Positions 1-61,964 of a DNA stretch of 61,964 bases are shown here, piece after piece; position 1 is the first letter of the stretch; each line of letters begins with the position of its first letter. The notes under the pieces are model-generated. The model was given only the letters and a program-made list of their open reading frames with translations, was not told where the DNA came from and made no database searches. The stretch is from a virus: IMG/VR virus record IMGVR_UViG_3300029944_000009. One strand, written 5' to 3'. Both the position numbers and the translations under genes were made by a program.

Positions 1-738
1 GCGCGAGCCTCACCGCTCCGGTGCTGGCCGAGGTGACCGGCTCCGTTGTCCTCAGGGAGGGCGCGAGCCTCACCGCTCCGGTGCTGGCCGAGGTGACCGG
101 CTCCGTTGACCTCAGGGAGGGCGCGAGCCTCACCGCTCCGGTGCTGGCCGAGGTGACCGGCTCCGTTGTCCTCAGGGAGGGCGCGAGCCTCACCGCTCCG
201 GTGCTGGCCGAGGTGACCGGCTCCGTTGACCTCAGCCAGGGCGCGAGCCTCACCGCTCCGGTGCTGGCCGAGGTGACCGGCTCCGTTGTCCTCAGGGAGG
301 GCGCGAGCCTCACCGCTCCGGTGCTGGCCGAGGTGACCGGCTCCGTTGTCCTCAGGGAGGGCGCGAGCCTCACCGCTCCGGTGCTGGCCGAGGTGACCGG
401 CTCCGTTGACCTCAGGGAGGGCGCCAGCCTCACCGCTCCGGTGCTGGCGAAGACCGGCTCCGTTGTCCTCAGCCGGGGCGCCAGCCTCACCGCTCCGGTG
501 CTGGCGAAGACCGGCTACGTTGTCCTCAGCCAGGGCGCCAGCCTCACCGCTCCGGTGCTGGCGAAGACCGGCTCCGTTGACCTCAGGGAGGGCGCCAGCC
601 TCACCGCTCCGGTGCTGGCCGAGGTGACCGGCTACGTTGACCTCAGCCAGGGCGCGAGCCTCACCGCTCCGGTGCTGGCGAAGACCGGCTCCGTTGACCT
701 CAGCCAGGGCGCGAGCCTCACCGCTCCGGTGCTGGCGA
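1..738 (+). repeat. Coding tandem repeat with 60-bp and 57-bp units, nearly identical at the nucleotide level
   Basis: Seven 60-bp units (1-420) are followed by mixed 57/60-bp units. Differences are confined to a few codons. Confidence 0.95.
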
Positions 739-1055
739 CAGTCAATGGAAAGCCCTTCAAGGTTCCGGTTCTCGAACATATCGATGCCAAGATTCTTGCC
801 GCGATCCAGAGCGGCGGCGGCAAACTTGAAATGGATGCTTGGCACACCTGCGGAACAACGCATTGCCGGGCAGGCTGGGCCATCCATCTCTGCGGCGACG
901 AGGGTTACGCCCTTGAGGCGATAACGAATTCCGAGACCGCCGGCACCCTCATTTATGCCGCTTCCCGGCCGGGTCTGCCTACCCCGAATTTCCGCGCCTC
1001 GAACAAAGATGCATGGGCTGATCTGCATGCCTGCGCAAATGCGAGTGTGCCGTGA
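1..1055 (+). CDS. 3' part of the tandem 19/20-aa repeat (solenoid/LRR-like) protein with a Cys-motif C-terminal domain. The 5' end runs off the window and the reading frame starts at nt 3.
   Basis: Track ORF 21..1055 stays open to the window edge. It holds 12 units of GASLTAPVLA(EVTG|KTG)(S|Y)V(V|D)L(RE|SQ|SR), then a unique tail of about 105 aa containing WHTCGTTHCRAGW. The same repeat gene opens at 61170 on the same strand. Confidence 0.8.
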   Translation, partial: ASLTAPVLAEVTGSVVLREGASLTAPVLAEVTGSVDLREGASLTAPVLAEVTGSVVLREGASLTAPVLAEVTGSVDLSQGASLTAPVLAEVTGSVVLREGASLTAPVLAEVTGSVVLREGASLTAPVLAEVTGSVDLREGASLTAPVLAKTGSVVLSRGASLTAPVLAKTGYVVLSQGASLTAPVLAKTGSVDLREGASLTAPVLAEVTGYVDLSQGASLTAPVLAKTGSVDLSQGASLTAPVLATVNGKPFKVPVLEHIDAKILAAIQSGGGKLEMDAWHTCGTTHCRAGWAIHLCGDEGYALEAITNSETAGTLIYAASRPGLPTPNFRASNKDAWADLHACANASVP

Positions 1056-1273
1056 TCTGGTTCATCACAACCTGCGGCAGTCTGCGCGGTCTCTGCGGGC
1101 TTGTCGCCGCAATCGTCATCTCCGCTGCTGCCGTCTCGACCATTGCGCGGCGCAGCCGCTATCACGGCCAGATCGTCTCGCATGGCAATAGCTTCGGCTG
1201 TTTCCTTACGGGTTTCGCAATCGTGACTTCGCCGGGCTGGGTTCCTGCGTTGGTTAAGGCGGTGGTGTCGTGA
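1052..1273 (+). CDS. Hypothetical small hydrophobic protein
   Basis: GTGA start/stop overlap with the upstream gene. Weak call because antisense ORFs also exist here. Confidence 0.3.
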   Translation: MIWFITTCGSLRGLCGLVAAIVISAAAVSTIARRSRYHGQIVSHGNSFGCFLTGFAIVTSPGWVPALVKAVVS

Positions 1274-1464
1274 GCGGTCAAGCGTATGCCATGTTCGAAC
1301 GTGACGTGCCGGAGCATCTCCGCGAAGACGCCATGACGGCAATGGCCGAAGCGACCCAGGGGTTCGGAAATCCCGATAACGCCCAACTTTGCTTTTCAGC
1401 CAGCGCATACCCACATGACGTGTTCCGTCTTAAAGGAGCACGTCATGCTTTCCCTTTTGATTAG
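1270..1464 (+). CDS. Hypothetical acidic protein
   Basis: GTGA overlap with the upstream ORF. The translation looks like a real protein (FERDVPEHLREDAMTAMAEA). Confidence 0.35.
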   Translation: MSGQAYAMFERDVPEHLREDAMTAMAEATQGFGNPDNAQLCFSASAYPHDVFRLKGARHAFPFD

Positions 1465-1642
1465 CCTGCTAATACTCTGCCTGATCGCCTACGTGGTGTA
1501 TTTCATCCTAGGCATGCTGCCGCTACCGCCGCCTATAAAGCAGGTCGTGATGATCATATTCGCGGTTATTGTGCTGATCTTCCTGCTCGATATGCTGCTC
1601 GGCGGGGGCGTCTCCAGCCTTGACTGGCGATTGCCGCGTTAG
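1445..1642 (+). CDS. Small membrane protein with two predicted TM helices
   Basis: ATG at 1445 is preceded by AAAGGAG with a 6-nt spacer. The sequence is hydrophobic (MLSLLISLLILCLIAYVVYFILG...). Confidence 0.55.
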   Translation: MLSLLISLLILCLIAYVVYFILGMLPLPPPIKQVVMIIFAVIVLIFLLDMLLGGGVSSLDWRLPR

Positions 1643-1683
1643 CGCGTCTTGTGCCGTCTAAGAGCGTCTAGCAGCGCCAATTT

Positions 1684-1965
1684 TCATGAGCGTATCGCTT
1701 CCAACATAGCGTCGATGGCCTCCGGGCCATCGACGACGAACACGGTTAAACCGGTCTTGCGCATCAGCTTGTGCTCGTAAAGTTGTAGCTTTTTAGGCTT
1801 TTCACCCGGCGCCTTTACCTCTACGAAGAATACTTTTCCATCGGGCCACCAGATCACGTCATCTGGGCATCCGCGCCGGCCCAGCCATTTAAGCCGCCGC
1901 CAATCGCCGCCGGTTTCCTCCACGCGCTTATGGAGGTAAGCTTCATTGCGGCCTTCCGGAGTCAC
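1684..1965 (-). CDS. VRR-NUC domain nuclease
   Basis: The PDDVIWWPDGKVFFVEVKAPGEKP motif matches the D...E-V-K nuclease core. The gene is coupled to the polymerase gene. Confidence 0.85.
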   Translation of the reverse strand: MTPEGRNEAYLHKRVEETGGDWRRLKWLGRRGCPDDVIWWPDGKVFFVEVKAPGEKPKKLQLYEHKLMRKTGLTVFVVDGPEAIDAMLEAIRS

Positions 1966-3965
1966 TAACCGTCCTTCCGGTATCTGTGCGTTTCAAAGCC
2001 AGCCGCCGCGAGTGGTAAGCCCATCGCCCATGGCGGATTTTCAGATAATAAGGCAGATAGCCCTGGCTCGCTGTAACTGATATCATCTGGCACCTCGGTT
2101 ATCAGCTCGTCGTGTACGTGCATGACAACAGGATAACCGCTCTCCTCGGCTTTGCGCATGCCGCGCGCCAGAGTGTCGCGGGCAACCGCTTGCGTAACGT
2201 TCTCCGCGATTTTTCCGGCGTACGTTGGTAATTTCGTCCATTGCCTAGTATACTGATTCACCCCGTCATACACGATAATATTATCTTTTTCCTCCTGCGC
2301 GCCATCGGTACGGGGAAACTTAAACTTACCTATATGCACGCCGGGATAGCATAGGTACCGGTTAGATGGCAGGCGGATGCGAAGCCAAGGCCAATCTGGT
2401 GCGAAATCCAGGTACTCAATGTCAATTGATATGTTGCAAGGCAAATCGATACGTTGCTCGGGGTCGAACAACACCGCCCGCACCGCGTTTTCTAGCGCAT
2501 ACCAAAACCGGACGATGTTGGGGTTAGCCGCCCGCCACGCCTTCACAATTTCAATTGCGCGCTCGTCCGAGAGAACGAGACCGTAATTCGCAGCCATTGT
2601 GAGAAAGGCTCCTAGCGCGCCCTGGAAGCCACAAGCGAGCTCTGGAACTTTACCGTTATCTTGGCGCTCCTTCTTAGTCACCTCGCTATGGTGCTTGCCT
2701 AACACCGCGCCCGCTGTAAGCAAGTACAAATCAGGACCAAGGCCGGCATCGTACGCGCGGAAAGCTTCTAGTTTCCATTCCTCGCCCGCCAGCCATGCCA
2801 ACACGCGCCCCTCGATATTACTCAGATCCGAGATAACCAATTTCTTGCCAGGCGCCGCGACCAGGCAGCCGCGAATCGCGTTCTGGCAAATTTCCATGAC
2901 GTTGGGGAAGATCAGCTCCTCGCAATCCTCCTTCATGGCCTCGATACCGAGGTCCACCACATCGCTTGGTAATGTGGGTCTGGGGAGGTTCTGCGGTTGA
3001 AACAGCCGGCCACCCCAACGCCCCGTGCGCATAGCGCCGCAATACTGCAGCGTGCCCCGTAGCCGGCCGTCCAGGCTCGTGCCTGTCAGTAAGACGCGGT
3101 ACTTAGCCGGGCTGGTGGCCGAAGCCTGTAGGCGGTTCTCCAGAAGCTCGCGCACGGTAGCCGGTAACTCACCCTTCAGTAGCGCGTTGACGGTGCCCTT
3201 ACGGAGATCGTCAACGTCGAAACTGTGCTCTGTTACTAAATATGCGATCAGTTTATCCCGCTGCGTCAGTGAGGCTACCTCGCCGCCTGTCATTTCGGCA
3301 GCGCGCGCGGAGAGGCGCCCGCTGGCGGCAACGGCCGCGCGGGTAGCAGACCGGGCCAGATCGAGGTCGATAGCCACGCCCCGGTCATTTATCTTCTGGT
3401 CTAGCTGCCAGACATGCCGCTCAAAAGCGGTGTTATTCCAACGCGGCAGGCGCTTGTGTACTTCACGCATCGCGACGATGTCTTGCCGGGCGTACCCCAC
3501 GAACTCGGCCCATTTTTCAGGGTGGGTCTCTTTCGTGGCCCGGCGTACTTTGCTCTTCGCGGATTGAGGCTTGCAAAATAGCTGAATTAGCTTCTTGCCC
3601 TCTTTATCCTTCTGTTTATCGAACGGGACGCGGAGCACTTCACAGAGCGTATCGAGGGCGCCCGGAAGACTGTGGGCGAGGGCCTGGGCCATCGTATCGT
3701 ATATCTTGGCCACCGGTACGAAGACGCCGCGATGTGTTAACACCGTGCGGTCAAAGGCGCTGTTGTGGATGACTATTTCATCTGCGTCGTCCAGCGTACT
3801 TTGTAGCATCCGCAGATGAAAATGATCGCCATCGAATACTTCTGGTTCCCCGTCATCCCAAGCCGCCGCTATTAACAGCACTTCGGCCTTTTCGGCGTAA
3901 ACGTGCGCGCCATGCGCTATCGGCGTTTCGCAGAATGTTTCCAGATCAAGGAACAAGGTAGCCAT
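1965..3965 (-). CDS. Family A DNA polymerase with 3'-5' exonuclease domain
   Basis: Exo motifs: LDLETF, HNSAFD, YARQD. Pol motifs: DLSNIEGRVLAW (A), RQDNGKVPELACGFQG (B), VHDELITEV (C). Confidence 0.95.
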   Translation of the reverse strand: MATLFLDLETFCETPIAHGAHVYAEKAEVLLIAAAWDDGEPEVFDGDHFHLRMLQSTLDDADEIVIHNSAFDRTVLTHRGVFVPVAKIYDTMAQALAHSLPGALDTLCEVLRVPFDKQKDKEGKKLIQLFCKPQSAKSKVRRATKETHPEKWAEFVGYARQDIVAMREVHKRLPRWNNTAFERHVWQLDQKINDRGVAIDLDLARSATRAAVAASGRLSARAAEMTGGEVASLTQRDKLIAYLVTEHSFDVDDLRKGTVNALLKGELPATVRELLENRLQASATSPAKYRVLLTGTSLDGRLRGTLQYCGAMRTGRWGGRLFQPQNLPRPTLPSDVVDLGIEAMKEDCEELIFPNVMEICQNAIRGCLVAAPGKKLVISDLSNIEGRVLAWLAGEEWKLEAFRAYDAGLGPDLYLLTAGAVLGKHHSEVTKKERQDNGKVPELACGFQGALGAFLTMAANYGLVLSDERAIEIVKAWRAANPNIVRFWYALENAVRAVLFDPEQRIDLPCNISIDIEYLDFAPDWPWLRIRLPSNRYLCYPGVHIGKFKFPRTDGAQEEKDNIIVYDGVNQYTRQWTKLPTYAGKIAENVTQAVARDTLARGMRKAEESGYPVVMHVHDELITEVPDDISYSEPGLSALLSENPPWAMGLPLAAAGFETHRYRKDG

Positions 3966-3985
3966 GTCAGTTTCATCTTTCAGTT

Positions 3986-4015
3986 GGAAAAGAGCGGCGG
4001 CCGCGAGGCCGCCGC
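3986..4015 (-). terminator. Rho-independent terminator-like hairpin between the GapR-like gene and the polymerase gene
   Basis: On the minus strand: GCGGCGGCC-TCGC-GGCCGCCGC followed by TCTTTTCC. Confidence 0.65.
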
Positions 4016-4018
4016 GTG

Positions 4019-4327
4019 TTAAACGAGGTCCATGCCTATCGCGACCATGTAGGCGTCGCGGACATCGCCTTCTTCTTTTCGCTTCTCTTGAGTATCCTTG
4101 CGGAGCCTAACGATCTGGCGAATGATCTTCACGTCATAGCCCGCGCCTTTAGCTTCGGCGTAGACCTGGGCCACATCCTCGCCGATAGCCGCACGCTCGC
4201 TATTGAGCTGCTCGATACGCTCAATAACCGACTTTAACCGGGCGCCCGCAACGCTATTGCTGTTGCGCGCTTCCTCCTGCCCTGTTTCCAGGGCAGGAAT
4301 ATTACGCCCTTTGGGCGGGGATATCAA
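4019..4327 (-). CDS. gapR: GapR-like (DUF2312) DNA-binding protein
   Basis: LKSVIERIEQLNSERAAIGEDVAQVYAEAKGAGYDVKIIRQIVRLRKD closely resembles the Caulobacter GapR core as I recall it. Confidence 0.8.
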   Translation of the reverse strand: MISPPKGRNIPALETGQEEARNSNSVAGARLKSVIERIEQLNSERAAIGEDVAQVYAEAKGAGYDVKIIRQIVRLRKDTQEKRKEEGDVRDAYMVAIGMDLV

Positions 4328-4899
4328 ACGAGATCCTCCGCCTCGGGCAGGGACGCGGCCAGATCAGCAAAGTCGTCGCCGGAACTCGACGACGAGCCGC
4401 CGCCGAAGGAGGCGCCGTCTCCTGAGAACATGACGCCTAGCAGGGTGCAGTTGACACGGCGGCCATACTGGTTGTCCTGCGCCCACACCTCAACCTGGGC
4501 ATGCACGAAGCACCCGCCGTAGATCGCGCGCTCGATGTCGCCCTTGCTTGTGAGCGGTTCGTTATACTTGTTGAACACGCCCGGCTGCACCTTGGCGTTG
4601 CGTGTTTGCAGATAGTAATTATCCGCGAACCCGTCATAGGGCGAGCCTTCCTTGTTCAAGTATTCGCGTTCCATATAGGCCATCTTCTTATCTTCGCGCA
4701 GTTGCTTGAGGATATTCGGGGCCTTATCTTTCCACTGCTCCCGGGCCACTTCCTCGAAAGTAGCTGACAACAGTTTGGCGTTTTCGCTCTTGGGCGTGAT
4801 GATAAACCGGGCGCCATAAGCAGGCTCCCCGTCGCCAAAAGCCTGTTTCTCCGCGATGGCGGGGAAAGCGATGCGCACGTTTTTCAAACGGATTTTCAT
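4324..4899 (-). CDS. DUF2815-type ssDNA-binding protein
   Basis: N-terminus MKIRLKNVRIAFPAI plus an acidic C-terminal tail (DDFADLAASLPEAEDLV). It sits next to the DUF2800 nuclease and polA, the usual module. Confidence 0.75.
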   Translation of the reverse strand: MKIRLKNVRIAFPAIAEKQAFGDGEPAYGARFIITPKSENAKLLSATFEEVAREQWKDKAPNILKQLREDKKMAYMEREYLNKEGSPYDGFADNYYLQTRNAKVQPGVFNKYNEPLTSKGDIERAIYGGCFVHAQVEVWAQDNQYGRRVNCTLLGVMFSGDGASFGGGSSSSSGDDFADLAASLPEAEDLV

Positions 4900-4902
4900 G
4901 TC

Positions 4903-6072
4903 TCAGTCCTCAGTTGCTAAATCGCGGAAATCCGCCGCGCCGGATACGATAGTAATGGCTGGCCGCTTGTCATCGGCGGGAGCCACACTTGGTTTGCCCT
5001 CGGTCTGTGAGGTCAATGCGAGCGCCTGGGCAAGCACACCGGGGGAAGTCTTCTTAAGCAGCTTTTCCGCGCCCGCAGGCGAGATCAGCTTCCTGGTATA
5101 GACCTGGTCCGCAGAGACGTTGGCTCCCAGCAATATGCCAACAACCTGCTCCTCATTGGTCCACGAGCGGTTACCGCGCTTGCCTTCCACCAGCTTGAAG
5201 CCGGGTACGGGATGGTTAGCAAATAGCCTCCGCTCAGTCTCAGCGCGCACGGCGTTGCACCAATCCTCAATCAGCCCAACTTTGGCCATGGCAGAACCTA
5301 GATCAGCTTCCGGCACCGCAGCAAGATCACCGAAACCCGCCATAAGCGTAGCGTCAGCTTCAGCACGCAAGGCCGGGCAAACGGCCTTGGCCTTACAAAA
5401 CCGGCACTGTTTTTCGCCCGGCACCAAGGTGTTGTTGCCTTTAACGATAGCCTGGGCGGCTTCCTTAACCTCAAGGCCGAAAGCGCGCAATTCGTCCACG
5501 GCCATCGTATGTGATGAGTAGTTGTTTATGCGGGGTTGAATGATCGTCATCTTGACCACGTCGAATGGACCGAGAGCCTCGTACTGGTCCAGCGCAGCCA
5601 GACCATAGATGCCCATCTGCTCATTGCCTTGGGCGTCAACCTTGACGCCCATGCCATATTTAAGATCGATAATCTCCAGGATACGATCTTTCACAACCAC
5701 CGCATCCGCCGTGCCGAAACTGTCTGGCACGGCTACCACAGCGCTGAACTCGACCCTTTGCTCGATAAGCAACTGGCCGCCTTCCGCCGCTTCATTGACG
5801 CGATCAACGTAGTTTTGAACGTGGTCAGCCATGCTCTGGTCAACCACCCAAATGGTCTTCATGCCATCGGCCAGGATTTCCTCACCGATATACTCTTCGG
5901 CTGTTACACCGATATCGCGGTACGTCAGAACGCTGGCGGCCAGATGGTGTGCTGCTGTGCCCTCATCCGCGTAGATACTGCCCCCATCCGGCCGCGTGGC
6001 TTCAAGGGCCAGCGAACCCGGACAAGGCATCCACCGGTGCGCAGCGGACGGGGAAAGCCGGGCGTGGCTCAC
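4903..6072 (-). CDS. DUF2800 / PD-(D/E)XK (Cas4-like) nuclease
   Basis: N-terminus [19 protein letters not shown], an IDLKYG core, and a C-terminal Cys cluster [11 protein letters not shown]. Confidence 0.8.
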
Positions 6073-6449
6073 TCGCCGACGGCTTTCTTCAATGCCTCAA
6101 CCAGCTCCGGCCATTTGGCTTCCGGCACTTCGCGCGCGTTCGGGGCTCCAAAGTCCGCCAGAAGATCGGTGGCGGCTTGCTTACCGCTATCGCGGACAAG
6201 CTGCAGAACGCGCTTGGCGATGTCGTTCTGATAATCGATCTTGGGCGCGGCCTTGGTTTCTAGCTCGCCGGCGCCCGTATCGGGGGAGACAGTGGTGGCT
6301 TTCACCTCGGCCGGTGCTTCCACAACTCTGCTCTTGCCGTTGGTTTTAGGTGTGGGCGCTGCGGCTTGGGCCGCGCGTACATATCCCAGTTCGGCCATGT
6401 AAGCATCGAGCTCACCCTGGGTGGTAACGGTAATTTTCAGTTCAATCAT
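6069..6449 (-). CDS. Hypothetical protein
   Basis: Overlap-coupled ORF in the minus-strand operon. Confidence 0.6.
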
Positions 6450-6451
6450 GT

Positions 6452-6745
6452 TCAGTTGCTCCGGTTAGGTGTGTTTTTCAGTTCGTCGATAGCGGCTTCA
6501 AGGTCCTCGATAGCGGCTTCAAGGTCCTCGATGCGCTCGTTGGCCTTGTCAAGATCGCAGTAGAGGTCCTCGCGTTCAATTTTTAGCTGTCTGATGTCAT
6601 CCCGCGCCTCATCCACGATCTCTGAATAGGACGATGCTTCGTGCAGCAATTCGCCCAAGGCGATTGTCAACTCATCGTCGCTATGCTTCGCGAGATCGAG
6701 GATGTTAGGTGTGCACATGGCTTTGTAGTCGGATGCCAGTTTCAT
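6452..6745 (-). CDS. Hypothetical coiled-coil protein with a duplicated heptad (IEDLEAA x2)
   Basis: SD sequence GGAGGAGAAAC lies upstream. A 21-bp tandem duplication is at 6486-6527. Confidence 0.6.
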   Translation of the reverse strand: MKLASDYKAMCTPNILDLAKHSDDELTIALGELLHEASSYSEIVDEARDDIRQLKIEREDLYCDLDKANERIEDLEAAIEDLEAAIDELKNTPNRSN

Positions 6746-6792
6746 GTTTCAGTTTCTCCTCCGGTAGTTATACAAGCGTCGCTTGGTGTTCG

Positions 6793-8853
6793 TCAACGAT
6801 AAGAATTAAAATAAACGATGCCGTTTTCTACCTCGCAATAGGCGTCCTTGCCTTTGCCTAGCCCCTGTATTATCGCGGCAACGCGGCTCTCGCGCGGCAA
6901 CGGTACTTCTCCGGCCAAGGGTTGTGTCATGGTGCTACGGCAGTGCGCGGAGAACTTCTCTAAATCCCAAGACATTGTGCCTTGTATGATTTCCTGCGCC
7001 ATGATCTCCACAATATGCTGCTCAAGTCTCCCGAGCCTGCGGCCGACGGCTCTCGGGCCTTTGGCCGCCGGCGCAGTAGCTACCGGCAATTCAGATTTTT
7101 CGACGACGCATGTGCTAACCATCTCGCCGCTTTCGCCGCCTGTTACCGGCATCCATATTTGCGTTAGCTTAAAGCCGACTTTCACATCGTCTTCGCCATC
7201 CTTCTGCTTCGTGGTCCTAAGCTGGTGCCGCTCGCCTTCGCGCGATATCTCGATCTGGGTGTCTAGCGCGCCGGTGTATGCTGTGCTGCCGCGCGCCCCT
7301 TTTGTTATATCCTTGCCGGTGTGGTGCAGCACAATGCCCATGGCCGAAATGCTATCGACCATTTTTTCTATAGCATCGATCACTTCGCCAGCGTCCTTTG
7401 AGGAATTCTCGTCCGTGCCGGTAGACACGCGCGCCAGCGTATCGAAAATAACCGCATCATATCCGCCATGGTGCTCGGTGACATCGTCTATGGTTTTCTT
7501 TAGCTCGCGGAGATCCTCAGGGGACCTGACGTTAGGGCTGTCGAATATGAAATGCACGCCTAGGTCTGTGCCCAACGGAATTTTATTGGCGAGGTAATAG
7601 CCCACGATGCGCTTCTGCATACCGAGCTGGCTTTCGGCCGCGATATACAGCACCTTCATTTTCTTGGTGGCCCGGCCTTGCCACTCAATACCGCGCCCGA
7701 TGGCGAAAGCCATGTCCAATATAATGAATGTTTTGCCGGAGCCAGGCGGCCCGTAGACCATGGCAAATTTCGCCTTGGGCAATATCTTGTCTATCAGCCA
7801 AACCTCACGCCTGACTTTCAGCGGCGAACCGAATATCTTAATCTTGCCATCGAACCCCGCTGTATTCAGCGAGGGCTCCTCCACGGTAAGAGGGCGCAGG
7901 CCGGAAGCCGCGATGACAAAGCGCGCGGGGTCCGCGTCCTGGGCCATTTTAATGACCGTTGCAAACGATATCGGCCTACCTTCGCGCGGCCGGGAGAAGC
8001 TAGCCCATTTACGGTCTAGATCTTCAGAGCCCTTGTACTTACTGCCCCCAGTAGACCACTCGCGCCATATCTCAAGGCCCTCCTCATCGCCATTGTACTG
8101 ATGGTGCAGGGCCATACCCACGTTGCGCCACTCGGGGTATGAGAGATCCGGATCCAAGGCGTTGACGTATTCGCGCACCTGATCGTCGGTGGCGTCGGCC
8201 GGCGGGGCATAATCGAAAAAGCCGCCTCTATCGTCATGGGTCTGCTTCTCCTGCGCGCCGAAGCGTTTTACACACAGTGCAACCGCGTGCTCGGGCGCGT
8301 CATCCAGATGGTTTTCTAGGCCGAGCAGGCCCGTTTCCTCAAGCGCGTTTCCGGTTACCGTGACAAAACCCTTAGCCGAAAACGCTTCGAAGCCGTACGG
8401 CCAAAGCGCGCTCTTGCTGGTCTTGCCGTCGCCGAGATTGCCCTTCACGAAGGCGCGGATACCGCGCGTCGAGGGGCTGTACTCCGCGTACGTGCTGCTA
8501 ATAATGTCTGCTACTTCCTGCGGCAGACGCCCGTCGTCCGGGTCGACGCAATCGTCGAAGTCCAGCGCGGTAATGCCCCAGTCAGGCAGCATGGCAAGGC
8601 CAACGCCAGACAGACCTTGCCGCACCGCCGCTGCTTTAGCTACGTCAAACGTTACCAGTTGCGCGCGGTCCTGCGGCGTGCCGTTGCCGCCTTTACGGAC
8701 TTTCCCGTTTGCGTAGTACGGGATTTTATCCAGCTTGCCGCTACCATCTTCCTTCGGGATCGCCTTCCACATGAGCCAGCCGGGCAGCTCGCGAAGCGCC
8801 GTCGGAACCTCAATCTGCCGTATCGCAGGTGCTATAGATATCACAGCAGACAT
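6793..8853 (-). CDS. Bifunctional primase-polymerase (Prim-Pol, PriCT-like) fused to a RecA/DnaB-like helicase
   Basis: ITALDFDDC (Prim-Pol D.D motif), YPEWRNVGMALHH (PriCT-like), Walker A GPPGSGKT, and a HHTGKD motif. Confidence 0.9.
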   Translation of the reverse strand: MSAVISIAPAIRQIEVPTALRELPGWLMWKAIPKEDGSGKLDKIPYYANGKVRKGGNGTPQDRAQLVTFDVAKAAAVRQGLSGVGLAMLPDWGITALDFDDCVDPDDGRLPQEVADIISSTYAEYSPSTRGIRAFVKGNLGDGKTSKSALWPYGFEAFSAKGFVTVTGNALEETGLLGLENHLDDAPEHAVALCVKRFGAQEKQTHDDRGGFFDYAPPADATDDQVREYVNALDPDLSYPEWRNVGMALHHQYNGDEEGLEIWREWSTGGSKYKGSEDLDRKWASFSRPREGRPISFATVIKMAQDADPARFVIAASGLRPLTVEEPSLNTAGFDGKIKIFGSPLKVRREVWLIDKILPKAKFAMVYGPPGSGKTFIILDMAFAIGRGIEWQGRATKKMKVLYIAAESQLGMQKRIVGYYLANKIPLGTDLGVHFIFDSPNVRSPEDLRELKKTIDDVTEHHGGYDAVIFDTLARVSTGTDENSSKDAGEVIDAIEKMVDSISAMGIVLHHTGKDITKGARGSTAYTGALDTQIEISREGERHQLRTTKQKDGEDDVKVGFKLTQIWMPVTGGESGEMVSTCVVEKSELPVATAPAAKGPRAVGRRLGRLEQHIVEIMAQEIIQGTMSWDLEKFSAHCRSTMTQPLAGEVPLPRESRVAAIIQGLGKGKDAYCEVENGIVYFNSYR

Positions 8854-8868
8854 AGGCCCTCTTGAGCT

Positions 8869-9090
8869 CTAGCGGCGTTTCAGGATGGCGGCGAGTTCGG
8901 GGCGTACCAGTTCCAGGCGAGAAACGCCATATAGACCTTCAAGCTCTAAGGCTCTTGCTGCAGAAACGTGGCCCTTGCTAAGCCATAGGTAAACGGCTTG
9001 GGTGGATATTCCTAAATACTCGGCCAACGGCTTGGCGCCCCCAGCGATATAGACGACTTGCTCGATGCCGCTGGTTTTTATTTTGGCCAT
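8869..9090 (-). CDS. Cro/YdaS-like HTH DNA-binding protein
   Basis: GGAKPLAEYLGISTQAVYLWLSKGHVS is an HTH. GAGGA SD upstream. Confidence 0.7.
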   Translation of the reverse strand: MAKIKTSGIEQVVYIAGGAKPLAEYLGISTQAVYLWLSKGHVSAARALELEGLYGVSRLELVRPELAAILKRR

Positions 9091-9100
9091 GTGTCGTCCT

Positions 9101-9130
9101 CAAAAATATAGGCCGGGACAAGCCCCGGCC
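9101..9130 (-). terminator. Rho-independent terminator-like hairpin
   Basis: On the minus strand: GGCCGGG-GCTTGT-CCCGGCC followed by TATATTTTTG. Confidence 0.65.
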
Positions 9131-9135
9131 AGTTA

Positions 9136-9723
9136 TCAATAGCAGTGATAGTTAACCCAATACGGCTGGTCTTCCGCGCTGTTCGGGTTGAGCCCCGCGC
9201 AAAGAGGGTTTTGATACGGCCGTGCGGGCGCCGCCACAGCAATCGGCGTCGGCACCGTCACTGCATTGCACGGGGTGCCTGCGGCGGTCATGGCCGCCGA
9301 TACATCCTTGTCCTGGCACATAAGCTCTGTAGCGGCCGGGCGGTATCCAAGGGCGAACAGCGCGGCGGCGTTGTTTCTGCGCTCGCAGCCCTTGTCCGTG
9401 GGGTTGGCGGAAAGGCCGAAGCCGAAGCCCAGAATAGATGTGCTGGCGCCCATCGGCAAAGCGCACACATTCGCGCCTGAAGTGACGATGTCCGGGGCCT
9501 GGGTGTTGTTGCGCAGCGTATCATTAGACGTCTCGGCCAGGGTCTGGTTGGCCGGGGTGCTGTAAGTCTCGCTCGTGGAGTAGTTTACCGTGGCGCCGGA
9601 ATTACCGGAGCGGCTGGAGCTGCTCGATCCCGAGCTGGACCCTGATAATGCGTTTTGCGCTTGCGCGCAAAGTGGAAGGAATGTTAAAGTCAGTACCGCG
9701 AGTGAAGAAGTAAGGCGCTTCAT
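9136..9723 (-). CDS. Secreted Ser/Gly-rich, Cys-containing protein with a Sec signal peptide
   Basis: ATG at 9723 follows AAGGAGAC. Signal sequence MKRLTSSLAVLTLTFLPLCAQA-QN. The track ORF extends further upstream, but that extension has no SD. Confidence 0.6.
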   Translation of the reverse strand: MKRLTSSLAVLTLTFLPLCAQAQNALSGSSSGSSSSSRSGNSGATVNYSTSETYSTPANQTLAETSNDTLRNNTQAPDIVTSGANVCALPMGASTSILGFGFGLSANPTDKGCERRNNAAALFALGYRPAATELMCQDKDVSAAMTAAGTPCNAVTVPTPIAVAAPARPYQNPLCAGLNPNSAEDQPYWVNYHCY

Positions 9724-9746
9724 AGCTGTTGTCTCCTTGTGAATGG

Positions 9747-9780
9747 CCCCCGGGTTGTCAGCCCGGGGGTTTTCTGTTTT
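9747..9780 (+). terminator. GC hairpin with a T-run on the + strand, antisense to the local genes
   Basis: CCCCCGGG-TTGTCAG-CCCGGGGG followed by TTTTCTGTTTT. The orientation is opposite to the flanking minus-strand genes. Confidence 0.4.
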
Positions 9781-10123
9781 AGAACCCGCCGAAGCCAGAC
9801 ACGCCGCCACCGACGAAGCCGCCGAGGCTCTCGCCCAGGGATGTGCTGCCGGCTGTCGTACCCGCGTTGCCTTTGGACTTGGCGCCGGAGGTCGCGGCGT
9901 TGGTCGCGTAGGTCTGGGTCGAGTTAACGCCGTTCTTCACACCGGATGTCGCGCTGCCGGTGGTGAAGCCCTGGGTGTTGCCGCCGAAGGAGCTGGAGGA
10001 TACCGAGCTACCGCCCGATACCGAAACAGCGCCGCCAGCACCAAGAGAACCCTGAGTCGAGGAATGCGCCATGGCCGCAGCCGGAAGAGCGAGCGTCAAG
10101 GCGATAATGAAAAGTTTACGCAT
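9779..10123 (-). CDS. Secreted Gly/Ser/Thr-rich low-complexity protein ending in GFGGF
   Basis: Signal peptide MRKLFIIALTLALPAAAMA-HS. GGAG SD upstream. Confidence 0.6.
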   Translation of the reverse strand: MRKLFIIALTLALPAAAMAHSSTQGSLGAGGAVSVSGGSSVSSSSFGGNTQGFTTGSATSGVKNGVNSTQTYATNAATSGAKSKGNAGTTAGSTSLGESLGGFVGGGVSGFGGF

Positions 10124-10192
10124 GTGTTGTCTCCGTGAAAAGCCGCATTGGTCCGTAACTTCCGGGGTCGCGGCGTATCCCCAAAAGAATGC

Positions 10193-10351
10193 TTAAGACA
10201 AGCGTTGCTTGTTGGCAAGCTGCTTCTTCGTCTTCGCGATAATGTGATCGGCTACGAGCTGGGCGTACGTATAATGCCAGGAGGTCTTGTTAATTCCCTT
10301 GGCCTTTTCCCACAGCGCGTCGCACTCGGCGGGGGTCAGGTGCTGTTTCAT
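10193..10351 (-). CDS. Hypothetical 52-aa protein, below the ORF-track size cutoff
   Basis: Hand translation gives MKQHLTPAECDALWEKAKGINKTSWHYTYAQLVADHIIAKTKKQLANKQRLS. It fills an otherwise empty minus-strand gap. The SD is weak. Confidence 0.35.
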   Translation of the reverse strand: MKQHLTPAECDALWEKAKGINKTSWHYTYAQLVADHIIAKTKKQLANKQRLS

Positions 10352-10358
10352 TTTATGC

Positions 10359-10559
10359 TCATTTACTTGCCTCGTGTGTCACAGGTCCGGTTGGGAATCT
10401 GGCATTCGCGGTGCATTGAAACGCCGCACCATAGATACACATCATCTGACCAGGCTTCATGGTGGCGATGGCAGTTAAGCACTCGACAAGAGCTTTTTCG
10501 GTAGGTGTGGCAAAAACCAAATCGACGGGCATTGGGATTTCAATCTGATCTTGGCTCAT
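10359..10559 (-). CDS. Hypothetical protein
   Basis: Track ORF lying directly downstream of the pentapeptide-repeat gene. Confidence 0.5.
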   Translation of the reverse strand: MSQDQIEIPMPVDLVFATPTEKALVECLTAIATMKPGQMMCIYGAAFQCTANARFPTGPVTHEASK

Positions 10560-10568
10560 TTTATTTCC

Positions 10569-11501
10569 TCACAGTACATGCTTCCGGATGTTGTCGCGGA
10601 TCGCGATTGCCTCATCGACCCACTCGATGGCCAGAGAGACAGCTTGGTTATCTTCTGCCTTGTCATCCGGCCTGATCATCGAGAACCATTGCTCACGCGG
10701 TGAGTAGGGGGAGGCGTGGAATGCCACGGCACCGACTTCGATGGTTGTCCCATCGTACTCTTCAATCCCACGCGCCTTAGCCAAGGTGCCGGCGAGGCAC
10801 GAGCATTCACCAGAGTACGTCGAGCCATCAACGCGGCCCTCTACTAGAGCAAGGCGGAGCGCCTCCAGCTCATCCGGCAATCGCAAGACTTCGGCAATAA
10901 GGTCTTGTTTGAAATAGCCCAGGTTCGCACTGCTCAGGTTCGCACCGCCCAGGTCCGCACCGCGCAGGTTCGCAGCGCGCAGGTCCGCACCGTCCAGGTA
11001 CGCACCGTCCAGGTACGCACCGTCCAGGTACGCACCGCCCAGGTTCGCACTGCTCAGGTTCGCACCGTCCAGGTACGCATCGCCCAGGTCCGCACCGCGC
11101 AGGTTCGCACCGCTCAGGTTCGCACCGCGCAGGTTCGCACCGCCCAGGTCCGCACCGCGCAGGTTCGCACCGCTCAGGTTCGCACCGTCCAGGTACGCAT
11201 CGCCCAGGTCCGCACCGCGCAGGTTCGCACCGCTCAGGTTCGCACCGCGCAGGTTCGCACCGCGCAGGTCCGCACCGCGCAGGTCCGCACCGCGCAGGTC
11301 CGCACCGCGCAGGTCCGCACCGCGCAGGTCCGCACCGCGCAGGTCCGCAGCGCTCAGGTCCGCGTTCTCGTTACAAGCCTTCTTGATGGCATACCCGAGC
11401 TGATCGCGATGAGGCTTGGCGGCGATCTCGGGCGGGAGAACGCATTCGTACTGAGTTGCGCTGTTCCATCGATTTTGGATTTTGAAAGATACGTCGGTCA
11501 T
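10569..11501 (-). CDS. Pentapeptide-repeat protein with unique N- and C-terminal domains
   Basis: About 28 consecutive A(D/N)L(R/S/G)G-type pentads. GAGGGGGA SD upstream. The C-terminal domain carries GECSCLAGT. Confidence 0.9.
10918..11365 (-). repeat. 15-bp (pentapeptide) coding tandem repeat, including about 6 identical consecutive units
   Basis: caggtccgcaccgcg is repeated perfectly across about 11266-11340. Confidence 0.9.
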
Positions 11502-11584
11502 GCTTATTCCCCCTCGTTAATTTCGTAAAAATCGTTCCGGTGGTGCGGTTCAGCCTCCATAGCCTCGCGCATCGTAATCGTCGT

Positions 11585-11794
11585 TCATTTCTTTCTCCAC
11601 CCACCGGTAGCGTCACGGTACCACTGGTTGCTTGGCGTTGTGCAAACGCTATCGATTGGGAGCTGCAGCACGGAAACGGATACGCGCTTGGCTGCTGGCG
11701 CCGCTGGCGAGTTAGCTAAGGCTGTGAGTACGCAACCCATGAGCACCATATTAGCCAGCATCATGGTCATGGCTAGCGCGCCCCACCACATCAC
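11585..11794 (-). CDS. Hypothetical small membrane protein
   Basis: Hydrophobic N-terminus (MMWWGALAMTMMLANMVLMGCVL). Coupled to the upstream ORF. Confidence 0.45.
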   Translation of the reverse strand: MMWWGALAMTMMLANMVLMGCVLTALANSPAAPAAKRVSVSVLQLPIDSVCTTPSNQWYRDATGGWRKK

Positions 11795-12039
11795 CCTAAC
11801 CGCCCGGTGCAGTAGAGCACGATTACGGGCATTACCACCAAAGCAATAGCGGTGACAAAGACGCCGGCCACGTCCAATGCGGTCACGGCCTTGCTCGTGT
11901 TATACTTACCCTTGCGCATGGCCGCCATAGCAGCCCCAAGCGCGTAGGCGAGGGCGGCAAGGCATATCGCGAACAAGACGAGGGCCAGGAAGCCAAAAAC
12001 GACATGGCTGAACACCCAAACGACAAGGCTATACCACAT
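11791..12039 (-). CDS. Hypothetical membrane protein with about 3 TM segments
   Basis: I prefer the ATG at 12039 (MWYSLVVWVF...). The track start at 12060 is a TTG. Confidence 0.5.
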   Translation of the reverse strand: MWYSLVVWVFSHVVFGFLALVLFAICLAALAYALGAAMAAMRKGKYNTSKAVTALDVAGVFVTAIALVVMPVIVLYCTGRLG

Positions 12040-12292
12040 CTGTCTCGTCCCCCAGGACAACCGGCGCGCGGCGTGCGATCATGCGCTTGCCCTCGACCAG
12101 TGTGAAATTGGGATGGTGCATCGCACCAAAGCCCATGAAGTTGGCCAGGCTGCGCGTGTAGTACTGGAACGTATCCACCGAGTAGTACACCACGTCATGC
12201 TCGCCCGTGGTCGCGTTTATGGTTAGCCGGTCGACGGCATACTCCTTGCCGCCGATGTGCAACCAGATATCGCCTGTTTCAGGTATCTTCAT
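12029..12292 (-). CDS. DUF1653-like protein
   Basis: The GGKEYAV...TGEHDVVYYS...YTRSLANF pattern resembles DUF1653. Confidence 0.6.
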   Translation of the reverse strand: MKIPETGDIWLHIGGKEYAVDRLTINATTGEHDVVYYSVDTFQYYTRSLANFMGFGAMHHPNFTLVEGKRMIARRAPVVLGDETDVV

Positions 12293-12307
12293 TTCATGCT
12301 TATCCGG

Positions 12308-13024
12308 TTAGCGCCCATAGTCGGCGTCCGCCGGCACAAAGAGCCGCTCAGTGCGGGGCTCTTTACCGGCCGCGTTCGTGCGAATGTCTGTTTTTGTAGA
12401 GACTTCAAAGGCCACGCGGAAGGACGGCGGGGCGGTGTACTCAGACACGAACACCGCGAACCCCTCAGCGTGCTTGGTCAAACACCAGCCCCAAAAATCG
12501 CCCCAACTGAAAGCCCCCACGGCGCCATATTGCGTCGTGCCGACATATGGTGGGTCGCAGTAGATCACTGCGCGCGGGACAAGGGGGCACGTCCGGTAGT
12601 CTCCGAAATGCCAGCGGACGCCCGCCAAGCCGCGCGCCTTTTTCCTCAACGATGATGCGGCGTTAGCGGCGTAGTTGCGACCCTCGCCGCCGCGTGCGTA
12701 TCCGCCAAACCATTTACCGGCGAACGAGGTCCCGAACCCGATGAACGCCGTGAGAGGGTCTGATGGGTCGCGCCTACGATTTGCGTCCGCGTATTCCTCT
12801 TCGGTGACGCACTGCGGCGGCACCCACCCGTGTGCGAGCGCGACCCACATGTTTATTAGAGCCTCGTTTGCATCGCCGCCTATGCGGTTAGGAGCGGGTT
12901 GTGCGGCCATCATCGCGGCACCACCTACGAATGGTTCTACATACGCGCCGCGCTCCACGACGCATGGGCGCATGAAATCCGCCAGTTTCGCCGCCGTTCG
13001 TTGTTTACCGCCGAAATACCGCAT
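12308..13024 (-). CDS. dam: N6-adenine DNA methyltransferase, Dam/D12 class
   Basis: MRYFGGKQR N-terminus, FVGGAA (motif I) and CDPPY (motif IV). Confidence 0.9.
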   Translation of the reverse strand: MRYFGGKQRTAAKLADFMRPCVVERGAYVEPFVGGAAMMAAQPAPNRIGGDANEALINMWVALAHGWVPPQCVTEEEYADANRRRDPSDPLTAFIGFGTSFAGKWFGGYARGGEGRNYAANAASSLRKKARGLAGVRWHFGDYRTCPLVPRAVIYCDPPYVGTTQYGAVGAFSWGDFWGWCLTKHAEGFAVFVSEYTAPPSFRVAFEVSTKTDIRTNAAGKEPRTERLFVPADADYGR

Positions 13025-13290
13025 TACGTACTCCTGTGGGTGAGAACCGGATAAGCATGCTTCATTTTACCACAATCCATCCATGCTAGGCGCCTAATTT
13101 TGCGCCACCAAAACCACCGCCACGACAAGCCCGCAGCACGCGAGTAACCAGAACAGGGGGTTTGTCATGCGGATACGGGTTTCGAATTGTCAGTCATCAC
13201 TTTTCTCCTGGCAAGTATTTAGGCCGTGTAAGCACTGTAAACGGGGATTTCCGGTAATGCAAGCGCTACTTGCAAATAAAATCGTGCGGG

Positions 13291-13704
13291 TTACCCAGTC
13301 CGCTTCAGGTAAGCGATAGAACAATGGTGCGCGCAGTAGGGCTTGCCTGGTGCGCTGTCCGCTGAGCAGTACCGGGCCGGTGGTCCCATGCGCTCAGGCC
13401 AAGCGCAAGGCTCTACTTGGCGCCTGAACACGACCGCCGGCTTCGCCGCTGCTACCGGCTCTACGATGGCCCGCAGCGTAGCCTTGCGGATACTGAGTTC
13501 GGGCGCGTGCGGCTTGTTTTTGCGCACGATCGGGCTAGGGCGGCGGGGCAGGTTGGATCTGGCGACGCAGCCGACGACCGCGTTTTTAGTTATGCCCATC
13601 AGCTTGCCGATCTGCGACGCTGGTAATTGGGGCTCGGTCTGCAGCCACAAGGCGGCCAGCTTCGCATGCCACGCGGCATCGCGTTCCGGTTTAGGCGTCG
13701 TCAT
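13291..13704 (-). CDS. gcrA: GcrA-like cell-cycle regulator homologue
   Basis: WHAKLAALW...ASQIGKLMGITKNAVVGCVARSNLPRR plus the C-terminal CAWP...YCS...GKPYCAHHCSIAY. ATG chosen at 13704. Confidence 0.8.
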   Translation of the reverse strand: MTTPKPERDAAWHAKLAALWLQTEPQLPASQIGKLMGITKNAVVGCVARSNLPRRPSPIVRKNKPHAPELSIRKATLRAIVEPVAAAKPAVVFRRQVEPCAWPERMGPPARYCSADSAPGKPYCAHHCSIAYLKRTG

Positions 13705-13861
13705 CAGCGCATGTCCTGGATGAGTGGGTCGCCTGGAGCATATTCCAGGTAAACAAGTCCGCCCAGAGCATGGCGCCCTCACGGTCACCGTTCTTAACGC
13801 AGCGGCGCACGCCAGCGAGGGCGTCTTTGGCCAGGGCTATGTAGCTATTGAGATATGTCAA
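13691..13861 (-). CDS. Hypothetical protein, first gene of the leftward arm
   Basis: TTG at 13861 sits 6 nt after AAAGGAGG. An alternative ATG at 13894 has no SD and overlaps the putative -10 box. Confidence 0.4.
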   Translation of the reverse strand: MTYLNSYIALAKDALAGVRRCVKNGDREGAMLWADLFTWNMLQATHSSRTCADDDA

Positions 13862-13889
13862 GTTCAGCCTCCTTTTAGACTTAATACTG

Positions 13890-13918
13890 ACCATAGTTGA
13901 TTGCTCAAAACAACGCAA
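13890..13918 (-). promoter_or_regulatory. Candidate leftward promoter
   Basis: On the minus strand: TTGCGT, 17 nt, TATGGT. Confidence 0.3.
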
Positions 13919-13932
13919 TACCGCCCGCTATA

Positions 13933-14150
13933 TTTTCAGCGACACATTTTATTTTCAGCGACACACTTTTAATGTATCGCCAAAACGGGGTAAATGTATC
14001 GCCATTGTTACATGGCGACACGAAAAGTGTATCGCCGTTTTTAAAAGTGTATCGCCGTTTTCAACAAAAATATAATAAAATCAGTATGTTACATTTTCAG
14101 CGATACACCCCATTTGTGTCGCTGAAAATTTCCACCCAAAATGGCGACAC
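13933..14150. promoter_or_regulatory. AT-rich divergent control region carrying about 10 copies of a GCGAYAC-core motif (operator or iteron array)
   Basis: TTTTCAGCGACAC at 13933 and 13952. ATGTATCGCC at 13972 and 13994. GGCGACAC at 14014 and 14143. 20-bp tandem AAAAGTGTATCGCCGTTTT at 14023 and 14043. Inverted pair 14094-14108 / 14116-14129. TATAAT at 14071. Confidence 0.6.
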
Positions 14151-14246
14151 ATTTCCAGGGTTAGGGCTTTAGCCCTCCCTGGAATGAGCCATTGGGCCGT
14201 TTTTTGTGTGCTTGACTTGTGTCTTCATGTGTGCGAAATTTCCTTT

Positions 14247-14570
14247 ATGATTAGTAAAAACATCGCTAGCCTTAAGATCGGTGAGAGGGCGGCTTTTCGC
14301 GCAAAAGAGTCCTCGCTGTTCTCAGGCATATACCGCATCGTCAAGAAGTTTCCTGAGCACCAGTTCGTGTTGTGGGAGACGACTGAGGACGAAAGGCGGG
14401 CTAATGGCGGTGCCATGTTCTGGGTGCAGCGCTTGCCGAGAGTTGAGGGGCAGTTGCCGATAAACACGGTTACCCAGAGGATGGGGCGCATTGCCCGCAC
14501 CACAACGCGGGAAAGGCTGATCGCGGAAGCGATGGCCACCCTCGAACAAACCGGCCTTGATTTAGTATAA
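14247..14570 (+). CDS. Hypothetical protein, first gene of the rightward arm
   Basis: ATG at 14247 within track ORF 14184..14570. A TTGACT box is at 14212. No clear SD, so the transcript may have a short leader or none. Confidence 0.5.
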   Translation: MISKNIASLKIGERAAFRAKESSLFSGIYRIVKKFPEHQFVLWETTEDERRANGGAMFWVQRLPRVEGQLPINTVTQRMGRIARTTTRERLIAEAMATLEQTGLDLV

Positions 14571-14589
14571 ATTTTACGGGAGCTTCAAA

Positions 14590-14835
14590 ATGGAGAATTG
14601 TTTTCACGAGCATGAAGGAACGGTAACAGAGAAAGCGCTGTTGAGCATTGCCGCGAGCTTGAAGCGGCTGGCTGATGCTAACTGTGCCTCTGCGGGTAAG
14701 AGCATTGACCCATCGGATTATATCAACGCTAAGGACCCAGGGCCGGCTATCCGTGAAGCCCAAGAGCGCGTGGGCGGCGCTACGGCCAACTTGTACCTAG
14801 ACCCAACCGAGTATCCGTTTAGCAGAGCGCTGTGA
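14590..14835 (+). CDS. Hypothetical protein
   Basis: GGGAG SD upstream of the ATG. Confidence 0.55.
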   Translation: MENCFHEHEGTVTEKALLSIAASLKRLADANCASAGKSIDPSDYINAKDPGPAIREAQERVGGATANLYLDPTEYPFSRAL

Positions 14836-15197
14836 GCATTCCTGATAGCGCGCACGAGGCCACTGAGCGCTTGACGCCCCTCGTTGGGCGGGACCGCGCC
14901 AACATGATCATGTCATCGTTCTACGGCGCCTGGAGTTTCGGCTTTGGTTTAGTGGCCGGCGCCGTGGTCAATTGCATGGGCGCGATCCACCAACTGCCGG
15001 AGGCCGAACGCCAGTCTAAATTTCAGTTTGCAGCTGACACGCTAGCTGAGGATCTGGTAGGATGGGTGGAAAGCTGCCTGACGGGCGAGCAACCGGTGAT
15101 GGCCGCGATCATGCCGCACATTGATTTTGTCAAAGACGCCGCGTTCGCTGATCTGGAGACGCTGGCAAAGAACTGGAAAGGCGAGACGGTTCATTGA
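14832..15197 (+). CDS. Hypothetical protein
   Basis: GTGA-coupled to the upstream ORF. Confidence 0.55.
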   Translation: MSIPDSAHEATERLTPLVGRDRANMIMSSFYGAWSFGFGLVAGAVVNCMGAIHQLPEAERQSKFQFAADTLAEDLVGWVESCLTGEQPVMAAIMPHIDFVKDAAFADLETLAKNWKGETVH

Positions 15198-15718
15198 GAC
15201 GCGCTACTAAAGACCGTATCGACCCAATTACTGGCAACGTCAGCAGCACCTTTGTGGGTGTCCGTGGCCCGATGCCTCAGGTGGTGCAGCTCCTTGCCCC
15301 TCGCCGCGTGGAGCCACCTAAAGCCTGGTCAGAAGATTGGGCGGATATGATCGCACGCTATAAGGGTGCCGGGCTAAGCAACGAGCAATGTGCGGAGCTG
15401 GCCGGGGTCAATGTTGACTTCCTCGAAAAGCATTTCAATCACGAGCTCACCAACGGCAAGCAGCTGACCGTGGCTAAGATGGCCGGTAAGCTTATCCAAA
15501 AAGGGCTAGACGGCGATAACGCCTGCCTGATCTTCTACCTCAAGACCCAAGGGCTTTGGCGCGAGACACAGCGCTTCGAGCACACTGGAGCGGACGGCAG
15601 ACCCATCGCGACGATGGGCGTTACAATCGATGCGAGCGACCTGGACGATGATCAGCGCGCGGTGCTGCGGTTAGCGCTAGAGCGCGCGGTTAAAGCCGAA
15701 ACTGACAGAGGAGACTGA
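15194..15718 (+). CDS. terS: Terminase small subunit (putative)
   Basis: Lies immediately upstream of terL. HTH-like segment GLSNEQCAELAGVNVDFL and a CLIFYLKTQGLWRE motif typical of small terminases. Confidence 0.7.
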   Translation: MRRATKDRIDPITGNVSSTFVGVRGPMPQVVQLLAPRRVEPPKAWSEDWADMIARYKGAGLSNEQCAELAGVNVDFLEKHFNHELTNGKQLTVAKMAGKLIQKGLDGDNACLIFYLKTQGLWRETQRFEHTGADGRPIATMGVTIDASDLDDDQRAVLRLALERAVKAETDRGD

Positions 15719-15721
15719 AAG

Positions 15722-15886
15722 ATGACAACAATCATAGTTATAATGGCGTTGGTGTACGCCTTCCGCATCGCTCCGGTGCTGTGCACCTATCTCGCGGGCT
15801 TGGCCTTGTGCCCGATGTACCCAGCTGCCGGTATCATCGTCATATGCGCAGCAGTCTACTTCCATTCGTTCCGTTTAGGATGCTAA
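15722..15886 (+). CDS. 54-aa hydrophobic protein between terS and terL, below the ORF-track cutoff
   Basis: AGGAG SD 6 nt before the ATG. Translation: MTTIIVIMALVYAFRIAPVLCTYLAGLALCPMYPAAGIIVICAAVYFHSFRLGC. Confidence 0.45.
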   Translation: MTTIIVIMALVYAFRIAPVLCTYLAGLALCPMYPAAGIIVICAAVYFHSFRLGC

Positions 15887-15895
15887 GCTGCCTAC

Positions 15896-18466
15896 ATGGG
15901 CACAATCGAGATCAACGGGCAGAAGATAAACGCAGCTGCTTCGCTTATTGAGCTCGACCGCGTAGAATGCCGCGAAAGCCTCATGGCGTTTGTCAAGCGC
16001 TCTTGGCACATCATCGAGCCCGGCCAGCCTTACACCGAGGGCTGGCACCTGCATGGCATAGCGGAGCATCTGGAAGCGATCACCGACGAATTCGTTATGG
16101 ATGACGGCACGCTTTACAACCGGCTGCTGGCGAACATCCCGCCCGGCACCATGAAATCGCTAATGGTGAGCGTATTCTGGCCGGCGTGGGAGTGGGGTCC
16201 GTGCAATATGCCGCATTTGCGGTACATCACCGCGTCACACTCCCTGGACATCGCCATCCGCGATACCCTCCGCATGCGGCGCCTCGTGCAATCTGATTGG
16301 TACATGACGCGGTGGCCGCACGTGCGTATGACCTCAGATCAAAACGCCAAGACCAATTTCGAGAACACCATGGGCGGCTGGCGCCAGGCAGCGGCATCCG
16401 GCGGGATCACCGGCAAGCGCGGAGACCGCGTGATTATCGATGACCCGCTATCCGTGGACGACGGCAACTCCGACCAAGTCAGAGGCTCTGTCAACACCTG
16501 GTTCCGCGAGGCCGTACCTCTGCGCGTCAATAACCCGGATAAATCGGCCATTGTCGTGATCATGCAGCGGCTCCACGAGGACGATGTATCCGGCGTCATT
16601 CTTGAGGACAAGCTGGGGTATGACCACCTTTGCTTGCCTATGCGGTATGCCTCGTGGCGCGCGGGCACAAAGACCAAGATCGGGTACGAAGATCCCCGGC
16701 GCGAGGAAGGCCAGCTATTGTTTCCGGCCCGCTTCCCGCTGCACGTCGTCGAACGCGATGAGAAGATCCTAGGCCCGTACGCCACGGCCGGGCAGTTCGC
16801 CCAGGAGCCAGCGCCGCGCGGCGGCGGCATTATCAAGAATGAATGGTGGCAGCTCTGGGAGGGTAAGGAGTACCCGCCCTTCGATTATATCATCGGCAGC
16901 CTGGATACCGCCTTTACAGAGAAAACAGAGAACGACCCAAGCGCCATGACCGTGTGGGGCGTGTTTACCGGCGCCAGCGCGCTGTATGCCGCCAACTGGG
17001 CATCGCCCGGGGGCCGCATGCTCCGGCAAGAGGGCAGCGAGGAGATGTTCGATCTCGGACAGACCGTGCGCACCAAGCACAGCGCGGTTGGCGGAGACGC
17101 CCCGCGCGTCATGCTCGCCTATGCCTGGGCGGAGCGCTTGCCGTTGCATGAGCTGGTGCAGAAAGTGGCGAAGACCTGCAAAGACATGAAAGTCGATAAG
17201 CTGCTGATCGAGAACAAAGCCAGCGGCTACTCAGTAGCGCAGGAAATGCGGCGGCTCTTCGGGCACGAGGACTGGGGCGTACAGCTATTGGACCCCAAAG
17301 GCATGGACAAGCTATCGCGGCTGTATGCAGTGCAACATCTCTTTGCCGAGGGCATGATCTACGCGCCTGATAAAGTGTGGGCACAGCAAGTAATTCAAGA
17401 GGTTAGCGTGTTCCCGAAAGGGAAACATGACGATCTGTGCCTCGTGGCGGGGACAAAAATAGCTACCAGGCGGGGTTCTATCCCGATAGAGAGGGTAACC
17501 ACTGCCGACGAGGTGCTAACACCCCTTGGCTGGCGCAAAGTTGAAGCAGCTGGGTGCACGGGGGCAAAGCCTGTTGTTAGTGCTAAGTCATTGACAGGAA
17601 CGGCTAATCATCCTGTATTTACGCTTGACAACATGTATCAGCCATTGGATAGTATAAACCAGGAATCTTTGACGGTAGGGTTGGGTTTATGCGATTTAGT
17701 GAAGACACAGCGCCGGAGGAAATTGTTTTCGACGGTGTCACATACCGCCGCATGGGTGGAAAGCGGCGGTACTACCTCAGCCAATCCAGGAGCAACGAGG
17801 GGCGGCGCAGAGCTAAAGGGCTGCACGTTGCGATCTGGGAAAAAAACGCCGGCCGCGCTGTTCCACCGAAGCACGACGTACACCACAGAGATGGTGACGT
17901 GTTTAATTTTAGCATTGATAATCTGGAGTGCTTACCGGAAGGCGTGCATAGGCGCATGCCTAAGAAAATTGATCGGGAAGCGGTTGCGGCCAACCTGGCG
18001 CGCGTACGCCCCCTCGCCAGTGCGTGGCACAAGTCAGAAGAGGGGCGGGATTGGCATCGCCGGGTTAGCGCTCTTTCCCTGGTTAAGGCTAGAGAGGCGC
18101 GGTGCGTTGGAGATGAGCGTGTTATCCTCGGCGTGCGGCCTTGCGATTGGTGTGGGGCCGAGTTTGAGTTCAGAAGCGCGCGAAAGATTATGTGCTCGCC
18201 CGCATGCCAGCTACAAAAGTCCGCTTATAAACTTGGAAAGTGCAAGCACGCACACCCCTATTACACAGCCCGTGTACAATCTGACAGTTGAGGGCGCGCA
18301 CTGCTACTACGCGAACGGCATGTTAGTGCACAACTGCGACACCGTTTCGCAAGGAATAAGCCATTTGCGGCAGCTTGGCTTGCTCACCAGAGCACCGGAA
18401 TGGGCGGCCGAAGTCACGGGCAGCATGCAATTCAACCACTCACCAGGGCCGATATACCCGGTTTGA
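15896..18466 (+). CDS. terL: Terminase large subunit interrupted by an intein
   Basis: Deviant P-loop PPGTMKS, Walker B VIIDDP, nuclease motifs LDTAF and KGKHDDL|...|CDTVSQG. The host frame is continuous across the insertion. Confidence 0.9.
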   Translation: MGTIEINGQKINAAASLIELDRVECRESLMAFVKRSWHIIEPGQPYTEGWHLHGIAEHLEAITDEFVMDDGTLYNRLLANIPPGTMKSLMVSVFWPAWEWGPCNMPHLRYITASHSLDIAIRDTLRMRRLVQSDWYMTRWPHVRMTSDQNAKTNFENTMGGWRQAAASGGITGKRGDRVIIDDPLSVDDGNSDQVRGSVNTWFREAVPLRVNNPDKSAIVVIMQRLHEDDVSGVILEDKLGYDHLCLPMRYASWRAGTKTKIGYEDPRREEGQLLFPARFPLHVVERDEKILGPYATAGQFAQEPAPRGGGIIKNEWWQLWEGKEYPPFDYIIGSLDTAFTEKTENDPSAMTVWGVFTGASALYAANWASPGGRMLRQEGSEEMFDLGQTVRTKHSAVGGDAPRVMLAYAWAERLPLHELVQKVAKTCKDMKVDKLLIENKASGYSVAQEMRRLFGHEDWGVQLLDPKGMDKLSRLYAVQHLFAEGMIYAPDKVWAQQVIQEVSVFPKGKHDDLCLVAGTKIATRRGSIPIERVTTADEVLTPLGWRKVEAAGCTGAKPVVSAKSLTGTANHPVFTLDNMYQPLDSINQESLTVGLGLCDLVKTQRRRKLFSTVSHTAAWVESGGTTSANPGATRGGAELKGCTLRSGKKTPAALFHRSTTYTTEMVTCLILALIIWSAYRKACIGACLRKLIGKRLRPTWRAYAPSPVRGTSQKRGGIGIAGLALFPWLRLERRGALEMSVLSSACGLAIGVGPSLSSEARERLCARPHASYKSPLINLESASTHTPITQPVYNLTVEGAHCYYANGMLVHNCDTVSQGISHLRQLGLLTRAPEWAAEVTGSMQFNHSPGPIYPV
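17438..18334 (+). mobile_element. Intein of 299 codons inserted in terL
   Basis: Cys1 in CLVAGTKIAT (block A), TANHPVF (block B), VYNLTVEGAHCYYANGMLVHN followed by the +1 Cys (blocks F/G). Confidence 0.85.
17689..18291 (+). CDS. HNH homing endonuclease nested inside the terL intein in a different reading frame
   Basis: LHVAIWEKNAGRAVPPKHDVHHRDGDVFNFSIDNLECL is an HNH motif. A CDWCG...CSPAC zinc ribbon follows. The frame differs from terL (17689 mod 3 = 1, versus 2 for terL). Confidence 0.8.
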   Translation: MRFSEDTAPEEIVFDGVTYRRMGGKRRYYLSQSRSNEGRRRAKGLHVAIWEKNAGRAVPPKHDVHHRDGDVFNFSIDNLECLPEGVHRRMPKKIDREAVAANLARVRPLASAWHKSEEGRDWHRRVSALSLVKAREARCVGDERVILGVRPCDWCGAEFEFRSARKIMCSPACQLQKSAYKLGKCKHAHPYYTARVQSDS

Positions 18467-18526
18467 GCATTAATGTTGCGTCTGCCGTAATTTAGTGGCA
18501 ATCAGTCTGGGCATAGGAGCCCCTGA

Positions 18527-20995
18527 ATGGCTGGATTGAGCCCGAATATCCGACTGGTCGACAGCACCCCGCCGCCATCACCTCAGCAGGCCCGCGACGT
18601 GACAGTTGCCCAGAACGACGACCCGGTTAACGGTGAAATCCGCAATGGCAACGGCGATCTCCTCCGCATAGAGCATGATGACGGCTCCATCACCATCACC
18701 ACTGACGGCACGCCACTTGAGAAGGCAACCAAGACGGGGCCGGGCGGCTGGTGGGATAATCTCGTAGATGAAATAGACGCCATGGAGCTCACGCGCATGG
18801 CTGAAGAGATATTGCGCGGCATCCGCGACGACATCACCTCCCGGCAAGAGTGGATTGACGACCGCGCCAACGGCATGCGCTTGCTGGGCCTGAAGCTGGA
18901 CCTGCCGGGCCTCGGCGGTAGCGCGGACGGAGCCCCAGTGGAGGGCATTAGCCGGGTGCGCCACCCCCTGCTGCTCGAAGCGGTGCTCCGTTTTCAGGCC
19001 AACGCGAGGTCTGAACTGTTGCCTACGGACGGGCCAGTGAAGGTTCGCGACGACGGCAACGGCGACGACGTCAACCAGGACCGGCTAGCGGATTACCTCG
19101 AAAAAGACCTCAACCACTACCTAACCAGCACGGCATCGGAGTATTATCCCGACACAGACCGCATGTTGCTTATGCTCGGGTTTGGGGGCACCAGCTTCAA
19201 GAAGGTGCACCAATGCCCGTTGCGCAACCGGCCGGTGTCGGAGACCGTGGACGCCGAAGACTTGATCGTCAACAACAGCGCCACGGATTTGAAGAACGCC
19301 ACCCGCGTGACGCACCGCATTAGCTTGAAGCCAAGCACGGTGAAGCGCATGCAGATCCTCGGGGTTTACCGAGATATCCCGCTGCACACCCCAAACATGG
19401 CTCAGCTCGATGCCGTGCAGATCGAGCGCAAGGCGCAAGAGGGCATTTCGATCAACTCCATGAACCCGGAAGACCGCGACCGGGAGATTTACGAGTGCTA
19501 TTGTGAGCTGGATATCAAGGGTTACGAGCACGAGATGAAGGGTAAGCCCACCGGGCTAGAGATACCCTACCGCGTCACCATCGATGTATCATCGCGGCAG
19601 GTTTTATCTGTCGTGCGCAACTACGAGGAAGATACCAAAGAGCTACCCGAAGCGCGCACGACCTTCATCAAGTACACGTTTGTGCCGGGCTTTGGCTTCT
19701 ATGACATCGGCCTCCTGGCCATTCTGGGAAACACAACCAATGCTATTACAGCTGCTTGGCGGGAGCTTCTTGACGCTGGCATGTATTCTAATTTCCCTGG
19801 TTTCCTTATGGCGGATAGCGGATCTCGTCAAAACACGAACATCTTCCGTGTACCGCCGGGCGGTGGCGCTCCCGTCAAGACCAACGGAATGCCCATCCGG
19901 GACGCCATCATGCCCCTTCCGTATCAGCCGCCGCAACCAGCTCTTATGCAGCTTGTCAACGACATCGCCCAAACTGGCATGCGAATTGGCGGCACTAGCG
20001 AGCAAGCAGTGGGCGAGGGGCGGGCGGACGCGCCAGTAGGCACGACGCTGGCGATGATCGAGCAGGCCACCAAGGTCATGAATTCCGTGCACAAGCGGTT
20101 GCATGCATCTCAGGCCCAAGAGTTCCAGCTCTTGGCCAAAGTGTTCAAAGAGCACCCCAAGAGCTTCTGGCAGCAGAACCGCAAGCCGGCGTATAAATGG
20201 GATGAGCAAACCTTCCTCGACGCCCTCGAAGACGCGGATATCGTGCCGCAAGCTGACCCCAACACGGCCTCGCATGGGCAGCGCGTGATGAAGATCATGG
20301 CGCTGAAGCAACTGCAGGCGGCCCAGCCCTCGCTCTACGATCCGATCGCGATTGACCGCGCGGCCCTCGTCGCACTCGGCTTCAACAACCCCGATCAGTT
20401 CCTTGCACCACCCCAGGCCCAAGCCTCGCCGCCACCAGAGCTGCAGCAGATCCAGGCTCAGATCCAGCAAGGCAACATCGTGGCCGGGGCGCAGAAGACG
20501 GCGGCAGACGCCCGTATGCTCGATGCGCAGACTAAGCGCGCGGAAGCCCAGGCGAAGATACAAGGCGGCCTGGCGGGCGGCGAAGGCAAGAGCACCGGAC
20601 CGAGCTCGGCCGAGCTGGAGCTCAAGCAAGCCGATTTGAAGACCAAAGCCGCCGGCCTCGCGCTGCAGCACCAGAACACGGAGCAGGAGACTGCTTCGCG
20701 CACGGCGGACCGCGAGGCGGATCTGAAGATACAGCAAATGAAACTGGAAGCAGATACCCAGAACAAGCACGCGGACCGGCAGCATGAGGTGCTCATGGGC
20801 GCGCTCACCGCGCACAAAGAGAACACACAACAGGCGGCGGAGCTAAGCGAGCACGAGCAGGACAGGCGGGCGGATATCGCCAAGACACTGGCCGGGAAAG
20901 TGATGGATGGGCGCAACGCCCAGGCGAAAGCCGCCGCGACGCCAAAACTAAAAGCACCCGGGCCGGTGAAACCGAGAAAGGCGAAACTGGTATGA
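18527..20995 (+). CDS. Portal protein (putative) with a Q/A/K-rich C-terminal extension
   Basis: Position directly after terL, its size, and the AGGAG SD. No motif-level proof. Confidence 0.7.
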   Translation: MAGLSPNIRLVDSTPPPSPQQARDVTVAQNDDPVNGEIRNGNGDLLRIEHDDGSITITTDGTPLEKATKTGPGGWWDNLVDEIDAMELTRMAEEILRGIRDDITSRQEWIDDRANGMRLLGLKLDLPGLGGSADGAPVEGISRVRHPLLLEAVLRFQANARSELLPTDGPVKVRDDGNGDDVNQDRLADYLEKDLNHYLTSTASEYYPDTDRMLLMLGFGGTSFKKVHQCPLRNRPVSETVDAEDLIVNNSATDLKNATRVTHRISLKPSTVKRMQILGVYRDIPLHTPNMAQLDAVQIERKAQEGISINSMNPEDRDREIYECYCELDIKGYEHEMKGKPTGLEIPYRVTIDVSSRQVLSVVRNYEEDTKELPEARTTFIKYTFVPGFGFYDIGLLAILGNTTNAITAAWRELLDAGMYSNFPGFLMADSGSRQNTNIFRVPPGGGAPVKTNGMPIRDAIMPLPYQPPQPALMQLVNDIAQTGMRIGGTSEQAVGEGRADAPVGTTLAMIEQATKVMNSVHKRLHASQAQEFQLLAKVFKEHPKSFWQQNRKPAYKWDEQTFLDALEDADIVPQADPNTASHGQRVMKIMALKQLQAAQPSLYDPIAIDRAALVALGFNNPDQFLAPPQAQASPPPELQQIQAQIQQGNIVAGAQKTAADARMLDAQTKRAEAQAKIQGGLAGGEGKSTGPSSAELELKQADLKTKAAGLALQHQNTEQETASRTADREADLKIQQMKLEADTQNKHADRQHEVLMGALTAHKENTQQAAELSEHEQDRRADIAKTLAGKVMDGRNAQAKAAATPKLKAPGPVKPRKAKLV

Positions 20996-21141
20996 GCCCC
21001 GTTCTTGTTGACATCCAAGCCGAGATCGAAGCAGCCAGGAAGCACGCGGATAGTTGCTGGCTGGATCATGCTTCCCGCGAGTGGCGCGCCACGTTTCATT
21101 TGAAGCTTGGCGAGCTTATCGCCGCGCGGGCGGCCAAGTGA
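20992..21141 (+). CDS. Hypothetical 49-aa protein
   Basis: ATGA overlap with the portal stop. Translation: MSPVLVDIQAEIEAARKHADSCWLDHASREWRATFHLKLGELIAARAAK. Confidence 0.4.
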   Translation: MSPVLVDIQAEIEAARKHADSCWLDHASREWRATFHLKLGELIAARAAK

Positions 21142-21392
21142 GCGGCGCGGAAATCCTCAAGCCGTTCGGGTCTTACCGCACGCCCGGTATCGACGAGAAC
21201 GTGGTCGAAACACTGGAAAACCTCTTAGAGCGAGCGGTATCCGGTGAGATTACCGGCGTAGCCGTGGCTTATATGACCGGGGGCAACCACGCCTGCTCCG
21301 AAGTGGCTTTCGGCAGCGCTGGCTACGCCGCGATGCTGGGGGCTACGGTAGCCATGCAGGCGACAATGCTTGAGGCGTGGAAAAACCTATGA
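21138..21392 (+). CDS. Hypothetical protein
   Basis: GTGA-coupled start inside track ORF 21054..21392. Confidence 0.45.
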   Translation: MSGAEILKPFGSYRTPGIDENVVETLENLLERAVSGEITGVAVAYMTGGNHACSEVAFGSAGYAAMLGATVAMQATMLEAWKNL

Positions 21393-23455
21393 ACGTCGCC
21401 GAACGCGCTTTGCACGCAGCCCGCCGTACGTACGCCGATGGCGGTGGCACAGATCCACGTGGAGCAAGCCAGCAACTCAGCCCTTCTGGCCTTTATAGCC
21501 AAGGTGCTGCGACCGCTGCTGCGTTGCCGCAGGCCAAGGGGCCGCCGCAGCAGATGCTGGGCATGCTGCAGAACCAGGGCGTTAAACCAGCCGAGCTGGA
21601 GAACGCCGGGTTGCCGGGAGCGCTTGGCGATCAACATGCGGTTACACGCGAGCAGCTCGCGGCTCATTTGCAAGGGGCGATGCCGGATATCCAAGAAGAG
21701 GTGCGCGGGTACAACCCAAGCGCCCCCGTGCAAGAGGTACCCGAGGACGCAGTAAGCAGCTGGGTAGAGAATAGGGCGCGCGAACGCGGCGGCCAGCACT
21801 TTGATATGATGGGGGGTGAGGAGCAACAGCACCACCGCCGCGCGGCGGGGCGCGAGTTCGACGAAAACTTTCAGGAAGACCCCGAGTTCTCGCATCAATT
21901 TACCGGCGGCCCAAAGCCGACTAAGTACGAAGAGTACACGCTGCCCGGAGGCGAGAACTACCGCGAACTGCTCTTGCATACAAAACCAGACCGCTTCGGG
22001 GAGCAATTAGCACATCGCTCCGGCCATTGGGATACGCCAAACGTCCTTGCGCATTTGCGTTTGTCAGACCGCACGGACCCCGAAGGCAAGAAGGTACTGC
22101 ATATCGAGGAGCTGCAGAGCGATTGGGGCCAAGAGGGCCGGAAGAAGGGCTTTGCGGAACCGGGAAAGCCCGGCGTGCCCAAAGGCCCGTATGTCGGATC
22201 CACGCAAGGTTGGACTGAGCTAGGGTTAAAGCGCGCCCTCGTTGAAGCGGCGCGCGGCGGCTACGATAAGATGGTCTGGACACCTGGGCAAGAACAAGCA
22301 GATAGATATGATCTGAGCAAGAAAATAAGCCACATTGTCCACCTCAACAACGGCGACGGCACGTACTACGCAAGCGCTGTGACCCACGGCGTCGATGGTG
22401 AGCCGGTTCATCTCGGCAATTACCTGACGCCGGAGCAGCTGGAAAACCACGTCGGCAAGGACGTCGCGCACAAGATCGTAGCGGGCCAAGGCGAAGACCT
22501 CGGCCGTGGCCTCAAGAAGCTCGGCGCCCACGATCTAAGCGTTGGCGGCGAGGGCATGAAGTCCTATTACGACAAGGTGCTGCCCAATACCCTTAGCAAG
22601 ATCACAAAGAAGCTAGACCCAACTGTGCGGCCGGAGATGAAAGAGCTATCGGCCGGCGAAGCAACGCCCAATGCGTTTCAGACCTGGGCAAGACAGAACG
22701 GCGATATGCGGCGGTCTGATCAGCTCGGCCAAGCTTGGCATCTCAAGGGCCGGGATGATCCCGCTGTCACGCAGTTCCTCGATCAGCACAAAGGCCGTGA
22801 GCTGCCGGGCATCGATATAACACCCACGATGCGAGCCAAGATCCTGCGCGGCTTGCCCGCGTTCAAACGGGGCGGCGCGATCGAGCCCACCGAAGCGCAG
22901 AAAGCCGCCGGCAATTACCAGAAGGAGCATATTTCCTTCCAGGGCTTGCCAATCAGCATTGAGACGAAAAAAGGTGCAGAACGCTCTGGCGTTGACGCTG
23001 AAGGCAAGCGCTGGCGCTGCGTGCTGCCGTACGATTATGGCTATATCAAGCGCACCGAGGGCGCCGATGGCGAGCACGTTGACGTGTGTATCGGCCCTCA
23101 CAAAGATAGTCAGAGGGTCTTTGTCGTCAACCAGAACGACCACGAGACGGGGGAGTTTGATGAGCATAAAATCATGCTGGGCTACAACACGCGGGATCAG
23201 GCTGAAGCGGCATACAAAGCGGGTTTCTCGGACGGCAAAGGCCATTTGCGCATGGGCCATCTCGTTGTAGCCACTCTTGAAGATTTGAAAGACTGGCTCA
23301 AACACGACGATACGACGCGCGAGAACCCACGTCAGAAACACTGGCAACACGATACGAATGCAGCTAAAAGCGACTTCGTAGACGCTGCCCTTCGCGTAAC
23401 AAACCACGGCGCGCATCCGCCCGCAGCCGTTTCTCTCGCCCGGCGGATGAAGTAA
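21389..23455 (+). CDS. Large head-associated protein with a C-terminal pyrophosphatase-like beta-barrel segment (tentative)
   Basis: ATGA-coupled ATG at 21389. IEELQSDWGQEGRKKG motif. The C-terminal YDYGYIKRTEGADGEHVDVCIGP...VFVVNQ...FDEHKIMLGY resembles PPase-like domains seen in phage head modules. Confidence 0.6.
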   Translation: MNVAERALHAARRTYADGGGTDPRGASQQLSPSGLYSQGAATAAALPQAKGPPQQMLGMLQNQGVKPAELENAGLPGALGDQHAVTREQLAAHLQGAMPDIQEEVRGYNPSAPVQEVPEDAVSSWVENRARERGGQHFDMMGGEEQQHHRRAAGREFDENFQEDPEFSHQFTGGPKPTKYEEYTLPGGENYRELLLHTKPDRFGEQLAHRSGHWDTPNVLAHLRLSDRTDPEGKKVLHIEELQSDWGQEGRKKGFAEPGKPGVPKGPYVGSTQGWTELGLKRALVEAARGGYDKMVWTPGQEQADRYDLSKKISHIVHLNNGDGTYYASAVTHGVDGEPVHLGNYLTPEQLENHVGKDVAHKIVAGQGEDLGRGLKKLGAHDLSVGGEGMKSYYDKVLPNTLSKITKKLDPTVRPEMKELSAGEATPNAFQTWARQNGDMRRSDQLGQAWHLKGRDDPAVTQFLDQHKGRELPGIDITPTMRAKILRGLPAFKRGGAIEPTEAQKAAGNYQKEHISFQGLPISIETKKGAERSGVDAEGKRWRCVLPYDYGYIKRTEGADGEHVDVCIGPHKDSQRVFVVNQNDHETGEFDEHKIMLGYNTRDQAEAAYKAGFSDGKGHLRMGHLVVATLEDLKDWLKHDDTTRENPRQKHWQHDTNAAKSDFVDAALRVTNHGAHPPAAVSLARRMK

Positions 23456-23467
23456 CGGAGAGCTCAC

Positions 23468-24466
23468 ATGTCTGAGTATGATGCCAAGAAAATTCGCGAA
23501 GAGCGGAAGAAGAAAGCAGAAGAGCGCGGCGGGGGCGAAAACACCAAGAAGGTTGACGCCTCCGATTGGACCCCGGCCGAGCCCCTGAACACCGAAGCCA
23601 AGACCGGCCAGCGTCCCGTTTCCAAGCGCCAGTACAAGCGCGGTGGGCACGTCGAAGGTAAGGAAGCGCACAAGCATGCTGGCAAGAAACCGCGCATGGG
23701 CCGCAAGGATGGCGGCAAAGCGGATTCCGAGGTGTGGGATAGCTACATGAACCGCGATGGCCGCGAAGCCAATCACGAGATCGCCGAGCCACACGAAGGT
23801 GGTTTCAAGCGCGGCGGCCGAATGCACCGCGACTCGGGCGGCCAGACACAAGGCGCCAACCCAGTGCCGACCTCCGCGCTCAATTTGAATGGCCGTAATA
23901 TCGGTGCCGGAGCCTTGAAGAAGGGCGGCCGGGCTGGCCACGCCATGGGCGGCCATCCTGACGAGAAGCAGGACCGCAAGCTGGTTGACGAGATGGTCAA
24001 GAAGGATTGCCGCACCGGCAAGAAGCACGGTGGCGAAGCCAAAGGCAATTACGAAGGCGGCACGCGGCCAACTGGCGGGCGTCTCGCGCGCAAAGACGGC
24101 GGCCGGTCTGGAAAAGGCAAGACGAATATCATCATCTCGGTTAACCCACACGGGCAAGGCCAGGATATGCAGCAAGGCGCTCCGATGATGCGGCCGCCTG
24201 CTCCTCCGCCGTCTCCGGTGCCGATGGCGCCCCCGGGCGGTGCGGGGATGCCTCCGCCGCAAGGCGGCGCGGGTATGCCGATGCCTCCGAGTGGTGCTGG
24301 TGCGCCTCCGGCTATGGGCGGAGCGCCTGGAATGTTGCCGCCGGGCATCCCCCCGCAGCTACCGCGCAAGAGCGGCGGGCGTACGGAGCGGTATGAGGGT
24401 GGCGCCGGAGGCGGCGAGGGCCGTCTGCAGAAGATCAAGAACTACGGCCTGAAGCCGCCGGGCTAA
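23468..24466 (+). CDS. Highly basic Lys/Arg/Gly/His-rich protein with a Pro/Gly/Met-rich tract. Probable internal head or DNA-associated protein.
   Basis: GGAG SD upstream. Seven copies of a [KR]xGG[RH]...GG motif and a PPAPPPSPVPMAPPGGAGMPPPQGGAGMPMPP tract. Confidence 0.7.
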   Translation: MSEYDAKKIREERKKKAEERGGGENTKKVDASDWTPAEPLNTEAKTGQRPVSKRQYKRGGHVEGKEAHKHAGKKPRMGRKDGGKADSEVWDSYMNRDGREANHEIAEPHEGGFKRGGRMHRDSGGQTQGANPVPTSALNLNGRNIGAGALKKGGRAGHAMGGHPDEKQDRKLVDEMVKKDCRTGKKHGGEAKGNYEGGTRPTGGRLARKDGGRSGKGKTNIIISVNPHGQGQDMQQGAPMMRPPAPPPSPVPMAPPGGAGMPPPQGGAGMPMPPSGAGAPPAMGGAPGMLPPGIPPQLPRKSGGRTERYEGGAGGGEGRLQKIKNYGLKPPG

Positions 24467-24520
24467 AGACAGGATCGACCGGCGGGTATCGCGTAAAGAC
24501 GCCTAAGCTGGTCGGTAAAC

Positions 24521-24557
24521 GGGCGGTGTTCCCGTGCTCCCTCCGGGGGCACCGCCC
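24521..24557 (+). other. GC-rich stem-loop after the basic-protein gene
   Basis: GGGCGGTG ... CACCGCCC with an inner CCCG/CGGG pair. No U-tract follows. Confidence 0.35.
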
Positions 24558-24575
24558 AACCATTTGGAGACTTAA

Positions 24576-24773
24576 TTGCTCACTTTCAATCACCGCGTCA
24601 CGCATGAGTTTGGCAAATTGATCAAAGCCAGGATGGATCACATCACGGAAAGCCTGATCGATGGCAGCTCGCTGCCTGAGATGCAGATCCGCCGGCTGCA
24701 AGGTGAGGCGGCTGGGTTGCGGTTGGCAGAGGATTTGCTGGCGGATGCCATAGCGATTTGTGAGGGCGAATGA
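24576..24773 (+). CDS. Hypothetical protein
   Basis: TTG start 5 nt after GGAGA. ATGA-coupled to the next gene. Confidence 0.5.
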   Translation: MLTFNHRVTHEFGKLIKARMDHITESLIDGSSLPEMQIRRLQGEAAGLRLAEDLLADAIAICEGE

Positions 24774-25918
24774 GCGTTTATTATAAGCCACGGGTATCAG
24801 AACAGGGCGTATTGCTCGGTGGTACGGGGCCGTATACGTTGCCGCAGGCGGCAGCGCCCGGCGGTTATCAGACATTCAACACCGCGCTTACCAGCGGCAC
24901 GCAGTACATGGTGTGCATCCTCGATAGCGTGGCGTTCTCCTGGGAGTTGTCGGTCTTCACATTCACGTCGCCAGCCACGATCACCCGCACGACGTTCCAC
25001 GCCAGCTCAACTGGATCCCCGGTAAATTTCAGCACCACGAACACGCTGGTCATCAGCGTAGACCACCCGGAAGCAACGCCGGATAGCTCAGTTGCGTACT
25101 CCTCCGCGCTGGCCTCGTTGAACGCAAATGCAGTGCTTGATCCCAGCATTGGTGGCACCGGCACAGCGGTTAACACGTTCGGCAAAATTCCATCCCTCGG
25201 CTCGTTGCAGAACGGTTTTGTCAATCTGACATCAGCTACGACGCTGACCGCCGCGCAAGGCGGGTGCTTAATAGAACTCGGCGGAGCCAGCGCGCTCACC
25301 GTGACGTTTCCAACTGTTGTGAATGATGGGGGCCTTGTCTACCACTTCTTCAACTACGGCACCGCCTCTTGGACGCTGGCTGCGGGTGTGTCCGCCCTTA
25401 TCTACGGCAACCTTGGCACCGCTGTGTCATCAGTGCTGCTCGCGCCGCAACAAGTGGTGTACGCCATATGCGACGGGTCAAACTGGCTCGTTATAGCGGA
25501 AGGCTTGCCGCTGATCGGCGCCACGGCCGGGGCCAACGCAGCGGCAGGCAATGTGGGCGAGTATATCAGTTCAACCGTGTCAACGCCCATAGCGATAGCC
25601 AGCAGCACGCCCACGACCATAACCTCAATAACGCTGACACCCGGCGATTGGGATGTCTTCGGGCAGGTTGGCCTAATCAATACCGGGGTAAACATCACCA
25701 TAGCCGTTGCGGGGATAAGCTTGGCCAACAACACGCAGGCGGCAAATACGCAGGTTGCGGTTACCACCGGCCCCAGCATGGGCCAGTTCTCTGCTTCGGT
25801 GCCGCCTCTGCGGGCCAACATCACCACAAGCACGACATATTATCTTGTCGGCAGTCAGCAGTACGCAGCGGGCACCGGGACGGCGGTGGGGTATATCGCA
25901 GCCAGGCGCAGGCGTTAA
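24770..25918 (+). CDS. Fibre-like structural protein, paralogous domain to 52471..53817
   Basis: Thr/Ser/Ala/Gly-rich beta-type sequence. The segment TLTAAQGGCLIELGG...ICDGSNWLV matches ALAAAQSGAFIELTS...LTSDGANWIA in the tail fibre. Confidence 0.65.
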   Translation: MSVYYKPRVSEQGVLLGGTGPYTLPQAAAPGGYQTFNTALTSGTQYMVCILDSVAFSWELSVFTFTSPATITRTTFHASSTGSPVNFSTTNTLVISVDHPEATPDSSVAYSSALASLNANAVLDPSIGGTGTAVNTFGKIPSLGSLQNGFVNLTSATTLTAAQGGCLIELGGASALTVTFPTVVNDGGLVYHFFNYGTASWTLAAGVSALIYGNLGTAVSSVLLAPQQVVYAICDGSNWLVIAEGLPLIGATAGANAAAGNVGEYISSTVSTPIAIASSTPTTITSITLTPGDWDVFGQVGLINTGVNITIAVAGISLANNTQAANTQVAVTTGPSMGQFSASVPPLRANITTSTTYYLVGSQQYAAGTGTAVGYIAARRRR

Positions 25919-25989
25919 GCAGTGCTTGCGAAAAGTCAGAGGTATGGGATAAAGACTTAGAATTACGGATTAACAACGAGGGAAAATAC

Positions 25990-26382
25990 ATGCTTGATCT
26001 GTTAAAAGCGGAAGTTCCACCGCACGAAGAGCTGCGGGAAGATATGGGAGACATTTCCGGTATCGAGGTGTTCAACAACCAGATACTGGTGGCTATCTAT
26101 CTCCGGCCGAACAAGACTAAAGGTGGGATTTTTCTGACCGAAACGACCCGCGATGAAGATAAATGGCAGGGGAAAGTAGGTTTAGTGCTCGCGAAAGGGC
26201 CAACCGCGTTTCAGACCGACGACAGCCCATGGTTTCAGGGCGTAGAACCGGTTGAAGTGGGCCAGTGGGTCTATTTCCGGCCATCTGACGGTCAGGGCCT
26301 GTCGATCAACGGCAAGATGTGCCGTTTGCTGGACGACACGTCGATTCGCGGGCGCCTTGTGCGTCCTGACCAGATCTGGTGA
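25990..26382 (+). CDS. GroES/Cpn10-like co-chaperonin
   Basis: ATG at 25990 after GAGGGA. The pattern ILVAIYLRPNKTKGGIFLTE...QGKVGLVLAKGP...VEVGQWVYF matches the GroES fold signature. Confidence 0.7.
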   Translation: MLDLLKAEVPPHEELREDMGDISGIEVFNNQILVAIYLRPNKTKGGIFLTETTRDEDKWQGKVGLVLAKGPTAFQTDDSPWFQGVEPVEVGQWVYFRPSDGQGLSINGKMCRLLDDTSIRGRLVRPDQIW

Positions 26383-26392
26383 GGGAAAAACC

Positions 26393-27208
26393 ATGGCAGA
26401 CCAAGAAATATTGATCCCGGATGACGACAAAATTACCGATGCGCCGGTCATTACGGCCGAAGAAGGGGTCGAGGATCTAAAGAAGAAGCTTTTAGCCTCC
26501 GAGGCATCGCGCCTTGAGGCCGAAACCCGCGCGCGCGCCGCGCAAGAGCGTGCGGTCCGCGCTTCAGGCGAGGTCGAGGACACCAATCTAACCCTCGTAA
26601 AGAGCGCCATCGATACCACTAAGCGGGATCGGGAGCAGCTCAAGGCGAACTATGCTGCGGCGATGGCGAATGGTGATTTCGCGGCGGCGGCTGATATTCA
26701 GCAAGCCATGGGCGATGCTTCAGCCCGGTTGCTGCAGCTTGACCAGGGCCGCGAGGCCATGGAGCAGAAAGCCAAACTGCCCAAGCCGCAGCCTATGGAG
26801 ATTGATCCGGTCGAAGCTCTCGCCCGGCAACTCACTGCCCCCTCAGCGGCGTGGGTGCGCGCGCATCCCGAATTCGCCCGCGACCAACGGCTCTACGGTA
26901 AAATGCTTGGCGCGCATAACGTCGTCATGGCAGACGGTGTGGTGGCGGATAGCCCTGACTACTTCGCCCGTGTTGAGGCTATCCTGGGTGTTGGCGGTAC
27001 GGACGACGGCACGTTCTCGGCCGCAGCTGCGCCAGCACAACAGCGCTCTAGCCCGCCTCCGGCGGCGCCGGCACAGCGCGGCGGCGCCAGATCGAACGTT
27101 GTGCGGCTCTCGCCAGAAGAACTTGAGGTCGCGAGCTTGATGGGCATGAAACCTGAGGATTACGCGAAAAACAAAGCCGAGCTTAAAGCTGCGGGCCGTC
27201 TTAACTGA
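26393..27208 (+). CDS. Scaffolding protein (putative)
   Basis: ATG at 26393 after GAGGGAAAAA. Acidic, Ala/Glu-rich and coiled-coil-like, upstream of the capsid genes. Confidence 0.6.
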   Translation: MADQEILIPDDDKITDAPVITAEEGVEDLKKKLLASEASRLEAETRARAAQERAVRASGEVEDTNLTLVKSAIDTTKRDREQLKANYAAAMANGDFAAAADIQQAMGDASARLLQLDQGREAMEQKAKLPKPQPMEIDPVEALARQLTAPSAAWVRAHPEFARDQRLYGKMLGAHNVVMADGVVADSPDYFARVEAILGVGGTDDGTFSAAAAPAQQRSSPPPAAPAQRGGARSNVVRLSPEELEVASLMGMKPEDYAKNKAELKAAGRLN

Positions 27209-27220
27209 GGAGAGTAAATT

Positions 27221-27775
27221 ATGGCTGACGAACTTCGACCACCGCCGCGCCGCGAGCAACGCGCCCCGATGCGTGACGACATGCGCCCCGAGATGCGTAT
27301 CGAGGAAGACACACTCGCCGCCGCTGAGCGCCGCGCTAAGGAAATTATGGAGCATGCCGGGGGCCAGTTCTCCGAAGCCCCTGACAAGTTCAACGTCCCG
27401 GCTGATAAGGTGCCGGATGGCTGGACGTATGAGTGGAAAATGCGCACGGTTCTGAACCAGGAGAACCCGGCGTACCAGATCCAACTCGCGAATACCGGCT
27501 GGACGGCTGTGCCTCTTTCACGCCACCCCGAGATGATGCCGCATGGCTATTCCGGCAACACCATCGAAATGGACGGTGTGATGCTCATGGAGCGGCCGAA
27601 GTCCATTACGGATATGGTAAAGACCCAGGACCGGCGCCGCGCGGCGGATCAGGTGCGGTTTAAGGAAGAACAGCTCGGCGCGGCTCCGGCCGGGCAATTT
27701 GATCGCGCTAACAAGGGCAGCGCCCTCGCGTCGGTCAAAAAGAGTTACGCGCCTATTCCGGTTCCGTCGGAATAA
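27221..27775 (+). CDS. Hypothetical head-assembly protein
   Basis: GGAGAG SD upstream. Contains DGWTYEWKMRTV...NTGWTAVP. Confidence 0.6.
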   Translation: MADELRPPPRREQRAPMRDDMRPEMRIEEDTLAAAERRAKEIMEHAGGQFSEAPDKFNVPADKVPDGWTYEWKMRTVLNQENPAYQIQLANTGWTAVPLSRHPEMMPHGYSGNTIEMDGVMLMERPKSITDMVKTQDRRRAADQVRFKEEQLGAAPAGQFDRANKGSALASVKKSYAPIPVPSE

Positions 27776-27785
27776 AAACTAAAGC

Positions 27786-27819
27786 TTGCAGCATCTTTAC
27801 ATTTCGGTATAGATGCTGC
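27786..27819 (+). promoter_or_regulatory. Candidate promoter overlapped by a 9-bp inverted repeat, upstream of the capsid genes
   Basis: TTGCAG, 16 nt, TATAGA. Inverted repeat GCAGCATCT (27788-96) / AGATGCTGC (27811-19). Confidence 0.35.
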
Positions 27820-27931
27820 TAAGGCTTCAAATCACCACCCGCGAGACGCGGGGGATCAAGATCAATCCAGCTCCTAAATCGTGCGCGACGCCCGATGAAT
27901 GAGCCTTCTGTAACAGGAAAGGCACCTCATC

Positions 27932-28564
27932 ATGGCGAATACTTTCGCGCCGTTTGGGTTCCGTCAGTACCAAGGTGGCGCAGGCGGGGCTCCGACATTC
28001 GGTCAGAGCGTTCGTTACGTAGCCTCTGGCAACGCAACCCCCATTTATTTTGGTGACCCGGTAATGCCGGTCATCGGCGCCGCGACCGGGTATATCACCC
28101 AGGCCGCCCCAGGCACCACCACCCTTGCCGGTATCTTCATGGGCTGCAAATACGTCTCCGTGGCGCAGAAGCGCACCGTATGGAGCGATTATTGGCCCGG
28201 TTCCGATGCCAACGGCGACGTGGAGTGCTACGTCATCGATGATCCGAGCAGCCGCTTTCTGGTACAGACCAGCGGCTCCGCCTTCTTCAACGCGGGCTAC
28301 ACGTCCTCGGTACGCGGCACGCTGCCGGTTGGCCAGTACGCTCAGTTTTCCATCGGCACCGGTACGACCATCAACGGTTTGTCCGGCGCGTTCCTGTCCT
28401 CGGTCGGCACGACCGCGACATTCCCCTTCATTATCATTGACTACCAAACGTTCCCGCCTGGGCAAAACGGTACAGACCCGTCCACCCAGTTCCCGAACGT
28501 GATCGTTGGCTTCAACAATGAGATCATGCGCTCCAATGGCGCTGGTCCCACCGGCATCGCATAA
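27932..28564 (+). CDS. Head decoration or cement-like protein (tentative)
   Basis: Lies immediately upstream of the major capsid gene. Beta-rich sequence starting MANTFAPFGFRQYQ.... Confidence 0.55.
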   Translation: MANTFAPFGFRQYQGGAGGAPTFGQSVRYVASGNATPIYFGDPVMPVIGAATGYITQAAPGTTTLAGIFMGCKYVSVAQKRTVWSDYWPGSDANGDVECYVIDDPSSRFLVQTSGSAFFNAGYTSSVRGTLPVGQYAQFSIGTGTTINGLSGAFLSSVGTTATFPFIIIDYQTFPPGQNGTDPSTQFPNVIVGFNNEIMRSNGAGPTGIA

Positions 28565-28579
28565 GGGGGCTAGGGTACT

Positions 28580-29494
28580 ATGGCTGTTAATCTTTCTGCC
28601 ATCAAAGACCTTCTGCTCCCCGGCTTGCGGGGCGTTGAAGGCAAATACGAGATGATCCCGTCGCAATACGACAAGATCTTCACGAAGCACGACTCGAAAA
28701 TGGCTCTTGAGCGCACCGCTGAGATGCGGTTCCTCGGCCTGGCTCAGCTCAAAACTGAAGGCGGCCAGACCTCGTTCGATACCGGTTCCGGCGAGCGGTT
28801 CGTCTATAACCAGGAGCACACCGAAATCGCTCTTGGCTACGCGATCACCCGCAAAGCTATCGACGATAATCTTTACAAGACCCAGTTCCACCCTTCGAAC
28901 CTGGGCCTGATTGAGAGCTTTCAGCAGACCAAAGAAATCTATGGCGCTAACGTGCTGAACACCGCGACGGTGTACAACGCGGCCATCGGCGGTGACGGTC
29001 AGGCTCTCTGCTCTGCTTCCCACCCCATTGACGGCAACACCATCGCTAATATCCCGTCCACCGCTGTGGATTTGAACGAAGCGACGTTGCTCAATGGTAT
29101 GATCAGCGTTCGTACAAACTTCCGCGACCAAGCTGGTTTGAAGGTGTTTGCGCGCGCCCGGAAGCTCGTGGTTCCGCCCCAGTTGGAGCCAGTCGCTATC
29201 CGTCTGACCAAGACCGAGCTACGGCCCGGCACTGCAGACAACGACGTTAACGCCATCCTGACCACCGCTGGCGGCCTTTCCGAAGGGTACATCGTCAACG
29301 ACTTCTTGACCTCGCAGTTTGCGTGGTTCCTGCTCACCAATATTGATGGGCTCTCCTATATGGAGCGCATGCCCTTTGAGACGGATATGCAGGTTGATTT
29401 CGTGACCGACAACCTTCTGGTTAAGGGATACGAGCGCTACTCGTTTGCATATTACAATTGGCGTTCGATCTGGGGTAGCTTCCCCACGAGCTAG
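28580..29494 (+). CDS. Major capsid protein
   Basis: MAVNLSAIKDLLLPGLRGVEGKYEMIPSQYDKIF... is typical of the N-terminus of HK97-fold coat proteins. The position is right and a stem-loop follows. Confidence 0.8.
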   Translation: MAVNLSAIKDLLLPGLRGVEGKYEMIPSQYDKIFTKHDSKMALERTAEMRFLGLAQLKTEGGQTSFDTGSGERFVYNQEHTEIALGYAITRKAIDDNLYKTQFHPSNLGLIESFQQTKEIYGANVLNTATVYNAAIGGDGQALCSASHPIDGNTIANIPSTAVDLNEATLLNGMISVRTNFRDQAGLKVFARARKLVVPPQLEPVAIRLTKTELRPGTADNDVNAILTTAGGLSEGYIVNDFLTSQFAWFLLTNIDGLSYMERMPFETDMQVDFVTDNLLVKGYERYSFAYYNWRSIWGSFPTS

Positions 29495-29510
29495 AAGGCA
29501 GTTGTCCGTG

Positions 29511-29531
29511 CCCCGCCACCGCAAGGCGGGG
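29511..29531 (+). other. Stem-loop directly after the capsid gene
   Basis: CCCCGCC-ACCGCAA-GGCGGGG with no U-tract. Confidence 0.4.
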
Positions 29532-29552
29532 TGAAACCAAGGAGTTTTCTAC

Positions 29553-30083
29553 ATGGATATCAATGGCGGGCAATTTCCAAACGCTAACGGAAGCCCGATC
29601 TGGCCCGGCACGCAGCTAACCGGCCCGCTTCTCGCCGGCAACGTGTACCACACGAGCGGCAACACCCTCGCTGGTCTGGGCGAATATTCTGGCCTCGCCA
29701 ATGCGGGTTACGCGAACATGTGCCAAACCGCTGGCGGTATCGCTTTTTCAGCGGCCGCTACGCAGACCACACCAATTGTAATCCCGGCCCAGTCTCAGAT
29801 CACTGATATCTACGCCATGGTTACGACGATCCAGGCCGGTGCCACTGTCGGCATCGGCACGACTGCCGGCGGAACGTCCGCGCTGACCGCGCTGACCGCA
29901 GGCAGTCTCGCCGCCTTGGGCCAGCTCAATATCACCTTGTTGCCGACTACGGCTCCGCAGATCGCGCTCTGGGATAATACGGGCAACACAGATATCCAGG
30001 TTACCGCGACGGCAAGTGCAACTGGCGCTGGCGTAATCACCCTTACGGTGTTTTACGTCCAGGGCATCAACAACGTTTCGTAA
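29553..30083 (+). CDS. Hypothetical structural protein
   Basis: AAGGAG SD upstream. Gly/Ala/Thr-rich. Confidence 0.65.
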   Translation: MDINGGQFPNANGSPIWPGTQLTGPLLAGNVYHTSGNTLAGLGEYSGLANAGYANMCQTAGGIAFSAAATQTTPIVIPAQSQITDIYAMVTTIQAGATVGIGTTAGGTSALTALTAGSLAALGQLNITLLPTTAPQIALWDNTGNTDIQVTATASATGAGVITLTVFYVQGINNVS

Positions 30084-30096
30084 GGATACCTGATCG

Positions 30097-30519
30097 ATGA
30101 AGGGTCATACCGCTAAGCACCACGAGAAGAAGCACCGCGAGGAGCGGGGCCATCACGCTACTGGGGGTCCAGCCAGTGACGACGCCGTGGAGGGTTCTCG
30201 CGAATACGAAGAAGACGAGAAGGACAAACCGGAACGTCGGGATAACGCCACGAAGATCGAGAGTGCTGCTGAAGAGCGCGAAGGCGAGAAGCGTGGCGGC
30301 CGCGCCAAGCGTAAGCGCGGCGGGCATGTGCATCACGAACACAATGAGCATCTGAAGCACGCTGAGCATCTTGGCCACGTCAAGGGCAAAGAGGCCAGCC
30401 ACCACGCGGGCCGCAAGCCGCGCAAGGCCGGTGGCCGTGCGGGTAGCAATTACAACCCACTGTCTTCCGCCCACGCAGGCACGTTGCCGCCGCACCACAA
30501 AGACGCCGATATCGACTAA
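30097..30519 (+). CDS. Basic His/Lys/Arg/Glu-rich protein, related to 23468..24466
   Basis: HLGHVKGKEASHHAGRKPRKAGGRAG here versus GGHVEGKEAHKHAGKKPRMGRKDGG in 23468..24466. Confidence 0.65.
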   Translation: MKGHTAKHHEKKHREERGHHATGGPASDDAVEGSREYEEDEKDKPERRDNATKIESAAEEREGEKRGGRAKRKRGGHVHHEHNEHLKHAEHLGHVKGKEASHHAGRKPRKAGGRAGSNYNPLSSAHAGTLPPHHKDADID

Positions 30520-30521
30520 AA

Positions 30522-30554
30522 GCAGGGGCTTCACGCCCCTGCCTCATATTTTTG
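30522..30554 (+). terminator. Rho-independent terminator
   Basis: GCAGGGGC-TTCAC-GCCCCTGC followed by CTCATATTTTTG. Confidence 0.7.
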
Positions 30555-30564
30555 AGAGGACGCT

Positions 30565-30873
30565 ATGACCCCTATCTCCATGACGCAGGGCGCGGTCGGG
30601 CGTAGCACTCCTGTCGCCGTCGATAACTTCCGTGATACCTTCAACATTGGTCTGTTCGTTGTCATCAACAGCGGCACACCGACGTTTAATATCGAAGCTA
30701 CGCCGCAAGATATGGCGGACGCTACCCCCACCGTATGGGCGCCCTCGTCCGGTCTCACTGGGCTAACGGCAGGCGGTTTTTACCAGCTCAACATCCCGTG
30801 CCGGGGCCTTTCCATTAACGTGACCATAACCGGTTCCGTGACCGTGTATGTGGTTCAGTCCGGTACCCGGTGA
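30565..30873 (+). CDS. Hypothetical structural protein
   Basis: GAGAGGA SD upstream. Coupled to the next gene. Confidence 0.6.
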   Translation: MTPISMTQGAVGRSTPVAVDNFRDTFNIGLFVVINSGTPTFNIEATPQDMADATPTVWAPSSGLTGLTAGGFYQLNIPCRGLSINVTITGSVTVYVVQSGTR

Positions 30874-31562
30874 GCTATTCGGGCACAACGACGTTTATGC
30901 CCTCGCTCGGCGAGCTGGTTCTCTATGCCTTCAATAACATCGGCGTGCGGCCCACCTCGTTAGCGCAAGAGCATTTCCAGTCCGCTCGCATGGCAGCAAA
31001 CATGATGCTGTCGCGCTGGGCTAACCAGGGCGTCAATCTCTGGCGCGTTGAACTCGTCACGGTGCCGCTGGTGCAGGGCCAGGTGCAATACGCTGTTGAC
31101 CCATCTGTTATCATGGTGCTCGATGCGTATGTCACGACGGCCAACGGCGGTGCCTCAACCAACCGCATCATCCTCCCGGTATCGCGCACTGAGTACGCAT
31201 CGTATCCTAACCCCGCGCAGCAGGGCTTTACCACCGTGTTCTGGTTTGACCGGCTGATATCGCCGGTCCTGAACCTCTGGCCGGTGCCGGATGGCACGAG
31301 CGCGCAGACTCTCAGCTATTACGCGGTGCAGCAGATCCAGGACGCCAACTATACTTCCGCGCAGAATGTCGATATCCCATACCGGTGGTTCGAAGCGTTC
31401 GCGGACGGGCTGACATACCGCCTCGCGCGCATTTGGGCGCCGCCACTTGCCACGGCGTATAAGGCCGTAGCAGATGAAAGTTACCAAATCGCATCGTTGC
31501 AAGACGTGGAGAACGCGAACACGTACATATCCCCGCAAATATCTTCCTATTTTAGAAATTAA
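30870..31562 (+). CDS. Head-tail adaptor-like protein (tentative)
   Basis: Called from position and size only. Confidence 0.5.
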   Translation: MSYSGTTTFMPSLGELVLYAFNNIGVRPTSLAQEHFQSARMAANMMLSRWANQGVNLWRVELVTVPLVQGQVQYAVDPSVIMVLDAYVTTANGGASTNRIILPVSRTEYASYPNPAQQGFTTVFWFDRLISPVLNLWPVPDGTSAQTLSYYAVQQIQDANYTSAQNVDIPYRWFEAFADGLTYRLARIWAPPLATAYKAVADESYQIASLQDVENANTYISPQISSYFRN

Positions 31563-31570
31563 GCCCCGCA

Positions 31571-32101
31571 ATGGCATATGCATCAATATCCGGCCGAGCT
31601 AGGACAAGTGCTAGGAACCCGCAAGCGCATGCTATTTGTGACTTGTGCGGCTTCCGCTTCAATCACGTCGACCTACGCTGGCAGTATGACTGGGCGGGTT
31701 CCAGCCTTATCAACAAACGAAAGCTTGTATGCAATCGTTGTTACGATGTGCCGCAGGAGCAACTCCGCGCCATCGTGATCCCGGCCGATCCCGTGCCTAT
31801 CGTGCAGCCGCGCTTGGAGTATTTCCTGACGAACGAAACCGATGTGCGTATGCTCTCCGGCCAGGATACGATTGATCCGGTAACAGGTATCCCGATCCCT
31901 GGCACGACACCGCGTATTACGGAATTGAACAACACCCGTGTTACGCAGGAAGTAGGAGAGCCACCGCATGGTCTCAATCAAACCCCTGGCCTTGATCCTA
32001 ACGCCCCTGGGAATTCTAATCCTGGCGTGCCTCGGGGCTTTGTGGCAGACCCGCCGGAGATCGATAGCAATATCCCGAATACTGGACCGCTAACACCATG
32101 A
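31571..32101 (+). CDS. Zn-ribbon structural protein
   Basis: CDLCGFRF...CNRCYDVP. The C-terminus is Pro-rich. Confidence 0.6.
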   Translation: MAYASISGRARTSARNPQAHAICDLCGFRFNHVDLRWQYDWAGSSLINKRKLVCNRCYDVPQEQLRAIVIPADPVPIVQPRLEYFLTNETDVRMLSGQDTIDPVTGIPIPGTTPRITELNNTRVTQEVGEPPHGLNQTPGLDPNAPGNSNPGVPRGFVADPPEIDSNIPNTGPLTP

Positions 32102-34245
32102 CAGCCGGCGCCCAAATCCCTAATCTGACACCGGTTATCGCGCTTAATGGCACGGAGCTTTTCGAGCTTGTCCAGAGCGGTTCGACGTACCGCGCAAATC
32201 TGTCACAAATGGCCGCGTATATCGCAGCTGGCATTGTAGGGCCTGGTTTCCAGCCTGTTATCGCCGCTGCTGCGGGCAAAGTGCTTACCGGTCCTGCTTC
32301 TACGGGCGGCCCGCCGGGAACGCTGAACGTTGGCGGCGCTAACGGCGTCGTGGTGGCGGATAGCTCCGGCAACATCAGCGCGCAGACTACGCTTGCGGCC
32401 GGCGGCAGTTCCGCGCTTAGCTTTTCTGCTCGCTTCGCCCAGCGCGTCAATGTTCGCGATTTCGGTGCCGTAGGAAATGCGCTTACGGTTACGGATACGG
32501 TTACGTGCGTCAATGGCAATACCTCTATCACCTTCGGCACAACCACGTTCGCTGCTGCGACAGTCGGTGATGTAATACTCTTGCCTGGTTTAGGCGCGGG
32601 CTCTGCGCCCCTATCGGCCACGATCACGGCAGCTACGGGAACTAGCACAATCTCTGTCAATACCGCGCCATCTGTTACGATGACCGCGTCCAGTGTCACA
32701 TTTACGTATGGGTCAGCGCTGGATAGCACTGGGTTTTTTAACGCCAAGAATACAAATAAGCCCGTGTATATCCCGGCCGGTAACTATATCATCAATTCAT
32801 CAGGCTTTCATAGCATCACTCAAACACTAATTCTGGATCCGGGCGCAGTATTGACTATCGCGCCCGGGGTAACGTTGAATTTGCATGCGTTTTTGCAAGC
32901 TGGCCGCTATCAAGTGTTCAACCTAGTTGGAACTGGAAATGTAACCTTCTTTAGCCAACCCAGTGATTTCGTTTATCCCGAATGGTGGGGGGCCGTACCC
33001 TCATCCGTGGGCGACTCCACACAGGCATTCGTTGGCATGTTGGGCTGCGGTGCGCAAAGTGCGCGGTTGGATAATTCGACGTATCTTATCTCGGCAACGC
33101 TCACGATGCCTGGAAACTTCCTGCTTAGAGGAAGTCAGTTTTTATCAACAGTCCAGATGAACGACGCTACCGGATTATTGGATACATTCGTATGCACGAA
33201 TACGGGGAACATGACTTTCGACGGCGTTGCGTTTGCCAGATCGCAGACGGCTACGGCGGGTTCGGCTGTTCATCTGATTAACTCGTTTAACAACAAAATA
33301 ATTAATTGCACCTTCAACAGTCAGAACTACAATGGCGTATATTTAGGTAATAACGGCGGAACCGGGGCAAATCAAAATGTGATTTTTTCAAATAGAATTT
33401 CTGTTGCTGGAAGTGGTATTGTTATCGACTCAACCAATGGTTCGGTCAGTGATACCATCGTGCAATCTAATTATATTCACACCTGCCCCGTCGCCGGGGT
33501 TAGTATCCTCGGGGCCGGAACAAGCTCTTATATTATGGATAACGTCATTTTCAATAATGGATATGGCATTAATTGCGCGACGGGATTTACCGGCAAAATT
33601 AGACAAAACGATATCGATAGCAATACCAATGGCTCCCTCATCACGGGCGGTAGCGAATTTATGCTTTCGAATAATTGGCTTGGGCAGGGCACCGCATCGT
33701 CAAGCACGCAAGTTCTGAACTTGGTAAATTGCGTGAATGGTCAAATTAGCGACAATATTGTAGACGTAACCGTTGCCGCCGCATTCGGGATAGTCATGTC
33801 CGGTTGCAGTGCTATAAATCTTCCTGGCAATCACTTTAATCAGGGTGGCGACACGGCAAGTTTTGCGGTTGGTCTCACATTGAATGGGGCCACTGCATGT
33901 AGCGACATAAACATTACCGGCTCGCTGTGGGCGCCTAAATTCGCAGAACTATTCTTATCGCTCACAGGGGCTGGGCATAGCTTTATTAACATCGATATCT
34001 TGGCGTCGAGTAGCGGCGTCGTTGGTGGCACCGGCTCTGCAACCAATATGGCTGTGTTCAACCGCGCTAAAGGCTACAGTCAGCCATTTGTTGCGACGTT
34101 CGCAACGCTCCCCTCTGGCTCGCCAGCTGGAGCGGAGGCCACAATCTCCGATGCCGGAACGGTGACCTATCGCGCTAACGCAGCGGGTGGCGGAAGTAAC
34201 GTGGCCAGGGTGCTCTACACTGGCGCGGCCTGGGTTTACAACTAA
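32098..34245 (+). CDS. Tailspike with a right-handed parallel beta-helix (pectate-lyase-like depolymerase)
   Basis: VNVRDFGAVGN and PEWWGAVPSSVGDSTQAF motifs. Repeated NxIxxN-type coils (NVIFSNRI, IVQSNYIH, IMDNVIFNN). Confidence 0.8.
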   Translation: MTAGAQIPNLTPVIALNGTELFELVQSGSTYRANLSQMAAYIAAGIVGPGFQPVIAAAAGKVLTGPASTGGPPGTLNVGGANGVVVADSSGNISAQTTLAAGGSSALSFSARFAQRVNVRDFGAVGNALTVTDTVTCVNGNTSITFGTTTFAAATVGDVILLPGLGAGSAPLSATITAATGTSTISVNTAPSVTMTASSVTFTYGSALDSTGFFNAKNTNKPVYIPAGNYIINSSGFHSITQTLILDPGAVLTIAPGVTLNLHAFLQAGRYQVFNLVGTGNVTFFSQPSDFVYPEWWGAVPSSVGDSTQAFVGMLGCGAQSARLDNSTYLISATLTMPGNFLLRGSQFLSTVQMNDATGLLDTFVCTNTGNMTFDGVAFARSQTATAGSAVHLINSFNNKIINCTFNSQNYNGVYLGNNGGTGANQNVIFSNRISVAGSGIVIDSTNGSVSDTIVQSNYIHTCPVAGVSILGAGTSSYIMDNVIFNNGYGINCATGFTGKIRQNDIDSNTNGSLITGGSEFMLSNNWLGQGTASSSTQVLNLVNCVNGQISDNIVDVTVAAAFGIVMSGCSAINLPGNHFNQGGDTASFAVGLTLNGATACSDINITGSLWAPKFAELFLSLTGAGHSFINIDILASSSGVVGGTGSATNMAVFNRAKGYSQPFVATFATLPSGSPAGAEATISDAGTVTYRANAAGGGSNVARVLYTGAAWVYN

Positions 34246-34769
34246 TGGGAGTTGGCTTCGTGAAAAAGACTTTGCGTTACCTCTTTGCCCTACTTGGGCT
34301 GCTGACGCCAGGTCTGGCGCGCGCAGTCTGCTCGTCTACGATCTCTCCGTACTCCTCGCAGCCATCATTCTGGGGCTACAATCCGACGGTAAATGCAGGC
34401 GGCCCGGGGTATTCTAGCCTATCAATGGACGCCACTTGCGATCTGAACGTTGCCATTGTCAGTGGCGGAGGAGGTGGCGGAAGCGCGCCGTATTCCTTTA
34501 CCGGCGTGGCTGGGTCGCAAAGTGCTCTGGCGGTGGCAACATCAACAGCTCTTACGGTACCCGGCACGGCGACTTTCGCCCAGGTCATGGCCATCGGCGG
34601 CAGCGTTAACTATTCCCTCGAAAGCGACCTCACACCGACCGCTACGGTAGGCTTCGTTCTCACCCCCGGCCAACCGCTATGGATACAGGGCGCGACAGTT
34701 GCGACGGCGGCTCGATTCATCGACGCAACAGGGAGCACGGGCACGTTAACCGTGCAGTACTTCAAATGA
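34245..34769 (+). CDS. Fibre-region protein with an N-terminal Sec-type signal peptide
   Basis: MGVGFVKKTLRYLFALLGLLTPGLARA-VC. TAATG-coupled to the tailspike gene. Confidence 0.6.
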   Translation: MGVGFVKKTLRYLFALLGLLTPGLARAVCSSTISPYSSQPSFWGYNPTVNAGGPGYSSLSMDATCDLNVAIVSGGGGGGSAPYSFTGVAGSQSALAVATSTALTVPGTATFAQVMAIGGSVNYSLESDLTPTATVGFVLTPGQPLWIQGATVATAARFIDATGSTGTLTVQYFK

Positions 34770-35659
34770 TTAGGATAATCGCAAGCCTGGTCTTCGCGCT
34801 GTACTTAGGCCCCGCCGCATTCGCGCAGGAGGCACCCGGAGGAAGCCCGTTCGTGGCGCCAAGCACACCCGTTGACGGCATCACGATAGCCAATACTTCC
34901 GGCGCCCTTAGCGCGACAGGAACGCTGCCGGTAATCAACCTTACGGCCGCGACCGGTTCGTACCCAAGCTGGACAACCGCGAGCCCGGTTTTCAACGTTC
35001 CGGCCACGACCTTGAACGATAGCAGCGGCTCGGGAACGATTGCTTTGCGCGGCGCGTACACGCTCAACGGCTGCACATTCTCAGCGTCTGCCGCCGAAAC
35101 TATTACCAACGGGGCGTGCCTATACATAGGTGCGCCCATTGCCGGCGCAAACACCACACTCACGGGTGCCGTTAGCTTGTATACCGCCGGGAGCACAACT
35201 GCCCAAGGGCAGAGCAACGCCTTTAGTTTTAGCGCGTCCTCTTCGGCATTGACGCCTTTTGATGGCTTTAACGCCCCTTCCGGCAATAGCTTAAGTTTCA
35301 CAACAAGTGGTACGGTAGCTGGCACTGTCGATTTACACCAACATTGGCGCATAGGCGGAAGCGGCACGCCAACAATTGCCGCTAATGCCTGCGGGAGTAC
35401 GACACAAGGCACAATTTTGGCGGGAGGAAACGATCAAAGTTTTCAGGTCACGGTGGGCACCGCAGCAGTGACGACGTGCACGATCACCTTTGCCAGCGCC
35501 TTCACCACAGCACCGCGCACAGCTGATCTCACGCCGGCCAATGCAGTTGCTGCGGCGACGGGGACGGCCGCTGCGTATATTAGCGCGTTAAGTACAACTT
35601 CAGTTACGATTACCGGTACCGCTCTGGCCGGCGCTGTGTATTATATCCAGGTGCAATAA
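34766..35659 (+). CDS. Fibre-like protein with an N-terminal Sec-type signal peptide
   Basis: ATGA-coupled ATG at 34766. MIRIIASLVFALYLGPAAFA-QE. Confidence 0.6.
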   Translation: MIRIIASLVFALYLGPAAFAQEAPGGSPFVAPSTPVDGITIANTSGALSATGTLPVINLTAATGSYPSWTTASPVFNVPATTLNDSSGSGTIALRGAYTLNGCTFSASAAETITNGACLYIGAPIAGANTTLTGAVSLYTAGSTTAQGQSNAFSFSASSSALTPFDGFNAPSGNSLSFTTSGTVAGTVDLHQHWRIGGSGTPTIAANACGSTTQGTILAGGNDQSFQVTVGTAAVTTCTITFASAFTTAPRTADLTPANAVAAATGTAAAYISALSTTSVTITGTALAGAVYYIQVQ

Positions 35660-35671
35660 GGGCTTAATCTC

Positions 35672-36328
35672 GTGACCGGTCTTACCAACTACACCTCAAA
35701 CAACGTCCTGAACTACGTAACCGGGCAGACAGCCATGCCGACGCTGCCTGCAGCTTGGCTCGCGTTATTCACTGTGGCGGGCACCGATGCCGGAACCGGG
35801 TTTACAGAGGTTTCCGGTGGCTCATACGTGCGCATGCCAACGGCGGGAGTGTGGACTGCGGCGGTTAGCGGGCCGCCATCTATAGTGGCTAACGGGGGTT
35901 CCGGTATCTCGTTCCCGATATCTACCGCGCCTTGGGGCACCGTCATCGCGTGGGGGCTGTACGATGCCTCGACGAGTGGCAACCTCCTGGCTTGGGATTA
36001 CCTCGGTAGCAATCCGTGGTTTCCGTTCACCTGCACCGGAATGCCGCTAGGCATCATTAACGCCGTCGGTATCACAACCGGGTCAACACCAAACCTTCTT
36101 AACGGGGCTTCCGTGGTATTCAACGCAGAATACGGTGGTGCGCTTCCGGCGGGTCTAACCGGGGGCGTGATTTACACGGTCACCGATCTCGTATCCGATA
36201 CGTTTACCACCGGCGCGCCGATAACGACCAGAGGCTCCGGCATGGTTAGGCAGGTCACTTCGCTGGGTGTTTCCGTCAGCAGCCAGGTGGTTTTCAGTGT
36301 GTCTACGCTAACGATAGCGTCCTCCTAG
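35672..36328 (+). CDS. Hypothetical tail-region protein
   Basis: Track ORF. Begins MTGLTNYTSNNVLNYVTGQ.... Confidence 0.6.
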   Translation: MTGLTNYTSNNVLNYVTGQTAMPTLPAAWLALFTVAGTDAGTGFTEVSGGSYVRMPTAGVWTAAVSGPPSIVANGGSGISFPISTAPWGTVIAWGLYDASTSGNLLAWDYLGSNPWFPFTCTGMPLGIINAVGITTGSTPNLLNGASVVFNAEYGGALPAGLTGGVIYTVTDLVSDTFTTGAPITTRGSGMVRQVTSLGVSVSSQVVFSVSTLTIASS

Positions 36329-36330
36329 CG

Positions 36331-36528
36331 ATGCCGATAGCTTCCGGCCCCGTTGCGTCGCTCCCCGTCGCAGGGAGCTCTGCTGTCATCGCCGTACTTC
36401 TAGCGCGGGCGCAAACTTTATTAACATCGCGCGGGCAGGCGATGCTCGTGGTTAATCGGGCCATTCTTCTTGGAACCACCCAAAAAACTGCGGTATTTGC
36501 GCCAGATGTTAAAATAGGAGAGTTTTAG
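36331..36528 (+). CDS. Hypothetical protein
   Basis: Tightly packed between neighbouring genes. Confidence 0.45.
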   Translation: MPIASGPVASLPVAGSSAVIAVLLARAQTLLTSRGQAMLVVNRAILLGTTQKTAVFAPDVKIGEF

Positions 36529-36852
36529 ATGTCTGGCGCGTTTGCAACAAACCCCACCCCAGTACTGACCGCTAAAGACCCCTATGATGTATCGGTTTGG
36601 ACTTTTGATTTCACCAATACACTAGGGCCTAACGATACGGTGGCGCTTATCGCTGGCGTATCGTGCAACCCTACCGGCCTTGGTATAGGGGCTTCTGCCA
36701 TTGTCAACGGAGTGGGCGGCGCCAGCAAGGCTGTTAGCGCATTGCTTTCAAACGGCGTGATTGGCGTGAAATACCTTGTCACTTGCGACATTCTGACCAC
36801 CAACGGCAACGACTACTCCCGGTCTTTCATTTTGCCTGTTCAAAAACGGTAA
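36529..36852 (+). CDS. Hypothetical tail-region protein
   Basis: Track ORF abutting the upstream stop. Confidence 0.6.
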   Translation: MSGAFATNPTPVLTAKDPYDVSVWTFDFTNTLGPNDTVALIAGVSCNPTGLGIGASAIVNGVGGASKAVSALLSNGVIGVKYLVTCDILTTNGNDYSRSFILPVQKR

Positions 36853-36973
36853 ACCAAAGGTGGCATTAACTACGTGAAATGCGCTAGGAACATACGCAGG
36901 TTGTGGTTGACGACTTAAGGTTAATCTAGCCTACAGGACTTTTTTGTGCTTTCTGGGCTACAGGGGTGGACAC

Positions 36974-37315
36974 GTGAATTCTGATTCAGGCACGCTGCAA
37001 TGGCTGATCGGAACGCTTGTCCTTATCTTTCTCGCCATCGCTGGCGCATTTGGGCAAGTCTTTAGCAGGATCTCAAATGTGAAAAGCGATCTAGACAAGC
37101 AAGTGGCTGAGACACGTACGGAATCTCGAAACGGAGACGAAAAGCTGTGGAGCGCGCATAATTTGCACGTCGGCACAGTGGCCAGTTACCGGGAGGCCAT
37201 AGCCCGGGAACTCGGAGGCGTCGCCAAGAAAACCGATATCGACGCCATGGCCGCAGAGTTCCGCCAGCGCGAAGAACGCATCCTCGCTGCCATACGCGGT
37301 CAAACCACCCATTAA
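36974..37315 (+). CDS. Membrane-anchored coiled-coil protein
   Basis: GTG at 36974 after AGGGGTGGA. One TM segment (LIGTLVLIFLAIAGAFG). Confidence 0.5.
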   Translation: MNSDSGTLQWLIGTLVLIFLAIAGAFGQVFSRISNVKSDLDKQVAETRTESRNGDEKLWSAHNLHVGTVASYREAIARELGGVAKKTDIDAMAAEFRQREERILAAIRGQTTH

Positions 37316-37373
37316 ATCCTAGTCACGCGCCGGGATTGCTGGTAAAGACTTCGGCAACATCCGAGGGTCCAGC

Positions 37374-37745
37374 ATGTCGCCAACCGAGCTTGCCACTGTC
37401 CAGGCCATCATTGACACGGCCGTGCCGCTCCTCGTTACCGCTATTATCGGATATGCCTGCAAGAAGCTGGTAGAGCTTATCCCGGCGCTATCTGGTGTTC
37501 TAACGGCCACGCGCATCGCCCAGGCCGAGAACGCCGTGAGCAATATCGTGGTGGCACGCAGTGACGATATTGCATCCGGTAAGACGACGGTAAAGCAGGC
37601 TGTCGAAGAAGGCGTCGCTGGCTTGAGCCAATCGGCCACGGCAGCCTTGCAACAGCAGGGAACGACCACAGATCAATTCACGGCCCGCGTAACGGGCAGC
37701 GTGATCACTAAACTCGCAACCCCCACCAAGGAACCCAACGCATGA
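37374..37745 (+). CDS. Holin-like protein, reminiscent of the LL-H family (tentative)
   Basis: One TM segment (AVPLLVTAIIGYA) followed by a long hydrophilic tail. Confidence 0.45.
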   Translation: MSPTELATVQAIIDTAVPLLVTAIIGYACKKLVELIPALSGVLTATRIAQAENAVSNIVVARSDDIASGKTTVKQAVEEGVAGLSQSATAALQQQGTTTDQFTARVTGSVITKLATPTKEPNA

Positions 37746-38347
37746 CAAATTTTATTGAAACCCTGTTCGACGATGTTAAAGCCCTTTGGGCTAAAGTCTT
37801 CGGCGCCGAGGGCGCCACTCTCGCAGCGGCCGTTATCAATGACGCGCAGCTTATCGGCAACGGGCTGAATAGCGCGCTGACGACTTTTCAGAGCATCACG
37901 GGTCTGGGCTCGGCCACGATCACCAGCATCCAGGCGCATATCAACGCCATTGTGAAAGATGCAACGGCCGTGGCCACTGCCGTGGAAACAAGCGTGGCCA
38001 AGGGTCCGGTAGCCGATATCCAGAACACCTGGACTTCTCTGCTGTCCATTCTTGACGGCGTGACGCTGCCGGAAGTGCTGGAAGACGTGATTAAAGCGGT
38101 TAATACTTTGCTGCCGTACATTGAAGCTGGCGTCGGCATTTTGACCGCTTCGGTTGTTAAAACAGCCGAAGCCACGGGCCTTAGTGCTGATGAAGCGCGG
38201 TTGATTCTGGGCGGCGAAGCTAAGGTCTCCGCTACGGAGCCCGCGCCCGCTTACCCGACAAACCCGATTGCCGATGATTCGGCTCCTTTTACGGCGCCCG
38301 CTTACCCGACAAACCCGATTGCCGACGATTCGGCTCCCCTCGTCTAG
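37742..38347 (+). CDS. Hypothetical protein with a 17-aa C-terminal tandem repeat
   Basis: APAYPTNPIADDSAPFT x2, from a 51-bp repeat starting at 38243 and 38294. Confidence 0.55.
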   Translation: MTNFIETLFDDVKALWAKVFGAEGATLAAAVINDAQLIGNGLNSALTTFQSITGLGSATITSIQAHINAIVKDATAVATAVETSVAKGPVADIQNTWTSLLSILDGVTLPEVLEDVIKAVNTLLPYIEAGVGILTASVVKTAEATGLSADEARLILGGEAKVSATEPAPAYPTNPIADDSAPFTAPAYPTNPIADDSAPLV

Positions 38348-38535
38348 TGAGTTTTATTCTATCCATCCTGGCAAGCGTCTTCGGGCGCTTGTTCGGTGGC
38401 CTCGCTGCGCGGCTATTCCCCGCCTCAAGCTTTGCGCAGCGAGCCGTCAACAAGGAGAGGCAGGAGGCCGAGGATGTCGATACCCAAACCACACAAAAAG
38501 CAACCGAGCAGAAGCTGCGCGATGGGAATTTCTAA
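38347..38535 (+). CDS. Small N-terminal TM protein, possibly the i-spanin-like partner
   Basis: MSFILSILASVFGRLFGGLAARLF followed by a charged tail. Overlaps the lipoprotein gene by 14 nt. Confidence 0.5.
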   Translation: MSFILSILASVFGRLFGGLAARLFPASSFAQRAVNKERQEAEDVDTQTTQKATEQKLRDGNF

Positions 38536-38743
38536 ACTCCTCGCGCTTCTTGTACTCGCGTCCTGCACACAATGCCCAGCGCCTTCGTACGTGAGCGCAT
38601 GCCCACCCCTCGTAAAATACACGCCACAGTTCGAGCAGAGCGCCGCTGACCAACTGGCCACTATCCCGGATGGCTCGCCTATTTCTACCATGCTTATCGA
38701 TTACGGAAATCTGCGCCAAGCGGTCAGGACTTGCCAAAAATGA
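38522..38743 (+). CDS. Lipoprotein, o-spanin-like
   Basis: Lipobox in LLALLVLASC. ATG at 38522 inside track ORF 38396..38743. Confidence 0.6.
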   Translation: MGISKLLALLVLASCTQCPAPSYVSACPPLVKYTPQFEQSAADQLATIPDGSPISTMLIDYGNLRQAVRTCQK

Positions 38744-38826
38744 AATATGTTCGCCTCGCTGCGATAGGACTGACCACCTGGGCGGTGGTCGCAGGCATCG
38801 TGTTCCTTTTTGTGGAGAAGCTTTAA
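38740..38826 (+). CDS. 28-aa single-TM peptide
   Basis: ATGA-coupled. Translation MKYVRLAAIGLTTWAVVAGIVFLFVEKL. Its stop abuts the next ATG (TAAATG). Confidence 0.35.
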   Translation: MKYVRLAAIGLTTWAVVAGIVFLFVEKL

Positions 38827-39492
38827 ATGAGTTTGCGCCCCGCCGATTACGCCAGGATGAAGTTGGGGGTGCACAAAAATTGGTCTCCGGTGGCACCCGC
38901 CCAGCGTGTTGCGGCGGCGCCGCAGAAAACCCTCCCACCCTTCGCGTACAGCAGAGTCATGCCGACGCCCCGCGTATTGGGGCACAATGACTTAGTTGGG
39001 GATTGCGTTCCCACGGGCTGCTGCCAGGCTGTTCAAACACTGCTCGGTAGGGCCGGTAATTTCACGCCGCTGAGTAATGATCTGCCGTTGGCCATATACT
39101 CTGAGGTGACCGGCTATAATCCGGCGGAGCCAAACACAGATCAAGGCACAGACCCTAACGCCATGTTCGATTGGTGGAAGCAGAACGCCATTGCCGGGTA
39201 CCGGCTGGCGGGCGCAACCGTCATCGATATAGCGGATTACGCACTAGAAAGCGCGGTAGCGGAGAATGGCTTCGTATGCGGCGTGGTCGCGCTTTCCCTA
39301 GAGCAACAAAATCAGATCGATTGGACTGCCGCAGGCACGCCCGGGTCGTGGGGTATGCATTTTATTGTTTTTGACCAGTACGATGGCGATACCGGTTTTA
39401 CGAAATGGGGATCGTCTGGGTGGCTTGACGGCAGCATGTTTACGCAAGGCTTCGTTCAGCAGCTTTATGTCTTGGAGCTCGCGCAAGCGTGA
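38827..39492 (+). CDS. Papain-like cysteine peptidase, candidate endolysin
   Basis: NDLVGDCVPTGCC (catalytic Cys context) and WGMHFIVF (His). Confidence 0.55.
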   Translation: MSLRPADYARMKLGVHKNWSPVAPAQRVAAAPQKTLPPFAYSRVMPTPRVLGHNDLVGDCVPTGCCQAVQTLLGRAGNFTPLSNDLPLAIYSEVTGYNPAEPNTDQGTDPNAMFDWWKQNAIAGYRLAGATVIDIADYALESAVAENGFVCGVVALSLEQQNQIDWTAAGTPGSWGMHFIVFDQYDGDTGFTKWGSSGWLDGSMFTQGFVQQLYVLELAQA

Positions 39493-39968
39493 CAAATTTA
39501 ACACAGGTCAAGAACAGCATCATTCAGCCTGTGTTGGATACGCTGCCGTCTGCGCTTACCTCTCCGGCCGCGCTCAATCTCCTCGCCTATACTTTCCTCG
39601 CTGAATCCGGTGGCGGCGAGTATGTTACCCAGTTAGGCGGCGGCCCGGCGCTCGGCCCCTTCCAAATGGAGCCGGCGACGCATGACGATTGCTGGCGGAA
39701 CTATTTGGACTACGAGCCGGTCCTTGCCGACGCTGGGCGGCGCTTGGCGTGTGGCAGCGCGCCCACCGCGCAACAATTGGCGGGGAATTGGCTCTACGCG
39801 GCGTTCATGTGCCGGATCAAGTATGCCAGAAGCCCTTTGTCGCTGCCCGCCGCCAATGACGCAGCTGGATTGGTAGCATACTGGAAGCAGATATATAACT
39901 CGGCTCTCGGCGCCGGGGCGGCGGATACCGCGCATGCCGCCTTAGCCGAGCAAGCCATAGCGGCTTGA
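39489..39968 (+). CDS. Lytic transglycosylase/lysozyme-like protein
   Basis: LAESGGGEYVTQLGGGPALGPFQME gives the E-S ... G-x-F-Q pattern. Confidence 0.55.
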   Translation: MTNLTQVKNSIIQPVLDTLPSALTSPAALNLLAYTFLAESGGGEYVTQLGGGPALGPFQMEPATHDDCWRNYLDYEPVLADAGRRLACGSAPTAQQLAGNWLYAAFMCRIKYARSPLSLPAANDAAGLVAYWKQIYNSALGAGAADTAHAALAEQAIAA

Positions 39969-40023
39969 TGCTGGACAGCAGCCTAACCAAAGTGTTACAG
40001 GTTGGTACTCAGGAGGCGCAACC

Positions 40024-40806
40024 TTGACTACCGGTCTTTCATACGACGGCAGCGTATCGGGTACGTCAACCTTTGTCGGGCAGCTCGCCGAGCTTGCCGT
40101 CATCCCCAGCACGGATATAAATTTTCAAAACATCCTGCCGATGGCCATTTCGTATGCGGAAAACCGCATATACCGCGATCTGGATCTGCTTGCTGCCATC
40201 TCGCCGTTTTACACGAGCAGCTCAACCGGGTTTGCGCTGACGGCCGGTCAGCGTTTTTTCAACGTGCCGGTCGATACGTTCATGACGATACAGAATATTT
40301 CCGTCGTCACCACACCGGGCGCGCCTATTGGTTCGGCGCCGCGCCAACCGCTCCTGGCTGTGACACGGGATTTCATCGACAATATCTACGGCGATCCGTC
40401 GGTACAAGCCATTCCGCAGTATTTCGCGATCTTAAGCCAGGGCCTAGATCCTAATGCCCTGGTCTACAGCTTTCAGATCTTGCTCGGGCCAACGCCGGAT
40501 CAGGCGTACCCCCTCGATATTATGGGGGCGCAGCGGCCGCTCTCGCTTAGCTCGACCAACGAAACGACGTTTATCTCGCTGTACCTTCCTGAGCTTATGC
40601 TCATGGCGGCTATGGTGTACATATCAGGGTACCAGAGGAATTGGTCGGGTTCATCCGCCAACGATCCGCAGCAGCCCATTAACTACGAGATGCAGTACCA
40701 AACTCTGCTCAAGAACGCGGGCGCCGAGGAGGCGCGTAAAAAATATCAGGCGTCCGGGTGGACCGCTTTATCGGCCGCGCCGGCTGCTTCGCCCGCGCGG
40801 GTCTAG
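40024..40806 (+). CDS. Tail-tube/adaptor protein, positionally like T7 gp11
   Basis: TTG start 7 nt after AGGAGG. It precedes a tail protein of about 770 aa. Confidence 0.55.
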   Translation: MTTGLSYDGSVSGTSTFVGQLAELAVIPSTDINFQNILPMAISYAENRIYRDLDLLAAISPFYTSSSTGFALTAGQRFFNVPVDTFMTIQNISVVTTPGAPIGSAPRQPLLAVTRDFIDNIYGDPSVQAIPQYFAILSQGLDPNALVYSFQILLGPTPDQAYPLDIMGAQRPLSLSSTNETTFISLYLPELMLMAAMVYISGYQRNWSGSSANDPQQPINYEMQYQTLLKNAGAEEARKKYQASGWTALSAAPAASPARV

Positions 40807-40809
40807 CGC

Positions 40810-43128
40810 ATGGCGCACCAGAGCTTAAAATTACAACCCGGGGTCGATAGCAATTTAACTCCGGCGTATAACGAGAGTGGAATCAGCGCGTCGAATCTCA
40901 TAAGGTTCTTGCCCGATCCGTCTGGCCGCGCCCTAGTTCAAAGTTTAGGCGGCTGGGTGCCTTACTACGCCACGCCTATCGCCAGCACAGTCTATAATAT
41001 CTGGCCTTGGGAAGATATCAACACCGCAACGCATCTGGCCGTAGGCTCGGCTGGCGGCACCGGCTTGCCCGCGCTCACGGTTATCCAGAACAATGCCTCG
41101 GCCGTGTTACAAGCGAACGACATAACGCCACAGCAATTTACGCTTAGCACGCCCATGACCACAGCCGTTGTCACTACGACGGCCGGCAGTCCGTTTGTGC
41201 TCTTCACCATCGCCGGGAGCGAGGTAACGCCGTTCGATAGTGTGATTATCGAAACCCCCGTCGCAGCGGGCGGCCTTATCCTCTACGGTCTGTACCCGAT
41301 CATAGCGGGCGACGGCAACACCGAGTTTACTATCGAAGCCACGGATGTTCTAGGCAACCCGCTCCCGGCATATTGGACAACCACCAGCGCGCCAACCACA
41401 GCGGCTTCAGGCACGGGCACCACCGCTACGCTCACGTATTCCGGCGGCTTCTTGTTTCCTTCCGGCGCCATCGTCACAATCGCAGGTGTCACACCGACGG
41501 GCTATAATGCTGTTGACGTAGTGGAGACCGGCAGTTCGGGTAGCGTAAGCTATGCCAACCCGACGACGGGCGCTCAGACTGTCGCGGGCACGATCAGCAC
41601 TTGGGCGCAATTGCCGCAGTACACCACCGCCAATGGCTCGGCTATTGTCTCCGTGCTTTTGCCCAACCACGGGTATACCGCCGGGGTGTCCACTTTCCCC
41701 GCGCTGGTCTCCACTACGCTAGGCGGCGTAACGATCCTGGGCGAGTACCAGGTCGCGTCTGTCGTATCACAAAGTGTTTTCACCATCGTGGCTTCTAAGC
41801 TGGCCACGAGCAACGCCACCGCGTTCGAGAACGGCAACAACATCGCGTTCCAGTTCTATGCCGGCCAGGGCGCACTTCCGAACGCTTCCGGCTACGGCAT
41901 CGGCGGCTACGGCCTCGGCGGCTACGGTACCGGCATCGCAGGCACCGCGCACCCATCCACCAATATAGTCGCCACGGATTGGACTCTCGCCAACTGGGGT
42001 AATATCCTACTCGCATGCCCATTCGGTGGCCCCATCTTCATGTGGGACCCGACACAAACCACATTAACCAACCCCGTTAACGCCACGGTCATCGCGCAAG
42101 CACCACCGGCCAACGCCGGGATGTTTGTGGCGATGCCTGAACGGCAGATTGTCGCGTGGGGTTCGACAGTTACTGGTATCATGGACCCGTTACTTATCCG
42201 CTGGTGCGATGTCGAAAATTTCACGGTCTGGGCAGGGCAACCGACAAACCAAGCAGGCGAATATCGTATTCCCACCGGTTCTAAAATCATCGGCGGGGGC
42301 CAGACACCGCAGCAAGGGCTGTTCTGGACAGATATCGGCGTATGGGCACAACAGTATGTTGGCCAACCATTCATCTATAGCTTCACCGAACTCGGGCGCG
42401 GCTGCGGCTTGGTCGCGCCCAAAGCGTTCGGCGTCCTCGGCGGCCAAGTCTTTTGGATGTCTCAGAACCAATTTTTTGTGCTGGTAAGCGGCCTCCCGGA
42501 GCCGCTGCCTTGTCCGGTTTGGGATATCGCTTTCCAGGATCTCGATACCGCGCAGCTGGGCGCGATTCGCTGCGCCACGAATTCCTATTTTAATGAAATC
42601 GCATGGTACTTCCCGGTAATCGGCTCGAACGGCATCAATACTAAATACGTGAAGTTTAATTACGTGCTGCAAGCCTGGGATTACGGAACGCTTGGCCGCG
42701 CGGCGTGGACAGATCAATCCGTTCTCGGGGCGCCCATTGGCGCCGGCACCGATAATTTTCTTTATCAGCACGAAGTAGGTAGCACCGCGAATGGGGCGCC
42801 GATGGCGTCTAGCTTCACTACCGGCTACTTCTCGATGAACGAAGGCGATATGAAAGTCTTTATCGACGAGATCTGGCCGGATATGAAATGGGGCCAGTAT
42901 CAGGGCGCGCAGAATGCCCAGGTGGATGTTACCTTCAGCATCACTGATTACCCGAACCAGCCGCCCGTGGTATATGGGCCATATAGCTTCAACGCCACAA
43001 GCACCTACCTCACGCCGCGCATGCGAGGGCGCCTCATGGCGATCACAGTGCGCAGCGCACCGGCCAACACCACCTTCTGGCGCCTCGGAAACCTGCGCTA
43101 CCGCGCCATGCCAGATGGGAAGTACTAA
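40810..43128 (+). CDS. Large tail-tube/nozzle protein, positionally like T7 gp12
   Basis: Size of 772 aa and gene order relative to the internal-core genes. Confidence 0.6.
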   Translation: MAHQSLKLQPGVDSNLTPAYNESGISASNLIRFLPDPSGRALVQSLGGWVPYYATPIASTVYNIWPWEDINTATHLAVGSAGGTGLPALTVIQNNASAVLQANDITPQQFTLSTPMTTAVVTTTAGSPFVLFTIAGSEVTPFDSVIIETPVAAGGLILYGLYPIIAGDGNTEFTIEATDVLGNPLPAYWTTTSAPTTAASGTGTTATLTYSGGFLFPSGAIVTIAGVTPTGYNAVDVVETGSSGSVSYANPTTGAQTVAGTISTWAQLPQYTTANGSAIVSVLLPNHGYTAGVSTFPALVSTTLGGVTILGEYQVASVVSQSVFTIVASKLATSNATAFENGNNIAFQFYAGQGALPNASGYGIGGYGLGGYGTGIAGTAHPSTNIVATDWTLANWGNILLACPFGGPIFMWDPTQTTLTNPVNATVIAQAPPANAGMFVAMPERQIVAWGSTVTGIMDPLLIRWCDVENFTVWAGQPTNQAGEYRIPTGSKIIGGGQTPQQGLFWTDIGVWAQQYVGQPFIYSFTELGRGCGLVAPKAFGVLGGQVFWMSQNQFFVLVSGLPEPLPCPVWDIAFQDLDTAQLGAIRCATNSYFNEIAWYFPVIGSNGINTKYVKFNYVLQAWDYGTLGRAAWTDQSVLGAPIGAGTDNFLYQHEVGSTANGAPMASSFTTGYFSMNEGDMKVFIDEIWPDMKWGQYQGAQNAQVDVTFSITDYPNQPPVVYGPYSFNATSTYLTPRMRGRLMAITVRSAPANTTFWRLGNLRYRAMPDGKY

Positions 43129-43466
43129 TGATCGGCCTAAGCGATATTCTCTCCGCGATCAAGAACCTCGTGCAGGCCACCTCGGCCCTGTCTATTCAGT
43201 ATCAGACATCTGCTACCGTGACCGTGCCTACACTGATCGTGACGGGTTCCGGCACCCTTTTTAATATTTCTGTCGTCGTACCGGGCTCGGCCGCAGGCAC
43301 CGTCTACAACACCAGCGCGACGAACACTGTTCTGCCGGCCAACGCGCTTATGGTCATTCCCGACACCGCTGGCGTATACCCAGCCGCGCTTACCTATGGC
43401 GTTGGGCTTGTTGTCGTTCCGGGTACCGGCCAGTCGGTCAACATCACATATACAAAGGCGTCCTGA
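43128..43466 (+). CDS. Hypothetical virion protein
   Basis: Coupled ORF (TAATG). Confidence 0.55.
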   Translation: MIGLSDILSAIKNLVQATSALSIQYQTSATVTVPTLIVTGSGTLFNISVVVPGSAAGTVYNTSATNTVLPANALMVIPDTAGVYPAALTYGVGLVVVPGTGQSVNITYTKAS

Positions 43467-43468
43467 CC

Positions 43469-44254
43469 ATGCCGCTCCTCCCCGGTAAAAACGAGATCGG
43501 CCACAACATCGAGGAAATGGAAAAAGCGGGGCACCCCCGTGCGCAAGCCATAGCGGCAGCCTTGAATACCGCACGCCGCGCGCACCGGGAAGAAGGCGGC
43601 CCGCTGCAGCCGCCCCCCGGCCCCGCACTTCGCCAGCCGGTACCGGCGAATACTGGTATCAATACGCCCGGCGGCATCCCCGGCGTAGAAGGCATCGCGC
43701 CTATTTCAGGTTTCGGGAACGAACCGGCTGAGAGCAGCGGCCTCGGCCCGGAAGCACCGACCAAAATCCACACCGGCCCAATCCGCTCGCAAGTATCCGG
43801 CCGCACCGATCATCTGCCCGTGCATGTGCCGTCTGGTGCGTACGTCATTCCAGCCGATATCGTTAGCGCCATGGGTGAAGGTAACACCGAGGCCGGGTTC
43901 AAGGTGGCTAAATCCATTTTTGCACAACCGTTCTACGGCACCAAACGCCCCGGCGATGCAGACCCTTACGACCCCAGTGCGCTGCCGTACGACGCTAATG
44001 CCCGGCCTTATTCGCACGAAGAGACGCCGTACAGCCAGCCGATGCCGGGAAAGGCTGCCGGCGGAGCGCACGGCGACCAGGGCGTGCCTGTGGTCCTCGC
44101 GGGCGGCGAGTTCGTCGTAAATCCCGGCGAAGTGCGGCATGTAGGCGAAGGAAATCTCGATGATGGGCATAAATCCCTAGACCAATTCGTTTTACAGATG
44201 CGCCACAAGACTGTTAAGACGTTGAAGAACCTCCCTGGTCCGAAGACCTCATAA
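43469..44254 (+). CDS. Internal virion protein (tentative)
   Basis: Position. Contains GHPRAQAIAAALNTARRAHREEGG and GAYVIPADIVSAMGEGNTEAG motifs. Confidence 0.55.
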   Translation: MPLLPGKNEIGHNIEEMEKAGHPRAQAIAAALNTARRAHREEGGPLQPPPGPALRQPVPANTGINTPGGIPGVEGIAPISGFGNEPAESSGLGPEAPTKIHTGPIRSQVSGRTDHLPVHVPSGAYVIPADIVSAMGEGNTEAGFKVAKSIFAQPFYGTKRPGDADPYDPSALPYDANARPYSHEETPYSQPMPGKAAGGAHGDQGVPVVLAGGEFVVNPGEVRHVGEGNLDDGHKSLDQFVLQMRHKTVKTLKNLPGPKTS

Positions 44255-44267
44255 AGGACGCTCCACG

Positions 44268-44792
44268 ATGGAAGCCCAAACGCTAGAACGCCAAGCCGCC
44301 GAGGACGCCCCCCTCGTACGTACCGCCACGCAATCCGATTTCGCTTCGGTGATGGACCTGTGCCTAGCCTGCCACCACGAGAACGGCTTCGTTAAAGCCA
44401 ACCGGCAGAAGATGGCCAACGATATTTGGGCGGGGCTCACACGGGAGCGCGCTATCGTCGGCATTATCGGCGGCTTGAACGGCAAGCCAGCCGAGGCGTG
44501 CGTCGTTCTACGACTCAGCACCATTGATTATTCCGACGATGACGCCTTCACGGACCAGTTTGTTTATGTCGCCGAGCCGTACCGGCGCGAGAAGATCGGC
44601 CGGGCCAAGTTGCTTCTGGAATTCGCCATGAAGGTATCCGATGACACGGGTATCCCGCTTATGATGGGCATCCTCTCGAACACACGCACTGCCGCGAAAG
44701 TTCGTCTTTACGAGCGCGTCCTCGGCAAACCGGCAGGGGCTTTCTTCCTCTACAACGCATCCACACGCATCCACCTAGAAAGCGAAGGCTAA
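44268..44792 (+). CDS. GNAT-family acetyltransferase
   Basis: VYVAEPYRREKIGRAKLLLEFAMK fits GNAT motif A. Confidence 0.65.
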   Translation: MEAQTLERQAAEDAPLVRTATQSDFASVMDLCLACHHENGFVKANRQKMANDIWAGLTRERAIVGIIGGLNGKPAEACVVLRLSTIDYSDDDAFTDQFVYVAEPYRREKIGRAKLLLEFAMKVSDDTGIPLMMGILSNTRTAAKVRLYERVLGKPAGAFFLYNASTRIHLESEG

Positions 44793-44798
44793 ACCCCC

Positions 44799-47700
44799 AT
44801 GGGCGGCAAGAACAGCACCAGTACCAATCAGGTCAGTATTCCGCCGCAGGTTCTGGCGCAGTACAACGCCGTCAACGCCAACGCCGCTTCTGTCGCGAGC
44901 ACGCCCTTCCAGCAATATAGCACCAACCCCAATGCCTTTGTCGCGCCGCTCACGGCTGAACAGAACCAGGGAATATCCGCCACAAATCAGTACGCCAACT
45001 CCGCGCAGCCGTTTTACGGCGCGGCGGGAAGCACGTTAGCTAATAACGTTGGCACGAGCGATTACAACGCAGCCACCGGCCTCGCGGCCAATAACGTAGC
45101 CGCGCCGCTCTATGGCGCGGCGACAGCCGAAACAGTGGCTGGTTCCGGGCAGGCGAATGCCTCCCAGCTAAACGGCAGTGCGATCAATCAGTACCTCTCG
45201 CCGTATCTCGGAGACGTGTACGGCTCGGCCCTCGCCGGGCAGCAGATGACCAATGCGCAGCAGGCCAGCCAGCTTCAGGGCTCCGCCATCGGCTCGGGTG
45301 CCTTCGGCGGTGACCGCTCGGGCATCGCCCAGGCCAATCTCGCGTACCAGCAGAATTTGGCGAACAACCAGGTCAACGCGAACACGCTCAACACCGGGTA
45401 CCAAACCGCGCTGGGCACGGCGCAACAGCAACAAGGCGTCAATCTGTCGGCAGAACAAGCCAATCTGGCGCGCAGCACGGCCGCCGGGTCGCAGCTCGCC
45501 AATATCGGCACATCGGCTGAACAGAACCAGCTCGCCCAAGCCGGGCAACTCACGAATACCGGCACGGCGGCGGAGAACGCGCAGCTATCACAAGGACAGG
45601 CCATCGAGGGGCTCGGCACATCCGTGCAGCAGCAGGGCCTCGCTGGAGCGCAAGCCGAACAGGCAGCGGGCGCAACGCAACAGACCACCGAACAGCAGGG
45701 CGATACCGCACTTTATAACCAGTTTCTGCAACAGCAGGCTTACCCGTTCCAGACGGCGCAGTTTATGGCGAACATCGCCGAGGGCACCGGCGCGCTTTCC
45801 GGCACAACCACAACCTCGACACAGCCGAGTTCCTTCTTTTCCGACAAGCGGCTGAAGGAAAACATAAAGGTTATCGGCAAGACTTACGACGGGCAGAAGA
45901 TTTACAAGTTCAATTACAAAGGCGAAAAAGCCACGCAAATCGGCTTCATGGCCCAGGACGTGGAGAAGAAACATCCGGAAGCCGTTGGCTCGGCCCTCGG
46001 ATACCGCACGGTTGACTACGACAAGGCGACGGAGAAAGCCGCGAAACGCGGGCATTTCGATACGGGCGGCGGCCTCGCAGGCCCAGACGATAAACAGGAC
46101 GACGGGGGTGTGCAGAGCATCGCGGGGGCGCAAACGCCTCCGCCCGCTCCCTCGGTTCAAGTCGATCCGCAGGACCACGCGGCTCCGCCGCCGCAGGCGC
46201 AACCAGATGTGGTGGCCAACGCCGTCGCCAAGGCTAACCCCCAGGGCTACGGCGGTGATATAAACTCGGGTTCTAAGGCGGCACCCTCGTCTTTGCCAAC
46301 TGCGGCTTGGGCGCAGAACAAAGGCAATTCTGGTGCGCAGACCATGGATCAGGTGACAAACTTGATCGGTGCTTTGGCGCGCGGGGGCCGCGCTCGTGAA
46401 GGCTTGGGGTTTGATCTCGGCGGCGCGCCAGACCCGCAAGATAATTCGCAACAACAGAAAATCAACGATGGCGGCGTGCAGCCAGTAACTACGCCCGATG
46501 CTGTATCCGCGCCCTCAGCTAAGGGCTATGTTGGAGATATTAATGCCGGCGCCAAGGCAGCGCCGTCTTCGCTGCCTACCGCCGCTTGGGCGCAGAATAA
46601 AGGCAACTCCGGCGCCCAAACCATGGACCAGATTACCAATCTGATCGGCGCGCTCAAACGCGGCGGCGGTGTTGGCTTGCGCTGGCCCGAGCACCATGAA
46701 GGTGGTGCCGCGCTGCCGGAACGCGCTGGGTTGGGTTTTGCAGATGGTGGAGATCCGCTGCCTGCGTACTACGATGCCTTGACGAACGGCGCGGGCGATC
46801 CGTATGGCGAGCTTAATAATCCGGCTATGCGTCTCGGTATTCCCTCGGGCGGCAAGCCCGGCGCGCATGGCTCGCTTATGATCGGGCACGCGCCCCCAGC
46901 CGCCCCCGGCGGCCAGGATACCGTTGCCGATATCAGCAACACCATGGGCGACTACGAGCAGGCCGCTAAAGACCTTGATAGTGCCGGAGCTTACGCAGGG
47001 GGGCTATACCAGGACGAGGCCGGGGGCGGAAGTTCGGTTGGTGCGGGCGTCCAAGGTGACAGCATGGGGCCGCGCGCGCGAGGCGGCCTCGTACCGCATA
47101 GGCAGCACCGCGATACCGGCGGCCCAACTGCGCAGCTGCCCGTGGGTGAGTGGACTAGCGACGACAGTAGCAACGGCCTGTCCGACGCAATTAGCGATTA
47201 CAACACGATCAAGGGCATGTACGGCACAGGCAAAGACGCGCTGTTTGGGCAAGCCGCGAGCGGCTCCGGTCCTAACTCTGTGGCCGCAACGCGCGGCCTC
47301 ATCGGCGCGGGCGGTGATTACAATTGGGATGGCAGCTGGACGCACGGCGCGTTGGACGGCCAAGCCGCGACTGATACCGCCCCGGCTTCGCGCGGCCTCG
47401 TAGGGGCTGGAGGCAGCTATAGCCCCGAAGCCGGGTACTTCGCCGCCGGGGGCCGGGCGCACTTCGACGATGGTGGTTATATGGGCGACGTGCAGCCCAA
47501 CCAGCCGCCGCAATTGCAGAAGCCCACGCCTCCGCCCCAGCAACAGCAGAAATCCGGCGGTATGGGGGGCCTGGGAGGTGGTGGCATGATGGGCATGCTC
47601 GCGCGCGGTGGCCGTACGGGTTTCGATAGCGGCGGGACTGCAGAAGGCGATCAGGCGGCACAAGATCAGCAGATCGCTAGTAACCCTGAGACCACAAGCA

Positions 47701-50081
47701 AAAGCGGTGGTGGCGGGGGTATGATGGGCATGGCTAAAATGTTCCTGGCCAACGGCGGCCGTACTGGTTTCGATGCGGGCGGCTCTCCAACATACAGCAC
47801 GGACGGCAATGCTACGCTGGTTGATACCGGCGGCGGAGGCGCGGATGATAGTTGGATTGACGATGCCATGCGCCTCGCCGGGAATGTTATGGGCACCAAT
47901 CAACAGCCTACCCCGCGCCCGCCGCCGCAGAACCCGGCCGCAGGTCAGGCGTCTGCTGCGCGTCCGCAAACCGCAGCCGCTCAGGTTGCCGCGCCGCCTT
48001 CAGGTGGCCTTGCGCCCACTGCGCAGACAGCACCCGCACCAACTCAGGCCCGGGCCCCGGCGCCAACGCCGCTTACCCCGCCTCCCGCCTCCCGGTCCGC
48101 CGCTCCTGCGCCGCTACCGACACAAGCGGTCGCGCCTCAGCCCATTGCGTCGCCCTCGCCTTCCTCAACCCCAGCGCAAGGTGGTTTGCAGCCAACCGGC
48201 GGCGCAGCTGTAAATCCTTATGCTTACGAAGCGGCCACAGACCAGGTGGAGAGCGGAGGCAACCCCACTGCGGTTAACCAGAACTCTGGCGCGACCGGTC
48301 TGGACCAGTTTACATCTAGGACGTATCTCCAATACGCCGCCGCGCACCCGCAACAGTTCTCGGGTATGTCTCAGGATCAGGTCCTAGCTACGCGCACGGA
48401 CCCGGCGTTCTCGCACGACGCGACGATGTGGCTAGCCAACCAGAACGCGCCTGTTCTCCAGAAAGCTGGCGTAGATCCCACACCGGAAAACCTCTACCTT
48501 GCGCACCAGCAAGGAGCCGGTGGCGCTACCGCGCTGCTTAATAACCCAAACCAGCCTGCCTTGGCGGTATTGACCGGCGTATACGGCGATCAAGCCTCGG
48601 CTGAGAAAGCGATCACGCAGAACGGCGGCAATCTGAAAATGACAGCCGGGGAGTTTGCTAGCACGATCACCGGTAGGTATGACGCAGCCGCGCAGAAAGT
48701 GGGCGATAGCTGGCAGAATGGCGGCAATTTCCCCAGCCTACCGGCGCCGGGCAGCGCGCCCAGCGGCCTCGCAGGTGCGGGCACCACAACCAGCCCCGTC
48801 GCGCAGAAGATCGCGGACACGAACCGCGCTGAAACGGATCAAAATACGTGGTTTGGTAAAAACCAGAACTGGCTCGTACCGGTGCTAACCGGCCTTGGCG
48901 GCATGGCGTCCTCGAACTCGCGTTACCTCGGCTCTGCCGCGCTGCAAGGTTTAGGCGCGGGGGCCGCTGCTTACGAGGGTACACAGAACGCTATGGGCGA
49001 GCGCGCTCACCAGGCTTTGGAGAGCGCGCAGCAACCTGCGCAGCAAGCAATTTCTGAGCAACAGGCTCAGGCCAGCACCATGGGAGGCGAAGCCTCTCTC
49101 GCAAGCCAGCGCACGCTCTCGTACGTATACGGCCAAGGCTACATGTTTACGGACAAGACAACGAACCCGCCAACCGTGCAGTACCTCAACCCGGCGCAAG
49201 CCCAGAGTATCGCCAATTCCGGCGCCGCGACACTTGCGCCCGGCACGCCACCACCGGCCGGAGCCTCTAGCGCGCCAACGCAAAACCCAGCTGGCTCTTA
49301 CGATAAGGGCGGGAACTACGTGCCCACTCCGGTAGCGGCACCCGGGGAGTACCCGGATACGCGGCAGCTTGTGACGCAATTATCCCTGGCTGGCTCGTTC
49401 AACCAACAGCACGCTGCCGACGCCCAGACCGTGGCGCAACAGGACCAGGCCAGTAGAGGTGCGCAGCAAGGGCAAACTATCGTCCAAGGCATGCTTAATG
49501 ACGCCCGCAGCCTGCCAAGCACGAGCCTTGGCGCGTTGGGCAGCGCAAAACTGGACTACGGCAATAAGCTAAATTCCGTGGCCTCCGCTCTCGGCCTCCA
49601 ACCTGTTGTGGCGCCGGGCGACCTCGCTAATGCGGAGGCTATCAACAAGGGCGCCGTGCAGTTGGCCTCGACCTTAGCCTCATCCATCGGCGGCGGTGGA
49701 GCTGAAGTTTTCCAAGACGCGCTTAGCGGTGTGCCGCACATGGGCAATACTCCGGCGGGCTTTGCGCGCCTGGCCTCTACCATAAACCAGATGCAGCAAT
49801 ATACCCGCGATACGGCTAGTTGGGATGATGGCTTTATTTCTAAATACGGCGTGATCCAGGGCGCGCAGGACAAGTTCGCCGCGCAGAAACCACCGCAGTC
49901 ATACGTCAACGCGGCTATAATGCAGGCCATCAACCCGAAAGACGTTTCCAACTGGACGCCAATGGTACAGAAATACGCTAACAACCCCCAGGCGCTAGCT
50001 AATTTTGAGGCGAGTATCGACAACATTTATGGTGGTGGCGCGGGCGCCGTGTTTGTGAATTCAGTCAATGGCAAGCAGTAA
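44799..50081 (+). CDS. 1760-aa ejection/internal-core protein carrying a Peptidase_S74 module and a lytic transglycosylase domain
   Basis: Q/N/A-rich N-terminus, SDKRLKENI... (S74), repeated GGR..GG motifs, a Pro/Ala-rich linker, an SLT motif, and a long C-terminal region. Confidence 0.85.
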   Translation: MGGKNSTSTNQVSIPPQVLAQYNAVNANAASVASTPFQQYSTNPNAFVAPLTAEQNQGISATNQYANSAQPFYGAAGSTLANNVGTSDYNAATGLAANNVAAPLYGAATAETVAGSGQANASQLNGSAINQYLSPYLGDVYGSALAGQQMTNAQQASQLQGSAIGSGAFGGDRSGIAQANLAYQQNLANNQVNANTLNTGYQTALGTAQQQQGVNLSAEQANLARSTAAGSQLANIGTSAEQNQLAQAGQLTNTGTAAENAQLSQGQAIEGLGTSVQQQGLAGAQAEQAAGATQQTTEQQGDTALYNQFLQQQAYPFQTAQFMANIAEGTGALSGTTTTSTQPSSFFSDKRLKENIKVIGKTYDGQKIYKFNYKGEKATQIGFMAQDVEKKHPEAVGSALGYRTVDYDKATEKAAKRGHFDTGGGLAGPDDKQDDGGVQSIAGAQTPPPAPSVQVDPQDHAAPPPQAQPDVVANAVAKANPQGYGGDINSGSKAAPSSLPTAAWAQNKGNSGAQTMDQVTNLIGALARGGRAREGLGFDLGGAPDPQDNSQQQKINDGGVQPVTTPDAVSAPSAKGYVGDINAGAKAAPSSLPTAAWAQNKGNSGAQTMDQITNLIGALKRGGGVGLRWPEHHEGGAALPERAGLGFADGGDPLPAYYDALTNGAGDPYGELNNPAMRLGIPSGGKPGAHGSLMIGHAPPAAPGGQDTVADISNTMGDYEQAAKDLDSAGAYAGGLYQDEAGGGSSVGAGVQGDSMGPRARGGLVPHRQHRDTGGPTAQLPVGEWTSDDSSNGLSDAISDYNTIKGMYGTGKDALFGQAASGSGPNSVAATRGLIGAGGDYNWDGSWTHGALDGQAATDTAPASRGLVGAGGSYSPEAGYFAAGGRAHFDDGGYMGDVQPNQPPQLQKPTPPPQQQQKSGGMGGLGGGGMMGMLARGGRTGFDSGGTAEGDQAAQDQQIASNPETTSKSGGGGGMMGMAKMFLANGGRTGFDAGGSPTYSTDGNATLVDTGGGGADDSWIDDAMRLAGNVMGTNQQPTPRPPPQNPAAGQASAARPQTAAAQVAAPPSGGLAPTAQTAPAPTQARAPAPTPLTPPPASRSAAPAPLPTQAVAPQPIASPSPSSTPAQGGLQPTGGAAVNPYAYEAATDQVESGGNPTAVNQNSGATGLDQFTSRTYLQYAAAHPQQFSGMSQDQVLATRTDPAFSHDATMWLANQNAPVLQKAGVDPTPENLYLAHQQGAGGATALLNNPNQPALAVLTGVYGDQASAEKAITQNGGNLKMTAGEFASTITGRYDAAAQKVGDSWQNGGNFPSLPAPGSAPSGLAGAGTTTSPVAQKIADTNRAETDQNTWFGKNQNWLVPVLTGLGGMASSNSRYLGSAALQGLGAGAAAYEGTQNAMGERAHQALESAQQPAQQAISEQQAQASTMGGEASLASQRTLSYVYGQGYMFTDKTTNPPTVQYLNPAQAQSIANSGAATLAPGTPPPAGASSAPTQNPAGSYDKGGNYVPTPVAAPGEYPDTRQLVTQLSLAGSFNQQHAADAQTVAQQDQASRGAQQGQTIVQGMLNDARSLPSTSLGALGSAKLDYGNKLNSVASALGLQPVVAPGDLANAEAINKGAVQLASTLASSIGGGGAEVFQDALSGVPHMGNTPAGFARLASTINQMQQYTRDTASWDDGFISKYGVIQGAQDKFAAQKPPQSYVNAAIMQAINPKDVSNWTPMVQKYANNPQALANFEASIDNIYGGGAGAVFVNSVNGKQ
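45840..46055 (+). other. Peptidase_S74 intramolecular-chaperone autoproteolysis domain, residues about 348-420 of the 1760-aa protein
   Basis: S348-DKRLKENIKVIGKTYDGQKIYKFNYKGEKATQIGFMAQDVEKKHPEAV...YRTVDYDK. Confidence 0.8.
48213..48555 (+). other. Lytic transglycosylase (SLT-like) domain within the 1760-aa protein
   Basis: DQVESGGNPTAVNQNSGATGLDQFT...YLAHQQGAGGA. Confidence 0.75.
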
Positions 50082-52461
50082 CGATCTCCCGCAGCTTCCG
50101 CCGTCGGTATACGCTGCCGGCGATGCACCCCCGGCGCCCGCGCCGCAGACCGGCTCCGCGTCTGCGGCGCAACCCTTGCCGCAGCTCCCCGCCTCAGTTT
50201 ATGCGCCTCCACCCGCTGCAGGCATGCCGGGTGGCCCTGCCGCGCCGAATTACAGCAACGCCTCGTGGGGCGATGTGGGCAAAGCCGCGCTGCAAGCGCT
50301 CCCCGCTTCCGCTTTGGCCACCGGTAAGGGTATCGCCCAATCACTCAATCCCCTGAACCAGGGCGGTACCGGCTGGGCAAGTCCGGTGGGCGGCACCACT
50401 TGGGCAAATGCTACAGGCATCGTGCCGACAGTGGCTAAGGCTGCCTTCGGCGCGGGCGAGGAGCTTGGCAACTCCGTTGGCGATGCGCTGGGCATGTCTC
50501 CTGGCACTGATACAAGCGATTCGAGCACGGCCGCTTTCAACGCGCTTAAGCAACACTATGGTCAGTATACATCCGAAGGCGGCATTAAGAACGCTATCGC
50601 CACAAATCCGGTTGGCACGGCCTTGGACGCAGCAACGGTAGCCGTGCCGACGCTATCCGCCGTTGGTAAAGTAGACGCGGCCACGGCCGCTGGCGTTGCG
50701 GATCGGTCTGGCGCGCTCACAGCACCCGCCAAAGCAGCCGTAAGCCAAGCATTCCCGGCCACGCCCGCAACGGCCTTTACCAACCCTGAATTTACCCAGG
50801 CTTTCGGCGAGGCCGCGCTGCCCGCCGGTAAGAGCATCTCCAGCGCCACGGCGAAAGAGGCCCTTCTCAAATCGCAAGGTCTCCCGGCGCCTACACCTGT
50901 CGTCACCGGCATAGCCGGGCCGCCGGGCGCCGCTACTGACGCGATCGCAGCCGGGCGCCAAGCGGTCGCATTCAAAGTCGCCAATATCGCGGCGCCGTTA
51001 GCCAAGGATGACACAAGCCTGGGCGCGGCCCTCGCGCGTGCTCGGGCGAATTCGCTCAACAACATTGATAGCCTGTACGACAGCACGCGCGATGTTGACG
51101 GAACACTCACCCCTGGATTTTCCCAGGGGCTTATCGACAATGTCCATGCTGCGGTAGACGCGAGTAGCAAGGGTTCCACGCTATCTTCTAAGATTGTAAA
51201 CGCACCCCTGACCTACCCTCAGACGCAGGCCGCCCTCGCGGCGCTACAGAAAAACGTGATCAGTGCGGATGCTGGCGGCATGCCGATGACCCCCGCAGAT
51301 ATGGCGGATGTTCGAACCGAACTGGGTACCATTCAGGGCATGGCCAAGAACGGCAATGACGCGCGGATGGTCGGGGCGATAAAAAGCGCTTTTGACGATC
51401 ACATGGCCGATCAATATAGCAACGGCGCTTTGCTCGATGAAAACGGCGCCGTAAGCCCGAACAGCGCGGATTTAGGCGCCAAGCTCGCGGCCGCACGCTC
51501 GGCGTATCAAACCCACGCCAATACCTTCTGGCAGCCTGACGGCTGGGCCGGGCAACAAGTCGCCAAAGCCACGAACCTGCTGCCAGGCGAAAGTGTGGAC
51601 GACAACACCGGGCTTAAAATCCCAGGCGCCGGAGATCAAGGAAAAGCGCAAGGCCAGCTAATCAACAGCATCCTCAACCCCGCTACCCTTGCGAACAAAC
51701 CCGGTGGTCTTGGCGTTTACGATACGCTGGCCGGCACGGACGCTTCGCCCGGCCTGCTCGACGATGAAGGTAAGGCTGCGCTCAACGCGCATATCCGCCA
51801 GCTCGCTGGGCAGACTAACAACGGCGTCCTGGCCGCTAAGCCGGGCGCTGTGAGCGCTTTTGCGCAATCGCCCCTTGGCCAGCGTGTATTTTCACCAGAA
51901 GAGCAAACGGCACTGCACCAGCTGAGCGCGGCCGATGACTTATATACCGCGAAACCAGCACCAGGAACACGCACACAGTCATTAGTTCATGCACTGGTAG
52001 GTCAGGGCGCCCGGGCGGGTGCGGCTGGTATAGCGGGCGCCGCAGCGGGCCATATGCTCGGCGCCGGGCCGTTCGGTGCTGTAGTGGGCGGCATCGCAGG
52101 GACCGCAGCAGAGCATGTGGTTGACCCGCTTGTGCAACGCTTTACCGGTGCGTCCAGTGAAGGCGCCCCCGCGTCGGTGGTACCTCGTATCGCGAACAAT
52201 TTGGGTACGCCCATCCGCAAAGGATTTCCAATGGCCGCAGCTGCTAACGTATCCCAGAACGCCCAGCCACACGCCAACGGCGGCCGCATCGGGCGCAAAG
52301 AAGGCGGCAAGGTTGGGTTCGACCACGTGGCGAAGGCGGCTTCTCTCGTACGCGCCGCCGCCATCGCGCGGGGCAAGCACAATAAGACCACGGAACCGTT
52401 GCTAGACCAGCCAGATGAGGCCATTACAAAAGCCCTGGCCATCGCGAACCAGCACTTTTAG
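50068..52461 (+). CDS. Internal-core/ejection protein, positionally like T7 gp15
   Basis: 797 aa and Ala/Gly-rich. Overlaps the upstream gene by 14 nt. Confidence 0.65.
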   Translation: MASSNDLPQLPPSVYAAGDAPPAPAPQTGSASAAQPLPQLPASVYAPPPAAGMPGGPAAPNYSNASWGDVGKAALQALPASALATGKGIAQSLNPLNQGGTGWASPVGGTTWANATGIVPTVAKAAFGAGEELGNSVGDALGMSPGTDTSDSSTAAFNALKQHYGQYTSEGGIKNAIATNPVGTALDAATVAVPTLSAVGKVDAATAAGVADRSGALTAPAKAAVSQAFPATPATAFTNPEFTQAFGEAALPAGKSISSATAKEALLKSQGLPAPTPVVTGIAGPPGAATDAIAAGRQAVAFKVANIAAPLAKDDTSLGAALARARANSLNNIDSLYDSTRDVDGTLTPGFSQGLIDNVHAAVDASSKGSTLSSKIVNAPLTYPQTQAALAALQKNVISADAGGMPMTPADMADVRTELGTIQGMAKNGNDARMVGAIKSAFDDHMADQYSNGALLDENGAVSPNSADLGAKLAAARSAYQTHANTFWQPDGWAGQQVAKATNLLPGESVDDNTGLKIPGAGDQGKAQGQLINSILNPATLANKPGGLGVYDTLAGTDASPGLLDDEGKAALNAHIRQLAGQTNNGVLAAKPGAVSAFAQSPLGQRVFSPEEQTALHQLSAADDLYTAKPAPGTRTQSLVHALVGQGARAGAAGIAGAAAGHMLGAGPFGAVVGGIAGTAAEHVVDPLVQRFTGASSEGAPASVVPRIANNLGTPIRKGFPMAAAANVSQNAQPHANGGRIGRKEGGKVGFDHVAKAASLVRAAAIARGKHNKTTEPLLDQPDEAITKALAIANQHF

Positions 52462-52470
52462 GATACCGGC

Positions 52471-53817
52471 ATGACAACGAATAGAAATCTATCGACTCCC
52501 GCAAACGGCGCCGATGTCGGGACGTGGGATGCCAACCTTAACGGGAACTTCATTGTCATAGATGCATCCTTAGGTACCGCAACCACGTTAAGCCAAACAG
52601 CAGCGGGCACGTACCCCCTTACCACGGTGATATCCGGCTCCGGGCTAAGCGCAGTGGCGCAATATCAGGCGGCTATTTTCGTCGTTACCGGAACGCTTAC
52701 CGGCAACGTGGTCTACCAAATCCCAGCGGGTGTTGGTGGTGAATGGACGATCAATGCGTTGGCGCTTCAGCCCGCGGGTTTCACCTGCACTTTCACGTCG
52801 GCAACAGGCGGCGGGACGTCCGTGTCTCTGGCGGGTGGCTCAACAGCCTATATCTATTGCGATGGCACGAACGTCCGCAGCCAAACGGTTCCAGGAAACT
52901 ACAACGCTATCGTGACCAATGCAGGCACCAGCGGGGCGTTGGCCGCTGCGCAATCTGGCGCGTTCATAGAGCTAACGAGTGCGACTTCGGGCAGCTTCGC
53001 GCTGCCGTCGCCAGCAACTGGCGCGCCGGTCACGTTTACCTTCTGGACGACCCAAGCGTCTCAGACTCTCACCGCCTCGGCCGGTAGCATAACGGGGCCG
53101 GGCCTTGCTGCGGCTTCCTCGTTAGTGGTCCCTGCGAATGCCATAGTTTCGCTGACTTCGGACGGGGCCAACTGGATCGCCGCGTTTTCTGTCGCCCCGT
53201 TAGCGGGGCTGACCACCGCGCCCATGCCGCTCATCACAAACGCCAATTCCGCGCCTTTAGGCTGGAGCCAGTACAACCCGGCGACGACCAATACACCGGC
53301 GGCTTCCACTACCGGAACTCTCAGCACAACCAGCACGACCGGGAGCGCGACGCCGGCCTCTGGCAACGTCATAACCCAAACGGCGTACCACGTATCTGGC
53401 GATAATTCATATTTTAGAACGAACCCGAATAACGGCGGCTGGTCTGCTTGGCAGCAAGTAGTGTCCCTTACGGCTGGGGCGAACGCGGTCCCGGTAGGGG
53501 CGTCCGCTAGCGTGGTTCCCGGGACCGTAGCCACCGCTACGACGCCCGCTTTCACCGCACCTAGCAGCGGCGCGTTAATGATTGCTGTGACGTTTTCCTA
53601 CGCTAACATTCTTCCACTACCGACGACTACTACCACTACATCCTTGGGCGGCCTTGTGCAGCTTACCGGCCCCTTGCCATTAAACACGCAAGTTTTCTGG
53701 TATTATTTGCCCATGGCGACCGGCCAAAACACAACAATAACCGGGCAGCTCGTGAGTACGGGCGGAAGCGTCAACATGTCAGTTGGTGTTGCGGCTTTCT
53801 TCCTGCCGTTAGCCTAA
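52471..53817 (+). CDS. Tail fibre protein
   Basis: Last gene of the late arm. Thr/Ser/Ala/Gly-rich. Shares a domain with 24770..25918. Confidence 0.65.
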   Translation: MTTNRNLSTPANGADVGTWDANLNGNFIVIDASLGTATTLSQTAAGTYPLTTVISGSGLSAVAQYQAAIFVVTGTLTGNVVYQIPAGVGGEWTINALALQPAGFTCTFTSATGGGTSVSLAGGSTAYIYCDGTNVRSQTVPGNYNAIVTNAGTSGALAAAQSGAFIELTSATSGSFALPSPATGAPVTFTFWTTQASQTLTASAGSITGPGLAAASSLVVPANAIVSLTSDGANWIAAFSVAPLAGLTTAPMPLITNANSAPLGWSQYNPATTNTPAASTTGTLSTTSTTGSATPASGNVITQTAYHVSGDNSYFRTNPNNGGWSAWQQVVSLTAGANAVPVGASASVVPGTVATATTPAFTAPSSGALMIAVTFSYANILPLPTTTTTTSLGGLVQLTGPLPLNTQVFWYYLPMATGQNTTITGQLVSTGGSVNMSVGVAAFFLPLA

Positions 53818-56087
53818 GACTTTTGCCGCTTCATGGCGGCAAGCAAGATGTCCTGGACTGATCTCTTGCTGCCTAGGCGGTCCAGGACCATCTCGTCTAC
53901 CGTGTCGGCCGCAACTATATAGTGGACGAATACAGGCCGCTTGAGACCCGCTTGGGCTTGCCGCATGGGGCCAATACGCTCGATAATCTGCATGTGCTCT
54001 TCCAAACTCCAGTTTAGCCCGAAAAAAGCTAGAATGTTGCCGCCGGCAGCCAGGTTCAGGCCATGGCCAGCGGAGTTATGGGATATAAATACTTCCCCAA
54101 AGTTATTACGTATTAGAAACCGGTGGCGGGGGCCGCAATCTACAAGGTCGTAGACTGGCGAGACTTGCGGCGGCGGGGATACGTCGATTTCTCGTAGTCG
54201 GCTACCGCTTCGTCTCCGGTCATGCCCCTGTTTAGCCTTGGTAGAAGCGCGCCCTTTGTCCCCCCAGACCTCCGGCAAAATTCGGCGAGGTGCATAGTCT
54301 CGCCCTTGTACGTGATTACCCGGTTGTTTGTTTTGTTCGCTTGTTGCTCTGCGTTCGTTGCCCAGCGGCAATTTTCCTTCGAATACCCCAGACTGTTGTC
54401 TATTCGCTCTATCGTCAAATTTGGCGCGTATGTACTCCACATGTCGTTGTAAAAGTTTTTGAAATCTACCCAAGACCTGGACAGTCCTTTTCCTGCTCCC
54501 CCGTACCTCCAGTAATTCCGGCAAGTGGACGACAGCGCCCGCTCCTTCATCCCTTTCCATATCGACCAAAAACGAGTGTTGGTCATGTTGTGGAACGTAT
54601 CCTGGACGCACGTCTTGCAGTGCTTGTCCCCGCGTTTGTTGGCGCGTAACAGGTTCTGTAGCGCCATCTCCTGCTCCGCGCCGCAGTGGCAACATTTCGC
54701 TAAGGTATATCTCATCTCCCTCATAGAAGAATTGAATCGATTCGGTAGCATTTTCACCATCCCGAACATTTTTGGCCTCTACCCATTCCCCGTTTATAAG
54801 AAGTTTATGCTCCGGCGTCATAGTGATGCCAAATCGCGAGATCACGTTTCGAACACCTGAAAAGATACAGCCCGCGTGGTTAACAAAAGCCACGCCATCG
54901 TGCACCCGTTCTTGTTTTTCGACATCAACGAGGCTAACCCACCCCCGGTGTTCAGTCAACACTTCAGTCTCGGGGTGCAAGCATGCGGGGTGGGCAAATA
55001 ATAGCGGGATTTCGCCCGCGTTCCATCGCTCTATGGTCTTTGGGTCCGCGTCGAGATGCTTGCCTTTCGGAAACGCTTCTTTCAACCGCGCCAGATCATG
55101 TTTGAAGTTATACGCAACAAGAACCGGCACGCCGTTCGCTTCTTCGACGATGCTCTCTAGCGCATCGAGCTTGGCGTTATGCAGGTCTGTAAAGACTCTA
55201 GCGGCTTCATCTGTGTACAGGCCCCCATTGCAAATTTGGAGGCATTTATTCGTGCGTACGGCGGCGTTCGCTGCGCCTATAGCGATATCTTCTGCCAGTT
55301 CCACGAACATTTCCGCCTGCATCTCGTCGTAGATCGCGCGGGCATCTGGTGGTAGTTCAATCTTCACGATATTGTGAATAGGCGCGTCAACAGGTAAGCC
55401 GTCCACCGTCAGGCATAGGTCTTTGACCTTCTCGTGTATTTCGCCTTCAGAATGCGCGAGCGGCACAAGGCTGTAGCCATCGTAACCGGTGCGGAACCAT
55501 CTGTCGCTGAAGGCTGAGTAGGAGTGACCGAGCCGGGCACCCCGGTCCAAGAACCACAGTTGGCCCCACAGGTCTTTGAGGCCATTCGGCGAGGGCGTAC
55601 CAGTTAGGCCGATGAAGCGGGGGGTTGGATGCGCAAACTTCGCCAGAGCCCGGGCGCGCATGCTACCTTGCCGCAGGCGAAAAGATTTCAGCCGTGTGAA
55701 CTCGTCGGCTATAATTGTTTTAAACGGCCATGTGCCGCCAAGGGCGCCGAGTAGCCATTTGAGGTTTTCGTAATTCATACAGTAAATGTCAGCTGGTCTC
55801 TGGAGTGCTTGCGCGCGCTCCTTCGTGCTGCCAGTGATGACCGATACCCGCAGATGTTTTAGGTGCGGCCACTTCTGCACTTCCGGCCCCCATACGGTGC
55901 GAGCAACGCGCAGAGGCGCCAATACCAACGCGGGGAACACGTCTTCAACGAGGGCGAGGCTATCCAGCGCGGTAAGGGTCGAGACCGTCTTCCCGGACCC
56001 CATCGCGGCCCACAGCGCGCAGCGCGGGTTTGCTTGGATAAAATCCACCATGTCTTGCTGGTAGTCGTGCGGGATAAATTTTGTCAC
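53814..56087 (-). CDS. SNF2-family helicase interrupted by an intein
   Basis: Motif I AAMGSGKT, motif II IIADEF, motif III LTGTPSPNG, motif V split as LLFAHPA|...|SAGHGLNL. GTG start. Confidence 0.9.
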   Translation of the reverse strand: MTKFIPHDYQQDMVDFIQANPRCALWAAMGSGKTVSTLTALDSLALVEDVFPALVLAPLRVARTVWGPEVQKWPHLKHLRVSVITGSTKERAQALQRPADIYCMNYENLKWLLGALGGTWPFKTIIADEFTRLKSFRLRQGSMRARALAKFAHPTPRFIGLTGTPSPNGLKDLWGQLWFLDRGARLGHSYSAFSDRWFRTGYDGYSLVPLAHSEGEIHEKVKDLCLTVDGLPVDAPIHNIVKIELPPDARAIYDEMQAEMFVELAEDIAIGAANAAVRTNKCLQICNGGLYTDEAARVFTDLHNAKLDALESIVEEANGVPVLVAYNFKHDLARLKEAFPKGKHLDADPKTIERWNAGEIPLLFAHPACLHPETEVLTEHRGWVSLVDVEKQERVHDGVAFVNHAGCIFSGVRNVISRFGITMTPEHKLLINGEWVEAKNVRDGENATESIQFFYEGDEIYLSEMLPLRRGAGDGATEPVTRQQTRGQALQDVRPGYVPQHDQHSFLVDMERDEGAGAVVHLPELLEVRGSRKRTVQVLGRFQKLLQRHVEYIRAKFDDRANRQQSGVFEGKLPLGNERRATSEQNKQPGNHVQGRDYAPRRILPEVWGDKGRASTKAKQGHDRRRSGSRLREIDVSPPPQVSPVYDLVDCGPRHRFLIRNNFGEVFISHNSAGHGLNLAAGGNILAFFGLNWSLEEHMQIIERIGPMRQAQAGLKRPVFVHYIVAADTVDEMVLDRLGSKRSVQDILLAAMKRQKS
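54075..54983 (-). mobile_element. Intein of 303 codons inserted in helicase motif V
   Basis: CLHPETEVLT (block A), TMTPEHKLL (block B), VYDLVDCGPRHRFLIRNNFGEVFISHN followed by the +1 Ser (blocks F/G). Confidence 0.85.
54140..54769 (-). CDS. HNH-family homing endonuclease nested inside the helicase intein in a different reading frame
   Basis: RFWSIWKGMKERALSSTCRNYWRYGGAGKGL...LTIERIDNSLGYSKENCRWAT...ITYKGETMHLAEFCR. The offset from the host start is 1318 nt, which is not a multiple of 3. Confidence 0.8.
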   Translation of the reverse strand: MFGMVKMLPNRFNSSMREMRYTLAKCCHCGAEQEMALQNLLRANKRGDKHCKTCVQDTFHNMTNTRFWSIWKGMKERALSSTCRNYWRYGGAGKGLSRSWVDFKNFYNDMWSTYAPNLTIERIDNSLGYSKENCRWATNAEQQANKTNNRVITYKGETMHLAEFCRRSGGTKGALLPRLNRGMTGDEAVADYEKSTYPRRRKSRQSTTL

Positions 56088-56142
56088 TTGTCAGCTTTCA
56101 TTTGCAAGGCCCGCTTAGCAGGTATTTAGAGGCGCGCAATGC

Positions 56143-56256
56143 TCATTTCTTGATCCTCGTTTCTGTAGGGCGCGGGCCAATAAAAAGTCCAGCAGCCCAC
56201 CAAAAATGCGCCCAAAACACCGGACTCCTAAGTGTGTCACGCCATCTGCGCCTCAT
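56143..56256 (-). CDS. 37-aa ORF, MRRRWRDTL...
   Basis: ATGA-coupled to the upstream gene. The start lies in a conserved junction repeat. Weak call. Confidence 0.25.
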   Translation of the reverse strand: MRRRWRDTLRSPVFWAHFWWAAGLFIGPRPTETRIKK

Positions 56257-56417
56257 ATCGTGGATGCCTTCTCTTTCTCAGGTTGATGTTGAAGGGTGCC
56301 GGTGTGTAGGCATTTTGGACAAACAAGCTTGCCCCTAAAAATGCCGCACTGGTCCCGCCGGAACGTTATGCAGCACCCGTCGCAGCGAAAATTTGCCGAT
56401 GGCTCGTAGGGGCTCAT
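56253..56417 (-). CDS. Small Zn-ribbon protein
   Basis: ATGA-coupled ATG at 56417. CDGCC...CPKC. Confidence 0.5.
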   Translation of the reverse strand: MSPYEPSANFRCDGCCITFRRDQCGIFRGKLVCPKCLHTGTLQHQPEKEKASTI

Positions 56418-56920
56418 TTGAGGGCCCTCAATGACATGGGAAGGGGGTACGGCTCGGCGCTGGCATCTGAGGAATTGAAGCACGTAATTTCTCCGGCATT
56501 CGCCTTCTCTGCCCCACCCAAAAACTTGGCCGTATCGGGGTATCTGACGCGGAGTTTTTCAGGAAGCGCAGAGCCAGACCAAAGATCAAACGTTGTAACG
56601 CGCTGACCTTGATAGACGGACGGCTCGATATATTCGATGTCAAACCGGCGCCCCGCCATGCCGCGCATTGGCCCCGATGTGCGATTGCCCGGGCCATAGA
56701 CGTGGCCGCCGATAATCGTCTTCTTGGCGTGATTGCTTTTGAGATCCTTCTCAAACTCGAACCAATGGTTGCACATGTAGCACATGCGGCGGTCGAGCAG
56801 ATTGGTTCGGTACGGCTCGCAGTATGTATTGCGTGCGACCTCGCCGCAGCCCAAGCATACGTACTCATGATACTTCACGTCATGCCTGGGGGCGATTGTA
56901 ATCTCCCTCAATTCGCTCAT
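56414..56920 (-). CDS. Cys-rich hypothetical protein
   Basis: ATGA-coupled ATG at 56920. CLGCG...CYMCNHWFEF. Confidence 0.6.
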   Translation of the reverse strand: MSELREITIAPRHDVKYHEYVCLGCGEVARNTYCEPYRTNLLDRRMCYMCNHWFEFEKDLKSNHAKKTIIGGHVYGPGNRTSGPMRGMAGRRFDIEYIEPSVYQGQRVTTFDLWSGSALPEKLRVRYPDTAKFLGGAEKANAGEITCFNSSDASAEPYPLPMSLRALK

Positions 56921-57105
56921 TTGTCGGTTCCTTCTGTCACGTATCCATTGCCATCGCAGGTAGCGCACTTGTCGAAGAACTGCTCCCGATTCCGGTCTTC
57001 CCATTCCTCCCCGCCGGTCCCGGCACATTCTAGGCAAAGAACGCAACCGGCCGGGATTTCCTTTGCGGGGTCGCGATGGATTGGATAGATCGGATCATCG
57101 CTCAT
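56917..57105 (-). CDS. DnaJ-type zinc-finger protein with CxxCxGxG x2
   Basis: CLECAGTG and CATCDGNG. Confidence 0.6.
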   Translation of the reverse strand: MSDDPIYPIHRDPAKEIPAGCVLCLECAGTGGEEWEDRNREQFFDKCATCDGNGYVTEGTDK

Positions 57106-57338
57106 TGGTTTGCCTTTGCGTCTTCAGGGGTTTCATATTTGCCGCATTTTTCGCAGGTGCGTTCGACGGTTCCATCGCCGTCCCATTTATGGTCACAGGC
57201 GGCCATCACTGCGATCCAGTCCGCCGAGCACGACTCGCAAAACAATCCGCCGTTGACTGGATCGTGAACCTCGCCGATTTCCGATTCTGGAAAATCTTTT
57301 GCGCACGCTTCGCAGCGGAACGTATCTTCGGGGCTCAT
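57102..57338 (-). CDS. Small Zn-ribbon protein
   Basis: CEAC...CESC...CEKC. I prefer the ATG at 57338 over the TTG at 57350. Confidence 0.55.
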   Translation of the reverse strand: MSPEDTFRCEACAKDFPESEIGEVHDPVNGGLFCESCSADWIAVMAACDHKWDGDGTVERTCEKCGKYETPEDAKANQ

Positions 57339-57343
57339 TTCAT

Positions 57344-57553
57344 TCACCAACTTTCATCGCCAACGCGAGTAGTTAATCCCCACCCCACGACGCTCGACCA
57401 AGACGCTTTGAAGTAGGCTTTTAAGTCGCCGCGCATCTGCTTCCGCTCGTAGCCAAGCAGCTGGCGCTGGACAGTATGTTTGCGGGCCTTGTCGTAGATC
57501 AACGCCGGGCCATCGCCGGTCAACGGCACCTGTACCTTAACGATTTCGCTCAT
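57344..57553 (-). CDS. Hypothetical protein
   Basis: ATG at 57553 after GAGAGAAAGG. Confidence 0.5.
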   Translation of the reverse strand: MSEIVKVQVPLTGDGPALIYDKARKHTVQRQLLGYERKQMRGDLKAYFKASWSSVVGWGLTTRVGDESW

Positions 57554-57663
57554 TGGTTTGCCTTTCTCTCTTTCCGCGCAACGCGGTAGGCTTCTTGCTT
57601 GGCGCGCCGCCATAGTCGCGCTTCCTGGGAGCATGACCGTGACGGCTGATGATTACGCCTCAT
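57550..57663 (-). CDS. 37-aa basic ORF, MRRNHQPSR...
   Basis: ATGA-coupled at both ends. The start lies in a conserved junction repeat. Weak call. Confidence 0.25.
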   Translation of the reverse strand: MRRNHQPSRSCSQEARLWRRAKQEAYRVARKERKANQ

Positions 57664-57878
57664 ATCGTGGATGTCCTCTCGTTCTCGTAAGCAGCGATTG
57701 CGTTGTGCGCTTCCAGTCGAGTAAGGGCGACGGCCTCTGCAATCGCCGGAAATTTGCCGCTTTCGGCCGCCGTAACCATCTCCGACCACGCCAGAGCACC
57801 ACCCTCTGGCGCGGCCTCAATCCCGGCCGAGCTGGCGCACCATGTTTCCCAGATCGCTTTGGCGGCGGCTTCGCTCAT
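57660..57878 (-). CDS. Hypothetical protein
   Basis: Coupled track ORF. Confidence 0.5.
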   Translation of the reverse strand: MSEAAAKAIWETWCASSAGIEAAPEGGALAWSEMVTAAESGKFPAIAEAVALTRLEAHNAIAAYENERTSTI

Positions 57879-58123
57879 TTGATTAATCCTGTCTCTGTTG
57901 CGATAGACACGGCCTGGGCCATGCCAGAGGCATAGATCGCGCCCAACGCCGCGCTGAACGATCGGCCTGAATTAGTCATATCGGTAAAGATCGAAAGCGC
58001 CTGGCGCTGGCACATGTCCCAATGCTTCGGGTCCATCCATTCTGCCGCTTGCATATTCGGCGGCAGGTACTGGCCAGAGAACCGCGATGACGGTTGCAAC
58101 GGGGTTATTGTGGTGCGGGTCAC
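57875..58123 (-). CDS. Hypothetical protein
   Basis: Coupled track ORF. Confidence 0.5.
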   Translation of the reverse strand: MTRTTITPLQPSSRFSGQYLPPNMQAAEWMDPKHWDMCQRQALSIFTDMTNSGRSFSAALGAIYASGMAQAVSIATETGLIK

Positions 58124-58362
58124 GGTTGCGCGTTCCCGCGGGCCAGCAATTCAGAGATGCTTCCGGGAAGCGGTTCACCGACAAAATCGGCGGCTGGATT
58201 GCCAAAATTGGGGCCGGGAATAAACCATTTCTGGGGACGCGCGGCGTCGATCTTAGCTAGAAGGTCATAGTAGGGCTGACACTGGCGCTGCGCCGTCTCC
58301 ATAATAGACCGAATGATGCGGAGCGCATTTTGTTCGGCCTTTTCGATCTCTTCCTCCCTCAT
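58120..58362 (-). CDS. Hypothetical protein
   Basis: Coupled track ORF. Confidence 0.5.
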   Translation of the reverse strand: MREEEIEKAEQNALRIIRSIMETAQRQCQPYYDLLAKIDAARPQKWFIPGPNFGNPAADFVGEPLPGSISELLARGNAQP

Positions 58363-58595
58363 TTCTCTGATCCTTCTCTTACAGATTCAATGGCTTCTAT
58401 TCGGGGGGCTATGCCTGGCACATGCTCCCACAAGAGCGCAATGGAAGTATCCAAAGCCTCTTCAAGTTCTGCAATTCGTTCATCTTTAGGATCACGTTTT
58501 TCAACCTCTTTGCGAGCGTTAAATTCCGCAAGCGCGGCGGCTGACTTTCTCCTGCGTTCGGCTAGTTCAGCGCCGGTGGATTTCGGTTTGCTCAT
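58359..58595 (-). CDS. Hypothetical charged coiled-coil protein
   Basis: Coupled track ORF. Confidence 0.5.
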   Translation of the reverse strand: MSKPKSTGAELAERRRKSAAALAEFNARKEVEKRDPKDERIAELEEALDTSIALLWEHVPGIAPRIEAIESVREGSEK

Positions 58596-58597
58596 TT

Positions 58598-58789
58598 CTA
58601 GGACTCCGTTATGGTGTGGTGGCGCTCAATCACGGCCAGGGCGGCGCGGGCTTGGCGCATATACATGGCTTGCCCATCCTCAGTTAAATCTTCCATTGTC
58701 AACTGCTCATCCAAACCTGACGAAAAAACAAACTCGTTGTTGGCAATCGCAAGCGCCATGGCTTCGACCACGTAATCGGGAACGCTCAT
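58598..58789 (-). CDS. Hypothetical protein
   Basis: Track ORF. Confidence 0.5.
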   Translation of the reverse strand: MSVPDYVVEAMALAIANNEFVFSSGLDEQLTMEDLTEDGQAMYMRQARAALAVIERHHTITES

Positions 58790-58917
58790 TACTTTGGCTT
58801 CCTTCCGAAAATTGGTTGATCCCGCGAGCCGAGCTTCCGGTATGCGGTCGAGGGGCTGACGCCGATCTGCTCGGCCGCCTGGTTGCCGGTCAATTCGGGG
58901 TTAGATGACCTGCACAT
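58789..58917 (-). CDS. 42-aa HTH protein, resolvase/Hin-type HTH-like
   Basis: ATG at 58917 after GGAGGGGGG. Translation: MCRSSNPELTGNQAAEQIGVSPSTAYRKLGSRDQPIFGRKPK. Confidence 0.4.
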   Translation of the reverse strand: MCRSSNPELTGNQAAEQIGVSPSTAYRKLGSRDQPIFGRKPK

Positions 58918-59452
58918 GAACCCCCCTCCGTTCGATAAAATCAGCCATCGATGGCAGTTCCTTGGCGGCGATGATCAGGGTGTCACCAGTCCGCAGCAAC
59001 TTCTTTGTGAAAAGCTTGTCGTCGAAAATGTGCCCAGGATGTATGACCATGCGCTCCATAATAGCGCGGGTTCGCTTTGACCCTTTTATCGGTAAAAATG
59101 CTACCACAGCAGGGCTTATAAGCTGAGGAAAATCTGGCCTTGGTTTTGCGATGCGTTCATTCTCACCATCAACCGCCGCAATCACGTTTTCGATTGCCGC
59201 AATGGCACGGTGAGCAGAGACAGCGAATGTCTCGGTTGTTCCATAAGCTGGCGCGCGGTGTGGTTTTAACGCTCGATGTACCAGCCGTTCTATGATTTGG
59301 GCGTCTCCGTGCGGGCGTTCCCATGATTGAATCAAACCAATTTCCATATCACGGAAGCGCAACGCCCGCAGACGAGCAAGAGGGCTAACAGAAAATCCTA
59401 TTTTGTGGAGGCGTTCTCCATATCGCATGACGTAGACAAAATTAGCGGGCAT
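58901..59452 (-). CDS. T5orf172 (GIY-YIG-like) domain protein whose C-terminal segment resembles part of a serine-recombinase catalytic domain
   Basis: N-terminus VYVMRYGERLHKIGFSVSPLARLRAL. C-terminus IFDDKLFTKKLLRTGDTLIIAAKELPSMADFIERRGV. Confidence 0.6.
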   Translation of the reverse strand: MPANFVYVMRYGERLHKIGFSVSPLARLRALRFRDMEIGLIQSWERPHGDAQIIERLVHRALKPHRAPAYGTTETFAVSAHRAIAAIENVIAAVDGENERIAKPRPDFPQLISPAVVAFLPIKGSKRTRAIMERMVIHPGHIFDDKLFTKKLLRTGDTLIIAAKELPSMADFIERRGVHVQVI

Positions 59453-59600
59453 TTTTGAGCGCCTTCCGTAAGGCGATTTTTACCCATTGCGTTACGGTGC
59501 GCTCGTCCGCTTTGGCGGCTCGCTCGATGGCGGCTTTCATGTCTGCATCTACGCGAATGCCTAGGTGCGCGTCGGGGACGGCTTGTTCTGGGTTTTCCAT
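59442..59600 (-). CDS. Ribbon-helix-helix (CopG/Arc-like) regulator, first gene of the second leftward arm
   Basis: HLGIRVDADMKAAIERAAKADERTVTQWVKIALRKAL. Alternative upstream starts are at 59618 and 59678. Confidence 0.6.
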   Translation of the reverse strand: MENPEQAVPDAHLGIRVDADMKAAIERAAKADERTVTQWVKIALRKALKNAR

Positions 59601-59642
59601 GCACCGAGCATAGCGCATTTGTTTAACCTCGTCAAATACCGT

Positions 59643-59671
59643 TTGACAGATTGCAAGCGAAGGATTATAAA
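59643..59671 (+). promoter_or_regulatory. Near-consensus sigma70-type promoter
   Basis: TTGACA (59643-48), 17 nt, TATAAA (59666-71), upstream of the C5 MTase gene. Confidence 0.55.
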
Positions 59672-59719
59672 GGGCCATCGCCGGGCTGTTCCGGTATTCA
59701 CAAATTGCCCGGAGCCTGC

Positions 59720-60358
59720 GTGAAACCCAAAGCCTTAGATTTATTTTGTTGTGCTGGCGGCGCTGCGATGGGTTTGCATCGTGCTGGCTTCGAGGTTGTC
59801 GGTGTGGATATTGAGCACCAGAAGAATTATCCGTTTGAGTTTCACCAAGCCGACGCGCTCGGACATTCGCTTGAAGGCTTTGACTTTATATGGGCTTCGC
59901 CGCCGTGCCAGGCTTATTCTAACGCCCAGCGTATCCGCTCAAATGACCACCCCGATTTAGTGGGGCCGATCCGTGAACGGCTCAAAGCCTCCGGTGTTCC
60001 CTGGGCTATTGAGAATGTCGTCGGCGCGCCCCTCATAAATCCGATTGAGCTTTGCGGGTCGATGTTCCCCGGATTGCGCACATACCGCCATCGACTGTTC
60101 GAGTGTTCTTTCCCTATATCCGCGCCGGTACACCCAGAGCACGAGGCTCCTCTCACCAAGATGGGGCGCCCCGTAGCGGCAGAAAACTTCATGCACGTCG
60201 TAGGCAATTTCTCTGGCGTGCAGAAGGCTCGCGAAGCCATGGGGATTGATTGGATGGTGCGCGACGAGTTGCGCGAGGCAATCCCGCCGGCATATTCAGA
60301 GTACATCGGCCGCGCCGCCCTGGCGGTCATAAACGCCAAGCGGGCGGTTGCCGCTTAA
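59720..60358 (+). CDS. dcm: Compact DNA cytosine-5 methyltransferase
   Basis: GTG at 59720, 5 nt after GGAG and downstream of the promoter. Motifs DLFCCAGGAAMG (I), SPPCQAYS (IV), ENV (VI), RHRLF (VIII), AIPPAYSEYIG (X). Confidence 0.85.
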   Translation: MKPKALDLFCCAGGAAMGLHRAGFEVVGVDIEHQKNYPFEFHQADALGHSLEGFDFIWASPPCQAYSNAQRIRSNDHPDLVGPIRERLKASGVPWAIENVVGAPLINPIELCGSMFPGLRTYRHRLFECSFPISAPVHPEHEAPLTKMGRPVAAENFMHVVGNFSGVQKAREAMGIDWMVRDELREAIPPAYSEYIGRAALAVINAKRAVAA

Positions 60359-60363
60359 CGAGT

Positions 60364-60376
60364 CCACCTAACCCCC
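60364..60376 (+). repeat. 13-bp direct repeat CCACCTAACCCCC, left copy
   Basis: An identical copy is at 60865..60877. The pair brackets the MGCDIH gene. Confidence 0.8.
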
Positions 60377-60397
60377 AATTTACACCAGGAGGCCCTT

Positions 60398-60861
60398 ATG
60401 GGTTGCGATATTCACAGCTACGCAGAACGGAAAGATGAGAGCGGCAAGTACGTCGATCTTGATTTTTCGCCATTCGATAACCGTTCATACGGCACATTCG
60501 GCTTCCTGGCCGACGTAAGGAATTATTCGGCCGTTCCACCGATTTCCCAGCCGCGCGGCTTGCCGGACGATGTTTCGAGCGAGGTGCCGGAACGAGACGA
60601 AACCTGGGGAAGTGACGGCCATTCGCACTCGTGGCTTTCCGTGGCCGAGCTGGTCTCTTTCGATTATGATTCGGCCATGGAGGATCGGCGCCATACCGTG
60701 CAGACCGGGCCGCGGTCATGGAATGGAGGCGCGACTTGTGAAGTTGGTCAGGGCAAAAAAAAACCACCTTCCGCAAGTTCCTTGGCGATGGATTTTTCGC
60801 TGACCTCAAGAAACTACAGGACATGGGCGCCGAGCGCGTCGTGTTCTGGTTCGAGAGCTGA
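60398..60861 (+). CDS. Conserved-looking hypothetical protein (MGCDIHSYAE...) that needs a -1 frame change at an A9 run (60755-60763) to reach its plausible C-terminus
   Basis: The 0 frame after the A-run is S/R/P/C-rich junk running to 61009. The -1 frame reads TTFRKFLGDGFFADLKKLQDMGAERVVFWFES and stops at 60859-61. Confidence 0.55.
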
Positions 60862-60864
60862 GCC

Positions 60865-60877
60865 CCACCTAACCCCC
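60865..60877 (+). repeat. 13-bp direct repeat CCACCTAACCCCC, right copy
   Basis: Lies 3 nt after the -1-frame stop codon. Confidence 0.8.
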
Positions 60878-60998
60878 GAAAGGCCAGCGCCGTGCTTAAG
60901 CGGTACAAATCAAAATCTTCTGTTCTACGCGCGATTAAGCGCCATGACTCAAAAAACAGAGTGCTCTTTAACGAGATTATCGATGGTGAGCATTACTG

Positions 60999-61145
60999 GT
61001 GATCGCTGATTACGCGGAACGGATCGGCTGGCAGATCAATGCCATCGCTGAATACGACCATCCCACGCTCAATGCCGCTGTTGCAAACCTTCGTGCTGCC
61101 CTCAGCGAAGTCGCGGCTGTCGTGAAGGCTGGGCCGGAAGTCTGA
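60999..61145 (+). CDS. Hypothetical 48-aa protein
   Basis: GTG start 8 nt after GGTGAG. Translation: (M)IADYAERIGWQINAIAEYDHPTLNAAVANLRAALSEVAAVVKAGPEV. An antisense ORF competes for the same region. Confidence 0.3.
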   Translation: MIADYAERIGWQINAIAEYDHPTLNAAVANLRAALSEVAAVVKAGPEV

Positions 61146-61169
61146 TTTTTCAAAACCAAGGAACTCGAA

Positions 61170-61964
61170 ATGATCCATCACGGCAATCTCACGATCACCA
61201 AAGAAAATGCCAAGCTGTACGCGGGCATCATCGAAGTAACTGGTGATCTCAGAATCAGCCAGGGCGCGAGCCTCACCGCTCCGGTGCTGGCGAAGACCGG
61301 CTCCGTTGTCCTCAGCCAGGGCGCGAGCCTCACCGCTCCCGTGCTGGCCGAGGTGACCGGCTCCGTTGACCTCGGCCAGGGCGCGAGCCTCACCGCTCCG
61401 GTGCTGGCGAAGACCGGCTCCGTTGTCCTCAGGGAGGGCGCGAGCCTCACCGCTCCGGTGCTGGCCGAGGTGACCGGCTACGTTGTCCTCAGGGAGGGCG
61501 CGAGCCTCACCGCTCCGGTGCTGGCGAAGACCGGCTACGTTGTCCTCAGCCGGGGCGCCAGCCTCACCGCTCCGGTGCTGGCCGAGGTGACCGGCTACGT
61601 TGTCCTCAGGGAGGGCGCCAGCCTCACCGCTCCGGTGCTGGCCGAGGTGACCGGCTACGTTGTCCTCAGGGAGGGCGCCAGCCTCACCGCTCCGGTGCTG
61701 GCGAAGACCGGCTACGTTGTCCTCAGGGAGGGCGCCAGCCTCACCGCTCCGGTGCTGGCGAAGACCGGCTCCGTTGTCCTCAGCCAGGGCGCGAGCCTCA
61801 CCGCTCCGGTGCTGGCCGAGGTGACCGGCTCCGTTGTCCTCAGCCAGGGCGCGAGCCTCACCGCTCCGGTGCTGGCCGAGGTGACCGGCTCCGTTGTCCT
61901 CAGGGAGGGCGCGAGCCTCACCGCTCCGGTGCTGGCCGAGGTGACCGGCTCCGTTGTCCTCAGG
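61170..61964 (+). CDS. 5' part of the tandem 19/20-aa repeat protein, open to the right window edge
   Basis: ATG at 61170 after AAGGAAC. MIHHGNLTITKENAKLYAGIIEVTGDLRISQ is followed by 12 repeat units. The ORF is missing from the track because no stop occurs before the edge. Confidence 0.8.
   Translation, partial: MIHHGNLTITKENAKLYAGIIEVTGDLRISQGASLTAPVLAKTGSVVLSQGASLTAPVLAEVTGSVDLGQGASLTAPVLAKTGSVVLREGASLTAPVLAEVTGYVVLREGASLTAPVLAKTGYVVLSRGASLTAPVLAEVTGYVVLREGASLTAPVLAEVTGYVVLREGASLTAPVLAKTGYVVLREGASLTAPVLAKTGSVVLSQGASLTAPVLAEVTGSVVLSQGASLTAPVLAEVTGSVVLREGASLTAPVLAEVTGSVVLR
61255..61964 (+). repeat. Coding tandem repeat with 57/60-bp units, the same family as 1..738
   Basis: Near-identical units run to the last base of the window. 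Confidence 0.95.

What the first reader, a model, noticed from the sequence alone, without database searches (positions are those of the whole stretch)
61170..61964. Hyper-regular 19/20-aa solenoid repeat protein with variation limited to four positions
Every unit reads GASLTAPVLA-[EVTG or KTG]-[S or Y]-V-[V or D]-L-[RE, SQ, SR or GQ], and everything else is invariant even at the nucleotide level. The L..aP.L..VtG.V.L..gas spacing looks like a short LRR or receptor-L-domain type beta-solenoid. On that fold the four variable sites would sit on one exposed face. Near-identical 57/60-bp units should recombine easily, so the gene could change unit number and order, giving a combinatorial binding surface. 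It sits in an early-type arm driven by the promoter at 59643, next to methyltransferase genes, which would fit a host-takeover or anti-defence role. I do not recognise this repeat as a described family.
Basis: partly seen in the sequence, partly recalled or inferred. Interest (0 to 1): 0.7.

Follow-up and report, generated by a model that had tools for sequence, protein, structure and literature searches.

The report
Length-variable beta-solenoid repeat gene in a phage
A phage accessory gene encodes a rod of at least 23 almost identical 19- or 20-residue coils fused to a conserved Cys/His domain of unknown function. The number of coils ranges from 0 to at least 23 among otherwise identical phage genomes, so this is a real, fast-changing repeat protein from an undescribed family.

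Summary
The ORF starts at 61170 and runs off the window end. It resumes at window position 1 and stops at 1055. The two window ends overlap by 56 nt.

The gene encodes:
- a 31-aa N-terminal cap;
- at least 23 units of 19 or 20 aa;
- a roughly 105-aa helical C-terminal domain (C-domain) with an invariant WHxCxTTHCxxGW motif (phrog_31265, function unknown).

AlphaFold2 models the array as a beta-solenoid (pLDDT 94). The variable residues fall at positions i, i+2 and i+4 of one strand plus the next turn. No Pfam, NCBIfam, PDB or BFVD entry matches significantly.

The repeat is a rare, uncurated family: 358 clusters among 1.84 billion representative proteins. It is fused to several different partner domains and shows the same hypervariable stripe family-wide. 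Most C-domain homologues carry pentapeptide repeats where this protein has its array.

Independent assemblies of the same phage, with flanks 99.96-100% identical, carry 0, 5, 9, 12 or at least 23 units. Each allele is explained by one or two in-register deletions. The predicted recombinational variation is therefore supported.

The function is not established. The context is an early or replication module, so an accessory, host-takeover or anti-defence role is inferred. I rate it a new variant of a known kind, of moderate to high interest.

The parts
59643..59671 (+). Sigma-70-like promoter candidate (TTGACA, 17 nt, TATAAA) upstream of the + strand gene cluster
   Evidence: Read directly from the sequence. 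The scan did not report it because it requires T at position 6 of the -10 hexamer. Unverified.
59720..60358 (+). C5-cytosine DNA methyltransferase, first gene of the + strand cluster
   Evidence: Pfam PF00145 at E=1.3e-6. Called as a 212-aa gene in the identical contigs L001-L004.
60398..61009 (+). Gene of unknown function (phrog_10141) with an A9 run at 60755-60763
60999..61145 (+). 48-aa ORF immediately upstream of the repeat gene
   Evidence: The same protein is found on contigs in at least 45 blocks of the collection.
61158..61162 (+). Shine-Dalgarno-like AAGGA, 7 nt before the ATG
   Evidence: Sequence.
61170..61262 (+). Start codon and 31-aa N-terminal cap (MIHHGNLTITKENAKLYAGIIEVTGDLRISQ), a degenerate first coil
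   Evidence: Translation. The GNLxItxeN...EVxGxLxI cap is conserved in other family members. Modelled with pLDDT 97-98.
61263..61964 (+). Units 1-12 of the 57/60-nt array; unit 12 is cut by the window end
1..737 (+). Continuation of the array: unit 12 (overlap copy) to unit 23, plus the terminal half unit GASLTAPVLA
738..1055 (+). C-terminal all-alpha Cys/His domain (TVNGKPF...WHTCGTTHCRAGW...ACANASVP) and stop codon
   Evidence: phrog_31265 at E=6e-16. 223 homologues were found. Invariant residues are D, M, W-H, C, T, H-C, G-W and P. pLDDT is above 90.
1052..1273 (+). 73-aa hydrophobic ORF whose GTG start overlaps the repeat gene's stop codon (GTGA), suggesting translational coupling
1270..1642 (+). 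Two further small ORFs of the same cluster (64 aa, and 65 aa that is strongly hydrophobic)

Best explanation
**What it is.** This is one protein-coding gene that wraps around the contig ends (61170-61964, then 1-1055). It encodes an N-capped beta-solenoid of at least 23 near-identical coils of 19 or 20 residues. A conserved helical Cys/His C-terminal domain of about 105 aa (phrog_31265) follows.

**The coil.** It belongs to a rare, uncurated repeat family with consensus G-A-[ST]-[LF]-T-A-P-[VA]-L-A-[EV|K]-[TSA]-G-x-V-x-[VL]-x-x. The hydrophobic positions build the core. Three alternate outward-facing positions of one strand, plus the following turn, are hypervariable and rich in Tyr, Ser, Asp and Arg.

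**How it changes.** Because the units are about 90% identical at DNA level and 57 or 60 nt long, in-register unequal recombination and gene conversion add, delete and reshuffle coils without breaking the frame. Within one phage population this yields alleles of 0, 5, 9, 12 and at least 23 coils.

**Proposed function (inferred, not shown).** The protein is a cytoplasmic accessory protein of the early or replication module. The C-domain is the constant effector or docking module. The solenoid is an exchangeable, length- and surface-variable binding or spacing module, and most homologues carry pentapeptide repeats in its place. The most likely role is host takeover or counter-defence through binding of a host protein.
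For: **Gene structure**
- Gene structure and in-frame junction.
- It codes for protein rather than being a DNA-only repeat. Unit lengths are multiples of 3. All alleles stay in frame. The motif is conserved at protein level in distant relatives, including a Flavobacterium prophage.

**Fold**
- Solenoid models: pLDDT 94.3 with pTM 0.88, and pLDDT 83.3.
- Strands fall at SLT and xTGxVxL.

**Hypervariable stripe, family-wide**
- In 26 proteins (128 units), positions 15, 17 and 19 vary within 81-96% of proteins.
- Positions 7, 9, 12, 16 and 18 vary within 0-8%.

**Copy-number alleles**
- Flanks are 99.96-100% identical over about 10 kb on each side.
- Alleles come from six different samples.
- Each allele equals the window array with one or two in-register deletions and carries 72-125 junction 141-mers absent from the window.
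- All pairs of dimorphic sites show all four combinations.

**Modularity**
- The C-domain is fused mostly to pentapeptide repeats, also to another 20-aa repeat, and also occurs alone.
- The same repeat is fused to DUF5758, a PcfJ-like domain, an N-terminal MCDFHS domain and others.

**Context of the C-domain gene**
- In the window it sits in a replication module, among genes for a DNA methylase, an SNF2 helicase and DNA polymerase A.
- In a Flavobacterium prophage it sits in the early region, with an S24-type repressor, AAA_24, DUF1351 and SNF2.
- In another element it lies between YqaJ and RuvC.
- In Ralstonia podophage RsoP1IDN it lies in the early region upstream of primase and helicase.
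Against: - No functional annotation exists for any part: PHROG lists it as unknown, and there is no hit in Pfam, NCBIfam, PADLOC or PDB.
- There are no expression data, and the promoter is only a consensus match.
- The 146-aa allele with no full coil exists in two samples. A long array is therefore not obviously required, and its length could be neutral.
- The alleles come from short-read metagenome consensus contigs. Within-sample heterogeneity and the true maximum length are unknown. Most contigs of this phage break at the array (19 and 18 'similar places').
- The 'one exposed face' conclusion rests on predicted secondary structure and residue alternation, not on coordinates.
Confidence: 0.6

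Rival explanations
1. Neutral protein minisatellite. The solenoid tolerates any number of coils, and unit gain and loss is replication or recombination slippage with no adaptive value. The functional part is the cap, one coil and the C-domain.
For: - The 146-aa allele (cap, half unit and C-domain) is assembled in two samples.
- All alleles use unit types already present in the window array; none has new point variants.
- The C-domain also occurs alone as a roughly 93-aa protein.
Against: - The same three or four positions are hypervariable in about 26 distant family members, while the scaffold positions are conserved. This argues for selection on the exposed stripe.
- The residues used at those positions (Y, S, D, R, H) are typical of binding sites.
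- Both the 19- and the 20-residue coil forms are kept in 88% of family proteins.
- Most assemblies break at the array, which suggests that long arrays predominate.
Confidence: 0.25
2. Assembly artefact. The array, or the differences in unit number, are produced by short-read assemblers collapsing or over-walking a tandem repeat.
For: - Both window ends lie in the array.
- The related contigs are MEGAHIT k141 contigs, and most of them break at the array.
- Short reads cannot span 1.4 kb of repeats.
Against: - The window has no repeated 140-mer, so its order is determined by 141-mers.
- Every shorter allele contains 72-125 junction-spanning 141-mers that do not exist in the window sequence. Reads carrying those junctions must exist.
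- The alleles come from six different samples, and their flanks are identical.
- Related proteins elsewhere show the same pattern. One MCDFHS-domain protein occurs with 3, 4 and 8 units.
Confidence: 0.08
3. DNA mimic in the manner of the pentapeptide-repeat proteins Qnr and MfpA. The solenoid imitates B-DNA and titrates gyrase or another DNA-binding host enzyme, for example a restriction enzyme.
For: - Most C-domain homologues carry pentapeptide repeats in the same position.
- The coil size of 19-20 residues equals four pentapeptides.
- The array is mildly acidic, with net charge -10 and pI 4.8.
- The gene sits next to a DNA methyltransferase.
Against: - There is no Pfam pentapeptide hit even at E of 1 or below.
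- The 19-residue coils break the five-residue periodicity.
- A charge of -10 over 461 residues is far weaker than in known DNA mimics.
- Foldseek matches to MfpA and Qnr are insignificant, at E of 2 or worse.
Confidence: 0.1
4. A DNA-level element, such as iterons or a replication origin, that happens to be open in one frame; or a surface or virion adhesin similar to the 19-residue repeats of AIDA-I and Ag43.
For: - The array lies between replication genes.
- There are weak sub-threshold NCBIfam matches to AIDA-I and Ag43, at E of about 1e-3 and 16 bits against a cut-off of 1200.
Against: - The motif is conserved at protein level in relatives with different codon usage, and it is fused in frame to conserved domains.
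- No signal peptide or autotransporter domain is present.
- The gene lies outside the virion module (portal, beta-helix and tail genes at about 15.9-53.8 kb).
Confidence: 0.03

Closest known systems
Pentapeptide-repeat proteins (Pfam PF00805; Qnr, MfpA, AlbG) fused to the same C-terminal domain, for example the 'putative pentapeptide repeat protein' gp4 of Ralstonia phage RsoP1IDN
   Same: - Same architecture: an N-terminal beta-solenoid followed by the WHxCxTTHCRAGW domain, which is 36-65% identical.
- The genes are small, cytoplasmic and phage-borne, and they lie in early or replication regions.
- One coil is about 20 residues.
   Different: - The repeat here is not A(D/N)LXX and gives no PF00805 hit.
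- Coils of 19 and 20 residues are mixed.
- One long strand carries a hypervariable stripe.
- The units are far more regular and vary in copy number.
Leucine-rich repeats, including the short bacterial 20-22-residue types and the FNIP/IP22 repeats of giant viruses (PDB 7zal), and the variable lymphocyte receptors of jawless fish
   Same: - Short solenoid units with conserved aliphatic core positions and variable x positions on one beta-strand face.
- Diversification by shuffling repeat cassettes, as in variable lymphocyte receptors (from established knowledge).
- The best Foldseek probability is for 7zal.
   Different: - There is no LxxLxLxxN signature and no LRR Pfam hit.
- The Foldseek match is not significant, at E=0.1 and TM 0.39.
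- Curvature and a concave binding face were not shown.
19-residue beta-helix repeats of AIDA-I and Ag43 autotransporters; bactofilin and IBP-type three-sided beta-helices
   Same: A coil length of about 18-20 residues with two or three short strands per coil. There are weak echoes in NCBIfam and Foldseek.
   Different: All scores fall far below the thresholds. There is no secretion signal or translocator, and the context is cytoplasmic and phage-borne.
Protein-coding variable-number tandem repeats (contingency loci) and hyper-regular code-like repeats such as TALE repeats
   Same: - Near-identical DNA units, with variation confined to a few residues per unit.
- Unit number changes by recombination while the frame is kept.
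   Different: - The fold, unit length and organism differ.
- There is no evidence that one unit reads one element of a polymer.

Membership tests
Pentapeptide repeat family (PF00805) | Tandem A(D/N)LXX pentapeptides with strict five-residue periodicity, detectable by the Pfam models | tested here: not met
   No PF00805, PF13576 or PF13599 hit at E of 1 or below for the 597-aa protein, whereas homologue P0003 scores E=2.6e-35. The 19-residue units break the periodicity.
Pentapeptide repeat family (PF00805) | Right-handed quadrilateral beta-helix (Rfr fold) | tested here: inconclusive
   Foldseek matches to MfpA and EfsQnr have E of 2-4 and TM of 0.2 or below. The model has two or three strands per coil.
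Leucine-rich repeat | LxxLxLxx(N/C)xL segment, and detection by LRR profile models | tested here: not met
   No LRR family appears among the Pfam hits at E of 1 or below. In the unit, VxLxxGAxL carries one extra residue and has no Asn or Cys ladder (sequence).
Leucine-rich repeat | Curved solenoid that superposes on solved LRR structures | tested here: inconclusive
   Best matches are 7zal (FNIP LRR) at E=0.1, probability 0.77 and TM 0.39, and TLR5 at E=0.12. None reaches E of 1e-3 or better.
Receptor L domain | Structural similarity to the L domains of the insulin receptor or EGFR | tested here: not met
   Insulin receptor and EGFR hits have E of 0.8-1.3 and TM of about 0.2.
phrog_31265 / WHxCxTTHCRAGW C-terminal domain family | Profile match and the invariant residues D...M..WH.C.T.HC..GW...P | tested here: met
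   phrog_31265 at E=6.4e-16. There are 223 homologues, the best non-self at 59-65% identity. All invariant columns are present.
19/20-residue GA[ST][LF]TAPxLA-(EV|K)xG-xVxVxx repeat family (uncurated, defined here) | Unit consensus, EV/K length dimorphism, GNLxI...EVxG N-cap, and hypervariable positions 15, 17 and 19 | tested here: met
   There are 358 clusters at E of 1e-3 or below, and 131 at 1e-10 or below.
Diversity-generating retroelement target | A nearby reverse transcriptase and template repeat, with variation at adenine-templated sites only | tested here: not met
   Substitutions include G/C exchanges (AGG GAG versus AGC CAG) and a 3-nt indel. No reverse transcriptase was found among the ten large ORFs scanned or among the Pfam-annotated genes of L001. 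Not every small ORF was scanned.
Protein-coding variable-number tandem repeat (contingency-type locus) | Copy number differs among otherwise near-identical genomes while the frame is preserved | tested here: met
   0, 5, 9, 12 and at least 23 units in flanks that are 99.96-100% identical.

The most novel reading that the evidence does not exclude
The array is a recombination-diversified intracellular recognition surface, a phage counterpart of cassette-shuffled LRR receptors. Each coil contributes a three- or four-residue 'word' drawn from Y/S, V/D and RE/SQ/SR/GQ, together with a choice of 19 or 20 residues that sets the register. The phage population keeps many lengths and orders so that it can track a variable host target, such as a defence protein or a repetitive polymer. 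The Cys/His C-domain then acts on that target. The wider repeat family, with its many partner domains, would then be a general, previously unrecognised targeting module of phage accessory proteins, interchangeable with pentapeptide repeats.
Probability: 0.2. Interest if true: 0.8.

Novelty: new variant of a known kind. Interest (0 to 1): 0.58.

Why it matters
If confirmed, three things follow.

- **A new repeat family.** It would add an undescribed beta-solenoid family, with no Pfam, NCBIfam or PDB relative, to the catalogue of repeat folds. Its idealised, capped, high-confidence repeat could also be useful as a design scaffold.
- **A new source of phage variation.** Phage accessory genes would be shown to diversify through protein-coding tandem arrays that change from 0 to more than 23 units within one otherwise clonal population. 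This differs from point mutation, diversity-generating retroelements and module exchange. Short-read assemblies systematically break or collapse at such loci.
- **A handle on a large uncharacterised group.** The widespread but uncharacterised 'pentapeptide repeat protein' genes of phage early regions would be linked through their shared Cys/His domain. The domain and the solenoid can be tested separately.

Tried and rejected
**Family and structure searches that gave nothing usable**
- The Pfam hits for the full protein are sums of many weak repeat matches, most with no stretch significant on its own: ChlamPMP_M, Bflower_3, Ice_binding, SH3_4 and a phage N-terminal domain. I treated them as repeat artefacts.
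- NCBIfam and PADLOC returned nothing above threshold.
- PDB sequence searches found only pentapeptide-repeat chains, through the pentapeptide rows of alignment A1. With the C-domain alone there was no hit at all, even at E of 10 or below.
- Foldseek against PDB (two models) and BFVD (one model) found nothing at E of 1e-3 or below.

**Searches for the phage or the repeat elsewhere**
- An exact DNA search for the N-cap in IMG/VR found nothing.
- tblastn of the cap plus four units against 50,697 GenBank phage records gave no match. BLAST's low-complexity filter may contribute to this.
With a single protein it returned one locus, L006.

**Ideas tested and dropped**
- I tested whether the upstream neighbour (MGCDIHSY...) is related to the MCDFHS N-terminal domain that is fused to the repeat in other proteins. 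BLASTP gave E=0.16 over 17 residues, so this is not supported.
- Literature searches found no description of the repeat, the C-domain or DUF5758 in this context.
- A diversity-generating retroelement was considered and rejected on the substitution pattern and the absence of a reverse transcriptase.
Full report
**1. What is in the sequence**

An ATG at 61170, preceded by an AAGGA motif, opens a frame that stays open to the last base of the window. Tandem Repeats Finder reports a 60-nt period, 12.0 copies and 92% matches at 61261-61964. It reports a second block of 12.5 copies and 94% matches at 1-736.

The first 56 bases of the window are identical to the last 56. Removing the overlap joins the two blocks in frame and gives a 597-aa protein that stops at 1053-1055. 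The finding therefore describes the 5' half of one gene. That gene has three parts:
- a 31-aa N-terminal cap;
- 23 full units of 19 or 20 aa plus a terminal half unit;
- a C-terminal domain of about 105 aa.

Forty-six of 60 nucleotide columns never vary. The variable columns are:
- two synonymous dimorphisms;
- the A-EVTG / A-KTG indel;
- S/Y and V/D;
- RE/SQ/SR/GQ.

Both contig ends lie inside the array, and the 56-nt overlap only reflects the unit period. Twenty-three units is therefore a lower bound. The window holds no repeated 140-mer, and its longest internal exact repeat is 127 nt. The assembled order is what a k=141 de Bruijn graph can resolve.

**2. It encodes a protein, and the protein is a solenoid**

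Several observations show that the array is coding:
- Unit lengths of 57 and 60 nt are multiples of three.
- The array is fused in frame to a conserved domain.
- The motif is conserved at protein level in distant relatives.

AlphaFold2 was run on the cap plus 12 units, with an alignment of repeat-family proteins. It gave mean pLDDT 94.3 and pTM 0.88. Each unit has a short strand (SLT) and a long strand (x-T-G-x-V-x-L). A second model covered five units plus the C-domain and used an alignment of C-domain homologues. It also gave a solenoid, with pLDDT 70-87 in the repeats, and an all-alpha C-domain with pLDDT above 90.

In the long strand, the conserved V and L alternate with the variable residues. 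The variable residues (S/Y, V/D, R/S/G) therefore point to the same side, away from the core. Q/E/R sits in the next turn. This supports the 'one exposed face' idea.

**3. Comparison with known folds and families**

- The Pfam hits for the whole protein are additive repeat noise.
- NCBIfam and PADLOC give nothing above threshold.
- Foldseek finds no PDB or BFVD structure at E of 1e-3 or below. The weak matches are assorted beta-solenoids:
  - ice-binding proteins, bactofilin, MfpA and autotransporters;
  - the FNIP-type LRR 7zal, at E=0.1 and TM 0.39;
  - receptor L domains, at E of about 0.8.
- A profile of the C-domain alone finds no PDB sequence, even at E of 10 or below.

LRR or L-domain membership is therefore not shown. 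Pentapeptide-repeat membership is excluded at sequence level.

**4. The C-terminal domain**

The domain matches phrog_31265, whose function is unknown, at E=6e-16. It has 223 homologues in the 5.8-billion-protein collection.

Most homologues are proteins of 150-270 aa with pentapeptide repeats in place of the array. One has a different LRR-like 20-aa repeat (P0018). Some are the domain alone, at about 93 aa.

The invariant residues are D, M, W-H, C, T, H-C, G-W and P. The His/Cys cluster lies in a lower-confidence loop just before a helix. This fits either a metal site or a thiol active site. Both readings are inference.

Among cultured phages, the domain occurs in Ralstonia podophages, where it is annotated 'putative pentapeptide repeat protein'. 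In RsoP1IDN it lies at about 4 kb, upstream of primase and helicase.

**5. The repeat is a small, uncurated family**

A word-indexed search found 36 proteins. An exhaustive phmmer search of 1.84 billion representatives found 358 at E of 1e-3 or below, 131 at 1e-10 or below, and 12 at 1e-30 or below.

The same unit, including the EV/K length dimorphism, is fused to several partner domains:
- DUF5758;
- a PcfJ-like domain;
- an N-terminal MCDFHS domain;
- large multidomain proteins;
- a variant of the C-domain, in a Flavobacterium prophage.

Across 26 proteins with three or more units (128 units), positions 15, 17 and 19 vary within 81-96% of proteins. Core positions 7, 9, 12, 16 and 18 vary within 0-8%. 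Tyr, Ser, Asp and Arg dominate the variable sites, and 19- and 20-residue coils are used about equally.

That argues for selection on the exposed stripe. No member was found in 50,697 GenBank phage records.

**6. Unit number and order do vary**

The same phage occurs in at least 45 blocks of ENA MEGAHIT assemblies. Its flanks are 99.96-100% identical to the window over about 10 kb on each side.

| Locus | Sample | Array allele |
|---|---|---|
| L001 | ERZ27249079 | 146 aa, no full unit |
| L002 | ERZ27250279 | 146 aa, no full unit |
| L003 | ERZ27249319 | 242 aa; the five C-proximal units (window 19-23), the first a 1/19 recombinant |
| L004 | ERZ27250093 | Units 1-3, then a 4/18 recombinant unit (type EVTGSVDLRE), then 19-23 |
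| L008 | ERZ27249356 | 378 aa, 12 units |
| L009 | ERZ27248651 | Partial array with a different internal order |
| Window | not known | At least 23 units |

Each allele equals the window array with one or two in-register deletions. Each contains 72-125 junction-spanning 141-mers that are absent from the window, so reads carrying those junctions must exist. Most other contigs of this phage end at the array.

All pairs of dimorphic sites show all four combinations, so exchange also occurs inside units. A second family member shows the same behaviour. One MCDFHS-domain protein occurs with 3, 4 and 8 units.

The caveat is that these are consensus contigs from short reads.

**7. Context**

The window is a complete or nearly complete phage genome of about 62 kb:
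- It has an SU10-type portal, a beta-helix tail protein and a large tail-region protein carrying a Peptidase_S74 chaperone domain.
- Its replication genes are DNA polymerase A, a GapR homologue, an Enc34-type ssDNA-binding protein, a PD-(D/E)XK nuclease, a PriCT_2/AAA_25 primase-helicase and an SNF2 helicase.
- The closest cultured relatives by DNA polymerase are Caulobacter phages RW, KcrB, RLK and GB2A, at 57% identity.

The repeat gene lies in a short + strand cluster. The cluster holds the C5 methyltransferase, two small genes, the repeat gene and three small, partly hydrophobic ORFs. It sits between minus-strand replication operons. A TTGACA-17-TATAAA match at 59643 precedes the cluster, but it is unverified.

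In a Flavobacterium prophage and in another element, the homologous genes also sit in early or recombination regions.

**8. Interpretation**

*Shown:* the gene structure, the coding nature of the array, the predicted solenoid, the family-wide hypervariable stripe, the modular exchange with pentapeptide repeats, and the copy-number alleles.

*Inferred:*
- The solenoid is a binding or spacing module.
- The C-domain is the constant effector.
- The role is host takeover or counter-defence.

The array is only mildly acidic, with net charge -10 over 461 residues. A Qnr-like DNA-mimic mechanism is therefore not favoured. The main rival is a neutral, well-tolerated protein minisatellite. The 146-aa allele shows that a long array is not obligatory.

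**9. Verdict**

This is a real feature and an undescribed repeat family. The copy-number variation is striking and is supported by independent assemblies, within the limits of short-read consensus contigs. The general principles behind it are known: solenoid repeats, variable-number tandem repeats and domain shuffling. The function remains unknown. I rate it a new variant of a known kind, with interest about 0.58.

Noticed in passing
window 60755-60763 (inside ORF 60398-61009): A run of nine A's sits inside this ORF. After it, the -1 frame gives a clean, plausible C-terminus (TTFRKFLGDGFFADLKKLQDMGAERVVFWFES, stop at 60859-60861). The zero frame instead runs on for 80 low-quality residues into the next gene. 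The same 203-aa ORF is called in independent Illumina/MEGAHIT contigs, so this is not a read error. It is a candidate for programmed -1 frameshifting or transcriptional slippage.
   Followed up: partly
window 53814-56087 (- strand): The SNF2-type helicase ORF (757 aa) carries a central insert that begins CLHPETEVLT and ends ...VFISHN followed by S. By eye this looks like a mini-intein. Pfam finds only SNF2, DEAD and ResIII domains and no Hint domain. The gene called at the equivalent position in contig L001 is 745 aa (the difference was not examined).
   Followed up: partly
window 1052-1642 (+ strand): Three small ORFs follow the repeat gene, of 73, 64 and 65 aa. The first overlaps the repeat gene's stop codon (GTGA). 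The first and third are strongly hydrophobic and look like membrane proteins.
   Followed up: no
window 21377-23455 (+ strand): A 692-aa ORF downstream of the SU10-type portal gene (18527-20995) has a C-terminal PF18823 'InPase' domain at E=1.3e-48. This may be an enzyme domain on an internal or ejected virion protein.
   Followed up: no
window 58901-59452 (- strand) and 59442-59678 (- strand): A T5orf172/MUG113 (GIY-YIG-related) protein and a ribbon-helix-helix (CopG/TacA-like) protein are transcribed divergently from the methyltransferase and repeat gene cluster.
   Followed up: no
window ends (1-56 and 61909-61964); contigs behind L001-L009: The phage genome assembles as contigs of 60,467 to 61,964 bp in many ENA samples. 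Most of the contigs read break at this array (19 and 18 'similar places'). A 'direct terminal repeat' or 'circular' call based on the 56-nt overlap would be an artefact of the repeat.
   Followed up: yes
L006 3680-4600 (IMGVR_UViG_3300020576_003484); proteins P0129 and P0138: A second gene family, with an N-terminal MCDFHS domain plus the same repeat, shows 8, 4 and 3 near-identical units attached to almost identical N-domains in different metagenomes. Copy-number variation is therefore not peculiar to this phage.
   Followed up: partly
protein P0152 (1180 aa): A large protein has about 30 more divergent units of the same repeat. They lie between an N-terminal region and a C-terminal region containing an HEYAH (HExxH-like) motif. 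The repeat is therefore also used in big multidomain proteins.
   Followed up: no
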